Source of the DNA: a virus | Lineage: Duplodnaviria; Heunggongvirae; Uroviricota; Caudoviricetes | Length of the DNA stretch: 12,329 bases | Direction: 5' to 3' (one strand) | IMG/VR virus record: IMGVR_UViG_2737471824_000002 | In this document: piece by piece, positions 1 through 12,329 of the stretch | How positions within the stretch are numbered: the first letter of the stretch is position 1 | Layout: each line of letters opens with the position of its first letter | The notes under the pieces: generated by a model | What the model was told of the DNA's origin: nothing | Seen by the model: only the letters and a program-made list of their open reading frames with translations | Database searches by the model: none | Program-made: the position numbers and the translations under genes

Positions 1-333
1 TGGCTGTTTTACGCGTATGACAGGCTCCGGAAGACGGTTGTTGCGCACGTATTCGGTGAACGCACTATGGCGACGCTGGGGCGTCTTATGAGCCTGCTGT
101 CACCCTTTGACGTGGTGATATGGATGACGGATGGCTGGCCGCTGTATGAATCCCGCCTGAAGGGAAAGCTGCACGTAATCAGCAAGCGATATACGCAGCG
201 AATTGAGCGGCATAACCTGAATCTGAGGCAGCACCTGGCACGGCTGGGACGGAAGTCGCTGTCGTTTTCAAAATCGGTGGAGCTGCATGACAAAGTCATC
301 GGGCATTATCTGAACATAAAACACTATCAATAA
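1..333 (+). CDS. insB: IS1 transposase InsB, C-terminal part (5' end outside window)
   Basis: Open frame from nt 1 to TAA at 331-333; translation matches the InsB C-terminus. Confidence 0.85.
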
Positions 334-348
334 GTTGGAGTCATTACC
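1..348 (+). mobile_element. IS1 insertion sequence, right-hand portion (window begins inside the element)
   Basis: Frame-1 translation from nt 1 matches the C-terminal part of IS1 InsB (…[35 protein letters not shown]…[11 protein letters not shown]), and the sequence ends with the IS1 terminal inverted repeat …ATCAATAAGTTGGAGTCATTACC at 326-348. Recognised from memory of IS1. Confidence 0.9.
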
Positions 349-544
349 TGGCAGCTGAAGGGCCACGCAGACCATTTATCCGGCAAAATTCCACGCGTAA
401 TCCGGTGGTAATTTCTTCTGCATCGCGGAGATTGAGCGCTGAAACATGAAGCTGGACATCGATACGACCATCGGATGGGGTGATAAGACCCTTGCCGCTT
501 TTGCCGTCAAAGGTTTTGACAATTCCTGTCATTTTACGGGACAA
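344..544 (-). CDS. cspF: CspF/CspH-like cold-shock-domain protein, 3' end altered by the IS1 insertion
   Basis: 66-aa [30 protein letters not shown]…[12 protein letters not shown], a CspF/CspH-type paralogue divergent from cspB. The final Arg codon straddles the IS1 end at 347-349 and the stop codon (344-346) lies inside the IS1 inverted repeat, so the native last ~5 codons are replaced. Confidence 0.75.
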
Positions 545-648
545 AAAAATTCCTTAATACTGATAACTTGGCGCACTATACACACGTTCCTGAAGAAAGC
601 TATAGTTTTTTGATGGGGTTGAAGATGGCTGGATGTCTAAAATAAACA

Positions 649-677
649 TTGCTTCATATGTTCAACTATGCGTTAAT
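649..677 (+). promoter_or_regulatory. Putative cspB promoter (cspA-like: -35 TTGCTT, 17-bp spacer, -10 GTTAAT)
   Basis: TTGCTT at 649-654 and GTTAAT at 672-677 with a 17-bp spacer, resembling the cspA promoter (TTGCAT/CTTAAT); this leaves a ~160-nt 5' UTR before the cspB ATG, typical of the cspA family. Confidence 0.45.
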
Positions 678-685
678 GATTGCGT

Positions 686-702
686 CGGTTTGAAGAACAG
701 AC
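686..702 (+). promoter_or_regulatory. Cold-box-like element at the start of the cspB 5' UTR
   Basis: CGGTTTGAAGAACAGAC resembles the cspA cold box (…GGUUUGACGUACAGAC); a GCCGAAAGGC box also occurs at 816-825 just before the SD (TAAGGAA, 832-838). Confidence 0.45.
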
Positions 703-844
703 GATATACGAAGTAGTTTACTAAAGCAGTTCTCATTTCAGGTGTTATTCACTTATTCCTTCTTTGAGTCTCTCCAATTAAGTACGAAGTCGTTTCTGTT
801 ATGCAAACCATTTATGCCGAAAGGCTCAAGTTAAGGAATGTAGA

Positions 845-1060
845 ATGTCAAATAAAATGACTGGTTTAGTAAAATGGTTTAACGCTGATAAAGGTTTCGG
901 CTTTATTTCTCCTGTTGATGGTAGTAAAGATGTGTTTGTGCATTTTTCTGCGATTCAGAATGATAATTATCGAACCTTATTTGAAGGTCAAAAGGTTACC
1001 TTCTCTATAGAGAGTGGTGCTAAAGGTCCTGCAGCAGCAAATGTCATCATTACTGATTAA
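845..1060 (+). CDS. cspB: Cold shock protein CspB
   Basis: 71-aa [74 protein letters not shown] with RNP1/RNP2 cold-shock-domain motifs; matches CspB as I recall it. Confidence 0.95.
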
Positions 1061-1171
1061 AATTCATCGCTCGTCTGTATACGATAACGAAGAAGGCTGA
1101 TGCCTGAGTAGAGATACGGACAGAGTAGTGAATATTGGATCTCTTTAATAAAAAGTAAGGAGGTCCAATAC

Positions 1172-1207
1172 ATGAAACAATGGCTAGCATATTTGGCAAA
1201 ATCTTAA
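1172..1207 (+). CDS. Candidate 11-codon mini-ORF (MKQWLAYLAKS) with a strong Shine-Dalgarno; function unknown
   Basis: TAAGGAGGT at 1156-1164, 7-nt spacer, ATG at 1172, stop TAA at 1205-1207; followed by hairpins (TGCAG…CTGCA 1241-1255; CAGCAG…CTGCTG 1269-1287) and the terminator at 1342-1366. Confidence 0.2.
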   Translation: MKQWLAYLAKS

Positions 1208-1341
1208 TCAGGAAAAGTATGCTAACCATTGTGGTGAAGTGCAGGTTTGCTGCATGAATAGTTTTACAGCAGAAGCTAACTGCTGGCATGGCAAAACAAA
1301 GTGCGTAAGTGGATGACTCCCACAAAAAGCACCACAATCTC

Positions 1342-1366
1342 AAACCCGCTCAGGCGGGTTTTTTAT
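1342..1366 (+). terminator. Rho-independent terminator (mainly plus-strand; weak on the minus strand)
   Basis: Stem AAACCCGC (1342-1349), loop TCAG, stem GCGGGTTT, followed by a T-run (TTTTTTATTAT). On the minus strand the hairpin is preceded by an A-tract and followed by only UUUGAG. Confidence 0.7.
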
Positions 1367-1423
1367 TATCTGCTTTAAATATATTATTAAAATATAAAAA
1401 ATACTTGTTACTAATAAAATCAA

Positions 1424-1594
1424 TCAGGCTACAGCTTTAAGATTTGTCTGGAATACTTTGTTGCAATGAGGGCAGATCAAAAGGGCACCTTTTTGTACTC
1501 TTGAAAAACTGTGTTCTGACTCTTGGGTGCAGTTTGGGCAGGAACATTTAACGAGATAATTACGGCGTGATTTTGAGTTTTTACGTTCTGACAT
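1424..1594 (-). CDS. Small zinc-ribbon protein (CxCxxC…CxxC), function unknown
   Basis: ORF 1424-1645; the internal start at 1594 (MSERKNSKSRRNYLVKCSCPNCTQESEHSFSRVQKGALLICPHCNKVFQTNLKAVA, 56 aa) is preceded by AGGAA, while the upstream ATG at 1645 has no SD. Two Cys pairs ~20 residues apart suggest a zinc ribbon. Convergent with cspB. Confidence 0.45.
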   Translation of the reverse strand: MSERKNSKSRRNYLVKCSCPNCTQESEHSFSRVQKGALLICPHCNKVFQTNLKAVA

Positions 1595-1813
1595 AGGCTT
1601 TTCCTGTATAAATGGCCGTATACAGTACACTAAATATGAAAACATTTCTCGTATTATTATTTTATATATGACTTTCTTTCAAAATAATTACCCACATTTT
1701 TAATGTGTATGTTTTTTTAGCGCCGTTGAGAACAACGTGTGCTGTCAAAACTACCCCGTAGACTCCGATCTTTTCAAACATATTGCACCATCCGTGTACA
1801 TCGGGGTGAGGAT

Positions 1814-2029
1814 ATGAAATCAATGGATAAGTTAACAACAGGTGTTGCCTATGGCACATCGGCGGGTAATGCTGGTTTCTGGGCATTGCAGTTACTCGAT
1901 AAAGTAACTCCGTCACAGTGGGCTGCAATCGGTGTGCTGGGTAGCCTGGTTTTTGGCCTGCTGACGTATCTGACAAATCTTTATTTCAAGATTAAAGAAG
2001 ACAGGCGTAAGGCTGCGAGAGGAGAGTAA
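1814..2029 (+). CDS. essQ: Class II holin / pinholin (phage 21 S-like), dual-start motif MKSM
   Basis: [71 protein letters not shown]; two TMDs and a charged C-terminus; the Met1/Met4 dual start is typical of the holin/antiholin pair of S21. It lies immediately upstream of ydfR and the SAR endolysin. Confidence 0.9.
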
Positions 2030-2033
2030 TCCA

Positions 2034-2341
2034 ATGACTCAAGACTATGAACTGGTTGTGAAAGGAGTCCGTAATTTTGAGAATAAAGTTACGGTAACTG
2101 TAGCCTTACAGGACAAAGAACGCTTTGACGGTGAAATTTTTGACCTGGATGTCGCCATGGACCGTGTTGAAGGAGCTGCGCTGGAGTTTTATGAGGCAGC
2201 AGCCAGAAGGAGCGTCCGGCAAGTCTTCCTGGAAGTAGCAGAAAAATTGTCAGAAAAAGTTGAGTCTTATCTGCAGCATCAGTACTCCTTTAAGATTGAA
2301 AATCCTGCCAATAAGCACGAGCGTCCTCATCATAAATATCT

Positions 2342-2345
<4 letters not shown>
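2034..2345 (+). CDS. ydfR: YdfR-like protein (DUF1327 family as I recall it), lysis-cassette associated, function unknown
   Basis: 103-aa ORF between holin and endolysin, same order as essQ-ydfR-rrrQ in K-12 Qin; its stop overlaps the endolysin start (ATGA at 2342-2345). Confidence 0.75.
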
Positions 2346-3369
<1,024 letters not shown>

Positions 3370-3551
3370 GGTAATATTAAATCGGAACATTTACATCGCG
3401 GAATGTAAAATTTAAATAAAAAGGACTCTTCCATGAGCCAAAATTCCTGAAATCTTAAGGGTAAGATAAAAGGTCTTAATCAGAATGACACGTTTTATTA
3501 ATAAATAAAGCTATTCTTTCATTGCTGTGTTTTTCTTTACAAAAGTAATCC

Positions 3552-3580
3552 TTGCTATGGGTGGTTAATCATGCGTTAAT
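3552..3580 (+). promoter_or_regulatory. Putative cspI promoter (-35 TTGCTA, 17-bp spacer, -10 GTTAAT)
   Basis: Same architecture and shared ATGCGTTAATG core as the putative cspB promoter; gives a ~145-nt 5' UTR. Confidence 0.4.
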
Positions 3581-3731
3581 GGTGTTCTGGTTTGTTACAA
3601 ATTTATCTGAAGCAGTCATTGTTATAATTTTATTATTTGTACCTCTTGAGATTTCCTTGTTGGTTTTTCTCTCTGATATTTTTTTTCGGACCATTCTGCC
3701 CAAGGGCTAATTTCTTCAAAAGGTAATAATT

Positions 3732-3944
3732 ATGTCTAACAAAATGACTGGTTTAGTGAAATGGTTTAACCCTGAAAAAGGTTTTGGTTTCATCACGCCG
3801 AAAGATGGCAGCAAAGATGTGTTTGTCCATTTCTCAGCAATTCAGAGCAACGATTTCAAAACATTAACTGAGAATCAGGAAGTTGAATTTGGTATTGAGA
3901 ACGGACCTAAAGGTCCTGCCGCTGTTCATGTAGTGGCGCTTTGA
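3732..3944 (+). CDS. cspI: Cold shock protein CspI
   Basis: 70 aa [70 protein letters not shown]; matches CspI as I recall it. Confidence 0.95.
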
Positions 3945-3954
3945 GGTAGACAAT

Positions 3955-4143
3955 ATTACAAACCATATTCACTTTAGATGCCCGTGTTGTCATGGTTCCC
4001 AGTATAGAACATCATCTTTTGATGTTTCTGACATGAATCCTTTCGGGGCAAAATGTATCTTTTGTAAATCAATGATGATTACATTTGATAATATTTCACA
4101 ATACTTAAATGCCAGCCGTCTGTCGTTGGATTTAAAAAAGTGA
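3955..4143 (+). CDS. Small zinc-ribbon protein (CxCC…CxxC) with no canonical start codon; possible ATT initiation or a start-codon-mutated pseudogene
   Basis: Open frame from the stop at 3931-3933 to TGA 4141-4143, encoding …(I)TNHIHFRCPCCHGSQYRTSSFDVSDMNPFGAKCIFCKSMMITFDNISQYLNASRLSLDLKK. SD GAGGT at 3943-3947 with a 7-nt spacer to ATT at 3955. The first in-frame ATG (4033) lies after the first Cys cluster. A strong terminator follows at 4149-4171. Absent from the ORF track for lack of a canonical start. Confidence 0.45.
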   Translation: MTNHIHFRCPCCHGSQYRTSSFDVSDMNPFGAKCIFCKSMMITFDNISQYLNASRLSLDLKK

Positions 4144-4148
4144 AAATG

Positions 4149-4171
4149 AAGGCTCCTTCGGGAGCTTTTTT
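4149..4171 (+). terminator. Rho-independent terminator with UUCG tetraloop
   Basis: AAGGCTCC-TTCG-GGAGCTT followed by TTTTTTG, immediately downstream of the zinc-ribbon ORF. Confidence 0.7.
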
Positions 4172-4215
4172 GCTTGGTGTCTATTCGATGGATACTCACA
4201 TACTACGGTAACATC

Positions 4216-4446
4216 ATGAAAAAAATCATAGTTTTTTTTAACTCTGAACCAGCAGTGGTAGTGCCAGCGATGACTGGAGTTAACACCATCATGCGTGAAT
4301 ATCCAAATGGCGAAAAAACACACCTTACTGTAATGGCCGCAGGGTTTCCATCTCTGACCGGAGATCATAAAGTCATTTATGTAGCCGCGGATCGACATGT
4401 TACTTCAGAAGAAATTCTGGAAGCAGCAATAAGGCTCTTGAGTTGA
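4216..4446 (+). CDS. Small protein of the cold-shock moron cluster (possibly YnfN/YmcE-like), function unknown
   Basis: ORF 4174-4446; internal start MKKIIVFFNSEPAVVVPAMTGVNTIMREYPNGEKTHLTVMAAGFPSLTGDHKVIYVAADRHVTSEEILEAAIRLLS (76 aa). It sits between cspI and gnsB, where K-12 Qin has ynfN; start site uncertain (ATGs at 4174, 4216, 4270, 4294). Confidence 0.45.
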   Translation: MKKIIVFFNSEPAVVVPAMTGVNTIMREYPNGEKTHLTVMAAGFPSLTGDHKVIYVAADRHVTSEEILEAAIRLLS

Positions 4447-4617
4447 TTTGATGCTATTGCATTGATAATTCAGGAAAATTCTCTTTGTCTGTTTGTGTAA
4501 AATTTAGACTATCGTATGTTGATTATTGCGATGTTTCATCTTATCTTTTACACGTTTGCACCATATAATCGACTTACTGTGTAACTGGAAAGTCATAACA
4601 GACTAAAAGAGGAAATG

Positions 4618-4791
4618 ATGAATATTGAAAACTTAAAAACAAAAGCAGAAGCAGATATTTCTGAATATATAACAAAAAAAATTATTGAACTTAAGAAAAA
4701 GACCGGGAAAGAAGTTACCAGTATTCAGTTTACCGCACGGGAAAAAATGACGGGTCTTGAAAGCTATGATGTCAAGATTAATTTAATCTGA
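4618..4791 (+). CDS. gnsB: GnsB-like small protein (Gns family)
   Basis: 57 aa MNIENLKTKAEADISEYITKKIIELKKKTGKEVTSIQFTAREKMTGLESYDVKINLI (an extra ATG lies at 4615); SD GAGGAAA upstream; TATAAT -10 at 4564-4569. Matches GnsA/GnsB as I recall them. Absent from the ORF track because it is under 60 aa. Confidence 0.8.
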   Translation: MNIENLKTKAEADISEYITKKIIELKKKTGKEVTSIQFTAREKMTGLESYDVKINLI

Positions 4792-4818
4792 TGTATTCAA
4801 TAATAAAATTTATCCATA

Positions 4819-4845
4819 AACCTCGTTTTTACGGGGTTTTGTTAT
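4819..4845 (+). terminator. Possible terminator downstream of gnsB
   Basis: AACCTCG-TTTTTA-CGGGGTT followed by a T-rich stretch; the stem includes a G-U wobble pair. Confidence 0.35.
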
Positions 4846-4942
4846 ATTTGAATGGTTCCGAATATCTAAATCACAATTGTTGATGGTTTTTATTAAACCA
4901 ATGCAGTCCGGCTCAGGAGTGAGAGAAGCCGGACGTTATGGT

Positions 4943-5353
4943 TTAGCGTGGTAAGATCTGTGTAGTTTTCTGGATGCTTTCAGTAAATAGTAATGAATTA
5001 TCAAAGGTATAGTAATATCTTTTTTGTTCGTGGATATTTGTAACCCACCGAAAAACTCCTGCTTTAGCAAGGTTTCTTCTGTATTCCTGAAATGTGATCT
5101 CTCTGGATTTCAGCTTATTAGAGGTCGTTTCTATAAGATGCCTATCCTTTGAAAATTTGACAGACACAATGTTTTTTAGGCCCTTTAATAACACTGTATT
5201 ATCATTTTTTAATACAATATGAACATTCTCTGTGGCTAAATAGTAAATGTAATGTGAGACATTGTGACGTTTTAGCTCAGAATAAAACCATTGATAGTTT
5301 AAATCGTTTCGAACTTTATCAAATATTTGTTTAAAAATGACTACCTGATCCAT
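4943..5353 (-). CDS. ydfO: YdfO-like protein (DUF1398 family as I recall it), function unknown
   Basis: ORF 4943-5368; the second ATG (5353; [11 protein letters not shown]…, 136 aa) is preceded by GGAAGG at 7-nt spacing, the first ATG has no SD. Same position relative to gnsB as ydfO in K-12 Qin. Confidence 0.75.
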
Positions 5354-5410
5354 AGATAAACCTTCCATGTGATATGAGGGGGCGTAGTCTGCACGATTAT
5401 CTAAATTGCT

Positions 5411-5644
5411 TCAATCTGGTCTGACCTGTTTTCTGAGCAATTCAGTAATGTCACTCTTTTCTTTGTTTGCTTCAGAAGAAACTCTTTTTTCTGAGCACAG
5501 TCTCCGGCGGCAGGCTTCAATGACCCAGGCTGAGAAATTCCCGGACCCTTTTTGCTCAAGAGCGATGTTAATTTGTTCAATCATTTGGTTAGGAAAGCGG
5601 ATGTTGCGGGTTGTTGTTCTGCGGGTTCTGTTCTTCGTTGACAT
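5411..5644 (-). CDS. ynfO: YnfO-like small protein with a ribbon-helix-helix-like N-terminal pattern (DUF3950 family as I recall it)
   Basis: 77 aa MSTKNRTRRTTTRNIRFPNQMIEQINIALEQKGSGNFSAWVIEACRRRL…; basic N-terminus, then a beta-strand/helix/helix pattern reminiscent of Arc/CopG RHH folds. Lies 57 bp upstream of ydfO on the same strand. Confidence 0.6.
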   Translation of the reverse strand: MSTKNRTRRTTTRNIRFPNQMIEQINIALEQKGSGNFSAWVIEACRRRLCSEKRVSSEANKEKSDITELLRKQVRPD

Positions 5645-5843
5645 GAGGTTGCCCCGTATTCAGTGTCGCTGATTTGTATTGTCTGAAGTTGTTTTTACGT
5701 TAAGTTGATGCAGATCAATTAATATGATACCTGCGTCATAATTGATTATTTGACGTGGTTTGATGGCGTAGATGCACGTTGTGACATGCAGATGATAATT
5801 ATTATCATTTTGCGGGTCCTTTCCGGCGATCCGACAGGTTACG

Positions 5844-5855
5844 GGGCGGCGACCT
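5844..5855 (+). other. Lambda-type cosN (12-nt cohesive end GGGCGGCGACCT) within a cos region (cosQ upstream, cosB downstream to the Nu1 start)
   Basis: …ATCCGACAGGTTACG|GGGCGGCGACCTCGCGGGTTTTCGCTATTTATGAAAATTTTCCGGTTTAAGGC… is near-identical to the joined right and left ends of phage lambda as I recall them; it sits ~180 bp upstream of the Nu1-like gene. Confidence 0.85.
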
Positions 5856-6032
5856 CGCGGGTTTTCGCTATTTATGAAAATTTTCCGGTTTAAGGCATTT
5901 CCGTTCTTCTTCGTCGTAACTTAATGTTTTTATTTAAAATACCCCCTGAAAAGAAAGGAAACGACAGGTGCTGAAAACGAGCTTTTGGGCCTCTGTCGTT
6001 TCCTTTCTCTGTTTTTGGCCGTGGAATGAACA

Positions 6033-6578
6033 ATGGAAGTCAACAAAAAGCAGCTGGCTGACATTTTCGGTGCGAGTATCCGTACCATTCAGAACTGGCA
6101 GGAACAGGGAATGCCCGTTCTGCGAGGCGGTGGCAAGGGTAATGAGGTGCTTTATGACTCTGCCGCCGTTATAAGATGGTATGCCGAAAGGGATGCTGAA
6201 ATTGAGAACGAAAAGCTGCGCCGGGAAGTTGAAGAACTGCGGCAGGCCAGCGAGACAGATCTCCAGCCAGGGACTATTGAGTACGAACGCCATCGACTTA
6301 CGCGTGCGCAGGCCGACGCACAGGAGCTGAAAAATGCCAGAGACTCCGCTGAAGTGGTGGAAACCGCATTCTGTACTTTCGTGCTGTCGCGGATCGCAGG
6401 TGAAATTGCCAGTATTCTCGACGGGATCCCCCTGTCGGTGCAGCGGCGTTTTCCGGAACTGGAAAACCGACATGTTGATTTCCTGAAACGGGATATCATC
6501 AAAGCCATGAACAAAGCAGCCGCGCTGGATGAACTGATACCGGGGTTGCTGAGTGAATATATCGAACAGTCAGGTTAA
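6033..6578 (+). CDS. nohA: Terminase small subunit (lambda Nu1-like)
   Basis: 181 aa MEVNKKQLADIFGASIRTIQNWQEQGMPVLRGGGKGNEVLYDSAAVIRWYAERDAEIENEKLRREVEEL…, near-identical to lambda gpNu1 with its N-terminal winged-HTH; overlaps the start of the A-gene fragment as in lambda. Confidence 0.9.
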   Translation: MEVNKKQLADIFGASIRTIQNWQEQGMPVLRGGGKGNEVLYDSAAVIRWYAERDAEIENEKLRREVEELRQASETDLQPGTIEYERHRLTRAQADAQELKNARDSAEVVETAFCTFVLSRIAGEIASILDGIPLSVQRRFPELENRHVDFLKRDIIKAMNKAAALDELIPGLLSEYIEQSG

Positions 6579-6798
6579 CAGGCTGCGGCATTTTGTCCGC
6601 GCCGGGCTTCGCTCACTGTTCAGGCCGGAGCCACAGACCGCCGTTGAATGGGCGGATGCTAATTACTATCTCCCGAAAGAATCCGCATACCAGGAAGGGC
6701 GCTGGGAAACACTGCCCTTTCAGCGGGCCATCATGAATGCGATGGGCAGCGACTACATCCGTGAGGTGAATGTGGTGAAGTCTGCCCGTGTCGGTTAA
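6553..6798 (+). pseudogene. Terminase large subunit (lambda gpA-like), N-terminal 81-codon stump ending at a deletion junction
   Basis: [81 protein letters not shown] matches the first ~81 residues of lambda gpA; the frame then hits TAA (6796-6798) where tail-fibre sequence begins. The ATPase and nuclease domains are absent. Confidence 0.85.
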
Positions 6799-8446
6799 CA
6801 GCACTTCCGAGTCACTGGCGGCAACACCAAAAGCCGTTAAGGCCGCGTATGACCTGGCTAACGGGAAATACACCGCACAGGATGCAACGACAGCACAGAA
6901 AGGGATAATCCAGCTAAGCAGCGCGACCAACAGCACGTCTGAAACGCTTGCCGCGACACCAAAGGCAGTAAAAGCAGCCAATGACAATGCTGAGAAACGT
7001 CTGCAGAAAGATCAGAACGGTGCGGATATCCCTGGCAAAGATACCTTTACGAAAAATATTGGTGCCTGCCGTGCCTTCGGTGGGTCAGTAAGCACAACAA
7101 CAGGAAACTGGACGACTGCACAGTTTATCGAGTGGCTGGATTCTCAGGGAGCATTTAACCATCCATACTGGATGTGCAAGGGTTCCTGGTCTTATGGCAA
7201 TAATAAAATCATTACTGATACTGACTGCGGTAATATTCATCTCGCCGGAGCTGTCATTGAAGTAATGGGGATAAAGTCAGCGATGACGATCCGCATTACC
7301 ACACCGACCACCTCCACTGGTGGTGGAACAACTAACGCCCAGTTTACCTATATTAATCACGGAACAGATTATTCACCTGGCTGGCGAAGGGACTATAACT
7401 CCAGAAATAAGCCAACGGCATCAGAGATCGGGGCGTTACCGTCAGGTGGAACAGCAGTATCATCAGTTAATCTGGCTTCAAAAGGTCGGGTAACCGCGCT
7501 GACAGACAATACGCAGGGGGCAGCAGGTCTTGAGTTATACGAGGTGTATAACAACGGATATCCAACAGCGTATGGAAATATCATTCACCTGAAAGGGATG
7601 ACAGCCGTTGGCGAAGGTGAGTTACTCATCGGCTGGAGTGGTACAAGCGGTGCTCATGCTCCGGCATTTATTCGTTCACGACGGGATACGACCGACGCAA
7701 ACTGGTCGCCGTGGGCGCAGCTTTACACCTCGGCTCATCCTCCTGCAGAGTTTTATCCAGTCGGTGCACCAATCCCGTGGCCATCAGATACCGTTCCGTC
7801 TGGTTATGCCCTGATGCAGGGGCAGACTTTTGACAAATCTGCATACCCGAAACTTGCAGTTGCTTATCCGTCAGGCGTGATCCCTGATATGCGTGGCTGG
7901 ACGATTAAGGGCAAGCCCGCCAGTGGTCGGGCCGTATTATCTCAGGAACAGGACGGCATTAAATCGCACACCCACAGCGCCAGCGCATCCAGTACGGATT
8001 TGGGGACGAAAACCACATCGTCGTTTGATTACGGAACCAAATCCACGAATAACACCGGGGCGCATACCCATAGTATTAGCGGGACCGCAAATAGTGCCGG
8101 TGCGCACCAACACAAGAGTTCCGGTGCATTTGGTGGCACGAACACGAGCATTTTCCCTAATGGTTATACCGCGATTTCAAATCTAAGCGCGGGGATTATG
8201 AGCACAACAAGCGGTAGTGGCCAGACTCGTAATGCAGGGAAGACATCATCAGATGGTGCTCATACCCACTCGCTGTCCGGCACTGCTGCAAGCGCAGGCG
8301 CACATGCACATACTGTCGGTATTGGTGCTCATACGCACTCCGTTGCGATTGGTTCACATGGACACACCATCACCGTTAACGCTGCTGGTAACGCGGAAAA
8401 CACCGTCAAAAACATCGCATTTAACTATATTGTGAGGCTTGCATAA
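6788..8446 (+). pseudogene. stfQ: Side tail fibre protein (lambda Stf-like), N-terminally truncated; only a GTG pseudo-start
   Basis: The C-terminal ~230 aa match the lambda Stf C-terminus ([13 protein letters not shown]…[11 protein letters not shown]…[30 protein letters not shown]…[31 protein letters not shown]); the STSE(S/T)[11 protein letters not shown] motif occurs twice near the 5' end; the central part is unlike lambda. The N-terminal virion-attachment region is missing. Confidence 0.85.
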
Positions 8447-9021
8447 TGGCATTCAGAATGAGTGAACAACCACGGACCATAAAAATTTATAATCTGCTGG
8501 CCGGAACTAATGAATTTATTGGTGAAGGTGATGCATATATTCCGCCTCATACAGGTCTGCCAGCAAACAGTACCGATATTGCACCGCCAGATATTCCGGC
8601 TGGCTTCGTGGCTGTTTTCAACAGTGATGAGTCATCGTGGCATCTCGTTGAAGATCATCGGGGTAAAACGGTTTATGACGTGGCTTCCGGCGACGCGTTA
8701 TTTATTTCTGAACTCGGTCCGTTACCGGAAAATGTTACCTGGTTATCGCCGGAAGGGGAGTTTCAGAAGTGGAACGGCACAGCCTGGGTGAAGGATACGG
8801 AAGCAGAAAAACTGTTCCGGATCCGGGAGGCGGAAGAAACAAAAAACAACCTGATGCAGGTAGCCAGTGAGCATATTGCGCCGCTTCAGGATGCTGCAGA
8901 TCTGGAAATTGCAACGGAGGAAGAAATCTCGTTGCTGGAAGCATGGAAAAAGTATCGGGTATTGCTGAACCGTGTTGATACGTCAACTGCACAGGATATT
9001 GAATGGCCAGCACTGCCGTAG
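8446..9021 (+). CDS. tfaQ: Tail fibre assembly protein (Tfa)
   Basis: 191 aa [54 protein letters not shown]…; start overlaps the stf stop (TAATG at 8444-8448); Tfa-family chaperone adjacent to stf, as in lambda. Confidence 0.85.
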
Positions 9022-9097
9022 GGTAAAACATATAAATTCTATAATTAGATGTATCTTTCCATTTACGGCAAGGAAGGGGGCTTGGAAGACGTAAAGC

Positions 9098-9120
9098 ATC
9101 TCACACCGAGATTATTTTTT
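9098..9120 (+). terminator. Weak candidate terminator between the convergent tfa and pin genes
   Basis: ATCTC-ACACC-GAGAT hairpin (5-bp stem) followed by TATTTTTT; the T-run overlaps the pin stop codon on the opposite strand. Confidence 0.3.
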
Positions 9121-9709
9121 ATATGTCAGGTGTCTGAAGTTTTGCTTTGGCTCTTAAAATGGTTTGCCGCGAGGTTTTGAATTCCCGGGCAATGGCACTT
9201 ATACTTACACCTGACTTAATTCGTTCGAATACCGCCTGTTTCTGTTCTTCATTTAACACAGGTGGTCGACCAAAACGTTTCCCTGCGCCGCGGGCTCTTA
9301 CTATCCCGGAATGAGTGCGTTCAAGTAAAAGGTCTCGTTCAAATTCAGCGACTGCTGAAATTACTTGCATCATCATTTTTCCTGTTGGACTGGTCAGGTC
9401 AATGCCCCCCAATGCTAAGCAATGCACTCTGATACCTGTTTCGGTCAGTTGTTCCACTGTTTTCCTGATATCCATTGCATTACAACCAAGGCGATCCAGT
9501 TTTGTCACAATCAATTGATCACCACATTTCAGGCGAGCAAGCAACCGGTTAAAACCAGGACGCTCACTGGTTGCTGCTGAGCCGCTAATGTGTTCTTCGA
9601 TTATTTGCTGAGGTTTGATTTTAAAACCTGCACTTTCGATTTCCCGGCGTTGATTTTCGGTGGTCTGATCCAGCGTTGATATCCGACAGTAAGCAAAAAT
9701 TTGAGACAT
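9119..9709 (-). CDS. pinQ: Pin-family serine DNA invertase (Gin/Hin/Cin/Pin resolvase-invertase family)
   Basis: 196 aa [75 protein letters not shown]… with the catalytic Ser in the YxRxST motif near the N-terminus and a C-terminal HTH ([18 protein letters not shown]). Confidence 0.9.
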
Positions 9710-10025
9710 AGTGAGACTCTATACGAAATTGGTGTTCATATCATAATGCATCTCAGAAAATAATTATGATTATTTTTGTGCATATTTGTATGTACACGTT
9801 CGAAAATAAACGAATGCGTATGCAACCCCGTAATTTTGGTGAGACCCAAAATCGATTTTGTGAAAAATGGCTTTAACTCGGTTTGTTTTTCGAGTTCCGG
9901 GCGGACTCAAGGAAGAAGAATAGTGTTGCGTGTTATTTTAACCAGATTTCAAGTTGTTTGGTCGTGGAAAAGTGGAGCAAAATGTTGTTAAAGTGGAAAA
10001 ATGATAAAAAAGTAAGTTTATTATA

Positions 10026-10259
10026 TTACATTTTACCATTTAAATTTTGGTTGTCTTTAAGAACTGATATCGCTGTTTGTAATAATTCTTTGTTATCCAG
10101 CCATGATTTTTTCTTTATGTTTCCTTCAATGTAATCAAGCAATGTTCTGGTATTGATAGGTCTTCCCTGTTTTGCTACTTCCACTACAGCATCCCCTAGG
10201 ATAATTCTTACTTCAGGAAGCTGCGCAGGGAACCACTTTAGGGTGTCTTTTGATTTCAT
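10026..10259 (-). CDS. ydfK: YdfK/YnaE-like small protein (annotated as cold-shock protein in K-12 prophages, as I recall)
   Basis: ORF 10026-10292; the internal start at 10259 (MKSKDTLKWFPAQLPEVRIILGDAVVEVAKQGRPINTRTLLDYIEGNIKKKSWLDNKELLQTAISVLKDNQNLNGKM, 77 aa) is preceded by AAGGAA; a TATAAT -10 on the minus strand (10298-10303) would place the transcription start after the longer ORF's ATG. Confidence 0.75.
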   Translation of the reverse strand: MKSKDTLKWFPAQLPEVRIILGDAVVEVAKQGRPINTRTLLDYIEGNIKKKSWLDNKELLQTAISVLKDNQNLNGKM

Positions 10260-11045
10260 GAAGATATTCCTTAAAATATTATTGATTTTCATTGCGATAT
10301 TATATGTCTGATTCAGGATATGTTGACTTATACATCGGTTTTGTCTGGGTTATTGGATATGCCAATCCCTAATTTTATTAGGGCATGACTAAAAATGCTG
10401 AATATGATAAGGAGAGATGTGATTATCAGTATGCTGTTCATATAGCCTCGAATTAGTAATGTGTTATATATGATATAGTTGACAATTTTTATCTTGGGTG
10501 TTCTTAAAGTTCGTAGATAAACATTGTCGTTTCAGGTATACAGGAATGCTAACAGGTGGCAGCAAAAATCAGGCGGTTTATGGCGCAAGCTGAAGCGGCA
10601 ACTGCAAACTATCTTATGCAGAGACTCTACACGGATTGGGTTTAAAAGTATACATAGATAACAGTTTTTATCTGAAAAAGAAAAATATCAAGGTGATATA
10701 GCCTATATGCCTTTGATGCGGAGGAATGAATGTGATGGGAGTGATGTATCTGAATAGTTGAAAAACCGCAGACACGCCTTATGCAAGAACGTGCTGCGAT
10801 TGGCTGGTAAATTTTTCGATAGTGTGAGTATTGAATGATTTCCAGCCGTTCTTGATTTTACGCATAAATCCATGAAAAAACTACTTATCTGTTGGGGAGT
10901 TTTTTTGGGGCATATATGGGACAGAAATAGGCCCCAGATAGACACTGAGATCGAACTTAGGATGCTTTTTAAAAAAATGCAACTATCTGAAAAAACCTAG
11001 AAAACGCCAAGGAAACCACAGGATGGGAAAAAACACCTGTGAATT

Positions 11046-12329
11046 ATGGATTTCCAGTTATATTCGCTCGGCGCAGCGTTAGTGTTTCATGAAATATTTT
11101 TTCCTGAATCATCAACGGCAATGGCGTTAATTCTGGCAATGGGAACCTACGGTGCAGGTTATGTGGCGCGTATTGTCGGAGCATTTATTTTCGGCAAAAT
11201 GGGCGACAGAATAGGGCGTAAAAAAGTGCTCTTTATTACCATCACCATGATGGGGATCTGTACCACCTTAATTGGTGTGTTACCGACCTATGCACAGATT
11301 GGTGTTTTTGCACCCATCTTGCTGGTGACGTTGCGTATTATTCAGGGGTTGGGTGCAGGTGCGGAAATTTCCGGTGCCGGTACGATGCTGGCGGAATATG
11401 CGCCAAAAGGTAAGCGCGGAATTATCTCCTCATTTGTGGCTATGGGAACTAACTGCGGAACCTTGAGCGCAACGGCAATCTGGGCCTTTATGTTCTTCAT
11501 TCTCAGTAAAGAGGAACTGCTGGCGTGGGGATGGCGTATACCGTTCCTGGCGAGTGTTGTCGTGATGGTCTTTGCTATCTGGTTGCGTATGAATCTGAAA
11601 GAAAGCCCGGTCTTTGAGAAGGTTAACGACAGTAACCAACCGACAGCAAAACCTGCACCTGCTGGTAGCATGTTCCAGAGCAAATCCTTCTGGCTGGCAA
11701 CAGGGCTGCGTTTTGGTCAGGCGGGTAACTCCGGGTTAATTCAGACTTTCCTTGCAGGCTATTTAGTGCAGACGTTATTGTTTAACAAAGCAATTCCAAC
11801 AGATGCATTGATGATCAGTTCGATTCTCGGCTTTATGACCATTCCGTTCCTTGGTTGGTTATCCGATAAAATTGGTCGCCGGATCCCGTATATTATTATG
11901 AATACCTCCGCGATTGTGCTGGCATGGCCAATGCTTTCTATCATTGTAGATAAAAGCTATGCCCCGAGCACCATTATGGTTGCACTGATTGTGATTCATA
12001 ACTGTGCGGTGCTGGGATTATTTGCTCTGGAAAACATTACCATGGCAGAAATGTTCGGCTGTAAAAACCGCTTTACCCGGATGGCTATTTCTAAAGAAAT
12101 TGGTGGTCTTATCGCTTCCGGTTTTGGTCCTATCCTGGCGGGTATTTTCTGCACCATGACGGAATCCTGGTATCCGATCGCCATTATGATCATGGCATAT
12201 TCAGTGATTGGTTTAATCTCTGCGCTGAAAATGCCAGAGGTGAAAGACCGTGATTTAAGTGCGCTGGAAGACGCTGCGGAAGATCAACCGCGTGTTGTAA
12301 GAGCTGCGCAACCTTCCAGAAGTCTGTAA
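11046..12329 (+). pseudogene. ydfJ: MFS transporter (metabolite:H+ symporter family, YdfJ-like), N-terminally truncated at the prophage junction
   Basis: 427 aa ending at TAA at the window end; contains the MFS loop motif G-x3-D-R-x-G-R-K-K (GKMGDRIGRKKV) and multiple TMDs; it begins within the first TMD (MDFQLYSLGAALVFHEIFFP…) with an in-frame stop (TGA 11040-11042) directly upstream. K-12 ydfJ is interrupted by Qin. Confidence 0.75.

Follow-up and report, generated by a model that had tools for sequence, protein, structure and literature searches.

Hot spots of IS1 insertion were reportedly described by Galas, Calos and Miller in 1980 and by Zerbib et al. in 1985, in lacZ/Tn9 and in pBR322. 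Target duplications of 9 bp predominate for IS1, target motifs are loose, and AT-rich targets of 8–9 bp are preferred (PMC10359306). In summarised LTEE data, all five IS1 events carried a duplication (PMC11708052). At the locus described here, IS1 cuts short a non-essential gene in a defective prophage; the junction belongs to an ordinary and thoroughly known class, and shares its terminal repeat, its transposase frame and its type of gene truncation with the IS1 insertions (IS1A/IS1X2) found in E. coli. What it adds is only mildly interesting, namely the recurrent, orientation-independent use by IS1 of one nucleotide.

The IS1/cspF junction

The window (i.e. the whole stretch of 12,329 nucleotides that was analysed) begins within an IS1A-type element, which is followed by the cspF region of the Qin cryptic prophage (Table 1). 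The IS1 part was identical at 347 of 348 positions to the last 348 bases of a complete 768-bp IS1A from strain 81, and matching genomes annotate it as an IS1A family transposase. The InsA/InsB' transposase with its DDE_Tnp_IS1 domain, which characterizes the IS1 family, was recognized in the open reading frame at 67–333 (Pfam PF03400, profile positions 44–131 of 131, E = 5.7e-48), of which the window holds the C-terminal part only. The second mark of the family, terminal inverted repeats of about 23 bp starting with GGTRATG, was found at the right end of the element, the other end lying outside the window: positions 326–348 read ATCAATAAGTTGGAGTCATTACC, the exact reverse complement of the IS1 right inverted repeat (IRR), and all 23 positions match the complete IS1 copies of strains cS76a, 81, 2018-18.25PC, 19SZHZ869Rt and PC6.

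Table 1. Features at and around the IS1/cspF junction (positions in the window).
Feature	Position	Strand	Remarks
IS1A-type insertion sequence, 3' 348 bp	1..348	+	runs off the window start; 1 mismatch in 348 vs complete IS1A
insB, C-terminal part of the IS1 transposase frame	67..333	+	stop codon ends at 333; PF03400
IS1 right terminal inverted repeat (IRR)	326..348	-	GGTAATGACTCCAACTTATTGAT, tip inward; 23/23 vs complete IS1 copies
Truncated cspF, 66 aa	344..544	-	ends ...GPSAAR, stop; from the ORF list; PF00313 (CSD); K-12 cspF identity from 349
Predicted 9-bp target-site duplication copy	349..357	.	TGGCAGCTG; first 9 bases outside the IS1 tip; inferred, one copy visible
cspF-cspB divergent intergenic region	545..844	.	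intact, identical to K-12 (alignment)
cspB, 71 aa, intact	845..1060	+	PF00313, E = 1e-31; annotated cspB in K-12, same relative position

Immediately beyond the repeat, positions 349–640 are 100% identical to the cspF region of K-12 MG1655 and of many other genomes, so that comparison with this IS1-free allele, as the original prediction had proposed, yields an identity that ends exactly at 348/349. The junction is thus a precise element boundary and not a chance resemblance, with IS1 ending at 348 as predicted. An assembly artefact, in which a contig became chimeric where it ends at a repeat, would fit with the window and its related contigs ending inside IS1, where short-read assemblies break. 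Such an origin is nevertheless extremely improbable, given that the break falls precisely on the final base of the IS1 repeat and that five contigs, drawn from several independent assemblies and samples, share the junction.

The truncated CspF protein

CspF of K-12 has 70 residues and ends in ...GPSAANVYLS, whereas the protein encoded in the window has 66 and ends in ...GPSAAR. The minus-strand frame runs across 348/349 into IS1, and the break falls after the first base of codon 66 (Asn-66). The final Arg codon (349–347) takes its A from cspF and its GG from IS1, and the TAA stop codon (346–344) is derived from IS1; five residues, NVYLS, are thereby replaced by a single Arg, and 17 nt of cspF, stop codon included, are absent on the window side of IS1. 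The main points had been read from the letters beforehand, including the arginine codon across the junction and the stop codon supplied by IS1, and the description of the sequence given there is correct in every detail.

The truncated frame retains a cold-shock domain (PF00313, E = 6.3e-20, profile positions 1–61 of 66), the last profile positions being absent because of the truncation. Residues 1–67 of CspF align with the solved structures of CspA (2L15, 1MJC) and CspE (3I2Z), and the NVYLS residues align with the C-terminal strand region of both. The lost residues therefore match the claim that the last beta-strand is affected; they correspond to the C-terminal beta-strand of the cold-shock barrel (beta-strand 5 of CspA, 1MJC). 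A complete five-stranded beta-barrel is not retained in this allele, as the C-terminal NVYLS is replaced by R, and the shortened protein has probably lost stability. Since cspF is dispensable and belongs to a defective prophage, a strong phenotype would not be expected.

An outward promoter at the IS1 end, pointing antisense to the csp gene, had also been proposed. This part of the original prediction was not borne out: a consensus scan for sigma-70-like promoters returned no site spanning 326–380 on either strand. The only -35-like hexamer in the repeat, TTGGAG (334–339), faces by eye TGAAGG, GAAGGG or AAGGGC as a -10, i.e. a G-rich stretch where the -10 would be needed. The arrangement expected of a hybrid promoter, with a -35-like element in the IS end 16–18 bp from a -10-like element in the flank, was not present.

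Prophage context and distribution of the allele

From cspF onward, the visible side of the window preserves both cspF orthology and the gene order of the Qin region (ydfT - cspF - cspB - ynfU - essD), the ydfT side lying beyond the window. The Qin gene order then continues to the end of the visible DNA through cspB, ynfU, essD, ydfR, rrrQ, rzpQ and cspI, on to ydfJ. The intact cspB neighbour fixes the context as the Qin cryptic prophage. A strong hairpin (1342–1361) of 8 pairs with a T run after it, resembling an intrinsic terminator, is located ∼280 bp downstream of cspB. Farther along, ∼930 bp (6562–7490) have no counterpart in the Qin of K-12 MG1655, and a 552-aa tail-fibre ORF is found at 6788–8446, where K-12 has only a 3' remnant; this ORF and the extra ∼930 bp imply that the prophage in the window is slightly less decayed than the K-12 copy. 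Elsewhere the two differ by 18 substitutions.

The window is identical to draft contig JUCS01000004.1 (GCA_000798255.1) over all 10,544 shared bases, and that contig starts inside IS1. The exact 66-aa product was found on five contigs only, among ∼15 billion proteins, and all five belong to NCBI draft assemblies. The truncated allele is already catalogued in public databases, its product having been deposited as UniParc UPI0005422B6D under the name 'cold shock-like protein CspF'. As one contiguous match, the junction of the window type was absent from all 5,426 complete E. coli genomes, as was the junction in the opposite orientation; the nearest IS1 copies in complete genomes lie ∼340 bp (strain 81) and ∼170 bp (CEA106S) away. 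The insertion had been called strain-specific, and with no complete genome carrying the junction (0/5,426) and five contigs encoding the product this wording holds. Rarity in complete genomes and a product confined to drafts point to a lineage-specific and probably recent event, as does the identity of the flank to K-12. One further CspF-cluster protein of 66 aa, from a contig of 4.7 Mb, was considered as a junction carrier and rejected, since it is a full-length CspF for which a later start codon was called. A literature search for IS1 and cspF in combination yielded no relevant publication.

Simple insertion or adjacent deletion

In the sequence of events that we favour, an IS1A-type element would have inserted itself into the Qin cryptic prophage in a single E. 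coli lineage, one of its ends becoming linked to the chromosome directly after base 1 of codon 66 of cspF. Most likely this one-step insertion duplicated TGGCAGCTG and left the 17-nt cspF tail beyond IS1. The other IS1 end would then be joined to ...CATGAAAGGTAAACATTGGCAGCTG, with ydfT and a 29-aa ORF retained, and the far junction would read ...GGTAAACATTGGCAGCTG followed by GGTGATGCTGCCAAC. In the orientation of the window, a 9-bp duplication is predicted to appear as ...GGTAAACATTGGCAGCTG abutting GGTGATGCTGCC, with the K-12 sequence CATGAAAGGTAAACAT adjoining the IS1 end. 

All five junction contigs, and the window itself, end inside IS1, as expected for short-read assemblies. Searches for the left junction, allowing duplication lengths of 7–15 and either IS1 end, gave no match in metagenome contigs, GTDB species representatives or IMG/VR viral contigs, and neither did searches for the right junction in the same three collections. 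The left-junction ORFs predicted for a simple insertion were absent from the protein collection, in which ORFs of their size (29–34 aa) are rarely called.

As a guide, eight IS1 copies with both flanks visible were compiled from complete genomes, in or near the cspF/cspB and cspH/cspG clusters. A 9-bp duplication was present in four of the eight: downstream of ynfU in strain cS76a (TTATTATTT), between ydfT and the 29-aa ORF in strain 81 (CCCGACGTT), in ydfT in strain EC23 (GGGCGAAGC) and just beyond the 29-aa ORF in strain CEA106S (AGCAGACTC). These four clean duplications fall within the same 1.4-kb stretch of Qin and make a simple insertion plausible. The other four copies lack a duplication and border deletions. 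In 2018-18.25PC the cspF 3' flank is joined to the rspB side of Qin, in 2273-PO3 a point downstream of ynfU is joined to smrA, in PC6 cspB is joined to ydfJ, and in 19SZHZ869Rt the cspH 3' end is joined to gfcB.

The four copies without duplication, all of which abut deletions, lend some weight to the view that the junction in the window marks where an adjacent deletion or rearrangement mediated by IS1 came to its end, produced by intramolecular transposition or by recombination between two IS1 copies. The far side would then consist of unrelated DNA, with neither duplication nor cspF tail, and it is in keeping with this view that all junction contigs stop inside IS1. We consider such an origin possible, though only tentatively so. 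Each of three lineages must then already have had a suitably placed IS1, with both orientations represented, and three direct insertions are the more parsimonious assumption; moreover, the event appears recent, and recent IS1 events usually carry a duplication (PMC11708052). One-step insertion with target duplication is favoured over deletion or rearrangement, with a probability of roughly 0.6, because the event is probably recent and appears to have been reproduced independently (discussed below).

The ∼1.4-kb stretch of Qin between ydfT and ynfU, which extends from the antiterminator gene to the lysis cassette, shows at least seven different IS1 insertion points across complete genomes (those of cS76a, 81, 2018-18.25PC, 2273-PO3, EC23, PC6 and CEA106S), three of which are tied to multi-kilobase deletions. 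This region looks IS1-prone, or else its disruption looks tolerated or favoured. In 2018-18.25PC (NZ_AP023286.1, 940–3350 of the extracted locus), two IS1 copies of opposite orientation flank a 459-nt hypothetical gene that has a truncated rspB-like gene on one side and, on the other, a cspF allele with a frameshift; the arrangement is composite-like, without target duplications.

IS1 ends at one nucleotide of cspF

The cspF nucleotide that adjoins IS1 in the window also adjoins an IS1 end in two further draft genomes. In JUCS01000004.1, which corresponds to the window, the flank is met by the IRR of an IS1A-type element (GGTAATGACTCC...) and is identical. In NLWS01000024.1 the left inverted repeat (IRL) of an element in the opposite orientation (GGTGATGCTGCC...) touches a flank that is 98.2% identical and then diverges into a more complete prophage. 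The third junction, in JBJQKB010000088.1, is formed by the IRR of another isoform (GGTAGTGACTCC...), next to a flank with 12 substitutions in 5,590 bases; this IS1 differs from that of the window at 6 of 109 bases and matches IS1X2-type copies, which are common in E. coli, with 100% identity. All three junctions encode the same 66-aa protein, because the IS1 tips give GG TGA, GG TAA or GG TAG. The Qin-like prophage of NLWS01000024.1 is much more complete than that of K-12; portal and large-terminase genes follow its csp/lysis region (1–4100 of the extracted locus).

The terminal repeat next to the flank is beyond the reach of exchanges within IS1, and the three junction types therefore represent at least three independent events. 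Numerous IS1 copies that recombine with one another, and flanks that are of the Qin-type cspF in all three cases, could also suggest one ancestral insertion that was later altered by gene conversion or inversion between IS1 copies, with no hot spot involved. This we regard as very unlikely. The repeat abutting the flank (IRL in NLWS01000024.1, IRR in the others) is not exchangeable by recombination within IS1, and the isoform in JBJQKB010000088.1 differs at position 5 from the tip, which leaves only 4 bases of homology beyond. The flanks of the two other junction types also differ from the window by 12 and 90 substitutions, and the NLWS01000024.1 junction lies in a different, more complete prophage.

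As a control for site specificity, 19 chimeric CspF proteins were predicted for neighbouring IS1 junction positions: nine in the same codon phase, covering codons 62–71, and ten in the other two phases, from 2 bases upstream to 4 downstream and with both IS1 ends. None of the 19 occurred in the collection of ∼15 billion proteins in which the observed chimera is present; the control is a limited one, as exact-protein look-up finds only junctions that give this product, and the 19 alternative junction classes were built on the K-12 allele. Three hits at one nucleotide, together with the absence of all 19 neighbouring chimeras, make the site look like an IS1 hot spot, with the codon-66 nucleotide of cspF as the preferred target.

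Recurrence could also reflect selection and not target preference, if insertions between ydfT (quuQ) and the toxic lysis cassette (essD-rrrQ-rzpQ) are advantageous by blocking its late transcription. Complete genomes, with their many and varied IS1 insertions and deletions in the 1.4 kb between ydfT and ynfU, would agree with such an effect. Regional selection, however, leaves the nucleotide-exact identity in both orientations unexplained, and it does not sit well with the absence of the neighbouring junction classes; we judge it unlikely as the cause of the recurrence.

Target sequence

Several features of the sequence around codon 66 may bear on its use by IS1. The predicted target TGGCAGCTG has a G+C content of 67%, and other natural duplications nearby, CCCGACGTT and GGGCGAAGC, are also G+C-rich. 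The target lies at the edge of a stretch of 65–85% AT downstream of cspF. An 8-mer, GCTGCCAA, spans the insertion point and equals positions 7–14 of the IS1 left inverted repeat; the match was noticed post hoc, and one of this length is expected by chance in ∼4% of 39-bp windows of the region. Both the homology to an IS1 end and the AT-rich edge agree with what is classically described for IS1 hot spots. No exact IHF consensus site was found within 150 bp of the target, and matches with one mismatch lie at 20–110 bp.

The 8-mer is a possible cause of the hot spot, one that we put forward with little weight. That codon 66 is a sequence-directed hot spot, with the transposase, which binds the inverted repeats of its own element, drawn to the IRL-like GCTGCCAA, seems rather doubtful. 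If true, the IRL-like motif would explain why IS1 struck one nucleotide repeatedly and in either orientation although the target is G+C-rich, and the cspF site would be a natural and compact substrate for studying IS1 target choice.

Significance and comparison with known IS1 systems

As a routine IS1 event in a defective prophage, the junction carries little weight for biology at large. It is useful as a strain or lineage marker, and it gives a warning that the deposited 66-aa 'CspF' is an IS1 chimera and not a natural variant. The recurrent hit at one nucleotide provides a natural example for the old question of what creates IS1 hot spots.

Among E. coli IS1 copies, four of those neighbouring the site show the canonical 9-bp duplication, whereas the window shows one IS1 end only. 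A similar distinction applies to the IS1-mediated adjacent deletions in Qin (2018-18.25PC, PC6 and 2273-PO3): IS1 tips likewise abut csp-region DNA there, but both flanks are visible, kilobases have been lost and no duplication is present, while in the window one flank is visible.

The cspH paralogue offers a parallel, in that IS1 is likewise found on the 3' side of a cspF/cspH-type gene of a divergent csp pair. In K-12-like genomes, IS1D lies ∼420 bp downstream of cspH and leaves that gene intact, whereas the IS1 of the window truncates cspF. In 19SZHZ869Rt (NZ_CP080085.1, 3326–3533 of the extracted locus), an IS1A tip truncates chromosomal cspH to 68 codons; its junction lies 11 nt upstream of the position homologous to that of the window, without a duplication and with gfcA and part of gfcB deleted.

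The predicted target of the window, TGGCAGCTG, is G+C-rich, in contrast to the AT-rich preference described for the 8–9-bp targets of IS1 (PMC10359306). In other respects the cspF site resembles the classical IS1 hot spots: one nucleotide appears to have been hit repeatedly and independently, in both orientations, and the target shares a short stretch with an IS1 end (GCTGCCAA, IRL positions 7–14) and borders an AT-rich segment. Unlike the classical hot spots, which come from experimental insertion spectra, the site in cspF is inferred from three natural isolates.

Follow-up and report, generated by a model that had tools for sequence, protein, structure and literature searches.

The 3′ UTR of the prophage gene cspB is a long, conserved RNA built from several structured domains. 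The DNA analyzed here (the window; 12,329 nucleotides) is the E. coli Qin prophage, which it matches at 100% identity and in which both cspB and ynfU are annotated. Downstream of the cspB coding sequence (845–1060, plus strand; open reading frame list and annotation), positions 1061–1366 comprise hairpin A, hairpins P0 and P1, a four-way junction, and an intrinsic terminator. The folding energy of segment 1058–1175 is −43.2 kcal/mol (z = −6.5), a value that none of 200 shuffled sequences equaled, and segment 1150–1375 also folds better than chance (z = −3.0). The initial annotation had surmised that this region is not a passive 3′ UTR, and the conservation of the RNA, with a structure backed by covariation, bears this out. 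All features singled out at that stage were found where they had been placed, or at most one base away.

Hairpin A (1062–1133, plus strand) begins a few bases past the cspB stop codon. Its long irregular stem, assigned from the predicted fold and from homologous hairpins, contains a small inner hairpin enclosed by a conserved purine-rich internal loop, CGAYAACGAWGA opposite GAGUAGA. Homologues of hairpin A were seen in 17 copies of the RNA; in 14 aligned, diverged copies, 8 of the 12 outer-stem pairs are changed on both sides. PHB10-type copies lack this hairpin. P0 (1134–1169, plus strand) is a hairpin of 14 bp (1134–1147 with 1156–1169) with a predicted stability of −16.4 kcal/mol at 37 °C and −25.5 kcal/mol at 10 °C. 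Among Qin-type copies, three of four polymorphisms in the P0 stem retain pairing, and the L003 and L107 copies carry hairpins of other sequence at the same position. The 3′ arm of P0 is the perfect SD sequence reported earlier (TAAGGAGGT in the DNA, UAAGGAGGU in the RNA; 1156–1164), which occurs once in the window. After a gap of 7 bases (1165–1171), the SD is followed by the ATG at 1172 of an 11-codon open reading frame (1172–1207, plus strand, MKQWLAYLAKS*). This mini-ORF overlies the 5′ arm of P1 (1177–1232, plus strand), in which ACAATGGCTAGCATA pairs with TATGCTAACCATTGT over 15 bp (1177–1191 with 1218–1232). P1 shows covariation, with both sides changed in 7 of 15 pairs, and it is deleted in Escherichia sp. 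E1V33-type copies.

The core of the RNA is the four-way junction (1228–1338, plus strand), which is supported by covariation and by a covariance model. It is closed by P2, a long-range helix of 9 bp (1228–1236 with 1330–1338) with a 5′ strand that overlaps the 3′-arm base of P1. P2 encloses the hairpins H1 (1239–1255), H2 (1267–1285, CAGCAG/CTGCTG) with its invariant loop AAGCUAA, and H3 (1309–1323), as well as the invariant junction strand AAAGUGCGUAAG (1298–1309). H1 and H2 are the two perfect short hairpins recognized initially; that the SD is one arm of P0, that the mini-ORF covers one arm of P1, and that P2 joins H1, H2, and H3 into a four-way junction had been overlooked. The terminator (1342–1366) consists of AAACCCGC-TCAG-GCGGGTTT, an 8-bp stem with a 4-nt loop, followed by a T-run. 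It overlaps neither P1 nor P2 and is common to the convergent cspB and ynfU transcripts. With about 300 bases, the 3′ UTR exceeds the cspB coding sequence in length. ARAGORN detects no tRNA or tmRNA in the window, and the junction linkers (2, 11, about 23, and 6 nt) do not match those of a cloverleaf.

Searches of viral, genome, and metagenome collections yielded more than 230 copies of this RNA. They reside in lambdoid prophages, SSU5-like phage-plasmids, and chromosomes, in about ten enterobacterial genera. Of 212 testable copies, 209 are preceded by a csp gene on the same strand, and the RNA is located 130–220 nt downstream of cspB/cspG-type genes. As with cspB itself, these genes have a 3′ UTR that exceeds their coding sequence in length. 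Partial homologues occur 3′ of csp genes in phage Cyrano, plasmid p503025_100, and phage PHB10. Between classes, the core is 73–84% identical, compared to 69–82% for the csp coding sequence and 62–71% for the 5′ UTR. By sequence identity, conservation of the core thus equals or exceeds that of the csp coding sequence. Because the homologues were collected with exact patterns from the conserved core as retrieval probes, selection accounts in part for the seeming invariance of the H2 loop and the junction strand. When H1 served as the anchor of the scan instead, no copy without the H2 loop or the junction strand was found. Within the window, the covariance model gives one strong match (155 bits), followed at 18.4 bits by one on the other strand of this locus; no further copy was found downstream of cspI or anywhere else in the window. 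No family in Rfam 15 matches positions 1077–1700 at threshold (best score 22.5 bits, gathering cutoff 51.4 bits), and searches of the window and of a Kosakonia copy at gathering and permissive thresholds returned only sub-threshold matches driven by the terminator. An earlier description of the motif was found neither in Rfam 15 nor in a 50-genome ncRNA survey nor in the papers covered by our literature search, which was not exhaustive.

The proposed helices are kept by compensatory changes across relatives. In one core alignment, 94.7–95.2% of the cells are paired and 14 pairs are changed on both sides, as compared to at most 5 in slid controls. In a second alignment of 50 distinct sequences, 94.0% of the cells are paired and 16 pairs are changed on both sides. 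Over both alignments, slid controls produced at most 7 double-changed pairs, and none of 500 shuffles equaled the observed values. Since G-U pairs are frequent in the core helices, we can assign the folded strand as the csp-sense strand. Loops and linkers vary freely, and for the invariant stretches of loop and junction an unpaired state is predicted.

Two of the covarying pairings exclude each other. Basal P1 and outer P2 compete for the same five nucleotides (1228–1232), and covariation is seen in both alternatives (pairs 26–85/27–84 for the base of P1, 84–196/85–195 for outer P2). Nearest-neighbor folding favors the full four-way junction in some lineages only; in the remaining lineages it prefers full P1 together with an alternative GUGC/GCAY pairing. 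Folding at 37 and 15 °C by the same method gave lineage-dependent and uninformative results as to a temperature switch. In addition, the 5′ arms of H1 and of the terminator are complementary (8 of 9 positions in the window; by eye, 8 of 8 in L107 and 7 of 8 in L003). Pairing of the invariant loop and junction stretches with the csp 5′ UTR or coding sequence revealed no site conserved in all classes, with energies between −7 and −11 kcal/mol. A site at +104 recurs in the chromosomal classes and pairs weakly (about −8 kcal/mol).

In vivo 3′ ends at this locus have been recorded by Term-seq (Adams et al. 2021, PMC7815308), with strong ends at MG1655 positions 1641226 and 1641224 on the minus strand under all three growth conditions. 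Converted to window coordinates, these positions are 1173 and 1175 on the plus strand, 4–6 nt past P0 and within the start codon of the mini-ORF. The same data place a 3′ end of the ynfU strand at 1641060(+), which corresponds to 1339. At the terminator, the curated Term-seq tables list no 3′ end for the cspB strand; these tables cover 37 °C only, a temperature at which cspB expression is low. The strongest 3′ end lies upstream of the junction, which thus gives the K-12 transcript no visible protection at 37 °C. Qin, SSU5-like, and L107-type copies possess a canonical terminator and U-tail; most lineages lack such a terminator. The 12 nt after P2 contain on average 7.2 T in copies without a canonical terminator, as opposed to 3.2 in copies that have one. 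The SMRT-Cappable-seq and Cappable-seq supplements contain no transcription start entry for the locus. As for an association with Hfq or ProQ, a RIL-seq-based sRNA prediction table includes cspF.cspB.IGR and the cspB coding sequence and omits the cspB 3′ UTR. Given this omission and the missing Term-seq end at the terminator, an independent, abundant small-RNA gene, one of the readings put forward in the initial annotation, is not supported.

We infer, with about even confidence, that the RNA is a cis-acting module for the formation and protection of the csp transcript 3′ end, possibly with a switch between P1 and P2. In most lineages, P2 is directly followed by a U-rich run, and because of this arrangement P2 itself would act as a terminator or as an exonuclease barrier. 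Since P1 competes with P2, temperature, the level of Csp RNA chaperone, or another factor could shift the balance, and this competition may tune a closed 3′ end against either read-through or decay. At 37 °C, the K-12 transcript would accumulate in a form cut or trimmed back to P0. Sequence invariance in the loop and junction speaks against the cis-acting module, since it is more often a mark of RNAs with a specific ligand, protein, or RNA partner and is less typical of a plain 3′ barrier. More tentatively, and on the unlikely side, the four-way junction could represent a new class of sensor RNA that is sited after its partner gene and works as a branched terminator responsive to temperature, Csp, or a ligand. 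Competition between P2 and P1 would then decide the fate of mobile cold-shock transcripts, which might be ended and protected, read through into ynfN-type genes, or exposed to decay.

A trans-acting RNA is another explanation that we regard as unlikely. P1, the four-way junction, and the terminator (about 1174–1370) would be cut from the cspB mRNA between P0 and P1 and would act as a base-pairing sRNA or as a protein sponge, with the H2 loop AAGCUAA and the junction strand as contacts. Cleavage at this point predicts an RNA 3′ end exactly between P0 and P1, where the strong end is indeed observed. The predicted single-strandedness of the invariant stretches, the canonical terminator and U-tail of the Qin, SSU5-like, and L107-type copies, and the selection on the core even where no gene follows also fit this explanation. 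However, the Term-seq tables show no end at the terminator of the cspB strand, the RIL-seq-based table lacks the 3′ UTR, most lineages have no canonical terminator, and a search of csp mRNA yielded no conserved complementary site. Rather unlikely, in our view, is a riboswitch-like terminator/antiterminator in which the four-way junction senses a ligand, temperature, or Csp protein and so gates read-through from csp into ynfN-like genes, the Qin copy being descended from a version that still had its target gene. A multi-helix junction with invariant nucleotides, the mutually exclusive and covarying P1 base and outer P2, the U-run directly after P2 in copies without a canonical terminator, and the complementarity between H1 and the terminator are all consistent with such a device. 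In 79 of 87 terminator-less copies a same-strand ynfN-like gene follows, sometimes about 50 nt past P2, but in 49 of the 87 an antisense ynfU lies between the RNA and ynfN. Moreover, Qin, SSU5-like, and L107-type copies have no same-strand gene downstream and still conserve the core with compensatory changes, a candidate ligand is lacking, and the constant partner is the upstream csp gene, never one particular downstream gene.

The initial annotation likened the region to a leader peptide/attenuator; in this model, translation of the SD-led mini-ORF would control whether the downstream hairpins and terminator form. The perfect SD with its 7-nt spacing fits this model, and a ribosome on the mini-ORF would melt P1, whose 5′ arm lies within it, and thereby favor P2. 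The SD is masked by a U-rich strand (CUCUUU, including two G-U pairs) in the manner of a FourU thermometer, although the FourU model scores 16.6 bits (cutoff 60). The SD sequence is expected by chance 0.07 times in the window, and 14 of 200 shuffles contained at least one copy. However, SD and mini-ORF are confined to Qin-type copies and are absent from every non-Qin class. Even among Qin-type copies, none of five polymorphisms in the mini-ORF is synonymous and one introduces a stop, several haplotypes have a weakened SD, and one natural variant lacks both P0 and P1. The SD is sequestered in the very stable P0, and the dominant Term-seq 3′ end falls within the AUG. The mini-ORF is missing from the list of translated sORFs (Stringer et al. 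supplement), and no same-strand gene follows it in the window, the next gene being the convergent ynfU. A leader peptide is therefore extremely unlikely. The mini-ORF is probably not the functional unit, and we infer that SD and mini-ORF arose in the Qin lineage as a side effect of hairpins P0 and P1 or have, at most, a locally modulating role. Very unlikely, too, is a functional pair in which the RNA is bound by the basic zinc-ribbon protein YnfU. Genes of the ynfU family converge on the RNA in Qin, PHB10-type, Kosakonia, Kluyvera, and Superficieibacter copies, a second one flanks a divergent cspF-like gene, and the N-terminus of YnfU is rich in Lys and Arg. Against this pairing, SSU5-like phage-plasmids carry the RNA, yet phage Cyrano has no YnfU match (E ≤ 0.001); one Klebsiella phage contains ynfU and neither csp nor the RNA; and 53 of 209 scored copies lack an adjacent ynfU. 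An obligate link can thus be rejected, since each is found without the other. Finally, the RNA could be functionless cargo that hitchhikes with recently transferred csp cassettes, as might be suspected from the near-identity of the Qin-type copies, which make up most of the collection, and from the restriction of all copies to Enterobacteriaceae. This explanation, too, is extremely improbable and already disfavored by covariation in the aligned sequences: the core matches the conservation of the coding sequence between classes with clearly diverged Csp proteins, compensatory substitutions in the helices far exceed those in shuffled and slid controls, and loops and linkers are free to vary.

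The open reading frame opposite the RNA (1424–1594, minus strand) encodes, as initially proposed, a Cys-rich zinc-ribbon protein of 56 amino acids. It is the already annotated and experimentally detected gene ynfU (b4776), an identity overlooked at first, the product of which is a zinc-binding small protein with two CPxC knuckles. The protein matches the YnfU profiles of Pfam (PF23499, 107.3 bits, cutoff 27) and NCBIfam (NF038384, 79.4 bits, cutoff 36) as the type member, with no difference from the family. In an alignment of 11 sequences the zinc knuckles C19/C22 and C41-P42/C44 are invariant. Weaver et al. detected the tagged protein and noted the zinc-knuckle motif. Upstream of ynfU, a consensus scan identified a promoter-like site (1653–1682, minus strand; TTGAAA, 18-nt spacer, AATAAT), in a region where the number of such sites equals the chance expectation. 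The notion of a second Cys-rich protein beside a csp gene is correct insofar as YnfU adjoins cspB, but YnfU is not a detectable paralogue of YnfQ, the Cys-rich neighbor of cspI. BLASTP gave no alignment of the two proteins at E ≤ 100, and hhalign assigned a probability of 1.2%. They belong to separate Pfam families, and members of the YmcF/YnfQ family (PF23641) follow cspG and cspI.

The cspB 3′ UTR RNA shares features with several known systems. The cspA thermoregulator (RF01766) matches both cspB and cspI of the window, and like the 3′ UTR RNA it is a structured cis-element of the same gene family and transcripts that is thought to adopt alternative folds. Unlike the RNA described here, which lies entirely in the 3′ UTR, the thermoregulator spans the 5′ UTR and coding sequence (match at 684–1076 for cspB). 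The two resemble each other neither in sequence nor by model comparison, and cspI lacks the 3′ UTR RNA. Small RNAs such as CpxQ and SroC derive from 3′ UTRs and are released by processing. The cspB RNA resembles them in its location in a 3′ UTR, in the terminator that it has in common with the mRNA, and in an in vivo end at the boundary between mRNA and structured segment. It differs in that the curated tables contain no stable downstream fragment, the region is not in the RIL-seq-based table, the fold with its four-way junction is far more elaborate, and the canonical terminator is missing in most lineages.

SAM-I riboswitches are built around a multi-helix junction closed by a switching helix. 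With aptamers of this type the cspB RNA shares invariant unpaired junction nucleotides, a closing helix that competes with an alternative pairing, and a terminator or U-run directly downstream. In contrast to these aptamers, it sits after a constant partner gene, has no known ligand and no Rfam match, and in some copies is not followed by any gene. The arrangement also recalls trpL-type attenuators, with a short SD-led ORF over one arm of competing hairpins and an intrinsic terminator downstream; a weak Rfam match to Trp_leader (21.7 bits, cutoff 41) is due to the terminator region. Unlike trpL, the mini-ORF is not conserved, contains no regulatory codons, and precedes no regulated gene, and its SD is buried in a 14-bp hairpin.

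These observations place in the K-12 genome a conserved structured RNA for which neither an Rfam family nor, in the papers searched, a description was found. Conspicuous as it is, the SD-led mini-ORF is probably no gene, and the second zinc-ribbon ORF turns out to be the known ynfU, which has no sequence relationship to YnfQ. To our knowledge, the regulation of cold-shock genes in E. coli has so far been explained almost wholly by a thermosensor in the 5′ UTR and by mRNA decay. If the junction domain controls the formation or stability of 3′ ends, it would provide a testable account of how csp transcripts are selectively retained or destroyed during cold acclimation. Should it also act as a sensor, E. 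coli and its relatives would possess an additional layer of cold-shock regulation at the 3′ end.

The region from 1060, where cspB ends in the ORF list, to 1660 was matched in 1,650 of 5,426 complete E. coli genomes, mostly at 99% identity or more. K-12 MG1655 is among them, and there the region belongs to the Qin cryptic prophage (window x = MG1655 1642399 - x, minus strand), with the gene order quuQ(ydfT)-ynfS-cspF / cspB-ynfU-essQ-ydfR-rrrQ-rzpQ-cspI-ynfQ-ynfR-ynfN-gnsB. The window departs from this wild-type arrangement within 1-544, where an IS1 end (InsB C-terminal ORF, 67-333) adjoins cspF (344-544, minus strand) and cuts it from the normal 70 to 66 aa. Several E. coli genomes carry IS1 or IS200C inside 1060-1660, so disruption of the region is tolerated. 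Farther along the window, Rfam IS009 gives a full-length match (221 bits; 8789-8987, plus strand) within the tail-fibre assembly gene tfaQ.

The cspB 3' UTR folds into a series of hairpins: A (1062-1133), P0 (14 bp, 1134-1147 with 1156-1169) and P1 (1177-1191 with 1218-1232), then a four-way junction of H1 (1239-1255), H2 (1267-1285, loop AAGCUAA) and H3 (1309-1323), closed by helix P2 (1228-1236 with 1330-1338) and containing the invariant strand AAAGUGCGUAAG (1298-1309). H1 and H2 are the two perfect short hairpins described in the initial annotation, and the intrinsic terminator that it placed at 1342-1366 is present as well. With a folding energy of -43.2 kcal/mol (z = -6.5), the stretch 1058-1175 folds far better than its shuffles.

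A sensitive DNA search with 1061-1420 returned two kinds of match beyond Qin-like phages: 1226-1368 at 82% in SSU5-like phage Cyrano and 100-kb plasmids of E. coli, and a 75% match to the query in phage PHB10. In all these cases a csp gene lies just 5' of the match, and in a three-way alignment each hairpin already had compensatory changes. Scans for patterns in two invariant stretches added copies in more than 120 viral contigs, 52 metagenome contigs and 29 species-representative genomes (Escherichia, Shigella, Enterobacter, Kosakonia, Kluyvera, Phytobacter, Leclercia, Raoultella, Superficieibacter, Atlantibacter and Pseudescherichia); since exact core patterns were used for collecting, these stretches are bound in part to look invariant. 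When H1 served as the anchor instead, every copy found also had the other two anchors. A same-strand cspB/G-type gene lies at most 480 nt upstream in 209 of the 212 copies with enough upstream sequence, and at least one of the other three is an insertion junction. Downstream, Qin-type copies have the terminator and convergent ynfU, phage-plasmid copies the terminator and convergent dnaE, and chromosomal copies a same-strand gene for a 75-aa ynfN-like protein, with or without antisense ynfU in between. The constant partner of the RNA is therefore the upstream csp gene.

Several chromosomal loci (L155, L157, L162 and others) share a cassette of a YnfU-family gene (-), a cspF-like gene (-), a cspB-like gene (+), the RNA, optionally ynfU (-), and a ynfN-like gene (+), which indicates that several small cold-shock-linked genes travel together. 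Phytobacter ursingii holds three near-identical csp-RNA cassettes in one genome (L157, L168, L173). The copy of Raoultella lignicola (L166:4412-4637) carries eight tandem CCTGAAAG units in the strand joining H1 and H2 and scores 124 bits with the covariance model described below.

When 24 diverged copies were aligned with MAFFT, standard pairing was seen in 94.7-95.2% of cells at the 36 scored pairs, and 14 pairs had changed on both sides. Controls slid by 1-3 columns gave 23-55% pairing and at most five such pairs, and none of 500 shuffles reached the values observed. A covariance model from this alignment recovered 88 copies, of which the 50 distinct sequences show 94.0% pairing and 16 compensated pairs in an alignment itself fitted to the model. 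Conservation extends to hairpin A: eight of its 12 outer-stem pairs are compensated, and this stem flanks an internal loop of CGAYAACGAWGA and GAGUAGA. The many G-U pairs identify the csp-sense strand as the folded one. Between classes, identity to the Qin copy is 73-84% in the junction core, 69-82% in the csp coding sequence and 62-71% in the 5' UTR. As a 3' UTR domain linked to csp genes, the RNA is conserved and supported by covariation. Rfam 15 contains no matching family even at E <= 10, save terminator-driven noise, ARAGORN found nothing, and a 50-genome survey of ncRNAs mentions no csp motif; within a non-exhaustive literature search, the RNA is apparently undescribed.

The Shine-Dalgarno sequence (SD) and 11-codon ORF reported after cspB do exist: TAAGGAGGT occurs once in the window, at 1156-1164 in the 3' arm of P0 (0.07 expected by chance), and a 7-nt spacer leads to the ATG at 1172 (1172-1207, MKQWLAYLAKS*). 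Their conservation among related prophages did not hold up. Both are confined to Qin-type copies; other classes retain P1 with no ATG or SD there, and copies of the Escherichia sp. E1V33 type have neither P0 nor P1. Across 21 Qin-type haplotypes the ORF varies at five sites, none synonymous (TGG to TGA, Leu5Pro in 16 of the 21, Ala9Val, Lys10Ile, Ser11Thr), and the SD at two (1161 A to C, 1163 G to A), while three of four changes in the P0 stem preserve pairing. At 37 °C the hairpin that buries the SD has a computed stability of -16.4 kcal/mol, and at 10 °C one of -25.5 kcal/mol. The ORF is not among the translated sORFs in the supplement of Stringer et al. This ORF is not conserved and most likely incidental.

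In published Term-seq data (Adams et al., PMC7815308), a strong 3' end falls at MG1655 1641226(-) under one growth condition and at 1641224(-) under the remaining two, equivalent to window 1173 and 1175, 4-6 nt past P0 and in or just beyond the mini-ORF AUG. These ends have 0.6-2.5 million counts; the smallest minus-strand entries in the part of the tables considered have about 23,000, and an end within the cspB 5' UTR has 57,000. Hence the abundant species at 37 °C, a temperature at which cspB is barely expressed, stops at P0 and contains neither an intact mini-ORF nor the junction. The same 37 °C tables place the ynfU transcript end at 1641060(+) (window 1339) and list none for the cspB-strand terminator.

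Five bases (1228-1232) have two alternative partners: 1177-1181, at the P1 base, and 1334-1338, in the outer part of P2. Each of these alternative helices shows two-sided changes (base of P1: columns 26-85, UA 12 and AU 7; 27-84, CG 20 and UA/AU 3; outer P2: 84-196, GC 18 and AU 3; 85-195, AU 16 and UA 6). RNAalifold also proposes pairing of GUGC in the invariant strand with GCAY, which overlaps the P2 3' strand; all sequences are compatible, with one-sided changes only. Structures predicted thermodynamically for 37 and 15 °C are lineage-dependent and do not settle the dominant state. Where a canonical terminator is missing, the P2 3' strand runs directly into a T-rich stretch (mean 7.2 T per 12 nt, 35 distinct tails), compared with 3.2 where one is present (six tail types). 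In most lineages P2 and this T-rich run together resemble a branched terminator with P2 as its stem, or a 3' barrier. The 5' arm and loop of H1, GCAGGTTTG (1241-1249), are complementary at eight of nine positions to the terminator 5' arm CAAACCCGC (1341-1349), and by eye at 8/8 in locus L107 and 7/8 in L003, which makes this pairing a possible antiterminator.

The Cys-rich ORF noted on the opposite strand (56 codons, 1424-1594, minus) is a previously known, RefSeq-annotated gene, ynfU (b4776). Weaver et al. detected the tagged protein and noted two CPxC knuckles, and profile searches identify it as the type member of Pfam PF23499 and NCBIfam NF038384. A 56-62-aa protein that other genera encode on the far side of the cspF-like gene also belongs to this family. 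Immediately 3' of cspI lies the small Cys-rich gene ynfQ (3955-4143, plus), of which only the last 36 codons appear in the mechanical ORF list because it starts with ATT. A possible kinship of these two proteins fails on alignment: YnfQ falls in the YmcF-like Pfam family PF23641, BLASTP aligns nothing, and a profile of 11 YnfU-family sequences matches YnfQ with 1.2% probability, so they are not demonstrable paralogues. Judged by sequence, YnfU is unrelated to YnfQ. The ynfN frame (4174-4446, plus) extends upstream to an MKKIIVFF... start, and the resulting 75-aa product matches a family of the same length encoded 3' of the RNA in Enterobacter, Kosakonia and Leclercia, a family with no match in Pfam or NCBIfam; in MG1655 just the C-terminal 51 aa are annotated, from a start that may lie too far downstream. 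In Klebsiella phage ST13-OXA48phi12.4 (L235), ynfU stands beside a holin gene as in Qin, with no csp gene or RNA and about 750 nt unannotated next to it.

We are evenly divided on whether the RNA influences in cis what becomes of the csp transcript, a reading suggested by its constant position behind csp genes and its T-rich tails. It would form and protect the 3' end, and competition between P1 and P2 would give temperature, Csp chaperones or some other factor a means of modulating this. A processed RNA acting in trans would suit the abundant species ending at P0, and the cspB 3' UTR does not appear in a table of RIL-seq-based predictions; we consider this unlikely. Riboswitch-like control of read-through into ynfN-type genes would fit the chromosomal arrangement and the candidate antiterminator, and convergent genes follow the Qin-type and phage-plasmid copies; this we regard as quite improbable. 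That YnfU and the RNA form a functional pair, as their adjacency in Qin might suggest, is weakened by the existence of each without the other and seems very improbable.

The leader-peptide model has its SD and short ORF, and with their restriction to Qin-type copies and nonsynonymous changes it appears scarcely tenable; functionless cargo is just as hard to credit beside the compensated pairs. Cis action on csp transcripts is the reading that we prefer. What the initial annotation observed stands, and its interpretation is supported in part only. The ynfU half of that finding was already known; the real result is a structured 3' UTR RNA of mobile cold-shock genes.

Follow-up and report, generated by a model that had tools for sequence, protein, structure and literature searches.

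Comparative evidence for the ATT start codon of the Qin prophage gene ynfQ and its association with an adjacent csp gene

Genes and signals at the ynfQ locus

The DNA analysed here (the window) is a stretch of 12,329 nucleotides from a viral record (IMG/VR IMGVR_UViG_2737471824_000002), and it is a Qin-type lambdoid prophage of E. coli. The annotated gene order around ynfQ is rrrQ, rzpQ/rzoQ, cspI, ynfQ, ynfR, ynfN, gnsB, and ydfO. The features found from cspI to ynfN are given in Table 1.

Table 1. Features of the cspI-ynfQ region, in window coordinates.
Feature	Position	Strand	Remarks
cspI	3732-3944	+	cold-shock protein, 70 aa; ORF list and annotation in identical E. coli records
cspI stop TGA	3942-3944	+	direct reading
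Shine-Dalgarno GAGGT	3943-3947	+	overlaps the cspI stop; direct reading
Spacer, 7 nt	3948-3954	+	between GAGGT and ATT
Initiation codon ATT of ynfQ	3955-3957	+	CDS start in RefSeq and PGAP records
ynfQ CDS (b4724 in K-12)	3955-4143	+	62 aa, YmcF-like; PF23641 match, alignments, pN/pS
ynfQ Cys ligand codons	3979-3981 (C9); 3988-3990 (C12); 4054-4056 (C34); 4063-4065 (C37)	+	
Intrinsic-terminator-like hairpin	4149-4171	+	stem 4149-4156/4161-4168, UUCG loop 4157-4160, T6 4166-4171
ynfR, 21-codon ORF with ATG at 4146	4146-4211	+	reads through the terminator hairpin; annotated
ynfN, 76 aa in the window	4218-4446	+	next gene downstream; annotated

The frame of ynfQ is open from an in-frame TAG (3931-3933) to the TGA at 4141-4143, and contains 62 codons counted from the ATT. 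It lies on the same strand as cspI, in the +1 frame relative to it, and the gap between the cspI stop and the ATT is 10 nt. An earlier note, made from the letters of the window, had described such an open frame right behind cspI, with GAGGT located 7 nt upstream of the ATT; direct reading of the window agrees with both statements. It also agrees that no canonical start precedes the first Cys cluster, as in-frame ATG, GTG, and TTG codons are absent from 3934 to the first Cys codon (3979). An in-frame ATG first occurs at 4033 and would give the 36-aa product that the note had calculated.

The UUCG-loop terminator proposed behind ynfQ was recovered by folding. The hairpin GGCUCC-UUCG-GGAGCU (4151-4166) with the run of six U has a free energy of -14.9 kcal/mol (z = -2.6), and the region 3' of ynfQ thus has the G+C-rich hairpin and the directly following U run of an intrinsic terminator. 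Promoter-like or terminator-like sites were not found between 3732 and 3955, so cspI and ynfQ have the layout of coupled cistrons separated by a short gap.

Identity and existing annotation

A query of 551 nt around ynfQ matched 2,146 E. coli records in 2,145 out of 5,426 complete genomes. The PGAP coding sequence at the position of ynfQ is named ynfQ or 'cold shock small protein YmcF' (WP_071524604.1). In K-12 MG1655 (RefSeq NC_000913.3), ynfQ is b4724, located at 1638256-1638444 on the minus strand, with ATT as first codon, and the UniProt entry of its product is YNFQ_ECOLI. The Pfam family PF23641 (YmcF-like) matches YnfQ over profile positions 1-62 of 62 with 109.9 bits (cut-off 27, E = 7e-32). 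All invariant alignment columns of the family core, F-R-C-P-x-C-H-G-S-Q-Y-R...F-D...N-P-x-G-A-K-C-I-F-C-K, are present in the YnfQ of the window.

The ORF behind cspI is hence ynfQ, a gene of the Qin prophage, and its ATT start is already part of the reference annotation. Being known from RefSeq, UniProt, and Pfam, it was correctly rediscovered in the window and is no new element. The earlier note had called an AUU start unusual, which is right as to its rarity; that the start was already annotated had not been recognised. What is new here is the comparative evidence for the ATT start and for its association with an adjacent csp gene, both drawn from sequence comparison. The searchable literature yielded no paper that tests or discusses the ATT start of ynfQ or ymcF, the mentions of these genes being transcriptomic or list-like, nor did the search turn up N-terminal sequences, reporter fusions, or peaks from initiation profiling for either gene. 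The 'ynfQ' of VanOrsdel 2018 is a separate ORF of 37 aa, since renamed ynfT.

Coding constraint on ynfQ

Homologues were collected from 80 loci (one genome per species, 80 out of 277 genome hits) and from 10 further loci obtained via exact-protein look-ups. The set also took in phage and E. coli records, and comprises 79 unique core coding sequences in total. Among these sequences pN/pS is 0.146 over codons 2-46 and 0.096 over codons 9-38. The stretch between the ATT and the first Cys (codons 2-8) gives 0.26, and the stretch upstream of the internal ATG at 4033 (codons 2-26) gives 0.15. Phe7, Cys9, Pro10, and Cys12 are invariant in the alignment, Arg8 is encoded by six kinds of codons (CGC, AGA, CGT, AGG, CGA, and CGG), and most homologues have Lys in place of the window's Met27, the residue of the internal ATG. 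An intact frame was seen in 2,141 E. coli genomes and approximately 30 sequence clusters of other genera.

The earlier note had considered that ynfQ might be a pseudogene with a mutated start codon. In this reading the gene is decaying after its ATG was lost, or is translated into no more than the 36-aa product from 4033; the window indeed contains no canonical start before the first Cys, and older annotations called a 39-aa product for the paralogue ymcF. However, the codons upstream of 4033 are constrained, the Met27 from which the short product would start is replaced by Lys in most homologues, the ATT is kept in the K-12 paralogue ymcF and across genera, and the frame remains intact throughout the E. 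coli genomes mentioned above. Instead of frameshifts and stops throughout the orthologous frame, the pattern that the note had associated with the absence of selection, purifying selection and intact frames were found. The pseudogene and the 36-aa product were therefore rejected on account of the purifying selection, the codon variety at Arg8, and the lack of conservation of Met27, and we regard both as highly improbable. With its match to PF23641, ynfQ is a real conserved gene under purifying selection and no chance open frame.

Position and conservation of the start codon

The comparison of orthologues that the earlier note had proposed for the codon at 3955 showed ATT to be conserved in E. 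coli, and ATT, ATC, or ATG to be used across homologues. In the 79 unique sequences the aligned first codon is ATT in 49, ATC in four, and ATG in 26. Since 26 unique homologues carry ATG at this very codon, the position of the start can be considered secure. In the window and in at least 12 other loci, the interval from the upstream in-frame stop to the first Cys is free of canonical starts. The 70-nt junction between cspI and ynfQ is 100% identical in 1,575 E. coli records, and E. coli alleles of about 94-96% identity retain the ATT, their downstream changes being synonymous together with a few conservative ones. The ATT was likewise present in 80 out of 80 viral contigs retrieved, which have one identical junction sequence in common; the scan of viral contigs delivered only near-identical copies of ynfQ and added no diversity.

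Starts at TTG or GTG codons inside the csp gene, from which some gene callers predict products of 70-71 aa, were discarded. Such starts are blocked in the window by the TAG at 3931 and are absent at many other loci.

As would be expected of a gene initiated at AUU, of the kind of infC and pcnB, ynfQ possesses a Shine-Dalgarno at working distance and no canonical upstream start, has orthologues with ATG, and is constrained at its N-terminus. The annotated start at ATT 3955 thus appears to be correct and the near-cognate codon to be conserved. This favours the other possibility raised by the earlier note, initiation at AUU, in agreement with the ATG of 26 homologues at the aligned codon and with the start placed there by RefSeq and PGAP.

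Start codon and neighbouring csp gene

For the census of start codons and csp genes, the core sequences were clustered at 12% nucleotide distance. An intact csp gene is located 9-11 nt upstream in 17 clusters with ATT or ATC and in one cluster with ATG, while no intact csp gene is adjacent in 11 clusters with ATG and in one with ATT or ATC. The type of start codon accordingly matches the state of the csp gene in 28 out of 30 clusters (Fisher exact p = 2.5e-6, a value that ignores shared ancestry and indicates strength only). Atlantibacter, in which csp is decayed, reads ATT-ATG and was scored as ATG.

The csp-coupled clusters with ATT or ATC include the Escherichia genes ymcF and ynfQ, and the homologues of Citrobacter, Salmonella, Kosakonia, Scandinavium, Trabulsiella, Yokenella, Siccibacter, Intestinirhabdus, and Dickeya. 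The homologues with ATG are found in at least five different genomic contexts. Enterobacter, Leclercia, and Silvania have ATG and a strong AGGAG without csp, and the homologues of K. quasipneumoniae, K. aerogenes, and Kluyvera, also with ATG, have different neighbours. Among more distant members, csp and ATT are found together again in L176 (gap of 18 nt) and L178 (gap of 13 nt). Exceptions are locus L177, where ATG is located 16 nt after the stop of an intact csp gene, and locus L175, whose ATT is retained at a distance of 203 nt from the csp gene. In the sequences compared, a near-cognate start is thus associated with an adjacent csp gene, and the census supports the link to cspI that the earlier note had proposed.

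In the Klebsiella oxytoca group, Raoultella, and Shimwellia, a csp remnant broken by stops and frameshifts was observed 5' of the ATG homologue (L025, L042, L053, and L076, at about 800-1200). In Citrobacter sedlakii (L011, about 960-1386), a deletion of approximately 20 nt takes the csp stop out of frame, and the csp ORF continues in frame into the YmcF homologue, which has ATG at the usual start position. The Morganella phage IME1369_01 (L088, 1201-1340) encodes an unannotated YmcF-like ORF (MIIALFFQCPCCSGTQYRTS...) with an ATG start; this ATG is located 9 nt past the stop of an intact annotated cold-shock gene and is an exception to the rule of ATT with csp. As the copy of the Morganella phage and L177 illustrate, coupling to csp is not obligatory for the YmcF-like family.

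Pseudescherichia and relatives (L020, L022, L023, L026, L028, L030, and L054, about 1170-1210) possess ATT without an upstream csp gene. In this group an upstream ORF of eight codons (ATG AAA AAA GGA TAC TAT TAT TAC TAA) overlaps the start, its end being located 4 nt behind the ATT. This small ORF might substitute for csp as coupling partner.

Two contigs, assigned by their labels to Veillonella parvula and Mucilaginibacter MAGs (L006 and L060), carry ynfQ and ymcF loci. Compared to the E. coli copies, the junction of L006 is identical and that of L060 differs in one base, and the proteins match as closely as those of E. coli itself. These contigs are most likely mis-binned Enterobacteriaceae contigs. 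In L178 (1-6 and 475-901), a gene of the YnfU family (PF23499), whose member in the Qin region is likewise a small zinc-knuckle protein, is located just upstream of the pair of csp and YmcF-like genes.

Initiation at AUU and coupling to cspI

The junction of the csp-coupled homologues has an invariant pattern, T(A/G)A-GG (TAAGG or TGAGG), followed by a spacer of 7-8 nt and ATT or ATC. Initiation at AUU reaches 1-2% of that at AUG in one report (10.1101/063800) and is 6-8 times lower than at AUG in another (PMC3592434). IF3 discriminates against AUU, and its overproduction lowers re-initiation, the efficiency of which is raised by a Shine-Dalgarno (PMC2268962).

We consider it likely that translation of ynfQ is initiated at AUU 3955, largely by ribosomes that come from the cspI stop, and that YnfQ is kept low and tied to the translation of cspI. 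The cspI-ynfQ mRNA would be a transcript of the cold-shock type, encoded on the Qin prophage, with ynfQ as second cistron. Its translation would start at AUU with initiator tRNA, the start being positioned by the GAGG Shine-Dalgarno that overlaps the cspI stop. Most initiation events would probably involve ribosomes, or 30S subunits, coming directly from termination at the cspI stop, which lies 10 nt upstream, and the synthesis of YnfQ would be held at a small fraction of that of CspI and would depend on the translation of cspI. Re-initiation is proposed as the main route because AUU is weak and discriminated against by IF3. We infer the re-initiation route, the sensitivity to IF3, and the tuning of the YnfQ:CspI ratio, and the parts on coupling and IF3 are the weakest of the proposal. 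The dependence of ynfQ translation on cspI is indicated indirectly, by the co-variation of the start-codon type with an intact csp gene.

Co-transcription of cspI and ynfQ is supported indirectly by joint responses and by the lack of an intervening promoter-like or terminator-like site. The genes cspI, ynfQ, and ynfN were induced together (6.5-, 5.9-, and 5.8-fold; PMC11228462), cspG and ymcF are co-regulated (PMC11228462, PMC11728337), and cspG, cspI, ymcF, and ynfQ respond together (PMC11728337). According to PMC6511841 and PMC6511846, the ratio of IF3 and initiation factors to ribosomes increases approximately 3-fold in the cold. The net effect of cold on ynfQ is therefore ambiguous, since the IF3:ribosome ratio rises and IF3 overproduction lowers re-initiation.

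A 30S subunit could also bind de novo at the own Shine-Dalgarno of ynfQ, in which case the weak codon would set a low constitutive rate, as in pcnB, and the proximity of cspI would reflect shared transcription only. The GAGG is well spaced from the ATT and is found at unchanged distance in the uncoupled ATG homologues, Pseudescherichia and L175 have ATT without a tightly adjacent csp gene, and at the infC-like junction half of the initiation is de novo (PMC3592434). Nevertheless, a purely independent start does not predict that the start-codon type follows an intact csp gene 9-11 nt upstream in all but two of the clusters. ATG is found in several separate contexts in which csp is lost or decayed, and we regard purely de novo initiation as unlikely. 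A start codon would not be required at all if a +1 frameshift at CUU-UGA (3939-3944) produced a CspI-YnfQ fusion. The same slippery site serves prfB, GCG CTT TGA G is found in the window, and ynfQ is +1 relative to cspI with a frame that is open from 3934. However, homologues differ in the final csp codon and its stop (CTC TAA, GTA TAA, CGC TAA, and CGT TGA) and in the gap, which in Kosakonia is 9 nt and hence in frame, and at other loci is 11, 13, or 18 nt. In addition, the window lacks a stimulator similar to a Shine-Dalgarno 3 nt upstream of the CTT, and standalone homologues have ATG at the aligned codon. With the slippery site and the frame relation unconserved and no stimulator, a frameshift of the prfB type was rejected, and a fusion protein seems extremely improbable.

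In the window alone, the Shine-Dalgarno and the ATT fold into a hairpin (121-nt context, z = -2.7). RNAalifold predicted no pairs in 28 coupled junctions, and single folds of 10 junctions gave z values from -1.3 to +0.15 with unrelated shapes. A conserved RNA structure that masks the Shine-Dalgarno and the ATT, with coupling by unfolding, is not supported by these predictions and was dropped.

A more general rule can be put forward only tentatively, and we hold it to be somewhat more doubtful than probable: in YmcF and YnfQ of Enterobacterales, AUU or AUC would be kept only 9-18 nt behind an intact csp gene, and AUG would be used once csp is lost. If true, the weak codon would be a selected device that makes synthesis depend on ribosomes terminating on csp mRNA, possibly also responsive to the IF3:ribosome ratio and its rise in the cold. 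The family would then offer a natural case of re-initiation at a non-canonical start, and two more verified AUU genes would be added in E. coli to infC and pcnB. The rule of a weak start behind a csp gene and ATG when standing alone is testable, and it bears on the choice of start codons in re-initiation and on the way in which the amount of small proteins is kept low and fixed relative to an abundant partner from the operon.

Comparison with known systems

The closest counterpart of ynfQ is ymcF (b4723), located behind cspG in E. coli K-12. Similar to ynfQ, ymcF encodes a protein of 62 aa that belongs to PF23641 (66% identity between the two proteins), starts with ATT after a gap of 10 nt from the csp stop, and is in the +1 frame. 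It also has its own hairpin (GGCTCC...GGAGCC) with T6 right after the stop. The downstream neighbours are similar as well, being ymcE and gnsA at ymcF, and ynfN and gnsB at ynfQ. However, ymcF is chromosomal, whereas ynfQ is found on the Qin prophage and on free lambdoid phages, Tritos among them. As Shine-Dalgarno, ymcF has TAAGG and ynfQ has TGAGG, and in-frame upstream TTG and GTG codons are present inside cspG for ymcF, whereas ynfQ has none.

A survey of 2016 counted only infC and pcnB as confirmed AUU starts in E. coli (10.1101/063800). Such starts are very rare in this species, and the present comparison provides an independent basis for the annotation of ynfQ and ymcF. Like ynfQ, infC, which encodes IF3, has a near-cognate AUU close behind the stop of the upstream gene, together with a Shine-Dalgarno. 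At its junction UAA GGU AUU, the AUU follows the thrS stop after 3 nt, and re-initiation and de novo initiation contribute in about equal shares (PMC3592434). The gap is 3 nt at infC and 10 nt at ynfQ, and infC is autoregulated by its own product, whereas nothing links YnfQ to IF3. The second confirmed case (10.1101/063800; reference 6 in PMC3592434) is pcnB, in which an inefficient AUU start limits the synthesis of poly(A) polymerase and keeps the output low, as proposed for ynfQ. No coupling to an upstream cistron is described for pcnB, and its start was verified experimentally, whereas that of ynfQ is based on annotation and comparative evidence.

The YnfQ protein and its family

YnfQ is presumed, from its sequence, to be a zinc-binding protein with four cysteines. 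The earlier note had given the motif as CxCC…CxxC, and the cysteines are indeed present. However, C11 is replaced in distant members, and the metal site is better written as CPxC...CxxC with C9, C12, C34, and C37, which are the likely ligands because distant members keep them and replace C11.

An exhaustive profile search among 1.84 billion proteins resulted in 42 representative clusters, nearly all of them standalone proteins of less than 100 aa. Two proteins of 430 and 663 aa gave weak matches in multiple stretches (E = 1e-4 and 1e-8), and the search revealed no informative domain fusions. The homologues and loci that are named by organism belong essentially to Enterobacterales and their phages.

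The AlphaFold2 model of YnfQ, with a mean pLDDT of only 69.5, contains short beta elements around both Cys pairs and a C-terminal helix. The search of this model, of middling confidence, against the PDB with Foldseek gave no significant match (best E = 1.6), and a profile search of PDB sequences gave nothing significant either (best E 0.03). In NCBIfam only a sub-threshold match was obtained, to the ECs_2282 zinc-binding family. A review of 2026 models YnfQ with a rubredoxin topology (PMC13348028). The label 'zinc ribbon' for YnfQ is reasonable from the motif, as a putative fold.

The coding sequence of P-C-C-H-G, CC(A/G)TG-YTGY-CA(T/C)GG, located at 3982-3995 in the window and at the corresponding codons of all homologues, is an inverted repeat of 5 bp. 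The third bases of its Pro and His codons can pair in 62 out of 79 unique sequences. This pairing could be due to chance or shared ancestry.

Downstream neighbours ynfR and ynfN

Similar to YnfQ, YnfR is the product of a short ORF in a cold-shock csp locus. YnfR has an ATG start and, in contrast to YnfQ, which is conserved across Enterobacterales, is not conserved even among E. coli alleles. The accumulation of YnfR-SPA rises after cold shock (PMC6001520). As the ynfR ORF runs straight through the terminator hairpin of ynfQ (4149-4168), the expression of ynfR probably depends on terminator read-through. The co-regulation of ynfN with cspI and ynfQ (PMC11228462) also suggests read-through of this terminator. 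In E. coli alleles of about 95% identity, PGAP marks the ynfR site as a 'too short' pseudogene, and on the basis of these calls ynfR is poorly conserved.

The ynfN gene encodes 76 aa in the window, as in most E. coli records, and contains a T8 run at 4232-4239. In K-12 MG1655, T7 instead of T8 follows ATGAAAAAAATCATAG, and ynfN is annotated with 51 aa only, from an internal start.

Follow-up and report, generated by a model that had tools for sequence, protein, structure and literature searches.

Within the 12,329-nucleotide stretch of viral DNA that was analysed as a whole (hereafter, the window; Table 1), two small genes, ynfO and ydfO, belong to a cryptic lambdoid prophage of E. coli of the Qin type, where they lie roughly 200 bp leftward of cos. 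Both run on the strand opposite to that of the lysis genes and of nohA. The initial annotation had described genes for a 77-aa and a 136-aa protein on the same strand, 57 bp apart, and both the open reading frames and their spacing were borne out (exactly 57 bp separate the stop codon of ynfO from the ydfO start). Its placement of the pair in the accessory, or moron, slot between Rz and cos also holds, with rzpQ ending at 3369 on one side and cosN and nohA on the other. The element names cosN and cosQ are those of lambda. Accessory genes abound nearby, among them one of the GnsA/GnsB 'toxin' family.

Table 1 Features of the ynfO–ydfO region, in window coordinates.
Feature	Position	Strand	Remarks
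ydfO CDS	5353-4943	minus	136 aa; DUF1398; GC 31.6%
ynfO–ydfO spacer	5354-5410	minus	Part of the conserved upstream region of DUF1398 genes
GATAAT, candidate −10-like hexamer	5401-5396	minus	In the ynfO–ydfO spacer; putative promoter element, from sequence
ynfO CDS	5644-5411	minus	77 aa; TGA stop 5413-5411; DUF3950, YlcI/YnfO family
PdhR-box-like palindrome ATCTGGTCTGACCTGTT	5414-5430		Overlaps the last ynfO codons
Qin-specific 54-bp junction segment	5428-5481		Encodes YnfO residues about 55-72
Leader, ynfO start to cosN	5645-5843	minus	Within block 5482-5843, 95% identical to lambda
Inverted repeat ATCAATTA / TAATTGAT	5714-5721 / 5739-5746		Flanks minus-strand TATCAT 5729-5724
GGGTCCT, cosQ-like heptamer	5814-5820		Beside cosN
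cosN, 12-nt cohesive end GGGCGGCGACCT	5844-5855	plus	Same as the lambda cohesive-end sequence; aligned to the lambda right end
nohA (Nu1-type terminase small subunit)	6033-6578	plus	Divergent from ynfO across cos

The two genes and their products

Both genes are real, and each belongs to a defined family. YnfO matches PF13132 (DUF3950) in Pfam (75.6 bits against a cut-off of 25, E = 2.7 × 10−21) and NF041551 (NCBIfam YlcI_YnfO_N; 36.6 bits against a cut-off of 30), and YdfO matches PF07166 (DUF1398; 157.5 bits against a cut-off of 22, E = 1.7 × 10−46) as well as PDB entry 2HH8, the solved structure of YdfO (140 of 141 residues identical, E = 2 × 10−90; the C-terminus, ILPR here and IFPR in 2HH8, carries one of the few substitutions). 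Both are under purifying selection, with dN/dS values of 0.07–0.30 for ynfO and, for ydfO, of 0.18 against lambda p78 and 0.25 against ycgX. An alternative in-frame ATG at 5368, upstream of the annotated ydfO start, would yield a 141-aa product and shorten the gap to 42 bp; we prefer the 136-aa form because homologues begin there and a GGAAGG Shine–Dalgarno-like sequence lies 7 nt upstream.

The ydfO gene is far poorer in GC than nohA (31.6% versus 52.7%), and the ynfO core stands at 48.6%. TraDIS lists ydfO as insertion-free, which we do not take as a sign of essentiality, since AT-rich, H-NS-bound DNA is often poor in insertions. YdfO matches the DUF1398 family only; against the PDB, hits to the parafibromin N-domain (E = 0.014 from a single sequence, 1.1 from a profile) and to ASFV I73R (E = 0.36) were not significant. 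In published work, an ionic liquid induces ydfO, and overexpressing the gene increases resistance to oxidative stress, toxicity going unmentioned (PMC4077768); the lambda counterpart, lambdap78, is non-essential by CRISPRi (PMC10695390), and for the DLP12 counterpart a Keio ybcV::kan deletion strain exists, the marker of which was recovered in lambda recombinants (PMC3945230). Because the gene is dispensable, which a structural head-protein gene would not be, lambdap78/YdfO seems to have been called 'head protein' (PHROG 413, RefSeq) and 'putative envelope protein' without foundation. Expression of ybcV has been followed in two further settings: its mRNA drops 10-fold in a pdhR mutant (PMC7660256), and ybcV and ybcW rise more than 1000-fold on overexpression of T4 MotB, which alters H-NS-dependent repression according to the title of that report (PMC7827196). 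The ydfO gene is most likely an AT-rich, stress-responsive moron that has its own conserved upstream region.

For YnfO, the literature yielded no experiment on either it or YlcI (the ylcI 'mutations' listed by papers that resequenced K-12 say nothing about function), and its character was assessed from sequence and predicted structure. The basic N-terminus noticed in the initial annotation is present, with R or K at 5 positions among residues 1–13. Conservation is confined to a core of about 50 residues, a putative ribbon–helix–helix (RHH) domain; beyond about residue 50, the protein ends in a lineage-specific tail, and the tails of DUF3950 proteins are not alignable across lineages. An AF2 monomer model (pLDDT 69) comprises a coil (1–18) and two helices (19–32 and 37–73), and a Foldseek search of the PDB with this model returned RHH or RHH-like structures for at least 44 of the top 50 matches, all at E ≥ 1.4, the top matches including Arc, ParD, NikR, CopA, MatP, KacA, PutA and NikA. 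Sequence-level searches did not reach significance: hhalign gave YnfO versus Arc/Mnt a probability of 0.8%, and phmmer and profile searches of the PDB and Pfam at E ≤ 10 left RHH homology below significance, with an RHH_6 match at E = 0.09 as the sole RHH signal. The RHH-like pattern described in the initial annotation is compatible with these data at the level of predicted fold, short of statistical significance, and an RHH fold for YnfO is plausible.

A mosaic junction distinguishes Qin from lambda and DLP12

Alignment of lambda to the window revealed two similar blocks, 84% identical over 4924–5427 and 95% identical over 5482–5843, separated by 54 bp in Qin versus 613 bp in lambda. The roughly 0.6 kb found at this site in lambda and DLP12 consists of ybcW/lambdap79 and the YlcI tail, and it is because Qin has only 54 bp in its place that ynfO and ydfO sit a mere 57 bp apart. 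Lambda itself carries both genes: lambdap78 encodes the DUF1398 protein, an unannotated 64-aa ORF (48109–48303, minus strand) encodes a protein identical to YnfO over residues 1–49, and lambdap79 lies between them on the other strand. DLP12 shows the same layout, with ybcV and ylcI split by the opposite-strand ybcW, such that the paralogous DLP12 pair mentioned in the initial annotation exists as two genes and fails as an adjacent pair. As read from the sequence, the Qin-specific junction is what creates the distinctive YnfO C-terminal tail, and ynfO represents the ylcI allele of Qin, ylcI being a small cos-flanking gene whose transcription runs antisense to the late operon. A scan for a terminator between ylcI and ybcW in lambda found none (fold z = −0.5), so that gene orientation is the only argument for separate transcription units in lambda.

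This junction, which lacks ybcW/lambdap79, explains why the pair looks like a module. Since it is the junction that brings ynfO and ydfO together, their layout alone offers no ground for an entry in a toxin–antitoxin or defence catalogue. The comparison also shows that lambda has a conserved, unannotated 64-aa DUF3950 ORF beside cos.

Co-occurrence and the toxin–antitoxin reading

To assess how often the two families travel together, a fused YnfO–YdfO query was compared with 50,697 phage records, 153 of which matched: 42 had both genes, about 110 had YlcI/YnfO alone and 1 had DUF1398 alone. Most YlcI/YnfO genes, in other words, have no DUF1398 neighbour. From the other side, a YlcI gene was nearby in 42 of the 43 phage records with DUF1398, a closeness that we attribute to position, although it could reflect function. 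DUF1398 is also found without DUF3950 in L003, in phage Tritos and, as the paralogue ycgX (which has no DUF3950 neighbour), in nearly all E. coli: the ydfO query matched 5376 of 5426 genomes, its best match was 60–80% identical in about 2368 records, and every listed match within that identity band was ycgX.

Two further lines were set aside. When genome contigs were scanned for relatives of DUF1398, most matches proved to be lambda DNA present as a contaminant in unrelated assemblies (79% identical, on contigs of roughly 3.5 kb bearing the names Kitasatospora, Pedobacter, Cohnella and others), and the scan was uninformative on distant relatives. Apparent YnfO–YdfO 'fusion' proteins (P0122, of 233 aa, and P0242) are not Rosetta-stone evidence: translated under table 11, their loci fail to give the query sequence, and a W stands at the junction, where ynfO has its TGA stop, which points to TGA having been read as Trp in gene calling on short contigs.

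These distributions bear directly on the proposal, made in the initial annotation, of a conserved two-gene unit of toxin–antitoxin, regulatory or defence type, according to which YnfO would be an RHH antitoxin or regulator and YdfO the effector of a type II toxin–antitoxin system or small anti-phage module. The gene sizes, the order of a small RHH-like protein followed by a larger one, the close spacing in Qin and the accessory-rich surroundings, GnsA/GnsB 'toxin'-family gene included, do resemble toxin–antitoxin loci. However, a type II pair would be expected to form one operon wherever it is present, and these genes are contiguous in the Qin type only, with an opposite-strand gene interposed in lambda and DLP12; the toxin should not occur without its antitoxin, and DUF1398 is kept alone as ycgX and in some phages, just as YlcI is alone in most of the matching phage records; and a conserved toxin-binding segment together with a known toxin family would be expected, whereas the YnfO tail, the expected toxin-binding site of an antitoxin, is unconserved and YdfO matches no known toxin family. 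No toxin or antitoxin family in Pfam matches YnfO or YdfO, and no defence model in PADLOC-DB v2 matches either at E ≤ 1. The reported gain in oxidative-stress resistance on ydfO overexpression (PMC4077768), toxicity being unmentioned, and the dispensability of ybcV/lambdap78 likewise argue against such a unit, and an AF2 model of the forced YnfO–YdfO fusion (P0122) gave no confident model or interface (pLDDT 45, pTM 0.25), although this is weak evidence. The proposed unit is not conserved, and the toxin–antitoxin or defence reading is disfavoured; we consider it very unlikely.

Regulation, packaging and comparison with known systems

Instead, ynfO and ydfO are probably, on the balance of this evidence, accessory genes inherited independently of each other, located at the very right-hand tip of a lambda-type genome, and not a dedicated two-component system. 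Under this interpretation, the conserved 50-residue core of YnfO would, as a dimer, most likely form an RHH DNA-binding domain, with which YnfO may repress its own cos-proximal leftward promoter, probably via the inverted repeat at 5714–5746; this repeat and the TATCAT that it flanks in the ynfO leader constitute a candidate autoregulated promoter/operator. In the Qin layout, such self-repression would also limit read-through into ydfO. The latter gene is, on this view, a moron, dispensable for phage growth and stress-induced, with its own conserved upstream region that includes the PdhR-box-like palindrome and with a link in the literature to oxidative-stress tolerance. The ATCTGGTCTGACCTGTT site, a reported PdhR SELEX site, has an equivalent in DLP12 and lambda, upstream of ybcV/lambdap78, and PdhR sites are placed at both ynfO/ydfO and ybcV/ybcW (PMC7660256).

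With a shared strand, a 57-bp gap and no terminator predicted by a scan of the spacer, ynfO and ydfO could be co-transcribed or coupled in the Qin lineage. A regulator-plus-cargo operon of this kind, not a toxin–antitoxin system, in which the cos-proximal promoter drives both genes and YnfO controls ydfO, would draw on the same features, on the DNA-binding-like predicted fold of YnfO and on the compact Qin-like arrangement, which recurs in 8 phage records. Of the 156 close relatives in IMG/VR of the 77-aa YnfO allele, moreover, 155 are directly followed by ydfO, in scans that covered the best 80 loci each and that support the Qin arrangement but do not sample diversity. Yet this allele is tied to ydfO by construction, because the last ynfO codons lie inside the ydfO upstream block; in lambda and DLP12, DUF1398 genes retain a conserved upstream region of their own, PdhR-like box included; co-transcription from ylcI there would mean antisense read-through of ybcW; and, upstream of ydfO, no repeat resembling a YnfO operator was seen. 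We judge coupling in this one lineage unlikely.

Beyond Qin, DUF3950 genes hold a constant position beside packaging genes. Where DUF1398 is lacking, they still directly precede packaging genes, in opposite orientation, beside nohD and before HNH–TerS–TerL in a Stx-type phage and a resident prophage; the domain is thus found beside two unrelated terminase types (Nu1, and HNH + Terminase_2). In two proteins, DUF3950 is joined to a terminase-small-subunit N-terminal domain, which in the satellite protein P0328 is 64% identical to TerS of the resident prophage. Directly upstream of a satellite DUF3950 gene, a TATAAT box lies between two exact copies of a 12-bp palindrome, TGGTACGTACCA (0.01 copies expected by chance); the placement of this gene is that of a repressor gene, and it may behave as one. 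In more distant DUF3950 members, the setting is chromosomal and without phage context, the neighbours being TonB-dependent receptor and copC/copD genes.

These associations raise the possibility that YlcI/YnfO is a cos- or packaging-associated DNA-binding factor and not a transcription regulator, ydfO being an unrelated neighbour; such a factor might modulate terminase beside cos, protect the prophage cos or serve in phage–satellite conflict. The position before packaging genes of two unrelated terminase types and the two joined proteins would fit such a role, but the chromosomal members have no phage context, the palindromic operators at the promoter of the satellite gene itself fit a generic small regulator, and the lambda ORF lies 200–360 bp from the right end without overlapping cosQ or cosN, a region that minimal cos function is not known to need. 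We regard a packaging factor as quite unlikely. A broader formulation, which we find rather unlikely, would make YlcI/YnfO an overlooked, conserved cos-proximal RHH protein of lambda-like phages that regulates a unit antisense to the late genes or acts beside cos; satellites may then have taken up DUF3950, once as a fusion to the DNA-binding domain of a terminase small subunit, for regulation or for interference with the packaging of a helper phage, and ydfO would be at most regulated cargo. That DUF3950 follows packaging modules and satellite regulatory regions provides a testable way into one of the E. coli y-ome genes.

Among known systems, the small size and basic N-terminus of YnfO recall RHH repressors (P22 Arc/Mnt, CopG and the N-domains of ParD-type antitoxins), as does an N-x-R-x-P strand-like motif in register with Arc, followed by a helix, a G-containing loop and a second helix. 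YnfO differs from these in having no significant sequence or profile similarity to them and in its C-terminal tail, which varies as a conserved partner-binding or tetramerisation segment would not.

As accessory genes, ynfO and ydfO resemble the lambdoid morons bor and lom: they lie between modules, run against the late operon, are lower in GC than the flanking structural genes and are dispensable lytically. A moron would be expected to have its own promoter and terminator. The conserved block upstream of ydfO contains a PdhR-like box and the GATAAT hexamer; no minus-strand promoter passed a consensus scan, and a terminator scan found no canonical one after ydfO. Unlike bor and lom products, YdfO and YnfO have no lipoprotein or outer-membrane character, and no envelope or virulence role is known for them.

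The closest phage counterpart is the right end of lambda, with the order bor, lambdap78, lambdap79, the unannotated ylcI-like ORF and cos (in DLP12, the equivalents are ybcV, ybcW and ylcI). Lambda and DLP12 share with Qin a DUF1398 gene (79% amino acid identity) and a DUF3950 gene with the same first 49 residues, both of which oppose late transcription and end about 200 bp from cosN; they differ in a shorter, dissimilar YlcI tail (64 aa in total) and in that the genes are contiguous only in the Qin type. Nearest of all is Qin of E. coli K-12, which is 99.0% identical to this region of the window, differs by a few substitutions only and has the order gnsB, ydfO, ynfO, cos, nohA, and E. coli strain W5-6 is 100% identical to the window over 1.1 kb. 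Both ynfO and ydfO are y-genes catalogued in K-12, under the RefSeq names 'YlcI/YnfO family protein' and 'DUF1398 domain-containing protein'.

The ynfO–ydfO locus and its prophage setting

The window represents a cryptic E. coli prophage of the lambdoid Qin type, in which cspF, cspB, essQ, ydfR, rrrQ, rzpQ, cspI, gnsB and the minus-strand ydfO/ynfO precede cos, with nohA, a truncated gpA remnant, stfQ, tfaQ, pinQ and ydfJ to its right; over the ~1.1 kb around ynfO/ydfO, identity is 100% with E. coli W5-6 and 99.0% with K-12. Both genes are already known and annotated. The initial annotation described them as 77-aa and 136-aa genes separated by 57 bp, and their coordinates, family matches and purifying selection (dN/dS of 0.18 for ydfO against lambda p78 and 0.25 against ycgX; 0.07–0.30 for ynfO) confirm that both are real. 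YdfO matches PDB 2HH8 at 140 of 141 residues. An in-frame ATG at 5368 offers an alternative ydfO start (141 aa); homologues begin at the downstream Met, which is preceded by a GGAAGG motif. The position of the lambda cohesive end puts the ynfO start at a distance of 200 bp from cosN, and searches for Rfam families and tRNAs within the ynfO–ydfO interval were negative. Elsewhere in the window, gnsB is a separate candidate small toxin-like gene of the same accessory cluster as ydfO, and the 81-aa open reading frame (ORF), which from its position and sequence looks like a leftover N-terminal part of the terminase large subunit, runs directly into the 552-aa ORF; this joint is probably the site of the large head- and tail-gene deletion that renders the prophage cryptic.

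Features of the window and of the compared loci
Locus	Feature	Coordinates	Strand	Remarks
Window	IS1 InsB fragment	67-333
Window	Rfam, cspA-type thermoregulator leaders	684-1076, 3586-3971		before cspB and cspI
Window	gnsB	4615-4791	+	convergent with ydfO; Pfam 'GnsA/GnsB toxin' family
Window	ydfO	5353-4943	-	136 aa; DUF1398, E 1.7e-46
Window	ydfO homology block	4924-5427		ydfO and ~75 bp upstream; 84% identity to lambda
Window	ynfO	5644-5411	-	77 aa; Pfam DUF3950, E 2.7e-21; NCBIfam YlcI/YnfO
Window	palindrome ATCTGGTCTGACCTGTT	5414-5430		overlapped by ynfO 3' end
Window	ynfO homology block	5482-5843		ynfO codons 1-~54 and leader up to cos; 95% identity to lambda
Window	8-bp inverted repeat	5714-5721/5739-5746		upstream of ynfO
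Window	lambda cohesive end GGGCGGCGACCT	5844-5855		cosN
Window	81-aa ORF	6553-6798
Window	552-aa ORF	6788-8446		stfQ position; many GAHTHS-like repeats
Window	Rfam, IS009 RNA	8789-8987		within tfaQ
L005 (lambda right end)	lambdap79	2339-2545		ybcW homologue
L005	64-aa ORF (lambda 48109-48303)	2710-2904	-	DUF3950 (YlcI)
L006 (prophage and satellite)	palindromes TGGTACGTACCA	5545-5556, 5578-5589		exact, 12 bp
L006	two DUF3950 genes	5590-5772, 6001-6363	+	antisense to main operon
L215 (ycgX locus)	ycgX	3225-3629	-	between ymgL and bluR, iraM beyond
L218-L222 (chromosomal)	distant DUF3950 genes	~4001-4225		directly downstream of TonB-dependent receptor gene

Separate occurrence of the two families

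The two proteins, joined into a single query, were searched against 50,697 phage records. Both genes were present in 42 of the 153 matching records (8 compact Qin-type and 34 lambda-type, many of the latter being lambda derivatives), YlcI/YnfO was alone in ~110 (including phage 434, many environmental lambda-like phages and Stx phages) and DUF1398 occurred without it in one (Tritos). The two families do not travel together beyond the slot they share. Across 5,426 complete E. coli genomes, 9,865 ynfO/ylcI-like and 8,903 DUF1398-like places were found; a large share of the latter appear to be ycgX, the third E. coli DUF1398 paralogue (44% identity to YdfO), which seems to be carried by nearly all of these genomes, has no DUF3950 neighbour and may offer a better handle on DUF1398 function. 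One E. coli prophage (L003) carries DUF1398 and a ybcW-like gene beside a different terminase, with no ynfO; in another (L004), ylcI adjoins nohD, with no DUF1398. In the Stx-type phage YYZ-2008, as in the L006 resident prophage, the DUF3950 gene comes after the lysis genes and immediately ahead of HNH-TerS-TerL, and lies on the opposite strand. DUF3950 therefore keeps to the beginning of the packaging module whichever of two unrelated terminase types is present, and DUF1398 comes and goes on the lysis side. Distant DUF3950 proteins (37–41% identity) are chromosomal, near copC/copD/yebY, with no phage genes nearby. The YnfO family is small, as only 120 matches were recovered among 1.84 billion cluster representatives. 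Among the close relatives listed, ydfO follows the 77-aa YnfO allele in 155 of 156 cases, as expected because the ynfO 3' end lies in the ydfO upstream block.

The pair had initially been read as a conserved toxin–antitoxin, defence or other functional unit, a reading that the evidence runs against: the genes occur separately, PADLOC matched neither protein, YdfO matched no toxin family, and the C-terminal tail of YnfO, the would-be toxin-binding part, is completely different between lineages. The presumed toxin is kept alone in ycgX, L003 and Tritos, and the presumed antitoxin occurs mostly alone. Overexpression of ydfO increased oxidative-stress resistance (PMC4077768), lambdap78 is dispensable by CRISPRi (PMC10695390) and the marker of the Keio ybcV::kan deletion strain was recovered among lambda recombinants (PMC3945230).

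Apparent DUF3950–DUF1398 fusions in databases (P0122 and P0242) were rejected as artefacts in which the ynfO TGA stop is read as Trp; they derive from short metagenomic contigs (L049–L054) where ynfO, spacer and ydfO share one frame, and the called 233-aa protein has no translation under table 11. Lambda right-end DNA was also found in dozens of GTDB species-representative assemblies of unrelated taxa (L013–L048; Kitasatospora, Pedobacter, Cohnella, Flavobacterium and Bradyrhizobium, among others), often on ~3.5 kb contigs; this looks like sequencing-control contamination, and the same source has inflated protein clusters with error-laden lambda reads.

Candidate roles of YnfO and YdfO

The suggestion that YnfO resembles ribbon-helix-helix (RHH) proteins is reasonable. 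The AF2 monomer (pLDDT 69) has an extended N-terminus, a helix (19-32), a loop and a second helix (37-73), and at least 44 of its best 50 Foldseek PDB matches were RHH or RHH-like (Arc, ParD, NikR, CopA, PutA, NikA, MatP, KacA, MazE, HicB and TCP domains), although all had E ≥ 1.4 and profile searches of PDB and Pfam were negative. Within the conserved core (residues ~10-50; TRNIRFPNQMIEQINIALEQKGSGNFSAWVIEACRRRL), hhalign placed N-x-R-x-P in register with the Arc N-L-R-W-P strand at only 0.8% probability. We regard RHH as the likely, rather than a demonstrated, fold. A forced single-chain AF2 model of a YnfO–YdfO fusion was not confident (pLDDT 45, pTM 0.25), which is weak evidence against a toxin–antitoxin or defence pair.

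Two observations fit YnfO as a small self-regulating repressor: the two arms of the inverted repeat upstream of ynfO lie either side of a coding-strand TATCAT hexamer, and in L006, where a PICI-type satellite directly adjoins truncated terminase gene fragments of the resident prophage, two TGGTACGTACCA copies (0.01 expected by chance) flank TATAAT just upstream of one satellite DUF3950 gene, which is divergent from the replication operon. Conservation upstream of ynfO adds nothing, because this region is nearly invariant across all relatives. A packaging-related role is a minority hypothesis, to which the constant place of DUF3950 genes beside packaging genes lends some weight, as does the product of the other satellite DUF3950 gene, the 120-aa P0328, which joins DUF3950 to a terminase-small-subunit N-terminal domain (64% identity to the resident prophage's TerS) and may serve in regulation or interfere with packaging. 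What novelty the locus retains concerns DUF3950: the ORF left unannotated in lambda, the constant location beside packaging genes and the use by satellites.

ydfO is AT-rich (31.6% GC) and has its own conserved upstream block; it is probably a dispensable, moron-type gene, and its proposed placement in a moron slot near cos is reasonable. A PDB search with a profile of YdfO-type and YcgX-type sequences found only 2HH8. Weak, non-significant PDB matches were to I73R of African swine fever virus, a small domain that binds nucleic acids (DUF1398 profile, YdfO residues ~29-78, E 0.36), and to the parafibromin N-domain (single YdfO sequence, E 0.014). The ydfO transcript is induced by ionic liquid (PMC4077768) and changes upon DicC expression; transcript levels of its DLP12 counterpart ybcV are raised in a sabinene-adapted strain, >1000-fold higher upon overexpression of T4 MotB (PMC7827196, whose title states that MotB alters H-NS-dependent repression) and 10-fold lower in a pdhR mutant (PMC7660256).

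Mosaic relationship to lambda and DLP12

Both proteins are encoded by phage lambda (tblastn): lambdap78 is a DUF1398 protein with 79% identity to YdfO, and a conserved 64-aa ORF, 200 bp from the right end, is identical to YnfO residues 1-49; it lacks CDS annotation in NC_001416 and is annotated in several other lambda-like records. In lambda, however, lambdap79, absent from the window, lies between the two genes on the opposite strand, a layout shared by DLP12-type prophages (ybcV (−), ybcW (+), ylcI (−)). The paralogous DLP12 pair invoked initially therefore exists, but with an opposite-strand ybcW between its members. A simple operon of the two is thereby precluded in lambda and DLP12, a further point against a toxin–antitoxin or defence pair.

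Three-way DNA alignment and BLAST defined two blocks of lambda homology, separated by 54 bp in Qin versus 613 bp in lambda/DLP12. It follows that YnfO residues ~55-72 are encoded by the Qin-specific 54 bp, and that the final five ynfO codons and stop lie inside the conserved upstream block of ydfO. The palindrome overlapped by the ynfO 3' end is a reported PdhR SELEX site, with an equivalent reported between ybcV and ybcW in DLP12 (PMC7660256). According to a 2026 preprint, lambdap79, a YbcW-family protein, triggers the NADase defence system 'Vulcan', and lambda-vir escape mutants lose lambdap79, probably via recombination with Qin. Such an exchange would turn the lambda arrangement into that of Qin, and the two homology blocks would be the substrates it requires. 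The compact ynfO–ydfO layout is thus a product of mosaic recombination, its 57-bp adjacency arising because the Qin junction lacks the ybcW cassette present in lambda and DLP12.

Follow-up and report, generated by a model that had tools for sequence, protein, structure and literature searches.

The window, as we call the whole stretch of DNA analysed here (12,329 nt), is very probably the right arm of a cryptic lambdoid prophage of the Qin type that integrated into ydfJ in an E. coli strain, and in which a deletion has brought the start of the large terminase gene A against the middle of the side tail fibre gene stf. It corresponds to positions 2–12330 of public contig JUCS01000004.1 of assembly GCA_000798255.1, a 16.8-kb draft contig with one end in IS1, whose identical sequence is recorded in two samples. 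The gene order cspF-cspB-essQ-ydfR-rrrQ-rzpQ-cspI-...-ydfO-ynfO-cos-nohA-stf′-tfaQ-pinQ-ydfK is collinear with the Qin of K-12, MLI105 and W5-6 at 99–100% identity. The 5′-truncated ydfJ marks the Qin insertion site, the source contig running on into ydfI-type genes, and both gene order and ydfJ junction agree with annotated Qin in K-12, MLI105, W5-6 and O15_8X (Table 1). No data contradict this identification, and at least 80% of the window is covered at one place in 586 of 5,426 complete E. coli genomes. At the left end IS1 takes the place of the last cspF codons; the prophage further left (early genes, Q) lies outside the contig. An earlier note on this DNA had described the scar without recognising the Qin prophage as its locus; the scar itself is known biology, the ordinary decay of a named cryptic prophage.

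Table 1. Features of the window, with the evidence for each
Feature	Position	Strand	Basis
IS1, 3′ part	1–348	+	ORF 67–333 InsB-like; Pfam DDE_Tnp_IS1 match on same contig stretch; Qin homology begins at 349
Qin late-region cargo and lysis genes (cspF′, cspB, ynfU, essQ, ydfR, rrrQ, rzpQ, cspI, ynfQ/R/N, gnsB, ydfO, ynfO)	349–5800		Gene-for-gene with MLI105, W5-6 and K-12 Qin
cosQ-type heptamer GGGTCCT	5814–5820	+	Unchanged relative to lambda 48473–48479
cosN, 12-nt cohesive-end sequence GGGCGGCGACCT	5844–5855	+	Identical to lambda left end; cos-site annotation in phage DE3 matches
cosB-type terminase binding region (R3, IHF region, R2, R1)	5890–6010	+	Aligned to lambda 47–167
nohA, full-length small terminase subunit (Nu1 homologue), 181 aa	6033–6578	+	Pfam PF07471 and lambda Nu1 alignment
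gpA stump, large terminase codons 1–81 and TAA stop	6553–6798	+	Identical to lambda gpA 1–81
Deletion joint, TA dinucleotide common to both parents	6796–6797	+	Alignment to both parents
stf′, C-terminal 549 residues (476–1024) of side tail fibre	6797–8446	+	100% identical to MLI105 stf 10346–11996
tfaQ, tail-fibre assembly protein, intact	8446–9021	+	Pfam Caudo_TAP, E = 3.6e-43; tfaQ in annotated relatives
pinQ, serine DNA invertase homologue	9119–9709	-	Pfam Resolvase and HTH_7; pinQ in annotated relatives
Prophage right end (att core) at start of truncated ydfJ	11046–11057		PhiR42_1 homology stops at 11057; K-12 Qin feature overlaps ydfJ 5′ end by 9 nt
ydfJ′, host MFS transporter gene, prophage-interrupted	11046–12329	+	Relatives annotate ydfJ, incomplete, N-terminus missing

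Alignment to both parents places the joint precisely. The match to the A parent extends up to and including 6797 and that to the stf parent holds from 6796 on, leaving a 2-bp TA overlap as microhomology; the abrupt switch from A to stf had been described correctly in the earlier note, with the boundary at 6797/6798 instead of the actual 6796/6797. The left parent reads ...GTCGGTTA/TTCC at this point and the right parent ...GCGACTA/ACAGC, and the TAA stop of the stump (6796–6798) is made by the joint itself. Upstream, the 81 codons previously assigned to large terminase are indeed identical to lambda gpA residues 1–81, making the stump a truncated large terminase. The stump gives a sub-threshold GpA_ATPase match only (profile positions 3–39 of 247), and what is left is not a large terminase: the ATPase and nuclease domains (about 641 aa) are absent. 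Downstream, the stf frame (+1 relative to the A frame) picks up with residue 476 of the 1,024-aa Stf, such that the 552-aa open reading frame at 6788–8446 consists of three spurious codons followed by 549 Stf residues. For stf′ itself there is neither a start codon nor a ribosome-binding site, and the source assembly called no gene there. Pfam finds Phage_fiber_2 repeats and a Collar domain in stf′ and no N-terminal tail-attachment domain, which full-length Stf relatives possess.

Comparison with the intact phage PhiR42_1 gives the deletion a size of 20,207 bp and a content of A(82–end), W, B, C/Nu3, D, E, FI, FII, Z, U, V, G, T, H, M, L, K, I, J, lom and stf(1–475), which bears out the proposed loss of A beyond the stump and of all head and tail genes up to stf. 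The window holds no large terminase, head or tail genes and, as far as it extends, could form no particles, as also proposed. Its joint is absent from the 5,426 complete E. coli genomes. Flanking stf′/tfaQ we found no convincing inverted repeat pair as crossover sites for a Pin/Gin/Hin-type switch, and no second tfa, though pinQ is present; an invertible segment around tfaQ-pinQ was rejected, none being found.

The packaging origin beside the scar has the arrangement of a lambda-type cos, with cosN and its flanking symmetry, the heptamer upstream that we take to be cosQ (as we take the lambda coordinates of the cos elements from the lambda literature) and cosB R3, R2 and R1 downstream. The cosN called in the earlier note is present at the same place, within a segment unchanged from lambda 48487 to 53. 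Six differences from lambda 47–167 fall in cosB, one of them (lambda 54 G>A) within R3, where PhiR42_1 has the same base; the R2/R1 inverted pair (5952–5977 and 5983–6008) is unchanged. The adjoining gene, also read as full-length and Nu1-like before, encodes a small terminase subunit that matches Phage_Nu1 over positions 1–164 of 164 (E = 2.4e-101), N-terminal HTH included, and is identical to lambda Nu1 at 178 of 181 residues (K48R, A75T, L132I). With 100% identity to the complete genome deposited for PhiR42_1, the cos/Nu1 segment looks intact, and on that identity the window cos would be expected to support cleavage by terminase and packaging.

We propose that the morphogenesis region of an ancestor equivalent to intact PhiR42_1 was removed by an illegitimate deletion mediated by microhomology, the surviving joint in this strain linking gpA nt 245 (...GTCGGTTA) to stf codon 476 via the common TA. 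The net loss of 20.2 kb may have occurred in one step or several. One possible intermediate is an MLI105-like Qin (A nearly whole and fused to a lom remnant, stf full), for which a further 3,398-bp deletion would suffice; another is an A81/C-Nu3 joint, which has the 9-mer TAACAGCAC in common with the stf partner. Joints differ between strains on a near-identical Qin backbone: MLI105 joins A to lom′, W5-6 carries an in-frame A347::Stf of 601 aa, K-12 joins the Nu1 3′ end to stf at window position 7491, and O15_8X joins A at about 312 to Z′, with V′::stf. Because different A/Nu1-to-stf alleles sit on the same backbone, decay here has been repeated and lineage-specific.

The left breakpoint recurs. 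In other remnants, many of them unrelated, gpA nt 245/246 (lambda nt 955/956; ...GGTTA(T)/, ...GTCGGTTA(T)/) has been fused to no fewer than 17 different right-hand partners, which lie in C/Nu3, E (two sites), H, L (two sites), J, lom and its upstream region, stf (at least four sites), the tfa start codon and unidentified DNA. The joints were seen in prophages at more than one chromosomal position and on at least two allelic backgrounds, GTCGG and GTTGG, with microhomology of 2 to 7 bp. Two samples were drawn irrespective of breakpoint, and 4 of the 18 distinct joints in them use this position; gpA nt 308 (...CCCTTAT/) is a second hot site, though a weaker one. The census relied on anchor-based scans, which took the place of a protein word-index search and of spread sampling of complete genomes; the intact A that most genomes carry as well made both of these biased or uninformative. 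IS5 and IS1 elements of related records are located elsewhere than at the breakpoint. A literature search found no paper on a gpA breakpoint hotspot, and one on nohA/Qin cos returned mostly noise.

We give slightly less than an even chance to the idea that gpA 245/246 is a genuine hotspot of site-specific deletion in lambda-family prophages. As a hotspot it would involve a nick, a break or a stalled 3′ end that recurs at the TA step and is joined through 2–7 bp of microhomology to many downstream TA sites; candidate drivers are a secondary terminase nick (the left flank of cosN likewise reads GGTTA), a topoisomerase site or a precisely excising mobile element. Several other origins were considered and set aside. 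Against an IS-mediated origin of the fixed breakpoint, neither an IS end nor a transposase adjoins the site at any of some 300 loci or among the set of truncated proteins. Hairpin-driven slippage was rejected on an imperfect hairpin that ends 4 nt upstream with unremarkable energy (z = -1.9 and -1.5; short windows unstructured). Nor is this a natural mosaic boundary: no deposited phage record has lambda homology stopping at nt 955, and genes of the phage 21 type diverge before about nt 789. A Y82 nonsense founder (TAT>TAA) was likewise rejected: the search gave no GGTTAATCC... allele in which A continues. Pin recombination at pseudo-sites is contradicted by several joint-carrying remnants without pin and by the varying microhomology length (2 to 7 bp), and the sequence does not fit half-sites of the hix/gix type.

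Retention of cos and Nu1 next to the scar led the earlier note to suggest packaging in trans, and a helper-dependent element, its cos and Nu1 kept for packaging and transfer by a co-resident lambdoid phage in the manner of cos satellites, is the best placed of the alternatives to simple decay, though an unlikely one. The cos and nohA are those of the deposited PhiR42_1 genome, and release of defective O157 prophages as packaged DNA, by way of inter-prophage help, is on record (PMC2669165). The geometry of the window argues otherwise, as its one cos would send packaging past stf′, tfaQ and pinQ into ydfJ and host DNA, not into the prophage. Lambda packaging begins at cos and proceeds toward Nu1 and A, and its termination needs a second, correctly spaced cos at about 0.75–1.05 genome lengths. 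The window also has no int, xis or replication genes, IS1 truncates its left side, and the cos-Nu1 unit is not consistently preserved, the K-12 deletion entering nohA.

A domesticated function is less likely still. It would have gpA(1–81) and/or NohA kept to disturb terminase assembly of incoming lambda-type phages, or the C-terminal Stf fragment and TfaQ expressed for host benefit. The exact 81-aa stump does recur in many remnants with differing downstream partners, and it contains the Nu1-binding N-terminus; work from the Feiss laboratory reportedly assigned Nu1 binding to about the first 48 residues of gpA. Selection on protein, however, would not confine the breakpoint to a single nucleotide, and about half of the joints at the site give fusions to E, H, L, lom or J instead of the 81-aa product. 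The stump form is absent from the K-12 and W5-6 alleles, stf′ lacks the start signals for translation noted above, and no promoter- or terminator-like signal exceeds shuffled expectation around the joint. A rearrangement or assembly artefact (a chimeric contig, or the missing genes elsewhere in the genome) is highly improbable: the source is a draft contig ending in IS1 and further draft contigs (L016–L019) break exactly at the joint position, yet two samples carry the same contig sequence, the finished chromosomes CP010228.1, AP027971.1 and NZ_CM151356.1 have joints at the same left position, and both flanks are collinear with Qin as far as the ydfJ att end.

Read as the product of ordinary deletion, the remnant is inert for particle formation and preserves cos and nohA. 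Its role is most likely that of a passive reservoir: an infecting or co-resident lambda-type phage could cut or recombine at the window cos, and homologous recombination could give such a phage access to nohA, lysis, stf-C/tfa or cargo genes. What is documented for remnants of this kind is that infecting lambdoid phages rescue their genes by recombination (PMC3945230). Lambda acquires nu1 and lysis genes from the DLP12 remnant by homologous recombination, with cos stimulating exchange, and lambda recombines with Qin stf/tfa at about 2e-6 (PMC3945230).

As described, the scar is textbook prophage decay and changes nothing. Its practical value is small: a Qin allele with intact NohA and cos, unlike that of K-12, and in PhiR42_1 a deposited complete phage genome that is the intact counterpart of Qin. 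Only the recurrent breakpoint could matter more widely. If the hotspot is true, a defined enzyme or structure drives the first step of lambdoid prophage decay; if many independent decay events begin at one base of the terminase gene, prophage inactivation is partly directed and mechanistically defined, not random erosion.

Among known systems, cos-type phage satellites (PICIs) resemble the window in having a helper-compatible cos with no encoded capsid. PICIs carry their own integrase, a replication module, a helper-sensing repressor and a size suited to packaging. The window differs in having none of those modules, PICI-type integrase, replication and helper-response genes being absent from both the 12.3-kb window and the 16.8-kb contig, which starts at IS1, and in a single cos that points out of the element into host DNA. 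The left end of lambda itself is close (cosN and gpA 1–81 identical; 98.4% identity over lambda 1–955), whereas the central part of stf is not lambda-like, aligning to lambda stf only in patches of 82–93% identity, and lambda has neither the pin gene nor the cold-shock gene cargo of the window. PhiR42_1 (PV340562.1), a complete Qin-like lambdoid phage genome, is 100% identical to window 349–6797 over 6,449 bp (PhiR42_1 18004–24452), its stf is 99.5% identical to window 6796–8082 and the order stf-tfa-pin-ydfK-att is the same; it differs by possessing the full 20.2 kb from A to stf together with int, xis and early genes, none of which is in the window. K-12 Qin (Kim; nohA-stfQ-tfaQ-pinQ) shares the ydfJ site, the cspF-to-ydfK gene order and 98.9–99.8% DNA identity in common parts. 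Its joint departs from the nohA 3′ end (window 6561), giving an altered 189-aa NohA, no gpA stump and 320 Stf residues, against an intact NohA, 81 gpA codons and 549 Stf residues here. The K-12 remnant DLP12 (nohD-aaaD′-tfaD′) repeats the same design, with a cos, an intact Nu1 homologue and a short gpA stump that meets a gene of the tail-fibre module at a microhomology. In DLP12 the stump ends at gpA nt 308 (...CCCTTAT/), the partner is tfa, not stf, and both integration site and cargo differ; DLP12 cos and nu1 proved functional once recombined into lambda (PMC3945230).

By ORF listing and similarity searches, the whole 12.3-kb window falls within the right arm of an E. coli cryptic lambdoid prophage of the Qin type. 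From left to right it carries an IS1 fragment (1–348), cspF′, cspB, ynfU, essQ, ydfR, rrrQ, rzpQ, cspI, ynfQ/R/N, gnsB, ydfO, ynfO, cos, nohA, a gpA stump, an stf fragment, tfaQ, pinQ (minus strand), ydfK, ynfT and then host ydfJ, truncated at its 5′ end. The window equals positions 2–12330 of draft contig JUCS01000004.1 (assembly GCA_000798255.1), which starts within IS1, so that neither Q (ydfT) nor any of this Qin copy's early region is in the sequence seen. IS1 adjoins cspF and replaces its final few codons, leaving a 66-residue ORF (70 in CspF) that ends ...PSAAR. Four cold-shock-domain genes (cspF′, cspB, cspI and ydfK) are cargo on this one arm, with 73% aligned DNA identity between cspB and cspI. 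At least 80% of the window is covered at one place in 586 of 5,426 complete E. coli genomes, none of these 586 being collinear across the gpA–stf scar region; the exact joint occurs in 0 of the 5,426.

Features of the window, right-hand partners of the gpA nt 245/246 breakpoint, and scars of other Qin copies (L, DNA loci compared; P, truncated-protein set)
Feature	Position or source	Remark
cspF′	344–544	cold-shock-domain cargo
cspB, then cspI	845–1060, 3732–3944	cold-shock-domain cargo
GGGTCCT heptamer	5814–5820	unchanged vs lambda; we take it to be cosQ
cosN GGGCGGCGACCT	5844–5855	
R2/R1 inverted pair of cosB	5952–5977 and 5983–6008	unchanged vs lambda
nohA	6033–6578	full-length Nu1; Pfam Phage_Nu1 end to end, E 2.4e-101
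gpA stump	6553–6798	ORF identical to lambda gpA residues 1–81
ydfK	near 10026–10260	cold-shock-domain cargo
Partner: stf codon 476	this window	
Partner: stf near codon 705	E. coli S3	
Partner: stf, window ~7531	L042	
Partner: unaligned joint	L023	directly 5′ of 313-aa stf C-terminal ORF
Partner: tfa start codon	L010	
Partner: C/Nu3	AP027971.1	
Partner: E	P0006, P0009	two sites
Partner: H	P0011	
Partner: L	L026, L252	two sites
Partner: J	NZ_CM151356.1	
Partner: lom	P0073	
Partner: upstream of lom	L011	
Partner: DNA without identification	L013, L144, L219	
Scar	MLI105	A, nearly whole, fused to lom remnant, then full-length stf
Scar	W5-6 and many others	A codon ~347 fused in frame to Stf C-terminus (601 aa)
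Scar	O15_8X	A~312 joined to Z′, then U and V′::stf fusion
Scar	K-12	nohA 3′ end (window 6561) joined to stf at window 7491, also via TA

Alignment to lambda shows no difference from lambda 48487 to 53, a stretch spanning cosN; R3 of cosB has a single change (lambda 54 G>A) and the nohA product three substitutions relative to lambda Nu1. The scar is real, and an earlier note made from the sequence alone described it accurately: its cosN and full-length Nu1-like gene are where it placed them, its 81 codons of large terminase are a truncated terminase, and its intact-looking cos has the same sequence as that of a deposited phage genome, PhiR42_1, and would on that comparison be intact. Mapped base by base against the MLI105 Qin copy, which keeps both parents (A and stf), A identity ends at 6797 and stf identity begins at 6796, giving a 2-bp TA overlap common to both parents as the junction microhomology. 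The abrupt entry into mid-stf therefore stands, but the switch is at 6796/6797 and not, as first placed, at 6797/6798. The joint makes a TAA stop (6796–6798) in place of Tyr82, and the stf frame, +1 relative to that of A, restarts at 6797 (residue 476 of 1024), so that the 552-aa ORF comprises 3 spurious codons and 549 Stf residues. This ORF has no start signal of its own and is not called as a gene in the source assembly; the fragment retains Phage_fiber_2 repeats and the Collar domain and lacks the N-terminal domain present in full-length relatives. Near the joint, no promoter-like or terminator-like match rises above what shuffled sequence gives.

Escherichia phage PhiR42_1 (PV340562.1, 48.7 kb, annotated as a complete genome, host ECOR13) carries the whole Qin gene order: int/xis lie at one end, and the lambda-type region of A to J, lom, stf, tfa and pin is complete; the phage appears to belong to the PhiR phage panel plated in PMC13190303, a paper without that name. 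Window 349–6797, cos included, matches it at 100% identity over 6,449 bp, and window 6796–8082 matches its stf at 99.5%. Between the two matches lie 20,207 bp of PhiR42_1 holding A from codon 82, W, B, C/Nu3, D, E, FI, FII, Z, U, V, G, T, H, M, L, K, I, J, lom and stf codons 1–475, so the proposed net loss of the rest of A and of the head and tail genes up to stf was right. PhiR42_1 and Qin have cargo in common (cspF/B/I, gnsB, relBE, hokD, dicA/C-like immunity, pin). Given this and the identity over 6.4 kb, PhiR42_1 is essentially an intact Qin, a counterpart of the 'cryptic' prophage among deposited phage genomes. Window 10029–10809 aligns to both ends of the PhiR42_1 record, which thus appears to have a ~780-bp terminal duplication there.

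The only lead worth following is the recurrence of the gpA breakpoint. The exact 81-aa stump is encoded in many other contexts, the DNA differing after the same ...GTCGGTTA, and DNA and protein evidence together show that a left breakpoint at gpA nt 245/246 (window 6790–6798) has no fewer than 17 distinct partners on the right. Joints at this site also occur in unrelated remnants (loci L010–L014, L023, L026, L042, L144, L219, L252 and L299), the A gene being of either of two alleles (GTCGG or GTTGG) and the prophages differing in chromosomal site; TA directly precedes the joint in every identified right parent, with microhomology of 2–7 bp. To remove ascertainment bias, metagenome and viral contig collections were scanned for an anchor, gpA nt 181–204, that lies 40 nt upstream of the site, and the end of A homology was mapped at each locus. 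The 240 loci gave 18 distinct natural joints, four at nt 245/246, two at nt 308 and the others scattered; two more from the metagenome set were dropped as Illumina-adaptor and cloning-vector artefacts. With the site specified beforehand, the chance of 4/18 in a 2–3-nt window of 1,722 nt is ~5e-9 to 3e-8 (~1e-4 for each of two samples alone), where counts are distinct joints and not phylogenetically resolved events, some maybe being serial derivatives of earlier joints. The second, weaker breakpoint at nt 308 (...CCCTTAT), 63 nt deeper in A and also ending TTAT, has at least three or four different partners (L022 7663, L166, P0004, P0008), the first being the K-12 DLP12 scar (aaaD′/tfaD). Matches to the lambda A anchor in assemblies of unrelated taxa (Marinifilum, Tardiphaga, Shewanella, Paenibacillus, Bradyrhizobium and others; genome contigs L269–L298) lie mostly on tiny low-coverage contigs, and A nt 474 joined to T7-promoter vector sequence is common to three such assemblies and one metagenome contig; these were rejected as lambda or cloning-vector contamination.

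With the left end fixed at a TA step, right ends that vary and short microhomology, the pattern fits joints made from a nick, a break or a stalled 3′ end that recurs there. Of the other causes tested, none is supported: the site does not fit invertase crossover sequences, its DNA hairpin is not unusual, deposited phage genomes have no mosaic boundary there, no nonsense founder allele was found, and no IS is present at the site. A literature search found no paper describing this recurrent breakpoint.

Scars differ between strains while the Qin backbone stays almost identical, and the present one is a strain-specific allele of an already known cryptic prophage. The gpA 1–~347::Stf fusion (W5-6, 6705–8510 in that locus), found in W5-6 and at least 17 other complete genomes, is the commonest Qin allele among the top matches; its product bears the annotation 'terminase large subunit family protein'. 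An MLI105-like copy can, judged from its flanks (both 100% identical), yield the window allele by a single 3,398-bp deletion, and an intact phage can equally do so in one 20.2-kb step. In the AP027971.1 remnant the gpA hot site is joined to C/Nu3 at a site reading TAACAGCAC, a 9-mer with which the stf partner here also begins (6796–6806), so the window's joint could also have arisen from an earlier A81/C joint by secondary deletion between 9-bp repeats.

Structure, breakpoint, loss of every morphogenesis gene and retention of cos and NohA are established for this locus, and we infer that it is inert for particle formation. The helper-dependent mobility proposed in the earlier note is not supported. 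Lambda packaging runs from cos towards Nu1 and A and is completed at a second cos about one genome length away; here there is one cos, that direction leaves the prophage by way of stf′, tfaQ and pinQ and enters ydfJ and host genes, and no excision or replication genes were found in the source contig. Inter-prophage help can package defective O157 prophages (PMC2669165); trans-packaging of the Qin remnant is unlikely. The documented interaction of such remnants is homologous recombination with an infecting phage, by which the locus may be read as a passive gene reservoir: lambda takes up DLP12 nu1 and lysis genes in this way, with cos stimulating exchange, and recombines with Qin stf/tfa at ~2e-6 (PMC3945230).

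Follow-up and report, generated by a model that had tools for sequence, protein, structure and literature searches.

The window, a stretch of 12,329 nucleotides of viral DNA, has the gene order nohA-gpA'-stf'-tfaQ, and a J-lom-stf-tfa arrangement is not found in it. The features of the stf fragment and its neighbors are listed in Table 1. ORF calling yields a frame of 552 residues with a GTG start, and nucleotides 6797-8446 within it are very probably the 3' 549 codons of a lambdoid stf gene in a Qin-type defective prophage. A search of NCBIfam returns no family for either the whole ORF or its central part. The phage_tail_N domain (PF08400) is missing from the window ORF, whereas Pfam locates it in residues 1-134 of the intact allele; the 475 residues that the remnant lacks comprise phage_tail_N and the shaft. 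The sequence-only reading had started the fragment at 6798, a position that coincides with the deletion junction but lies one base out of frame, giving stops in the translation.

Table 1. Features of the stf remnant and adjoining genes, in coordinates of the window
Feature	Position	Strand	Remarks
Terminase large subunit (gpA), N-terminal remnant	6553..6798	+	81 codons; weak Pfam GpA_ATPase match; TAA made at the junction
ORF with the stf remnant	6788..8446	+	aa 4-552 equal intact Stf residues 476-1024; 100% identity over 549 aa
Deletion junction, 2-bp TA microhomology	6796..6797	.	gpA codon 81 joined to stf codon 476, out of frame
Phage_fiber_2 repeat, copy 1	6797..6853	+	aa 4-22; 5' half removed by the deletion
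Phage_fiber_2 repeat, copy 2, complete	6887..7009	+	aa 34-74
Knob A, Mu S'(G-)/P7 gpS-type shaft module with three Cys	6986..7456	+	aa 67-223
Knob B, second shaft module, ending in the FIRSRRD... motif	7457..7750	+	aa 224-321
Collar, N-terminal part	7751..7963	+	aa 322-392, counterpart of T4 gp37 D10 811-881; 2xgf alignment
Needle stem, descending half	7964..8113	+	aa 393-442; HxH-1, -2 and -3 are His 394/396, 426/428 and 440/442
Hypervariable tip segment, predicted receptor-binding head	8114..8260	+	aa 443-491, between HxH-3 and HxH-4
Needle stem, ascending half	8261..8392	+	aa 492-535; HxH-4 to -7 are His 492/494, 506/508, 515/517 and 524/526
Collar, C-terminal part	8393..8443	+	aa 536-552, counterpart of T4 1010-1026
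tfaQ, cognate tail-fibre assembly chaperone	8446..9021	+	Pfam Caudo_TAP, E = 3.6e-43; start overlaps the stf stop codon
pinQ, Din-family serine invertase	9119-9709	-	Resolvase, E = 2.5e-36, plus HTH_7; 98 bp downstream of tfaQ

Terminase A homology stops at 6797. The junction was mapped by a three-way comparison of the window with one locus in which gpA continues (L002) and another that retains intact stf (L006); in FORC_082 and DLI.5a, the gpA piece likewise runs on as a longer gpA fragment. At the 2-bp TA microhomology, an illegitimate deletion placed stf codon 476 directly behind terminase A codon 81 in a different reading frame. This event very probably removed all head and tail genes, the N-terminal tail-attachment domain of the fibre, and its Ala/Ser-rich shaft; judging from the lambda map, roughly 20 kb may have been lost. 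The exact junction sequence occurs in 0 of 5,426 complete E. coli genomes.

Intact versions of the gene occupy this locus, ydfJ/Qin, in E. coli W and 88-3493, which encode Stf proteins of 1024 residues (WP_000279140.1 and WP_000279080.1) within a J-lom-stf-tfaQ-pinQ-ydfK-ydfJ arrangement. Residues 476-1024 of these proteins are 100% identical to the remnant, and the module order, tfaQ and pinQ are the same; the window differs in having neither residues 1-475 nor any of the upstream tail genes. The Stf proteins of the viable lambdoid phages PhiR42_1, PhiR26_1 and mEp460_ev081 share this architecture at 90-91% identity. The central part is present in about 800 of the 5,426 complete E. coli genomes (coverage of 80% or more), and the identical mosaic is intact in hundreds of genomes. 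Because intact alleles are 100% identical and PhiR42_1 Stf is 91% identical, the mosaic is older than the deletion and widespread, in agreement with the earlier suggestion that the N-terminus was lost after the mosaic had arisen. The presence of the mosaic in isolated phages as well as in about 800 genomes rules out an assembly artefact or chimera.

Strain K-12 carries a more reduced form. Its StfQ (b1547, 320 aa) lies at the same locus between flanks that are 99.8-99.9% identical in DNA, and has the same tip and TfaQ, but a further 929 bp (window 6562-7490) is absent, and with it gpA', the two repeats, all of knob A and the beginning of knob B. In K-12 the genes are fused in frame as gpA(VNI)::Stf and read from the gpA start codon, whereas the window junction is out of frame. 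Together with the gpV::Stf fusion of FORC_082, the window allele and the 929 bp shorter K-12 stfQ show how one prophage has decayed step by step and independently.

The window remnant is probably not translated, because its ORF lacks an ATG, does not share the frame of gpA', and offers only a GTG after GGTGA. By inspection, this GGTGA is positioned 9 nt before GTG 6788, where translation could still start. In the window, the remnant should be unable to act as a fibre.

The 5' end of the remnant consists of Phage_fiber_2 repeats (PF03406), which Pfam detects in two stretches with E = 7.6e-32 (109.1 bits against a cut-off of 22). Two N-proximal repeat copies had been recognized from the sequence, and both are present: segments aa 4-22 and aa 48-66 share 42 of 57 nucleotides. 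The description of the repeat as duplicated holds as far as the number of copies goes, but what is seen is simply a known Pfam fibre repeat occurring twice. Upstream DNA homology to lambda is confined to 6879-6972 (82%), at repeat copy 2.

The mosaic character of the protein, with a centre unlike lambda Stf, is confirmed by both BLASTP and DNA comparison. BLASTP alignment to the reconstructed Ur-lambda Stf (774 aa) is limited to aa 18-75 and 323-552, with no significant match for aa 67-322, and no lambda homology is detected at the DNA level over 6973-7762. The centre, ~255 residues with no lambda counterpart, is thus not colinear with lambda Stf. Its three Cys residues (aa 94, 130 and 147) all fall in the first of two modules.

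This central region is composed of two shaft knob modules. Knob A matches residues 178-334 of the solved Mu(-) fibre 8ju3 with E = 8e-69; its DNA (7004-7407) is 72.5% identical to Mu Sv', and the protein is 72% identical to P7 gpS 670-815. 8JU3 is the Mu(-) tail fibre S' (gp52; Mori et al. 2024, as cited in PMC11821841). The AlphaFold2 (AF2) model has pLDDT values of about 80-93 across most of knob A. With the AF2 model of the centre, Foldseek retrieves tail fibres: 8ju3 ranks first (E = 4e-21), ahead of the C-terminus of T4 gp34 and of R-pyocin fibres; the alignment to 8ju3 spans 252 columns and includes both knobs. In P7 gpS, the stretch that corresponds to knob B (about 507-608) is well conserved, with 52% identity over the whole 162-residue alignment, and knob B matches phrog_3299, phrog_22609 and phrog_37852. 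Its similarity to the Mu S' C-terminus amounts to a weak motif match (E = 0.005), and knob B alone finds no match in a PDB sequence search at E up to 10. For the centre, Pfam yields nothing beyond a Gp34_trimer match below threshold (19.7 bits; cut-off 27). Across 40 homologues, 26 columns of knob A are invariant, and this module is joined to at least two different distal ends: in one case the C-terminus of Mu S', in the other knob B followed by the gp37 tip. The distal half of the centre, from knob B onward, is variable among homologues.

The C-terminal 231 residues form a T4 gp37-type tip. Pfam identifies the Collar domain (PF07484) at aa 326-373 with 44.3 bits against a cut-off of 24; the collar limits in Table 1 are taken from PMC6957217. 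Residues 322-552 align with chain residues 28-242 of 2xgf_A (E = 2.6e-84), and the tip is 66.5% identical to T4 gp37 813-1026 over 230 aa. As proposed earlier, the C-terminus is lambda-like and rich in His repeats: aa 323-552 are 69.7% identical to lambda Stf 530-774 and contain seven HxH motifs. These motifs account for all 14 His residues of the last 231 aa; shuffling 20,000 times gave a mean of 0.78 HxH and a maximum of 5, and no shuffle reached 7. HxH-1, -2 and -3 correspond one-to-one to T4 His 883/885, 915/917 and 929/931, and HxH-4 to -7 to His 966/968, 980/982, 989/991 and 998/1000. The identification of the repeats as gp37-type metal-needle motifs therefore stands, the correspondence covering all seven HxH of T4 gp37, including the iron-binding pair His929/His931. 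The T4 needle holds seven irons coordinated by His residues such as H929 (PMC6957217). The motifs are also conserved among homologues: in a sample of 150 representatives at 50% clustering, four of them, including the last three, are at 100%, and the other three are at 77-95% per position. With the centre not colinear with lambda Stf and the HxH repeats conserved, neither observation that would have spoken against the sequence-only reading was made.

Within the tip, the stretch from HxH-3 to HxH-4 is the one place where similarity collapses, in protein and DNA alike. Positions 8083-8266 show DNA homology to neither lambda nor T4. Column identity within aa 443-491 is 10-35% at low coverage, compared with >90% in much of the flanks among the 150 representatives, although the alignment inside this segment is unreliable and the exact tip boundaries are approximate. 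The segment includes the counterpart of T4 tip subdomain 932-959, to which the T4 receptor-contact residues map (PMC6957217, PMC9659904). Both the iron-binding His residues of T4 gp37 and residues 933-949 of its tip are essential (PMC6957217). Conserved flanks around a receptor-specific insert of 30-70 aa are typical of the gp37-type family (PMC9659904). By homology to 2XGF and from T4 genetics, the tip would be trimeric and bind iron, and its hypervariable segment would determine specificity. An AF2 monomer model of aa 322-552 has a pLDDT of 42.7 and is unusable, as expected for an intertwined, metal-bound trimer. We found nothing in the literature on the receptor of the PhiR and mEp phages with this Stf type.

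These features bear on the earlier proposal that the Cys-containing centre of ~255 residues is the receptor binder, and that its replacement relative to lambda Stf changed specificity. The centre has no lambda counterpart, its distal half from knob B onward varies among homologues, and its structural neighbours include R-pyocin fibres, which bind target cells. Nevertheless, we regard this proposal as very unlikely. Downstream of the centre comes a gp37-type tip that is complete and has a hypervariable insert of its own, and T4 makes its receptor contacts in the tip subdomain (PMC6957217). Knob A, with its invariant columns, is highly conserved among fibres that carry different distal ends; it occupies a mid-fibre position in Mu(-), and the order of the knobs is reversed in P7 gpS. 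The central region is thus probably not the receptor binder, though the knob domains could make secondary receptor contacts. The specificity determinant to examine is aa 443-491 rather than the centre.

Homology, domain order, junction and conservation are established by these comparisons, and on the model that we favor, the intact Stf, modular and 1024 aa long, would be a trimeric fibre. From the N-terminus, phage_tail_N is followed by a long shaft, two Phage_fiber_2 repeats, knob A, knob B, and the T4-gp37-type collar and needle. The needle would be held together by seven metal sites, each built from one HxH motif of each of the three chains. Each chain is predicted to descend the needle, make the hypervariable head (aa 443-491) that touches the receptor, and then ascend. 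TfaQ, encoded directly downstream, is the putative folding chaperone; it is 94.8% identical to lambda Tfa and 30% identical to T4 gp38. The distal needle and tfa belong to a single block, given the 94% DNA identity to lambda from 8309 to 9011.

Could the truncated fibre be expressed together with TfaQ to the benefit of the host, for instance by keeping other phages from adsorbing? The e14 fragment StfE2, made after PinQ-mediated inversion, offers a precedent, for which an adsorption-block effect is reported (PMC12529663). Tip, chaperone and pinQ are kept at 99.8-100% identity across many decayed Qin prophages; there are many independent upstream fusions (gpA, gpV, Nu1, Lom and portal); K-12 StfQ is read in frame from the gpA start; and the window has GGTGA before its GTG. 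However, the window junction is out of frame with gpA' and the ORF has no ATG, the survival of the 3' end is in part a matter of ascertainment, as the query was the C-terminus, and the effects described in PMC12529663 concern e14 StfE2 and not StfQ, with inversions only in e14. We therefore judge a host-serving product to be very unlikely. Also very unlikely is the broader idea that the tip-TfaQ-PinQ block, present in many Qin prophages that decayed independently, is kept by selection, with the truncated, chaperone-folded tip as a host-beneficial factor acting, for instance, in receptor or adsorption block; if so, the window allele would be a longer intermediate that still has two extra knob modules.

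It is extremely unlikely that stf-tfa is a present or recent PinQ-switched invertible host-range cassette of the Mu G, P1/P7 C or e14 P type, with the Mu S'-like module marking the start of the variable part: knob A is homologous to Mu Sv' from just after the gix position, P7 Sv also matches, and pinQ is close by, but the e14 pix repeat has no match when up to 3 mismatches are allowed, the core pattern is matched no more often than expected by chance, suitable inverted repeats are missing from the flanks, the FTKNIGA-encoding sequence matches gix at about 12 of 27 positions (manual count), there is no second, oppositely oriented stf/tfa (Sv'/U') set and the tfaQ-pinQ gap is just 98 bp, and no inversions were found in Qin (PMC12529663).

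The remnant is the back half of a well-known type of tail-fibre gene in a decayed E. coli prophage, and as such it is already known. The correct label is an stf pseudogene remnant (the C-terminal 549 of 1024 codons) with a gp37-type tip, not a novel fibre, and its importance beyond correct annotation is small.

Among known fibres, Ur-lambda Stf, which has a gp37-like tip and binds OmpC (PMC12617516), shares the Phage_fiber_2 repeat, the collar, the HxH needle and the C-terminus with the window fibre. Lambda Stf differs in its single repeat (two in the window), in a stretch of 139 unrelated residues (aa 391-529) in place of knobs A and B, in its eight HxH motifs and extra FDYGTK repeat (seven motifs in the window), and in its tip insert. 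The T4 gp37 tip (2XGF; D10 and D11) has the same split collar, seven in-register HxH motifs, and a downstream chaperone gene; its insert between HxH-3 and HxH-4 is about 34 residues long, compared with about 49 in the window, and unrelated in sequence, as are the upstream parts of T4 gp37 to the rest of the window fibre. Residues 111-328 of Mu S' are 60% identical to window aa 32-215, and Mu S' and P7/P1 gpS have Phage_fiber_2 repeats upstream, as the window fibre does. At the distal end, the C-terminal domains of Mu S' contrast with the gp37-type tip of the window fibre, and gix/cix/pix sites and an alternative variable set are missing from the window. Finally, the knobs run B then A in P7 gpS and A then B in the window. 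This reversal neatly illustrates how tail fibres are shuffled at the level of domains, which has long been recognized and was reportedly described by Haggard-Ljungquist et al. in 1992 and by Sandmeier in 1994.

The sequence observation of a mosaic tail-fibre fragment with a duplicated repeat and an HxH-rich end is confirmed. Its proposed start at 6798 lies one base out of frame, though it coincides with a true discontinuity, since terminase A homology ends at 6797. The motif NSTSE(S/T)[11 protein letters not shown] occurs in two copies (residues 4-22 and 48-66), which have 42 of 57 nucleotides in common, and the ORF matches Pfam Phage_fiber_2 with an E-value of 7.6e-32. Ur-lambda Stf, the 774-residue lambda side tail fibre, was reconstructed by mending the PaPa frameshift. 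Only residues 18-75, from the repeat, and 323-552 (69.7% identity) are alignable to it; residues 67-322 match nothing in lambda at the protein or DNA level, which bears out the claim of a mosaic.

This centre comprises knob A (residues 67-223) and knob B (224-321). Knob A matches residues 178-334 of the solved Mu(-) fibre S' (8ju3) with E = 8e-69; Mu Sv' DNA is 72.5% identical to window 7004-7407, and residues 670-815 of phage P7 gpS are 72% identical to knob A. The knob retains 26 invariant columns among 40 homologues and is found joined to distal ends of two or more kinds. Knob B has no direct match in a PDB sequence search and matches residues ~507-608 of P7 gpS. An AF2 model of residues 60-331 has a mean pLDDT of 72, with most of knob A at ~80-93. 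Foldseek with this model returns 8ju3 first (E 4e-21, 252 columns), followed by the C-terminal region of T4 gp34 and by R-pyocin fibres; all of the neighbors named are tail fibres. We read both knobs as shaft modules. The sequence-only reading had taken the Cys-containing centre as the likely receptor-binding part and its exchange as a possible change of specificity; neither is supported, as the centre is made up of shaft modules that are conserved and portable, and the specificity tip downstream of them is intact. A 22-nt direct repeat (7115-7136 and 8986-9007, 82% identical) translates to TAQFIEW within knob A and to TAQDIEW at the TfaQ C-terminus, and is probably due to chance.

The tip (residues 322-552) aligns with the T4 gp37 tip structure 2xgf at E = 2.6e-84 and 66.5% identity. 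Its domains were assigned by mapping onto the published T4 gp37 limits: D10 collar, 811-881 and 1010-1026; D11 stem, 882-931 and 960-1009; tip, 932-959 (PMC6957217). The last 231 residues contain 14 His, all within seven HxH motifs; shuffling yields a mean of 0.78 motifs, with seven reached in 0 of 20,000 trials. These motifs align with T4 His 883/885, 915/917, 929/931, 966/968, 980/982, 989/991, and 998/1000. HMMER was run exhaustively against 1.84 billion representatives, and the best 150 were aligned together with T4 and lambda. In this alignment four of the HxH motifs show no variation; His makes up 94-95% at 426/428 and, where aligned, 77-92% at 440/442 and 492/494, while identity falls to 10-35% in columns 443-491. 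The agreement with T4 and the four invariant motifs uphold the suggested link between HxH repeats and metal. Lambda DNA homology is 83-87% over 7763-8082, absent over 8083-8266, and 78-94% over 8267-9011, continuing through tfaQ, a profile that mirrors the protein conservation pattern of the tip. The AF2 model of the tip monomer is unusable.

By homology, the intact protein would be a trimeric side fibre whose distal needle may be stapled by seven metal ions, each held by six His (one HxH per chain from three chains), and receptor contact would be made through a head formed by residues 443-491. The iron-binding His are essential in T4, as are the residues of the tip, and the T4 needle binds both OmpC and LPS (PMC6957217). 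Members of the family carry a 30-70-residue receptor-specific insert between conserved flanks (PMC9659904), and Ur-lambda Stf is a gp37-like OmpC binder (PMC12617516).

Residues 4-552 are 100% identical to 476-1024 of the intact 1024-residue Stf of E. coli W and strain 88-3493, which is encoded at the same chromosomal site in both (J-lom-stf-tfaQ-pinQ-ydfK-ydfJ). The 475 residues lost from the window include PF08400, the N-terminal domain of prophage tail fibres, and the Ala/Ser-rich shaft. Lambdoid phages isolated on E. coli hosts, including PhiR42_1, PhiR26_1, and mEp460_ev081, share this architecture at 90-91% identity, and ~800 of 5,426 complete E. coli genomes contain the central part at ≥80% coverage. 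The mosaic therefore predates the deletion, is widespread, and is functional in phages, in keeping with the order of events proposed earlier. The N-terminal deletion is likewise verified: gpA codon 81 is fused to stf codon 476 across a 2-bp TA microhomology. The junction supplies gpA' with a new TAA stop and puts stf out of frame. This exact junction occurs in 0 of the 5,426 genomes. With no attachment domain and no tail genes in the window, the remnant is presumably unable to act as a fibre.

Other endpoints exist in the same prophage. In E. coli FORC_082 (L002, 5376-7367), a 663-residue ORF that carries the annotation 'phage tail tube protein' fuses gpV 1 to ~155 in frame with Stf from repeat 2 onward, and is an independent deletion. 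In DLI.5a, more of gpA and less of stf survives than in the window. K-12 MG1655 is missing exactly 6562-7490 (929 bp), with both flanks 99.8-99.9% identical; K-12 StfQ (320 residues) is therefore an in-frame fusion of the first three gpA codons (VNI) to Stf, and, given the flanks, this allele could be a second deletion nested in a window-type intermediate. Further fusion partners of Stf tips in protein searches are gpA, Nu1, Lom, portal, and ClpP-like domains.

As a whole, the window represents a defective lambdoid prophage of the Qin type in E. coli, with the gene order IS1 fragment, cspF, cspB, essQ, ydfR, rrrQ, rzpQ, cspI, gnsB, ydfO, ynfO, nohA, gpA remnant, ORF, tfaQ, pinQ, ydfK, ydfJ. 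MG1655 Qin is 99.8-99.9% identical to it, except for the 929-bp stretch and the first 398 bases. Positions 1-398, which have no alignment to MG1655, adjoin cspF and encode an IS1 transposase C-terminal fragment (ORF 67-333; DDE_Tnp_IS1, E 5.7e-48).

Coordinates of the stf remnant, its neighbors, and its tip domains
Feature	Position	Strand	Remark
nohA	6033-6578		
gpA remnant	6553-6798		
stf-remnant ORF	6788-8446	+	552 aa, GTG start
tfaQ	8446-9021		
pinQ	9119-9709	minus	Resolvase + HTH_7
Collar	aa 322-392 and 536-552		T4 gp37 mapping
Stem halves	aa 393-442 and ~480/492-535		T4 gp37 mapping
Insert, HxH-3 to HxH-4	aa 443-491		T4 gp37 mapping

The Din-family invertase gene pinQ lies 98 bp 3' of tfaQ (gap 9022-9118) and is transcribed toward it; this adjacency and the Mu Sv' homology would suit an stf-tfa segment acting as an invertible cassette. 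Such a cassette is unlikely, however, as the window has no pix/gix-like crossover site, flanking inverted repeat, or alternative variable set, and a recent study saw PinQ-driven inversion only in e14, where PinQ is reported to act in trans on the P segment (PMC12529663). The stretch 7046-7075, coding for [10 protein letters not shown], resembles the Mu gix region encoding FIQNLGLQ at ~12 of 27 positions (manual count), a degenerate echo that is not plausible as a functional gix site. The same motif also occurs within Mu Sv'. StfE2, a truncated fragment of the e14 fibre, is reported to block adsorption of T2 (PMC12529663), which gives a low probability of a host function for StfQ-type tips that have been retained, although the window allele is out of frame.

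The ORF is a gene remnant of an ordinary kind that has been annotated before, with K-12 stfQ as its shorter sibling. Lambda Stf has eight HxH motifs (residues 601-748) and one extra FDYGTK repeat, whereas the window ORF (7964-8392) and T4 gp37 have seven; we read the lambda needle as one metal layer longer, with corresponding insertions in both the descending and the ascending strand. TfaQ and lambda Tfa share 94.8% identity. In P7 gpS (L010), knob B lies upstream of knob A, so that the module order is reversed relative to the window ORF, a clear domain-level permutation between tail fibres. The mosaic is real, yet typical of tail fibres.

Follow-up and report, generated by a model that had tools for sequence, protein, structure and literature searches.

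A probable relic of a Tn3-family transposon carrying pinQ beside the tail-fibre genes of lambdoid phages

Positions 9,076 to 9,909 of the 12,329-nucleotide stretch of phage DNA analysed here (IMG/VR record IMGVR_UViG_2737471824_000002; hereafter the window) appear to be what is left of a non-autonomous Tn3-family transposon, an 834-bp relic arranged as IR-R, tnpR (= pinQ), res, spacer and IR-L, in which pinQ would be a cointegrate-resolvase gene rather than the gene of a tail-fibre invertase; judged from sequence, we put the probability of this reading at roughly 0.8. We demonstrate here the family membership of PinQ, the res architecture of its relatives, the terminal and direct repeats of the unit, its erosion, and the replacement of a catalytic arginine by cysteine. 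We suggest that an ancestral lambdoid phage acquired the element in its b region, between tfa and ydfK, through a single insertion that duplicated the 5-bp target AGGAA, and that the Qin/Rac/2H10/Tritos lineage has inherited it since. Within that lineage the module has decayed: the transposase is gone, the repeats are ~70% conserved, res is eroded, most of all at site I, and a cysteine stands in place of the catalytic arginine equivalent to Tn3 R71. The natural substrate of PinQ would be the three-subsite res directly upstream of its own start codon.

A discrete unit between tfa and ydfK

In the window, pinQ (9,119–9,709, minus strand; 196 codons) lies after a truncated side tail-fibre gene, stf (6,788–8,446, plus strand; Phage_fiber_2 and Collar domains), and the tail-fibre assembly gene tfaQ (8,446–9,021, plus strand; Caudo_TAP, E = 3.6e-43), with which it is convergent. 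The earlier note had placed the 3' end of pin about 100 bp past stf-tfa, and the gap between the end of tfa and the pin stop codon is indeed 97 bp. The stf gene is fused at about position 6,796 to a fragment of terminase gpA, and homology to intact prophage fibres begins at 6,796. On the other side, ydfK (10,026–10,259, minus strand; K-12 annotation, PHROG 2718) lies outside the element, next to IR-L. Two small open reading frames (9,776–9,991 and 9,883–10,134) had no match in Pfam or PHROG, and an Rfam search of 9,022–10,025 returned no match.

The closest res-bearing relative of the unit is a mini IR-res-tnpR-IR element that lacks a transposase, on an E. coli IncI plasmid (locus L006). The 834 bp from 9,076 to 9,909 align with it end to end (78% identity over 863 columns), and the similarity ends at the outer ends of both terminal repeats, beyond which the flanks, phage in one case and plasmid in the other, are unrelated. 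The same discrete unit thus occurs in unrelated replicons, with homology stopping at the repeat termini. The remnant of IR-R (9,076–9,110, outer end 9,076) reads GGGG-GCTTGGAAGACGTAAAGCATCTCACACCGAG and is the best match in the window to the family repeat GGGGTCCGCTTGGAAAACGGAAATTATCCCACGCTAAG, with a score of 15 (60 shuffles: mean 11.8, s.d. 1.0, maximum 15). It begins 8 nt past the pinQ stop codon, as it does in the plasmid relative, with whose IR-R it shares 27 of 38 positions, counted from the alignment, with a 3-nt deletion. The remnant of IR-L (9,872–9,909, outer end 9,909), which in the sense of pin reads TGAGTCCGCCCGGAACTCGAAAAACAAACCGAGTTAAA, was located by alignment to the plasmid IR-L, GGGGTCAGTTTGGAATTCGGAAAATAAACCATGTTAAG, and shares 26 of 38 positions with it by the same kind of count; homology in this segment is well above chance (z = 15.8), and the outer end is TGAG/CGAG, not GGGG. 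Family-type terminal repeats of about 38 bp are therefore present at both ends of the unit, both of them degenerate, at ~70% identity to those of the plasmid copy.

Directly abutting the outer end of IR-R is the sequence AGGAA (9,071–9,075), which recurs immediately beyond IR-L (9,910–9,914), as expected of a 5-bp direct repeat of target DNA. The insertion junctions are alike in all 66 copies compared from the phage lineage, the AGGAA repeat carrying one substitution in 4 of them. A joined-flank query for the unoccupied target site, run against 5426 complete E. coli genomes and the phage collection, found none, and so the insertion is deduced only from the repeats and the limits of homology. 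A transposase (DDE_Tnp_Tn3) is absent from the window.

The unit resembles the TIMEs (for example IS101 and TIME244), which are likewise non-autonomous derivatives of the Tn3 family, with family repeats at their ends and 5-bp direct repeats flanking them. As described, TIMEs are miniature elements, MITESen1 for example measuring 256 bp; they have no transposase gene, and some keep a res (PMC13367494). Unlike them, the unit described here is 834 bp long, retains an intact tnpR, and has a single fixed location in one phage lineage instead of being scattered.

PinQ, its relatives and the res remnant

By its sequence PinQ is a member of a conserved family of TnpR resolvases of the Tn3 family, the term resolvase being applied to these predicted proteins on the strength of their gene architecture. 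It carries both a resolvase catalytic domain (PF00239, E = 2.5e-36) and a C-terminal HTH_7 domain (PF02796, E = 2e-11), is 72–86% identical to the aligned family sequences, and has other res-bearing relatives down to ~58% identity. The family is matched in 1868 PLSDB plasmids. A fixed three-subsite res lies directly upstream of the gene in 62 of 75 diverged relatives (~58–84% identical, from Enterobacterales to Burkholderiales), with the half-site TGTMCGAAA at −115/−98, −75/−52 and −34/−21. At 22 of 83 family loci, the flanking DNA encodes a homolog of Tn3-type transposases. The transposase gene is full-length and divergent in about a dozen of these, where it begins ~160 bp upstream and is separated from tnpR by res (DDE_Tnp_Tn3, E = 3.8e-149). 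Terminal repeats of 38 bp with the form GGGG...TAAG bound one such locus at both ends (L040), and a single repeat of this kind occurs at the transposase end of another (L020). An NCBIfam search with PinQ gave no equivalog at its cut-off, and searching the literature for the sequences of the IR and of res brought up only E. coli strain-typing and virulence-gene papers that are apparently unrelated.

The PinQ family shares with the TnpR/res systems of Tn3, γδ and Tn21/Tn1721 a small serine recombinase with a C-terminal helix-turn-helix and a res of three dimer-binding subsites immediately before tnpR, of which the distal one, site I, is where crossover takes place. In relatives of PinQ the resemblance includes a divergent DDE_Tnp_Tn3 transposase on the far side of res; the 38-bp terminal repeats (GGGG...TAAG) and the duplication of a 5-bp target are further points in common. 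The γδ half-site starts with TGTC, which the family half-site resembles. The window differs from these systems in that it has no transposase, its repeats and res are eroded, and the R71 equivalent is a cysteine. The PinQ family also departs from Tn3 in the length of site I, which is 26 bp, an invertase-like spacing and the length of hix and gix, whereas site I of Tn3 is 28 bp. In addition, the catalytic domain of PinQ scores nearer to that of Gin than to that of γδ resolvase. A combination of this kind may have a precedent in the ISXc5-type resolvases, described as Tn3-family enzymes whose catalytic domain is unusually near to those of DNA invertases and which act on a three-subsite res; by description they match the Gin-like catalytic domain and res of the PinQ family, to which they may be related.

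In the window, a remnant of res occupies 9,720–9,822 (minus strand), recognized by homology to the family res. Site III (ATATGAACA...TTTCGTATA; 9,720–9,741), assigned by its position relative to the family consensus, has 4 and 1 mismatches in its half-sites. Site II (TGCACAAAA-N14-TTTCTGAGA; 9,751–9,782) has 2 and 2 and retains the family spacing. Site I, the crossover site (CATACGCAT-N8-TTTCGAACG; 9,797–9,822), which aligns with site I of the plasmid relative (TGTCCGAAATCGACCGGTTTCGGACA), has 4 and 2, has lost the central CCG-GT/AC-CGG, and is the most eroded of the three. All three remnants lie on the minus strand. So does TATGAT (9,740–9,745), a probable −10 element of pinQ at the position of the TATAAT that the family conserves between res sites II and III (consensus tgCgtTATaAT). 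Taken as a whole, the window res has 15 half-site mismatches, where the family median is 5 and 27.9 would be expected at random, and of the 57 positions that the family conserves it keeps 42 (median for the family 54, minimum 40). Outside this remnant, neither the window nor the whole 46-kb genome of phage 2H10 contains a family-type dyad with the geometry of site I or II, and family half-sites occur in the window at the level expected by chance (7 observed, 5.6 expected). PinQ probably still binds the better-preserved sites II and III, which overlie its own promoter, and may thereby be autoregulated.

The erosion extends to the active site. PinQ retains Y7, R9, S11 and R73 of a catalytic set that in Tn3 comprises Y6, R8, S10, D36, R68 and R71, but at the position of Arg71 of Tn3/γδ resolvase it has Cys76 (codon TGT, 9,482–9,484, minus strand), so that KLDRLGR in γδ resolvase aligns with KLDRLGC in PinQ and the full set is not present. 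The residue taken, by alignment position, as the equivalent of D36 is Glu39, from which hardly any family member deviates. Cysteine occupies the R71 position in 80 of 80 IMG/VR copies, in L009-L016 and in an 84%-identical variant (P0009), whereas every readable res-bearing relative has arginine there. In Tn3 resolvase, R71A/K substitutions reduce cleavage ~1000-fold, and resolution in vivo is absent (PMC2794168). PinQ would thus be at best a weak recombinase. The open reading frame is nevertheless intact in every copy, and dN/dS is 0.375 within the phage lineage, compared with 0.15 to the plasmid copy; together these findings indicate that some function of the protein is still selected, and the term relic should not be taken to mean dead.

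Invertase sites, invertible segments and the upstream palindrome

The name Pin implies a different history, in which PinQ is a tail-fibre invertase of the Gin/Cin/Pin type that has been left an orphan by deletion of an invertible segment carrying stf'/tfa', perhaps with a degenerate crossover site still in place. With the Din-family invertases (Gin, Cin, Hin and e14 PinE) PinQ shares its superfamily, its size, its position close to stf-tfa and its gene name, and the best match of PinQ among solved structures is in fact Gin (E = 1.6e-29). However, identity between PinQ and PinE is only 38%, compared with 78% between PinE and Gin; the recognition helix of PinQ (TSRQTILR) is unlike those of PinE (VSTLYK) and Gin (LSTLY), and its half-site differs from theirs too. 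The label Pin invertase used in the earlier note is therefore inaccurate, inasmuch as PinQ is not an enzyme of the Gin/Cin/Hin/PinE type. Din-family invertases, moreover, use a remote, Fis-dependent enhancer, typically situated within the 5' part of the coding sequence, as opposed to the accessory res sites found in the relatives of PinQ.

Nor does the locus have the features of a Din-family locus, namely two 26-bp crossover sites in inverted orientation, one of them beside the 5' end of the invertase gene, and an adjacent invertible segment that occurs in nature in both orientations. Using a matrix built from the half-sites of hix, gix, cix and pix, we found no invertase-type site in the window, where the best 26-mer scored 10.2 (shuffle mean 10.1; real sites 27–32). 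The whole 2H10 genome contains none either; the earlier note had proposed looking for a matching inverted site near stf, and these scans of the full window and of 2H10 turned up no such site. An inverted-repeat search of 5,900–10,700 yielded only short pairs at chance level, none of them bracketing stf-tfa. In 84 of 85 lineage copies stf and tfa are collinear, with no inversion, and a published study likewise found no inversions in Qin/Rac (PMC12529663). The remaining support for an invertase past comes from one rearranged contig (L158), in which pinQ is joined to a remnant of a true invertase that comes with a gix-like site and with stf'/tfa' in inverted orientation; its site, which served as a positive control for the matrix, scores 27.5. 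The window lacks a second inverted stf'/tfa' set, as had been noted previously, and a second fibre set is also absent from the functional phages.

Two further features weigh against loss of a segment. The 3' end of pin, not its 5' end, points towards the fibre genes, which is the opposite of the arrangement in e14, and functional lambdoid phages, 2H10 and Tritos among them, natively have the order stf-tfa→ ←pin ←ydfK. Because this layout is native to functional phages, and because the gene has terminal repeats, a target duplication and a res of its own, we conclude that PinQ is not a former invertase; the lost-segment reading is largely refuted, and we regard it as very improbable. The earlier suggestion that the recombinase is orphaned, or that its substrate lies elsewhere, holds to the extent that there is no invertible segment and that the published substrate is in the e14 P segment (PMC12529663), but fails in its premise, since pinQ did not start out as an invertase of the Mu/P1/e14 type from which a segment was then lost. 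If pinQ is instead a resolvase gene, no invertible segment is to be expected.

A perfect 14-bp palindrome, CAAAATCGATTTTG (9,847–9,860), lies in the spacer that separates IR-L from res site I. It is 138 bp upstream of the start codon (ATG) of pin, in agreement with the earlier estimate of about 140 bp. It might be a functional protein-binding site, such as an operator of pinQ for PinQ or another regulator, or else a new crossover site of the phage lineage. Its 12-bp core, AAAATCGATTTT, is invariant in ~90 phage-lineage copies, its flank TTCACAAAA is similar to TGCACAAAA, a degenerate half of site II in this lineage, and its arm spacing of 9+4+9 is that of family site III. However, nearly all of the surrounding DNA is equally invariant, which makes the conservation uninformative, and the outer pair varies freely in the lineage (C..G, A..T, A..G and A..A), so that the dyad symmetry is not specifically maintained; the existence of the A..G and A..A variants also led us to reject the C..G to A..T change in 2H10 as compensatory. 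Dinucleotide-preserving shuffles of the window contain 0.87 perfect palindromes of at least 14 bp on average, with at least one in 60% of shuffles, and a P of ~0.03 is obtained only under a post hoc restriction to the 316-bp intergenic region. The 26-mer centred on the palindrome scores −4.4 on the invertase-site matrix (rank 134 of 12,304), which bears out the poor match to gix/hix previously remarked on; its arms differ from the family half-site by 3–4 mismatches each, it lies outside the res-homologous block, and the homologous segment of the plasmid relative (CCAAAGGGCTTTCA) is not palindromic. These results speak against the degenerate recombination site that the earlier note had envisaged, and the core occurs once in the 2H10 genome, leaving a crossover site there without a partner. 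A binding or crossover function is thus unlikely, and the palindrome is most likely incidental, a lineage-specific by-product in leftover spacer. Separately, we considered and rejected the palindrome as a hairpin, in RNA or in DNA, or as a terminator (z-scores of −0.2 to −1.7 for folding; no terminator-like site in 9,000–10,500).

PinQ and inversion of the e14 P segment

A 2025 study reported that PinQ, acting in trans, drives inversion of the e14 P segment (PMC12529663), raising the possibility that PinQ is fully active, that its physiological substrate is the pair of pix sites there, and that local sites are irrelevant. In that study overproduction of PinQ raised P-segment inversion from ~30% to 88%, deletion of pinQ lowered both inversion and T2 survival, production of PinQ increased resistance to T2, these effects depended on stfP/stfE/e14, and pinQ and pinR were induced by T2 infection (PMC12529663). 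On the other hand, a pinE single mutant that was pinQ+ and pinR+ was locked in one orientation, and the evidence did not include biochemistry, an active-site mutant, or a test of PinQ in a pinE-null background (PMC12529663). The 88:12 bias is also unlike a simple invertase equilibrium, PinE giving 49% inversion (PMC12529663). To these points we add the cysteine at the R71 position, the fact that functional phages carry the gene with or without e14, and the match of the family half-site TGTMCGAAA to pix half-sites at only 4–5 of 9 positions by our own comparison. Were the published effect direct, Cys76 would have to be tolerated. Judged from the protein and its sites, direct catalysis of e14 inversion by PinQ is doubtful, and we consider a fully active enzyme working in trans a possible but rather unlikely account.

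We hold with similar reserve a further possibility, namely that PinQ and PinR are exapted, catalytically attenuated forms of TnpR that have kept their DNA-binding and synapsis surfaces, have lost the crossover site and the R71 arginine, and are maintained by lambdoid phages for a role other than recombination. Such a protein might modulate another recombinase, for example by biasing PinE-mediated inversion of e14, which would account for the locked pinE mutant, or it might act as a dominant-negative binder at the res sites of the many plasmids and transposons that are related. If so, the published effect of PinQ on e14 would be indirect.

The genes pinQ and pinR are long-standing members of the E. 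coli K-12 gene set, annotated by analogy with the invertases of e14, Mu and P1, and the anti-phage mechanism proposed in 2025 is built on PinQ as an active invertase (PMC12529663). What is new here is the view that pinQ and pinR are probably the tnpR of a decayed Tn3-family mini-transposon, with an eroded res of their own and a catalytic arginine replaced throughout the lineage. These points shift the questions to be asked of PinQ: whether it acts on e14 directly or indirectly, whether it binds DNA or also catalyses recombination, and what reverting Cys76 to arginine (C76R) would do. A resolvase origin would explain why an invertible fibre segment has never been seen in Qin/Rac-type phages, and the analysis also defines a large, well-conserved family of predicted resolvases and res sites with a clear half-site consensus.

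Relationship of PinQ to the DNA invertases

The window, a cryptic lambdoid prophage of E. coli, is of the Qin type and has the gene order of K-12 Qin: nohA (6033–6578), a terminase gpA fragment (6553–6798), a truncated stf (6788–8446), tfaQ (8446–9021), pinQ (9119–9709) and ydfK (10026–10259), both on the minus strand, and ydfJ (from 11046). K-12 has a different terminase/stf deletion junction from the one seen here at ~6796. In particular, at 6553–6800 an N-terminal fragment of terminase gpA is joined to mid-stf, whereas in K-12 nohA overlaps a shorter stfQ. The stretch 6500–10400 was found in one piece in no complete E. coli genome of our collection. (Note that the 3′ part of tfaQ gives a full-length match to Rfam IS009 (RF02111; 8789–8987, plus strand, 220.9 bits), and that two plus-strand matches to the cspA thermoregulator (RF01766; 684–1076 and 3586–3971) lie upstream of prophage cold-shock genes.)

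PinQ is not an invertase of the Mu/P1/e14 type. Its identity to PinE, the invertase of e14, is 38%, against 78% between PinE and Gin, and its recognition helix is different from that of PinE. In e14 the two pix sites, TTCTCCCAAACCAAGGTTTTCGAGAG and TTCTCCCAAACCAACGTTTATGAAAA, are readily recognized as an inverted pair, one of them ~60 bp before the start of pinE. On a matrix made from hix, gix, cix and pix half-sites they score 27–32, and a gix-like control site in the rearranged locus L158 scores 27.5. An invertase-type site is absent from the window, the best 26-mer of which scores 10.2, equal to the shuffle mean of 10.1. Moreover, it is the 3′ end of pinQ, not its 5′ end, that faces the fibre genes, which is the wrong direction for an invertase.

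A probable decayed Tn3-family mini-element

Proteins 58–86% identical to PinQ are very common: 1868 PLSDB plasmids have matches, as do many genomes of Enterobacterales and Burkholderiales. Their helix-turn-helix is nearly invariant. In 62 of 75 diverged loci, half-sites TGTMCGAAA occupy fixed positions in the 120 bp before the ATG, forming subsite I (half-sites at −115 and −98; 26 bp; centre CCG-GT/AC-CGG), subsite II (−75 and −52; 32 bp) and subsite III (−34 and −21; 22 bp), with a TATAAT conserved between II and III. This is the organization of Tn3-family res, which comprises three dimer-binding subsites with crossover in site I (PMC13367494; Tn3 structural work, PMC9943657). A Tn3-type transposase homolog flanks 22 of 83 family loci; ~12 of these transposases are full-length and divergently transcribed, starting ~160 bp upstream of the recombinase, an arrangement (tnpA–res–tnpR) that Tn3 also has. 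The transposase of one locus, L020, has 994 aa and matches DDE_Tnp_Tn3 (E = 3.8e-149) plus DUF4158. Transposons of the family are bounded by 38-bp repeats, GGGGTCCGCTTGGAAAACGGAAATTATCCCACGCTAAG, and other copies adjoin plasmid partition or toxin–antitoxin genes. We infer that the family probably consists of cointegrate or multimer resolvases.

Two further features of these loci were apparent. Among loci L017–L088, the site I centre (~−106 to −99 from the ATG) is CCGGTCGG in some and CCGACCGG in others. The central dinucleotide can thus be GT or its complement AC, so that the crossover core has no fixed polarity with respect to the accessory sites. In one Erwinia persicina locus (L027, 3962–3999) the whole res is gone and a family terminal repeat stands in its place, directly next to the start codon of the recombinase; the end of another element has thus been inserted there.

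The closest res-bearing relative, L006, is on an E. coli IncI plasmid and encodes a protein 84% identical to PinQ within a unit that lacks a transposase: IR-L, spacer, res, tnpR and IR-R, the last starting 9 nt after the stop codon. The window aligns with this unit end to end (78% over 863 columns), and the similarity ends at both repeat termini. The IR-R remnant (9076–9110, GGGG-GCTTGGAAGACGTAAAGCATCTCACACCGAG) has 27 of 38 positions in common with L006, counted from the alignment, and a 3-nt deletion. Positioned and oriented as expected, it is also the top family-repeat match of the entire window (score 15; mean 11.8, sd 1.0 and maximum 15 in 60 shuffles). The IR-L remnant (9872–9909) shares 26 of 38 positions, likewise counted from the alignment, and the segment from IR-L to res shows clear homology to L006 (local score 27 versus 7.4 ± 1.2, z = 15.8). 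Directly outside the termini is a perfect 5-bp direct repeat, AGGAA (9071–9075 and 9910–9914); a 5-bp target duplication is a hallmark of Tn3-family transposition (PMC13367494). By these sequence criteria pinQ appears to be the tnpR gene of an 834-bp Tn3-family mini-transposon, now decayed, that inserted between tfa and ydfK. The terminal repeats, AGGAA, the res homolog and the low identity to PinE lead us to put this assignment in place of the orphaned tail-fibre invertase proposed in an earlier note.

The same insertion junctions are present in 66 of 66 lineage copies with both ends readable, which points to a single insertion in the ancestor of the lineage. Neither 5426 complete E. coli genomes nor the phage collection yielded an empty target site, and so the insertion is inferred and not observed directly. 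L006 itself has no flanking 5-bp direct repeat. The sequence just outside its IR-R (4638–4650, AAGGAAGAC) resembles that just outside the phage IR-L (window 9909–9920, AAGGAAGAAG). The likeness may be coincidental, or may stem from a common preference for target sites or from a historical connection of the two copies.

Erosion of res and the upstream palindrome

The res homolog (9720–9822) is eroded, with half-site mismatches of 4 and 2, 2 and 2, and 4 and 1 in subsites I to III (total 15), against a family median of 5 (interquartile range 4–6) and 27.9 ± 2.3 in shuffled sequence; it matches 42 of 57 highly conserved res positions (family median 54). Most eroded is site I, the crossover site: its left half reads CATACGCAT, and the conserved centre of the site is lost. 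No family-type dyad occurs in the rest of the window, nor in the genome of phage 2H10 (46 kb). In PinQ, Cys76 (motif KLDRLGC) aligns with the catalytic Arg71 of γδ/Tn3 resolvase; in the Tn3 enzyme, R71A and R71K each lower cleavage by a factor of ~1000 and leave no resolution in vivo (PMC2794168). Cys76 is found in K-12 PinQ and PinR, in all 80 IMG/VR copies and in the variant P0009 (only 84% identical), whereas every readable res-bearing relative has Arg. The pinQ ORF is nonetheless intact everywhere, and dN/dS is 0.375 within the lineage versus 0.15 to the plasmid copy, indicating that constraint is relaxed but not lost. Some copies are mosaics: in the prophage copy L171 (3610–4922), the 5′ half of the gene, which encodes Arg76, and sites II and III are of the plasmid type, but site I is still eroded, and the distal upstream region and the palindrome resemble those of 2H10. 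This mosaic shows that plasmid and phage copies have undergone gene conversion. (The tfa gene of L171 is interrupted by an IS66 element.)

The perfect palindrome reported earlier, CAAAATCGATTTTG (9847–9860), is indeed present, 138 bp upstream of the pinQ ATG. By itself it is not statistically remarkable: in dinucleotide-preserving shuffles of the window, perfect palindromes this long occur at a mean of 0.87 per window, with at least one in 60% of shuffles, and P is ~0.03 only when the test is confined, post hoc, to the intergenic region of 316 bp. The palindrome falls within the element, in the 49-bp spacer that separates IR-L from res site I; in autonomous relatives the transposase gene begins in this region. 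A degenerate recombination site had been suggested, along with a poor match to gix/hix. The poor match holds, the palindrome-centred 26-mer scoring −4.4 on the invertase-site matrix; that score, arms that are 3–4 mismatches from the family half-site, and a homologous L006 stretch (CCAAAGGGCTTTCA) that is not palindromic lead us to conclude that the palindrome does not serve in recombination. A role as an operator is possible but unlikely. The outer pair varies among lineage copies (C..G, A..T, A..G, A..A) while the rest of the region is nearly invariant, and the palindrome occurs once in the complete 2H10 genome. Three copies of the heptamer CCAAAAT/ATTTTGG, alternating in orientation, lie within 9832–9861 (9833–9839, 9846–9852 and, with one mismatch, 9855–9861), making the palindrome one of two overlapping dyads.

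e14 inversion and the native fibre-gene layout

The earlier suggestion that the substrate of the recombinase lies elsewhere fits a reported effect on e14. Kirigo et al. (2025) found 88% of the e14 P segment inverted under PinQ overproduction and report that the resulting chimeric StfE2 prevents T2 from adsorbing; Qin and Rac showed no inversions (PMC12529663). That PinQ itself catalyses this inversion seems to us doubtful: orientation is locked when pinE alone is mutated, the case was made without an active-site mutant, biochemistry or a pinE-null host (PMC12529663), and PinQ carries Cys76 and a recognition helix of the resolvase type, while the half-site of its family does not resemble pix. 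On these grounds we regard direct catalysis as unproven, and an indirect or modulatory role of PinQ is a live alternative.

Functional lambdoid phages, including 2H10, Tritos, mEp460 and Kati, encode a protein 98–100% identical to PinQ. In both contexts examined, 2H10 and Tritos, stf-tfa converges on pin and a ydfK-like gene, followed by int/xis, and neither has a second fibre set; the window also lacks a second inverted stf′/tfa′ set, as first noted. This layout is native, and not a product of decay. The fibre genes are convergent and collinear with pin in 84 of 85 lineage copies. The lone exception, and the only copy with an inverted fibre set, is the rearranged L158 (1335–1640 and 1755–3118), an IMG/VR contig in which a tfa 3′ remnant by a PinQ-type gene is joined to the pseudogene of a true Gin/Cin-type invertase, with an in-frame stop in KLD*LG. 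The contig also has a crossover site of canonical type, TTATCTAAAACCTCGGTTTACAGGAA, and an stf′/tfa′ pair in inverted orientation, followed by trkH. L158 thereby serves as a contrast case, illustrating how a real invertase system looks.

Follow-up and report, generated by a model that had tools for sequence, protein, structure and literature searches.

Phage modules, attachment-site core and truncated ydfJ gene at the right end of a Qin-type lambdoid prophage

Genes and non-coding features at the locus

The DNA analysed here (the window; 12,329 nucleotides of the Caudoviricetes record IMGVR_UViG_2737471824_000002) carries in its last part two small phage genes, a non-coding spacer, the remnant of a third gene and a phage attachment arm, which are followed by the 3' part of the transporter gene ydfJ, hereafter 'ydfJ (table 1). 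In the initial annotation, the segment 10293−11048 had been described as approximately 750 bp of AT-rich non-coding DNA with no convincing open reading frame (ORF). The base composition was borne out, the G+C content being 37.2% in this segment, 47.0% in 'ydfJ and 43.6% over the window, although the segment is not richer in A+T than the phage accessory genes beside it (G+C 35.5% for ydfK and 34.2% for ynfT). That the segment is wholly non-coding did not hold, because it contains ynfT, the coding nature of which is indicated by its Pfam family (PF23676), by RefSeq and by the third-position substitutions described below; the absence of a convincing ORF stands for the remaining part, 10442−11043. 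The segment as a whole can be recognized as a series of phage modules of mosaic type, the last of which is the P arm of attP, and not as anonymous AT-rich DNA.

Table 1. Features of the window around the junction between phage and host DNA, with the evidence used for their assignment.
Feature	Position	Strand	Evidence
ydfK, cold-shock protein YdfK, last ordinary accessory gene	10026..10259	-	RefSeq, ORF list, substitution pattern
ynfT, 37-aa small hydrophobic protein of the YnaM/YnfT family	10328..10441	-	Pfam, RefSeq, translation
Conserved non-coding phage spacer upstream of ynfT-ydfK	10442..10868	.	BLAST segment map, five-way alignment
Remnant of a DinI-family gene	10869..10913	-	Alignment with the full genes of Sakai Sp11, PhiR63_1 and PPompW; BLAST segments
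Candidate arm-type integrase sites	10906..10936	.	TGGGGCATAT at 10906-10915 and inverted ATAGGCCCCA at 10927-10936; attP repeat search
attP P arm, phage DNA adjoining the core	10914..11043	.	Common to ydfJ prophages; joined directly to core and int-side arm in the genomes of four free phages
att core, 11 bp, TTATGGATTTC	11044..11054	.	Alignment of attR, attL, attB and attP
'ydfJ, 3' 1284 nt of an MHS-family MFS transporter gene, residues 29-455	11046..12329	+	RefSeq pseudogene, protein alignment, Pfam

The ORF mechanically called for ydfK extends to an upstream ATG at 10292. When ydfK is compared with its counterpart in PhiR63_1, five of the six changes are found at third codon positions, and the same count (5/6) was obtained for the substitutions in ynfT. 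The product of the latter matches the PF23676 profile over its entire length (positions 1−37 of 37) with an E value of 6.5e-28 and a score of 96.2 bits for a cut-off of 27, as expected of a family member. Rac, mEp460 and HannyBb encode the same YnfT protein, and that of PhiR63_1 differs by one amino acid. A search of the literature under the name ynfT returned nothing; the gene appears in PMC6001520 as ynfQ, between ydfJ and ydfK, and as ynaM in Rac, with a peptide that was detected by chromosomal SPA tagging and was also positive in a ribosome-profiling screen.

The spacer upstream of ynfT-ydfK belongs to a block that extends beyond Qin-type elements. By BLAST, PhiR63_1 shares positions 10250−10885 at 89.6% identity and Rac shares 10250−10803 at 97.8%, so that the ynaE(ydfK)-ynaM module of Rac closely resembles that of the window, with an identical small protein. 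Rac differs in that it sits at ttcA with a different att, and its homology extends to 10803, thus reaching neither the dinI scar nor the P arm. A promoter-like site is found on the minus strand at 10676−10647 (TTCAGA-18-TATACT), in a block that is almost invariant across five elements, and RNA polymerase holoenzyme peaks were obtained by genomic SELEX in the ydfI/ydfK interval (PMC5493296), which fall near 10600−10720 by a rough coordinate conversion. A promoter scan gave no more matches than were obtained with shuffled sequence. The promoter-like site and the SELEX peaks are leads, not proof, and the spacer probably carries the promoter of ynfT-ydfK.

It is improbable that 10442−11043 encodes instead an unannotated protein or a structured RNA, such as a retroregulator similar to lambda sib or a cspA-type leader of ydfK, even by taking into account that approximately 450 bp are conserved without insertions or deletions between Qin and PhiR63_1, that inverted and direct repeats are present at 10475−10528 and 10654−10673, and that cspA thermoregulators exist elsewhere in the same prophage. 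With respect to proteins, the 45-aa (plus strand) and 80-aa (minus strand) frames of this region show flat codon-position patterns, the former is interrupted by stop codons in mEp460 and PhiR63_1, and a Pfam search of 10442−11043 for hidden protein genes gave no matches, so that there is really no credible ORF in it. The divergence of the spacer (approx. 12%) is also non-coding in character and above that of the flanking genes. With respect to RNA, no Rfam family came near its threshold in 10000−11150: the match to CssrB, which might be quoted in favour of a structured RNA, reaches 25 bits, the gathering score being 76, and one to mir-263 is noise. The cspA thermoregulator family (RF01766) gave no match for ydfK in the same interval even at E ≤ 1; the cspB and cspI leaders present in the window do match it. 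Folding of a long ynfT-ydfK leader (z = −0.74) and of the P arm in the sense of int (minus strand; z = 0.12) was no better than that of shuffled sequences, and no sib-like or terminator structure was detected in the arm; a terminator scan yielded a sole terminator-like match, which is weak and no more than expected by chance. A 14-nt palindrome at 10481−10528 was considered as a conserved operator or hairpin and rejected, being broken without compensation in PhiR63_1.

Between the spacer and the P arm, the DinI-family remnant consists of the start codon (ATG, 10913−10911) and about seven codons (MPQKNSP...), which are joined to a degenerate version of the last eight or so codons of the gene. 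Approximately 200 bp of dinI coding sequence were deleted at approximately 10885−10896, and the same deletion is present in the free phage mEp460. The full gene is found at this position in Sakai Sp11, PhiR63_1 and PPompW (Pfam DinI, 1e-17 to 1e-19), and the BLAST segments 10780−10885 and 10893−11100 flank a 205-bp insert in Sp11. An intact ORF of about 80 residues, as in members of the DinI family (PF06183), is not present here, so that the feature is what a deletion has left and no longer a gene. The presence of a LexA box before this remnant was also considered and rejected, since none is seen in the alignment for the arm of Qin, mEp460 and Sp11; a clear CTGT-N8-ACAG precedes dinI in PhiR63_1 and PPompW.

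The initial observation that an MFS frame begins abruptly in the first transmembrane (TM) helix, with a stop codon directly upstream, was confirmed. The sequence at the junction reads ...aaaaaacacctg TGA att ATG gat ttc cag..., with the TGA at 11040−11042 and the ATG at 11046−11048, and from the latter a 427-aa frame is open down to a TAA at 12327−12329, the final three bases of the window. When aligned with YdfJ of E. coli 536, which is intact (455 aa), the protein corresponds to residues 29−455 with one substitution, and it is recognized by the Pfam families MFS_1 (2.6e-37) and Sugar_tr (6e-25). The cut falls inside the hydrophobic N-terminal segment, between ...GWLGTALEF and MDFQLYSLGAALVF, and the first half of TM1 is missing. 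Thus, compared with a full-length MHS-family protein (455 residues, 12 TM helices including TM1), the MFS domains are present and residues 1−28 are absent. 'ydfJ has also been severed from its promoter, its ribosome-binding site and its first 28 codons, and no Shine-Dalgarno-like sequence was found within about 20 nt of the ATG at 11046. On the basis of the loss of half of TM1 and of the lack of a Shine-Dalgarno-like sequence near the ATG, the truncated product is presumably non-functional or not made. In three lineages the frame has remained open, but the substitutions in 'ydfJ are so few that the open frame cannot distinguish between recent integration and selection. With a low probability, 'ydfJ may be alive, being served by a transcript that starts in the P arm or reads through it and being translated from Met29, the ATG of which (11046) lies inside the att core. 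If so, a 427-aa transporter without half of TM1 would retain some function or a regulatory role, which would account for the open frame in several prophage-bearing lineages.

Position of the junction and the att core

In E. coli 536, an uninterrupted ydfJ gene encoding 455 residues is found directly after rspB. The alignment of the window with uninterrupted ydfJ, as proposed in the initial annotation, was carried out with this strain and four other lineages and set the beginning of host homology at 11044, or at 11040 if a 1-nt gap is introduced; the DNA to the left of the junction bears no relation to the 77 nt of ydfJ expected before it. The second comparison that had been proposed, namely with the other prophage end, was made with Qin of K-12 and led to a duplicated core, TTATGGATTTC, or TGAA(T)TTATGGATTTC with the gap. 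The core was defined across the attR of the window, the attL of K-12 and of AR_0067, the attB of four empty-site lineages and the attR of two other ydfJ prophages.

TTATGGATTTC is identical in the attR of the window, in the attL of K-12 (L003, 3026−3036), in the attP of free phages and in the attB of empty sites, where it occurs once in the intact ydfJ of four lineages; in E. coli 536 the core contains a single C/T variant. From this shared identity, strand exchange must occur within 11044−11054, with phage DNA on the left and host DNA on the right, which supports and narrows the attachment junction originally placed at about 11040−11050. The core spans codons 28−31 of ydfJ and includes the ATG at 11046−11048, which codes for Met29 of YdfJ. 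In the three-way alignment of attL, attB and attR, the flanks swap as expected for B-O-P' and P-O-B'.

The base preceding the block is A on the phage side (ctgtgaa/TTATGG) and T on the host side (cttgaat/TTATGG), so that with a 1-nt gap the similarity grows to 15 of 16 bp, in agreement with the overlap of 16−19 nt between the attL-side and attR-side half-matches of the intact junction (BLAST). According to the legend to S7 Fig of PMC8112680, which names K-12 among the occupied strains, related ydfJ prophages have an 18−19-bp att, with the attP sequenced from a PCR amplicon; the block of exact identity found here (11 bp, or 15/16 with the gap) is shorter than that reported value. The T missing in attR (TGAA-TTATGG, the host reading TGAATTTATGG) was considered as a sign of decay, and this was rejected because Qin, ARL09/232, Sakai Sp11 and the free phages all read the same phage-side sequence, that of the native attP. 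Likewise, the T of GGATTTC is not phage-derived, as it is also found in the empty sites of four lineages, the C of strain 536 being a lineage polymorphism.

In K-12, the sequence at the opposite end of Qin is ...gcgcttgaatTTATGGATTTCaagagtcatgcg.... It is this K-12 record, and not the genome from which the window derives, that supplied the attL end used here; in the source genome, the rspB-proximal end would be expected to read ...CTTGAATTTATGGATTTC followed by AAGAGTCATGCG and the int gene or pseudogene. No tRNA or tmRNA that could have served as the integration target is present in the window.

By considering that an ATG is indeed found at 11046 and that the 427-codon frame is intact and open in three lineages, it might be argued that there is no junction, that the transporter naturally starts at this ATG, as the initial annotation had envisaged among the possible outcomes, and that the AT-rich DNA is its own promoter or regulatory region. 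This is extremely unlikely. Among 5426 complete E. coli genomes, 2009 have the uninterrupted ydfJ junction, with a 455-aa gene and its first 28 codons directly after rspB, and most of the others carry the split junction. The DNA upstream of the ATG is found in free phages, and in Rac at another chromosomal locus, no Shine-Dalgarno-like sequence precedes the ATG within about 20 nt, and the gene is flagged as incomplete in RefSeq. No evidence speaks against the junction as such.

Reconstruction of attP, the P arm and candidate arm-type sites

A synthetic attP of 819 nt was built by joining positions 10600−11054 of the window to the attL arm of K-12 (L003, 3037−3400), and was searched against a phage collection. 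The entire sequence was found, uninterrupted and with 98.5−99.6% identity, in the genomes of four free phages (mEp460_ev081, HannyBb, Tritos and PhiR42_1). The gene order in the free phages is tail fibre, tfa, pin (a serine recombinase), a ydfK homologue, the attP region, int, xis and exo. The mEp460 locus is 99.3% identical to positions 10250−11057 of the window and thereafter runs into int, the product of which contains an arm-binding domain (PF12167, 5.6e-24) and the catalytic domain (PF00589), with an adjoining excisionase. Small ORFs called in HannyBb, one of which crosses the attP core, are not conserved. At the attL of K-12, an int pseudogene for a tyrosine recombinase ends 38 bp from the core; it is truncated, with IS2 adjoining, and intact genes for a 426-aa Int are found in AR_0067 and mEp460. 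As Qin's own integrase gene is a pseudogene, no activity is expected now.

The decay of Qin, with its truncated int, the adjoining IS2 and internal deletions such as the dinI scar, could also suggest that ydfJ was broken by an event that is not site-specific (IS-mediated deletion or illegitimate recombination) rather than by integrase exchange. The probability of such an event is close to nil when it is considered that each prophage end carries the 11-bp block, of which empty sites have one copy, that the two arms are contiguous exactly across this block in the four free phages, that at least three prophages with different cargo are inserted at the identical nucleotide position of ydfJ, and that ydfJ has lost no sequence between its attL and attR halves, which overlap by 16−19 nt. 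The core found at both ends and once in the empty site, the contiguous attP and the integrase gene adjoining the opposite core are those of an attR generated by site-specific exchange.

The P arm is common to ydfJ prophages of otherwise different cargo, the similarity beginning at 10893 in Sp11 (approx. 84% identity from there to the core) and at 10766 in ARL09/232. The TGA that closes the frame upstream of 'ydfJ is part of this phage sequence. The arm also contains TGGGGCATAT, 138 bp before the core, which has direct partner copies in the P' arm of the opposite prophage end (+70 and +81). All three exact copies of the TGGGGCA motif present in the 5.8-kb mEp460 locus are within 140 bp of the core, and 8 of 200 shuffles of this locus gave at least three copies anywhere in it. 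The offsets (−138, −114 inverted, +70 and +81) are conserved in seven att sites, including that of the divergent Sp11; the single copy of the motif in the window, taken by itself, is not above chance. The TGGGGCA repeats are proposed as candidate arm-type Int sites, and could possibly be those, not described so far, of the family of integrases with ydfJ as their target. A search of the literature found no description of the TGGGGCA repeat layout or of the dinI deletion shared by Qin and mEp460, both of which are minor points.

Integration in ydfJ, known systems and identity of the prophage

The organization of the locus makes the following course of events almost certain. A lambdoid phage similar to mEp460 integrated by exchange between its attP and an attB within TTATGGATTTC (11044−11054, codons 28−31 of ydfJ), the reaction being catalysed by a tyrosine integrase with an arm-binding domain that recombined the phage site with that inside ydfJ. 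The gene was split in such a way that its 5' 84 nt kept the promoter beside rspB, at the other prophage end and outside the window, and the promoterless 3' part (11046−12329) came to lie behind the phage P arm, which supplies the in-frame TGA. The ydfJ 5' stub fused to phage sequence has been reported as the 36-aa ynfP, MTIEKHERSTKDLVKAAVSGWLGTALEFMDFKSHAC (PMC6001520). The left side of the junction retains the order typical of this phage group, namely ydfK, ynfT, the non-coding spacer, the dinI scar and a P arm of approximately 130 bp, to which integrase and accessory proteins would bind in an active phage.

Several of these features resemble integration of the lambda type: the short core common to attP and attB, an int gene on the P' side, directed towards the core and adjoined by xis, the N-terminal arm-binding domain of the integrase, and the candidate arm sites at approximately −138/−114 and +70/+81. 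In lambda, the arm sites are arranged as P1/P2 and P'1−P'3, and the layout of the candidate sites described here is similar. In contrast to lambda, the target of the ydfJ phages is inside a protein-coding gene, which is not restored by the phage, and both the core and the TGGGGCA arm motif are unrelated to those of lambda, the arm sites being candidates that were derived here from sequence alone.

Closer relatives are the ydfJ prophages of STEC (Sakai Sp11; ‘PPydfJ’ of Nakamura et al. 2021, PMC8112680), which have the same insertion point and P arm. Their att and attP were defined experimentally, as stated in the figure legend of that work. They differ by the presence of an intact dinI and of nleG effector genes beside the arm, where Qin and mEp460 have pin, ydfK, ynfT and the deleted dinI.

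The closest match to the window is Qin itself. K-12 MG1655 and similar strains match positions 10000−11400 over the full length with 99.8−99.9% identity (megablast against the 5426 complete E. coli genomes), the MG1655 record differing at a few bases in 1401. In the RefSeq annotation of K-12, tfaQ, pinQ, ydfK and ynfT are followed by a ydfJ gene indicated as ‘missing N-terminus’, and pinQ and tfaQ likewise lie upstream of ydfK. The attR of Qin (Kim) in K-12 and the window thus have the same gene order, tfaQ-pinQ-ydfK-ynfT-'ydfJ, and the same 28-codon truncation of ydfJ, with no difference of substance between them. In the literature, Qin was described as being integrated at the 5' end of ydfJ, the gene ‘lacking 28 codons at the N terminal’ (PMC6379469). 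By taking into account all of these data, it is almost certain that Qin, a cryptic lambdoid prophage of K-12-like strains, has its right end, the attR side, at positions 10293−11054 of the window.

The essentials of the Qin/ydfJ junction were already published (PMC6379469 and, in the legend cited above, PMC8112680), so that the finding is correct but ordinary, and its importance goes little beyond correct annotation. For the latter, the 427-codon transporter ORF becomes a prophage-truncated pseudogene and not a full gene, the boundary between phage and host is placed to within an 11-bp core, and within DNA that had been labelled non-coding there is a genuine gene for a small protein, ynfT, as well as the scar left by the deletion of dinI. 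With respect to the site, ydfJ is occupied in approximately 60% of complete E. coli genomes by elements of varying cargo, effector genes included, which makes it a useful marker, already in the literature, for the comparative genomics of E. coli prophages.

Fate of the two ydfJ halves

Integration of Qin left an expressed addition on the attL side of the K-12 sequence, at the other end of the prophage: the 5' stub of ydfJ is fused there to phage P' arm sequence as the 36-aa ynfP (L003 ~2945-3055, outside the window), and ynfP is listed with the small proteins detected by SPA tagging (PMC6001520), from which it follows that the event made a new expressed mini-ORF. At attR, three lineages with a prophage at this site (K-12-like, ARL09/232 and Sakai) have all kept the frame of truncated ydfJ open, differing from one another at 0-2 amino acids, which may reflect either recent integration or residual selection.

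Repeats and a deletion near the att core

The offsets of the TGGGGCA repeats from the core are conserved at seven att sites, and the att region of the PPompW/Stx2 phage is also adjoined by tandem TGGGGCA, 11 bp apart (L015 1920, 1931, 2137). The repeats are candidate arm-type integrase sites. Two core-like sequences were also met in the phage DNA, namely a recurrence of GATTTCCAG (the core's right half together with the adjoining bases of host DNA, 11049-11057) 212 bp upstream, at 10837-10845, and an inverted near-copy of the core, AAATCCATGA, at 10866-10875; both are probably chance matches of 9-10 nt.

A deletion of ~200 bp, common to Qin and the free phage mEp460, takes out nearly the whole of a DinI-family gene that is complete at the corresponding position in Sakai Sp11, PhiR63_1 and PPompW. 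Upstream of dinI, PhiR63_1 and PPompW carry a clear LexA-box-like CTGT-N8-ACAG, which is absent from the arm type of Qin, mEp460 and Sp11.

Features of the right end of Qin and of the loci compared with it
Feature	Position	Strand	Remarks
TCAACA-16-TATAAT, sigma-70-like	10299-10326	-	facing ynfT and ydfK; 10/12 matches
TTCAGA-18-TATACT, sigma-70-like	10647-10676	-	facing ynfT and ydfK
20-nt direct repeat, ATAGTTGACAATTTTTATCT / ATAGATAACAGTTTTTATCT, with inverted partial copy between	10475-10494, 10515-10528, 10654-10673		
DinI-family gene remnant	10869-10913	-	deletion point ~10885-10896
TGGGGCA repeats, window side	10906-10915, 10927-10936		offsets from att core -138 and -114 (inverted)
TGGGGCA repeats, K-12 attL	L003 3096-3102, 3107-3113		offsets from att core +70 and +81
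Truncated ydfJ frames	window 11046-12329; L005 (ARL09/232) 6274-7557; L006 (Sakai) 5140-6423		

Putative control sites and RNA elements

Both direct copies of the 20-nt repeat upstream of ynfT-ydfK are nearly invariant across five phages and prophages, the inverted partial copy not being conserved in PhiR63_1; the copies may be protein-binding sites. The TCAACA-16-TATAAT site occupies the final ynfT codons and the spacer immediately downstream, and could be the source of a separate short-leader transcript for ydfK. SELEX peaks of several sigma factors map to the intergenic interval of the two sigma-70-like sites (PMC5493296).

A cspA-type thermoregulator leader is absent from ydfK, likewise annotated as a cold-shock protein. 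Two such leaders were found elsewhere in the window, at 684-1076 (+) and 3586-3971 (+) (158.8 and 112.8 bits), the prophage cold-shock genes downstream being presumably cspB and cspI. A full-length match to Rfam IS009 (220.9 bits versus a gathering score of 117) lies at 8789-8987 (+), within the tail-fibre assembly gene tfaQ.
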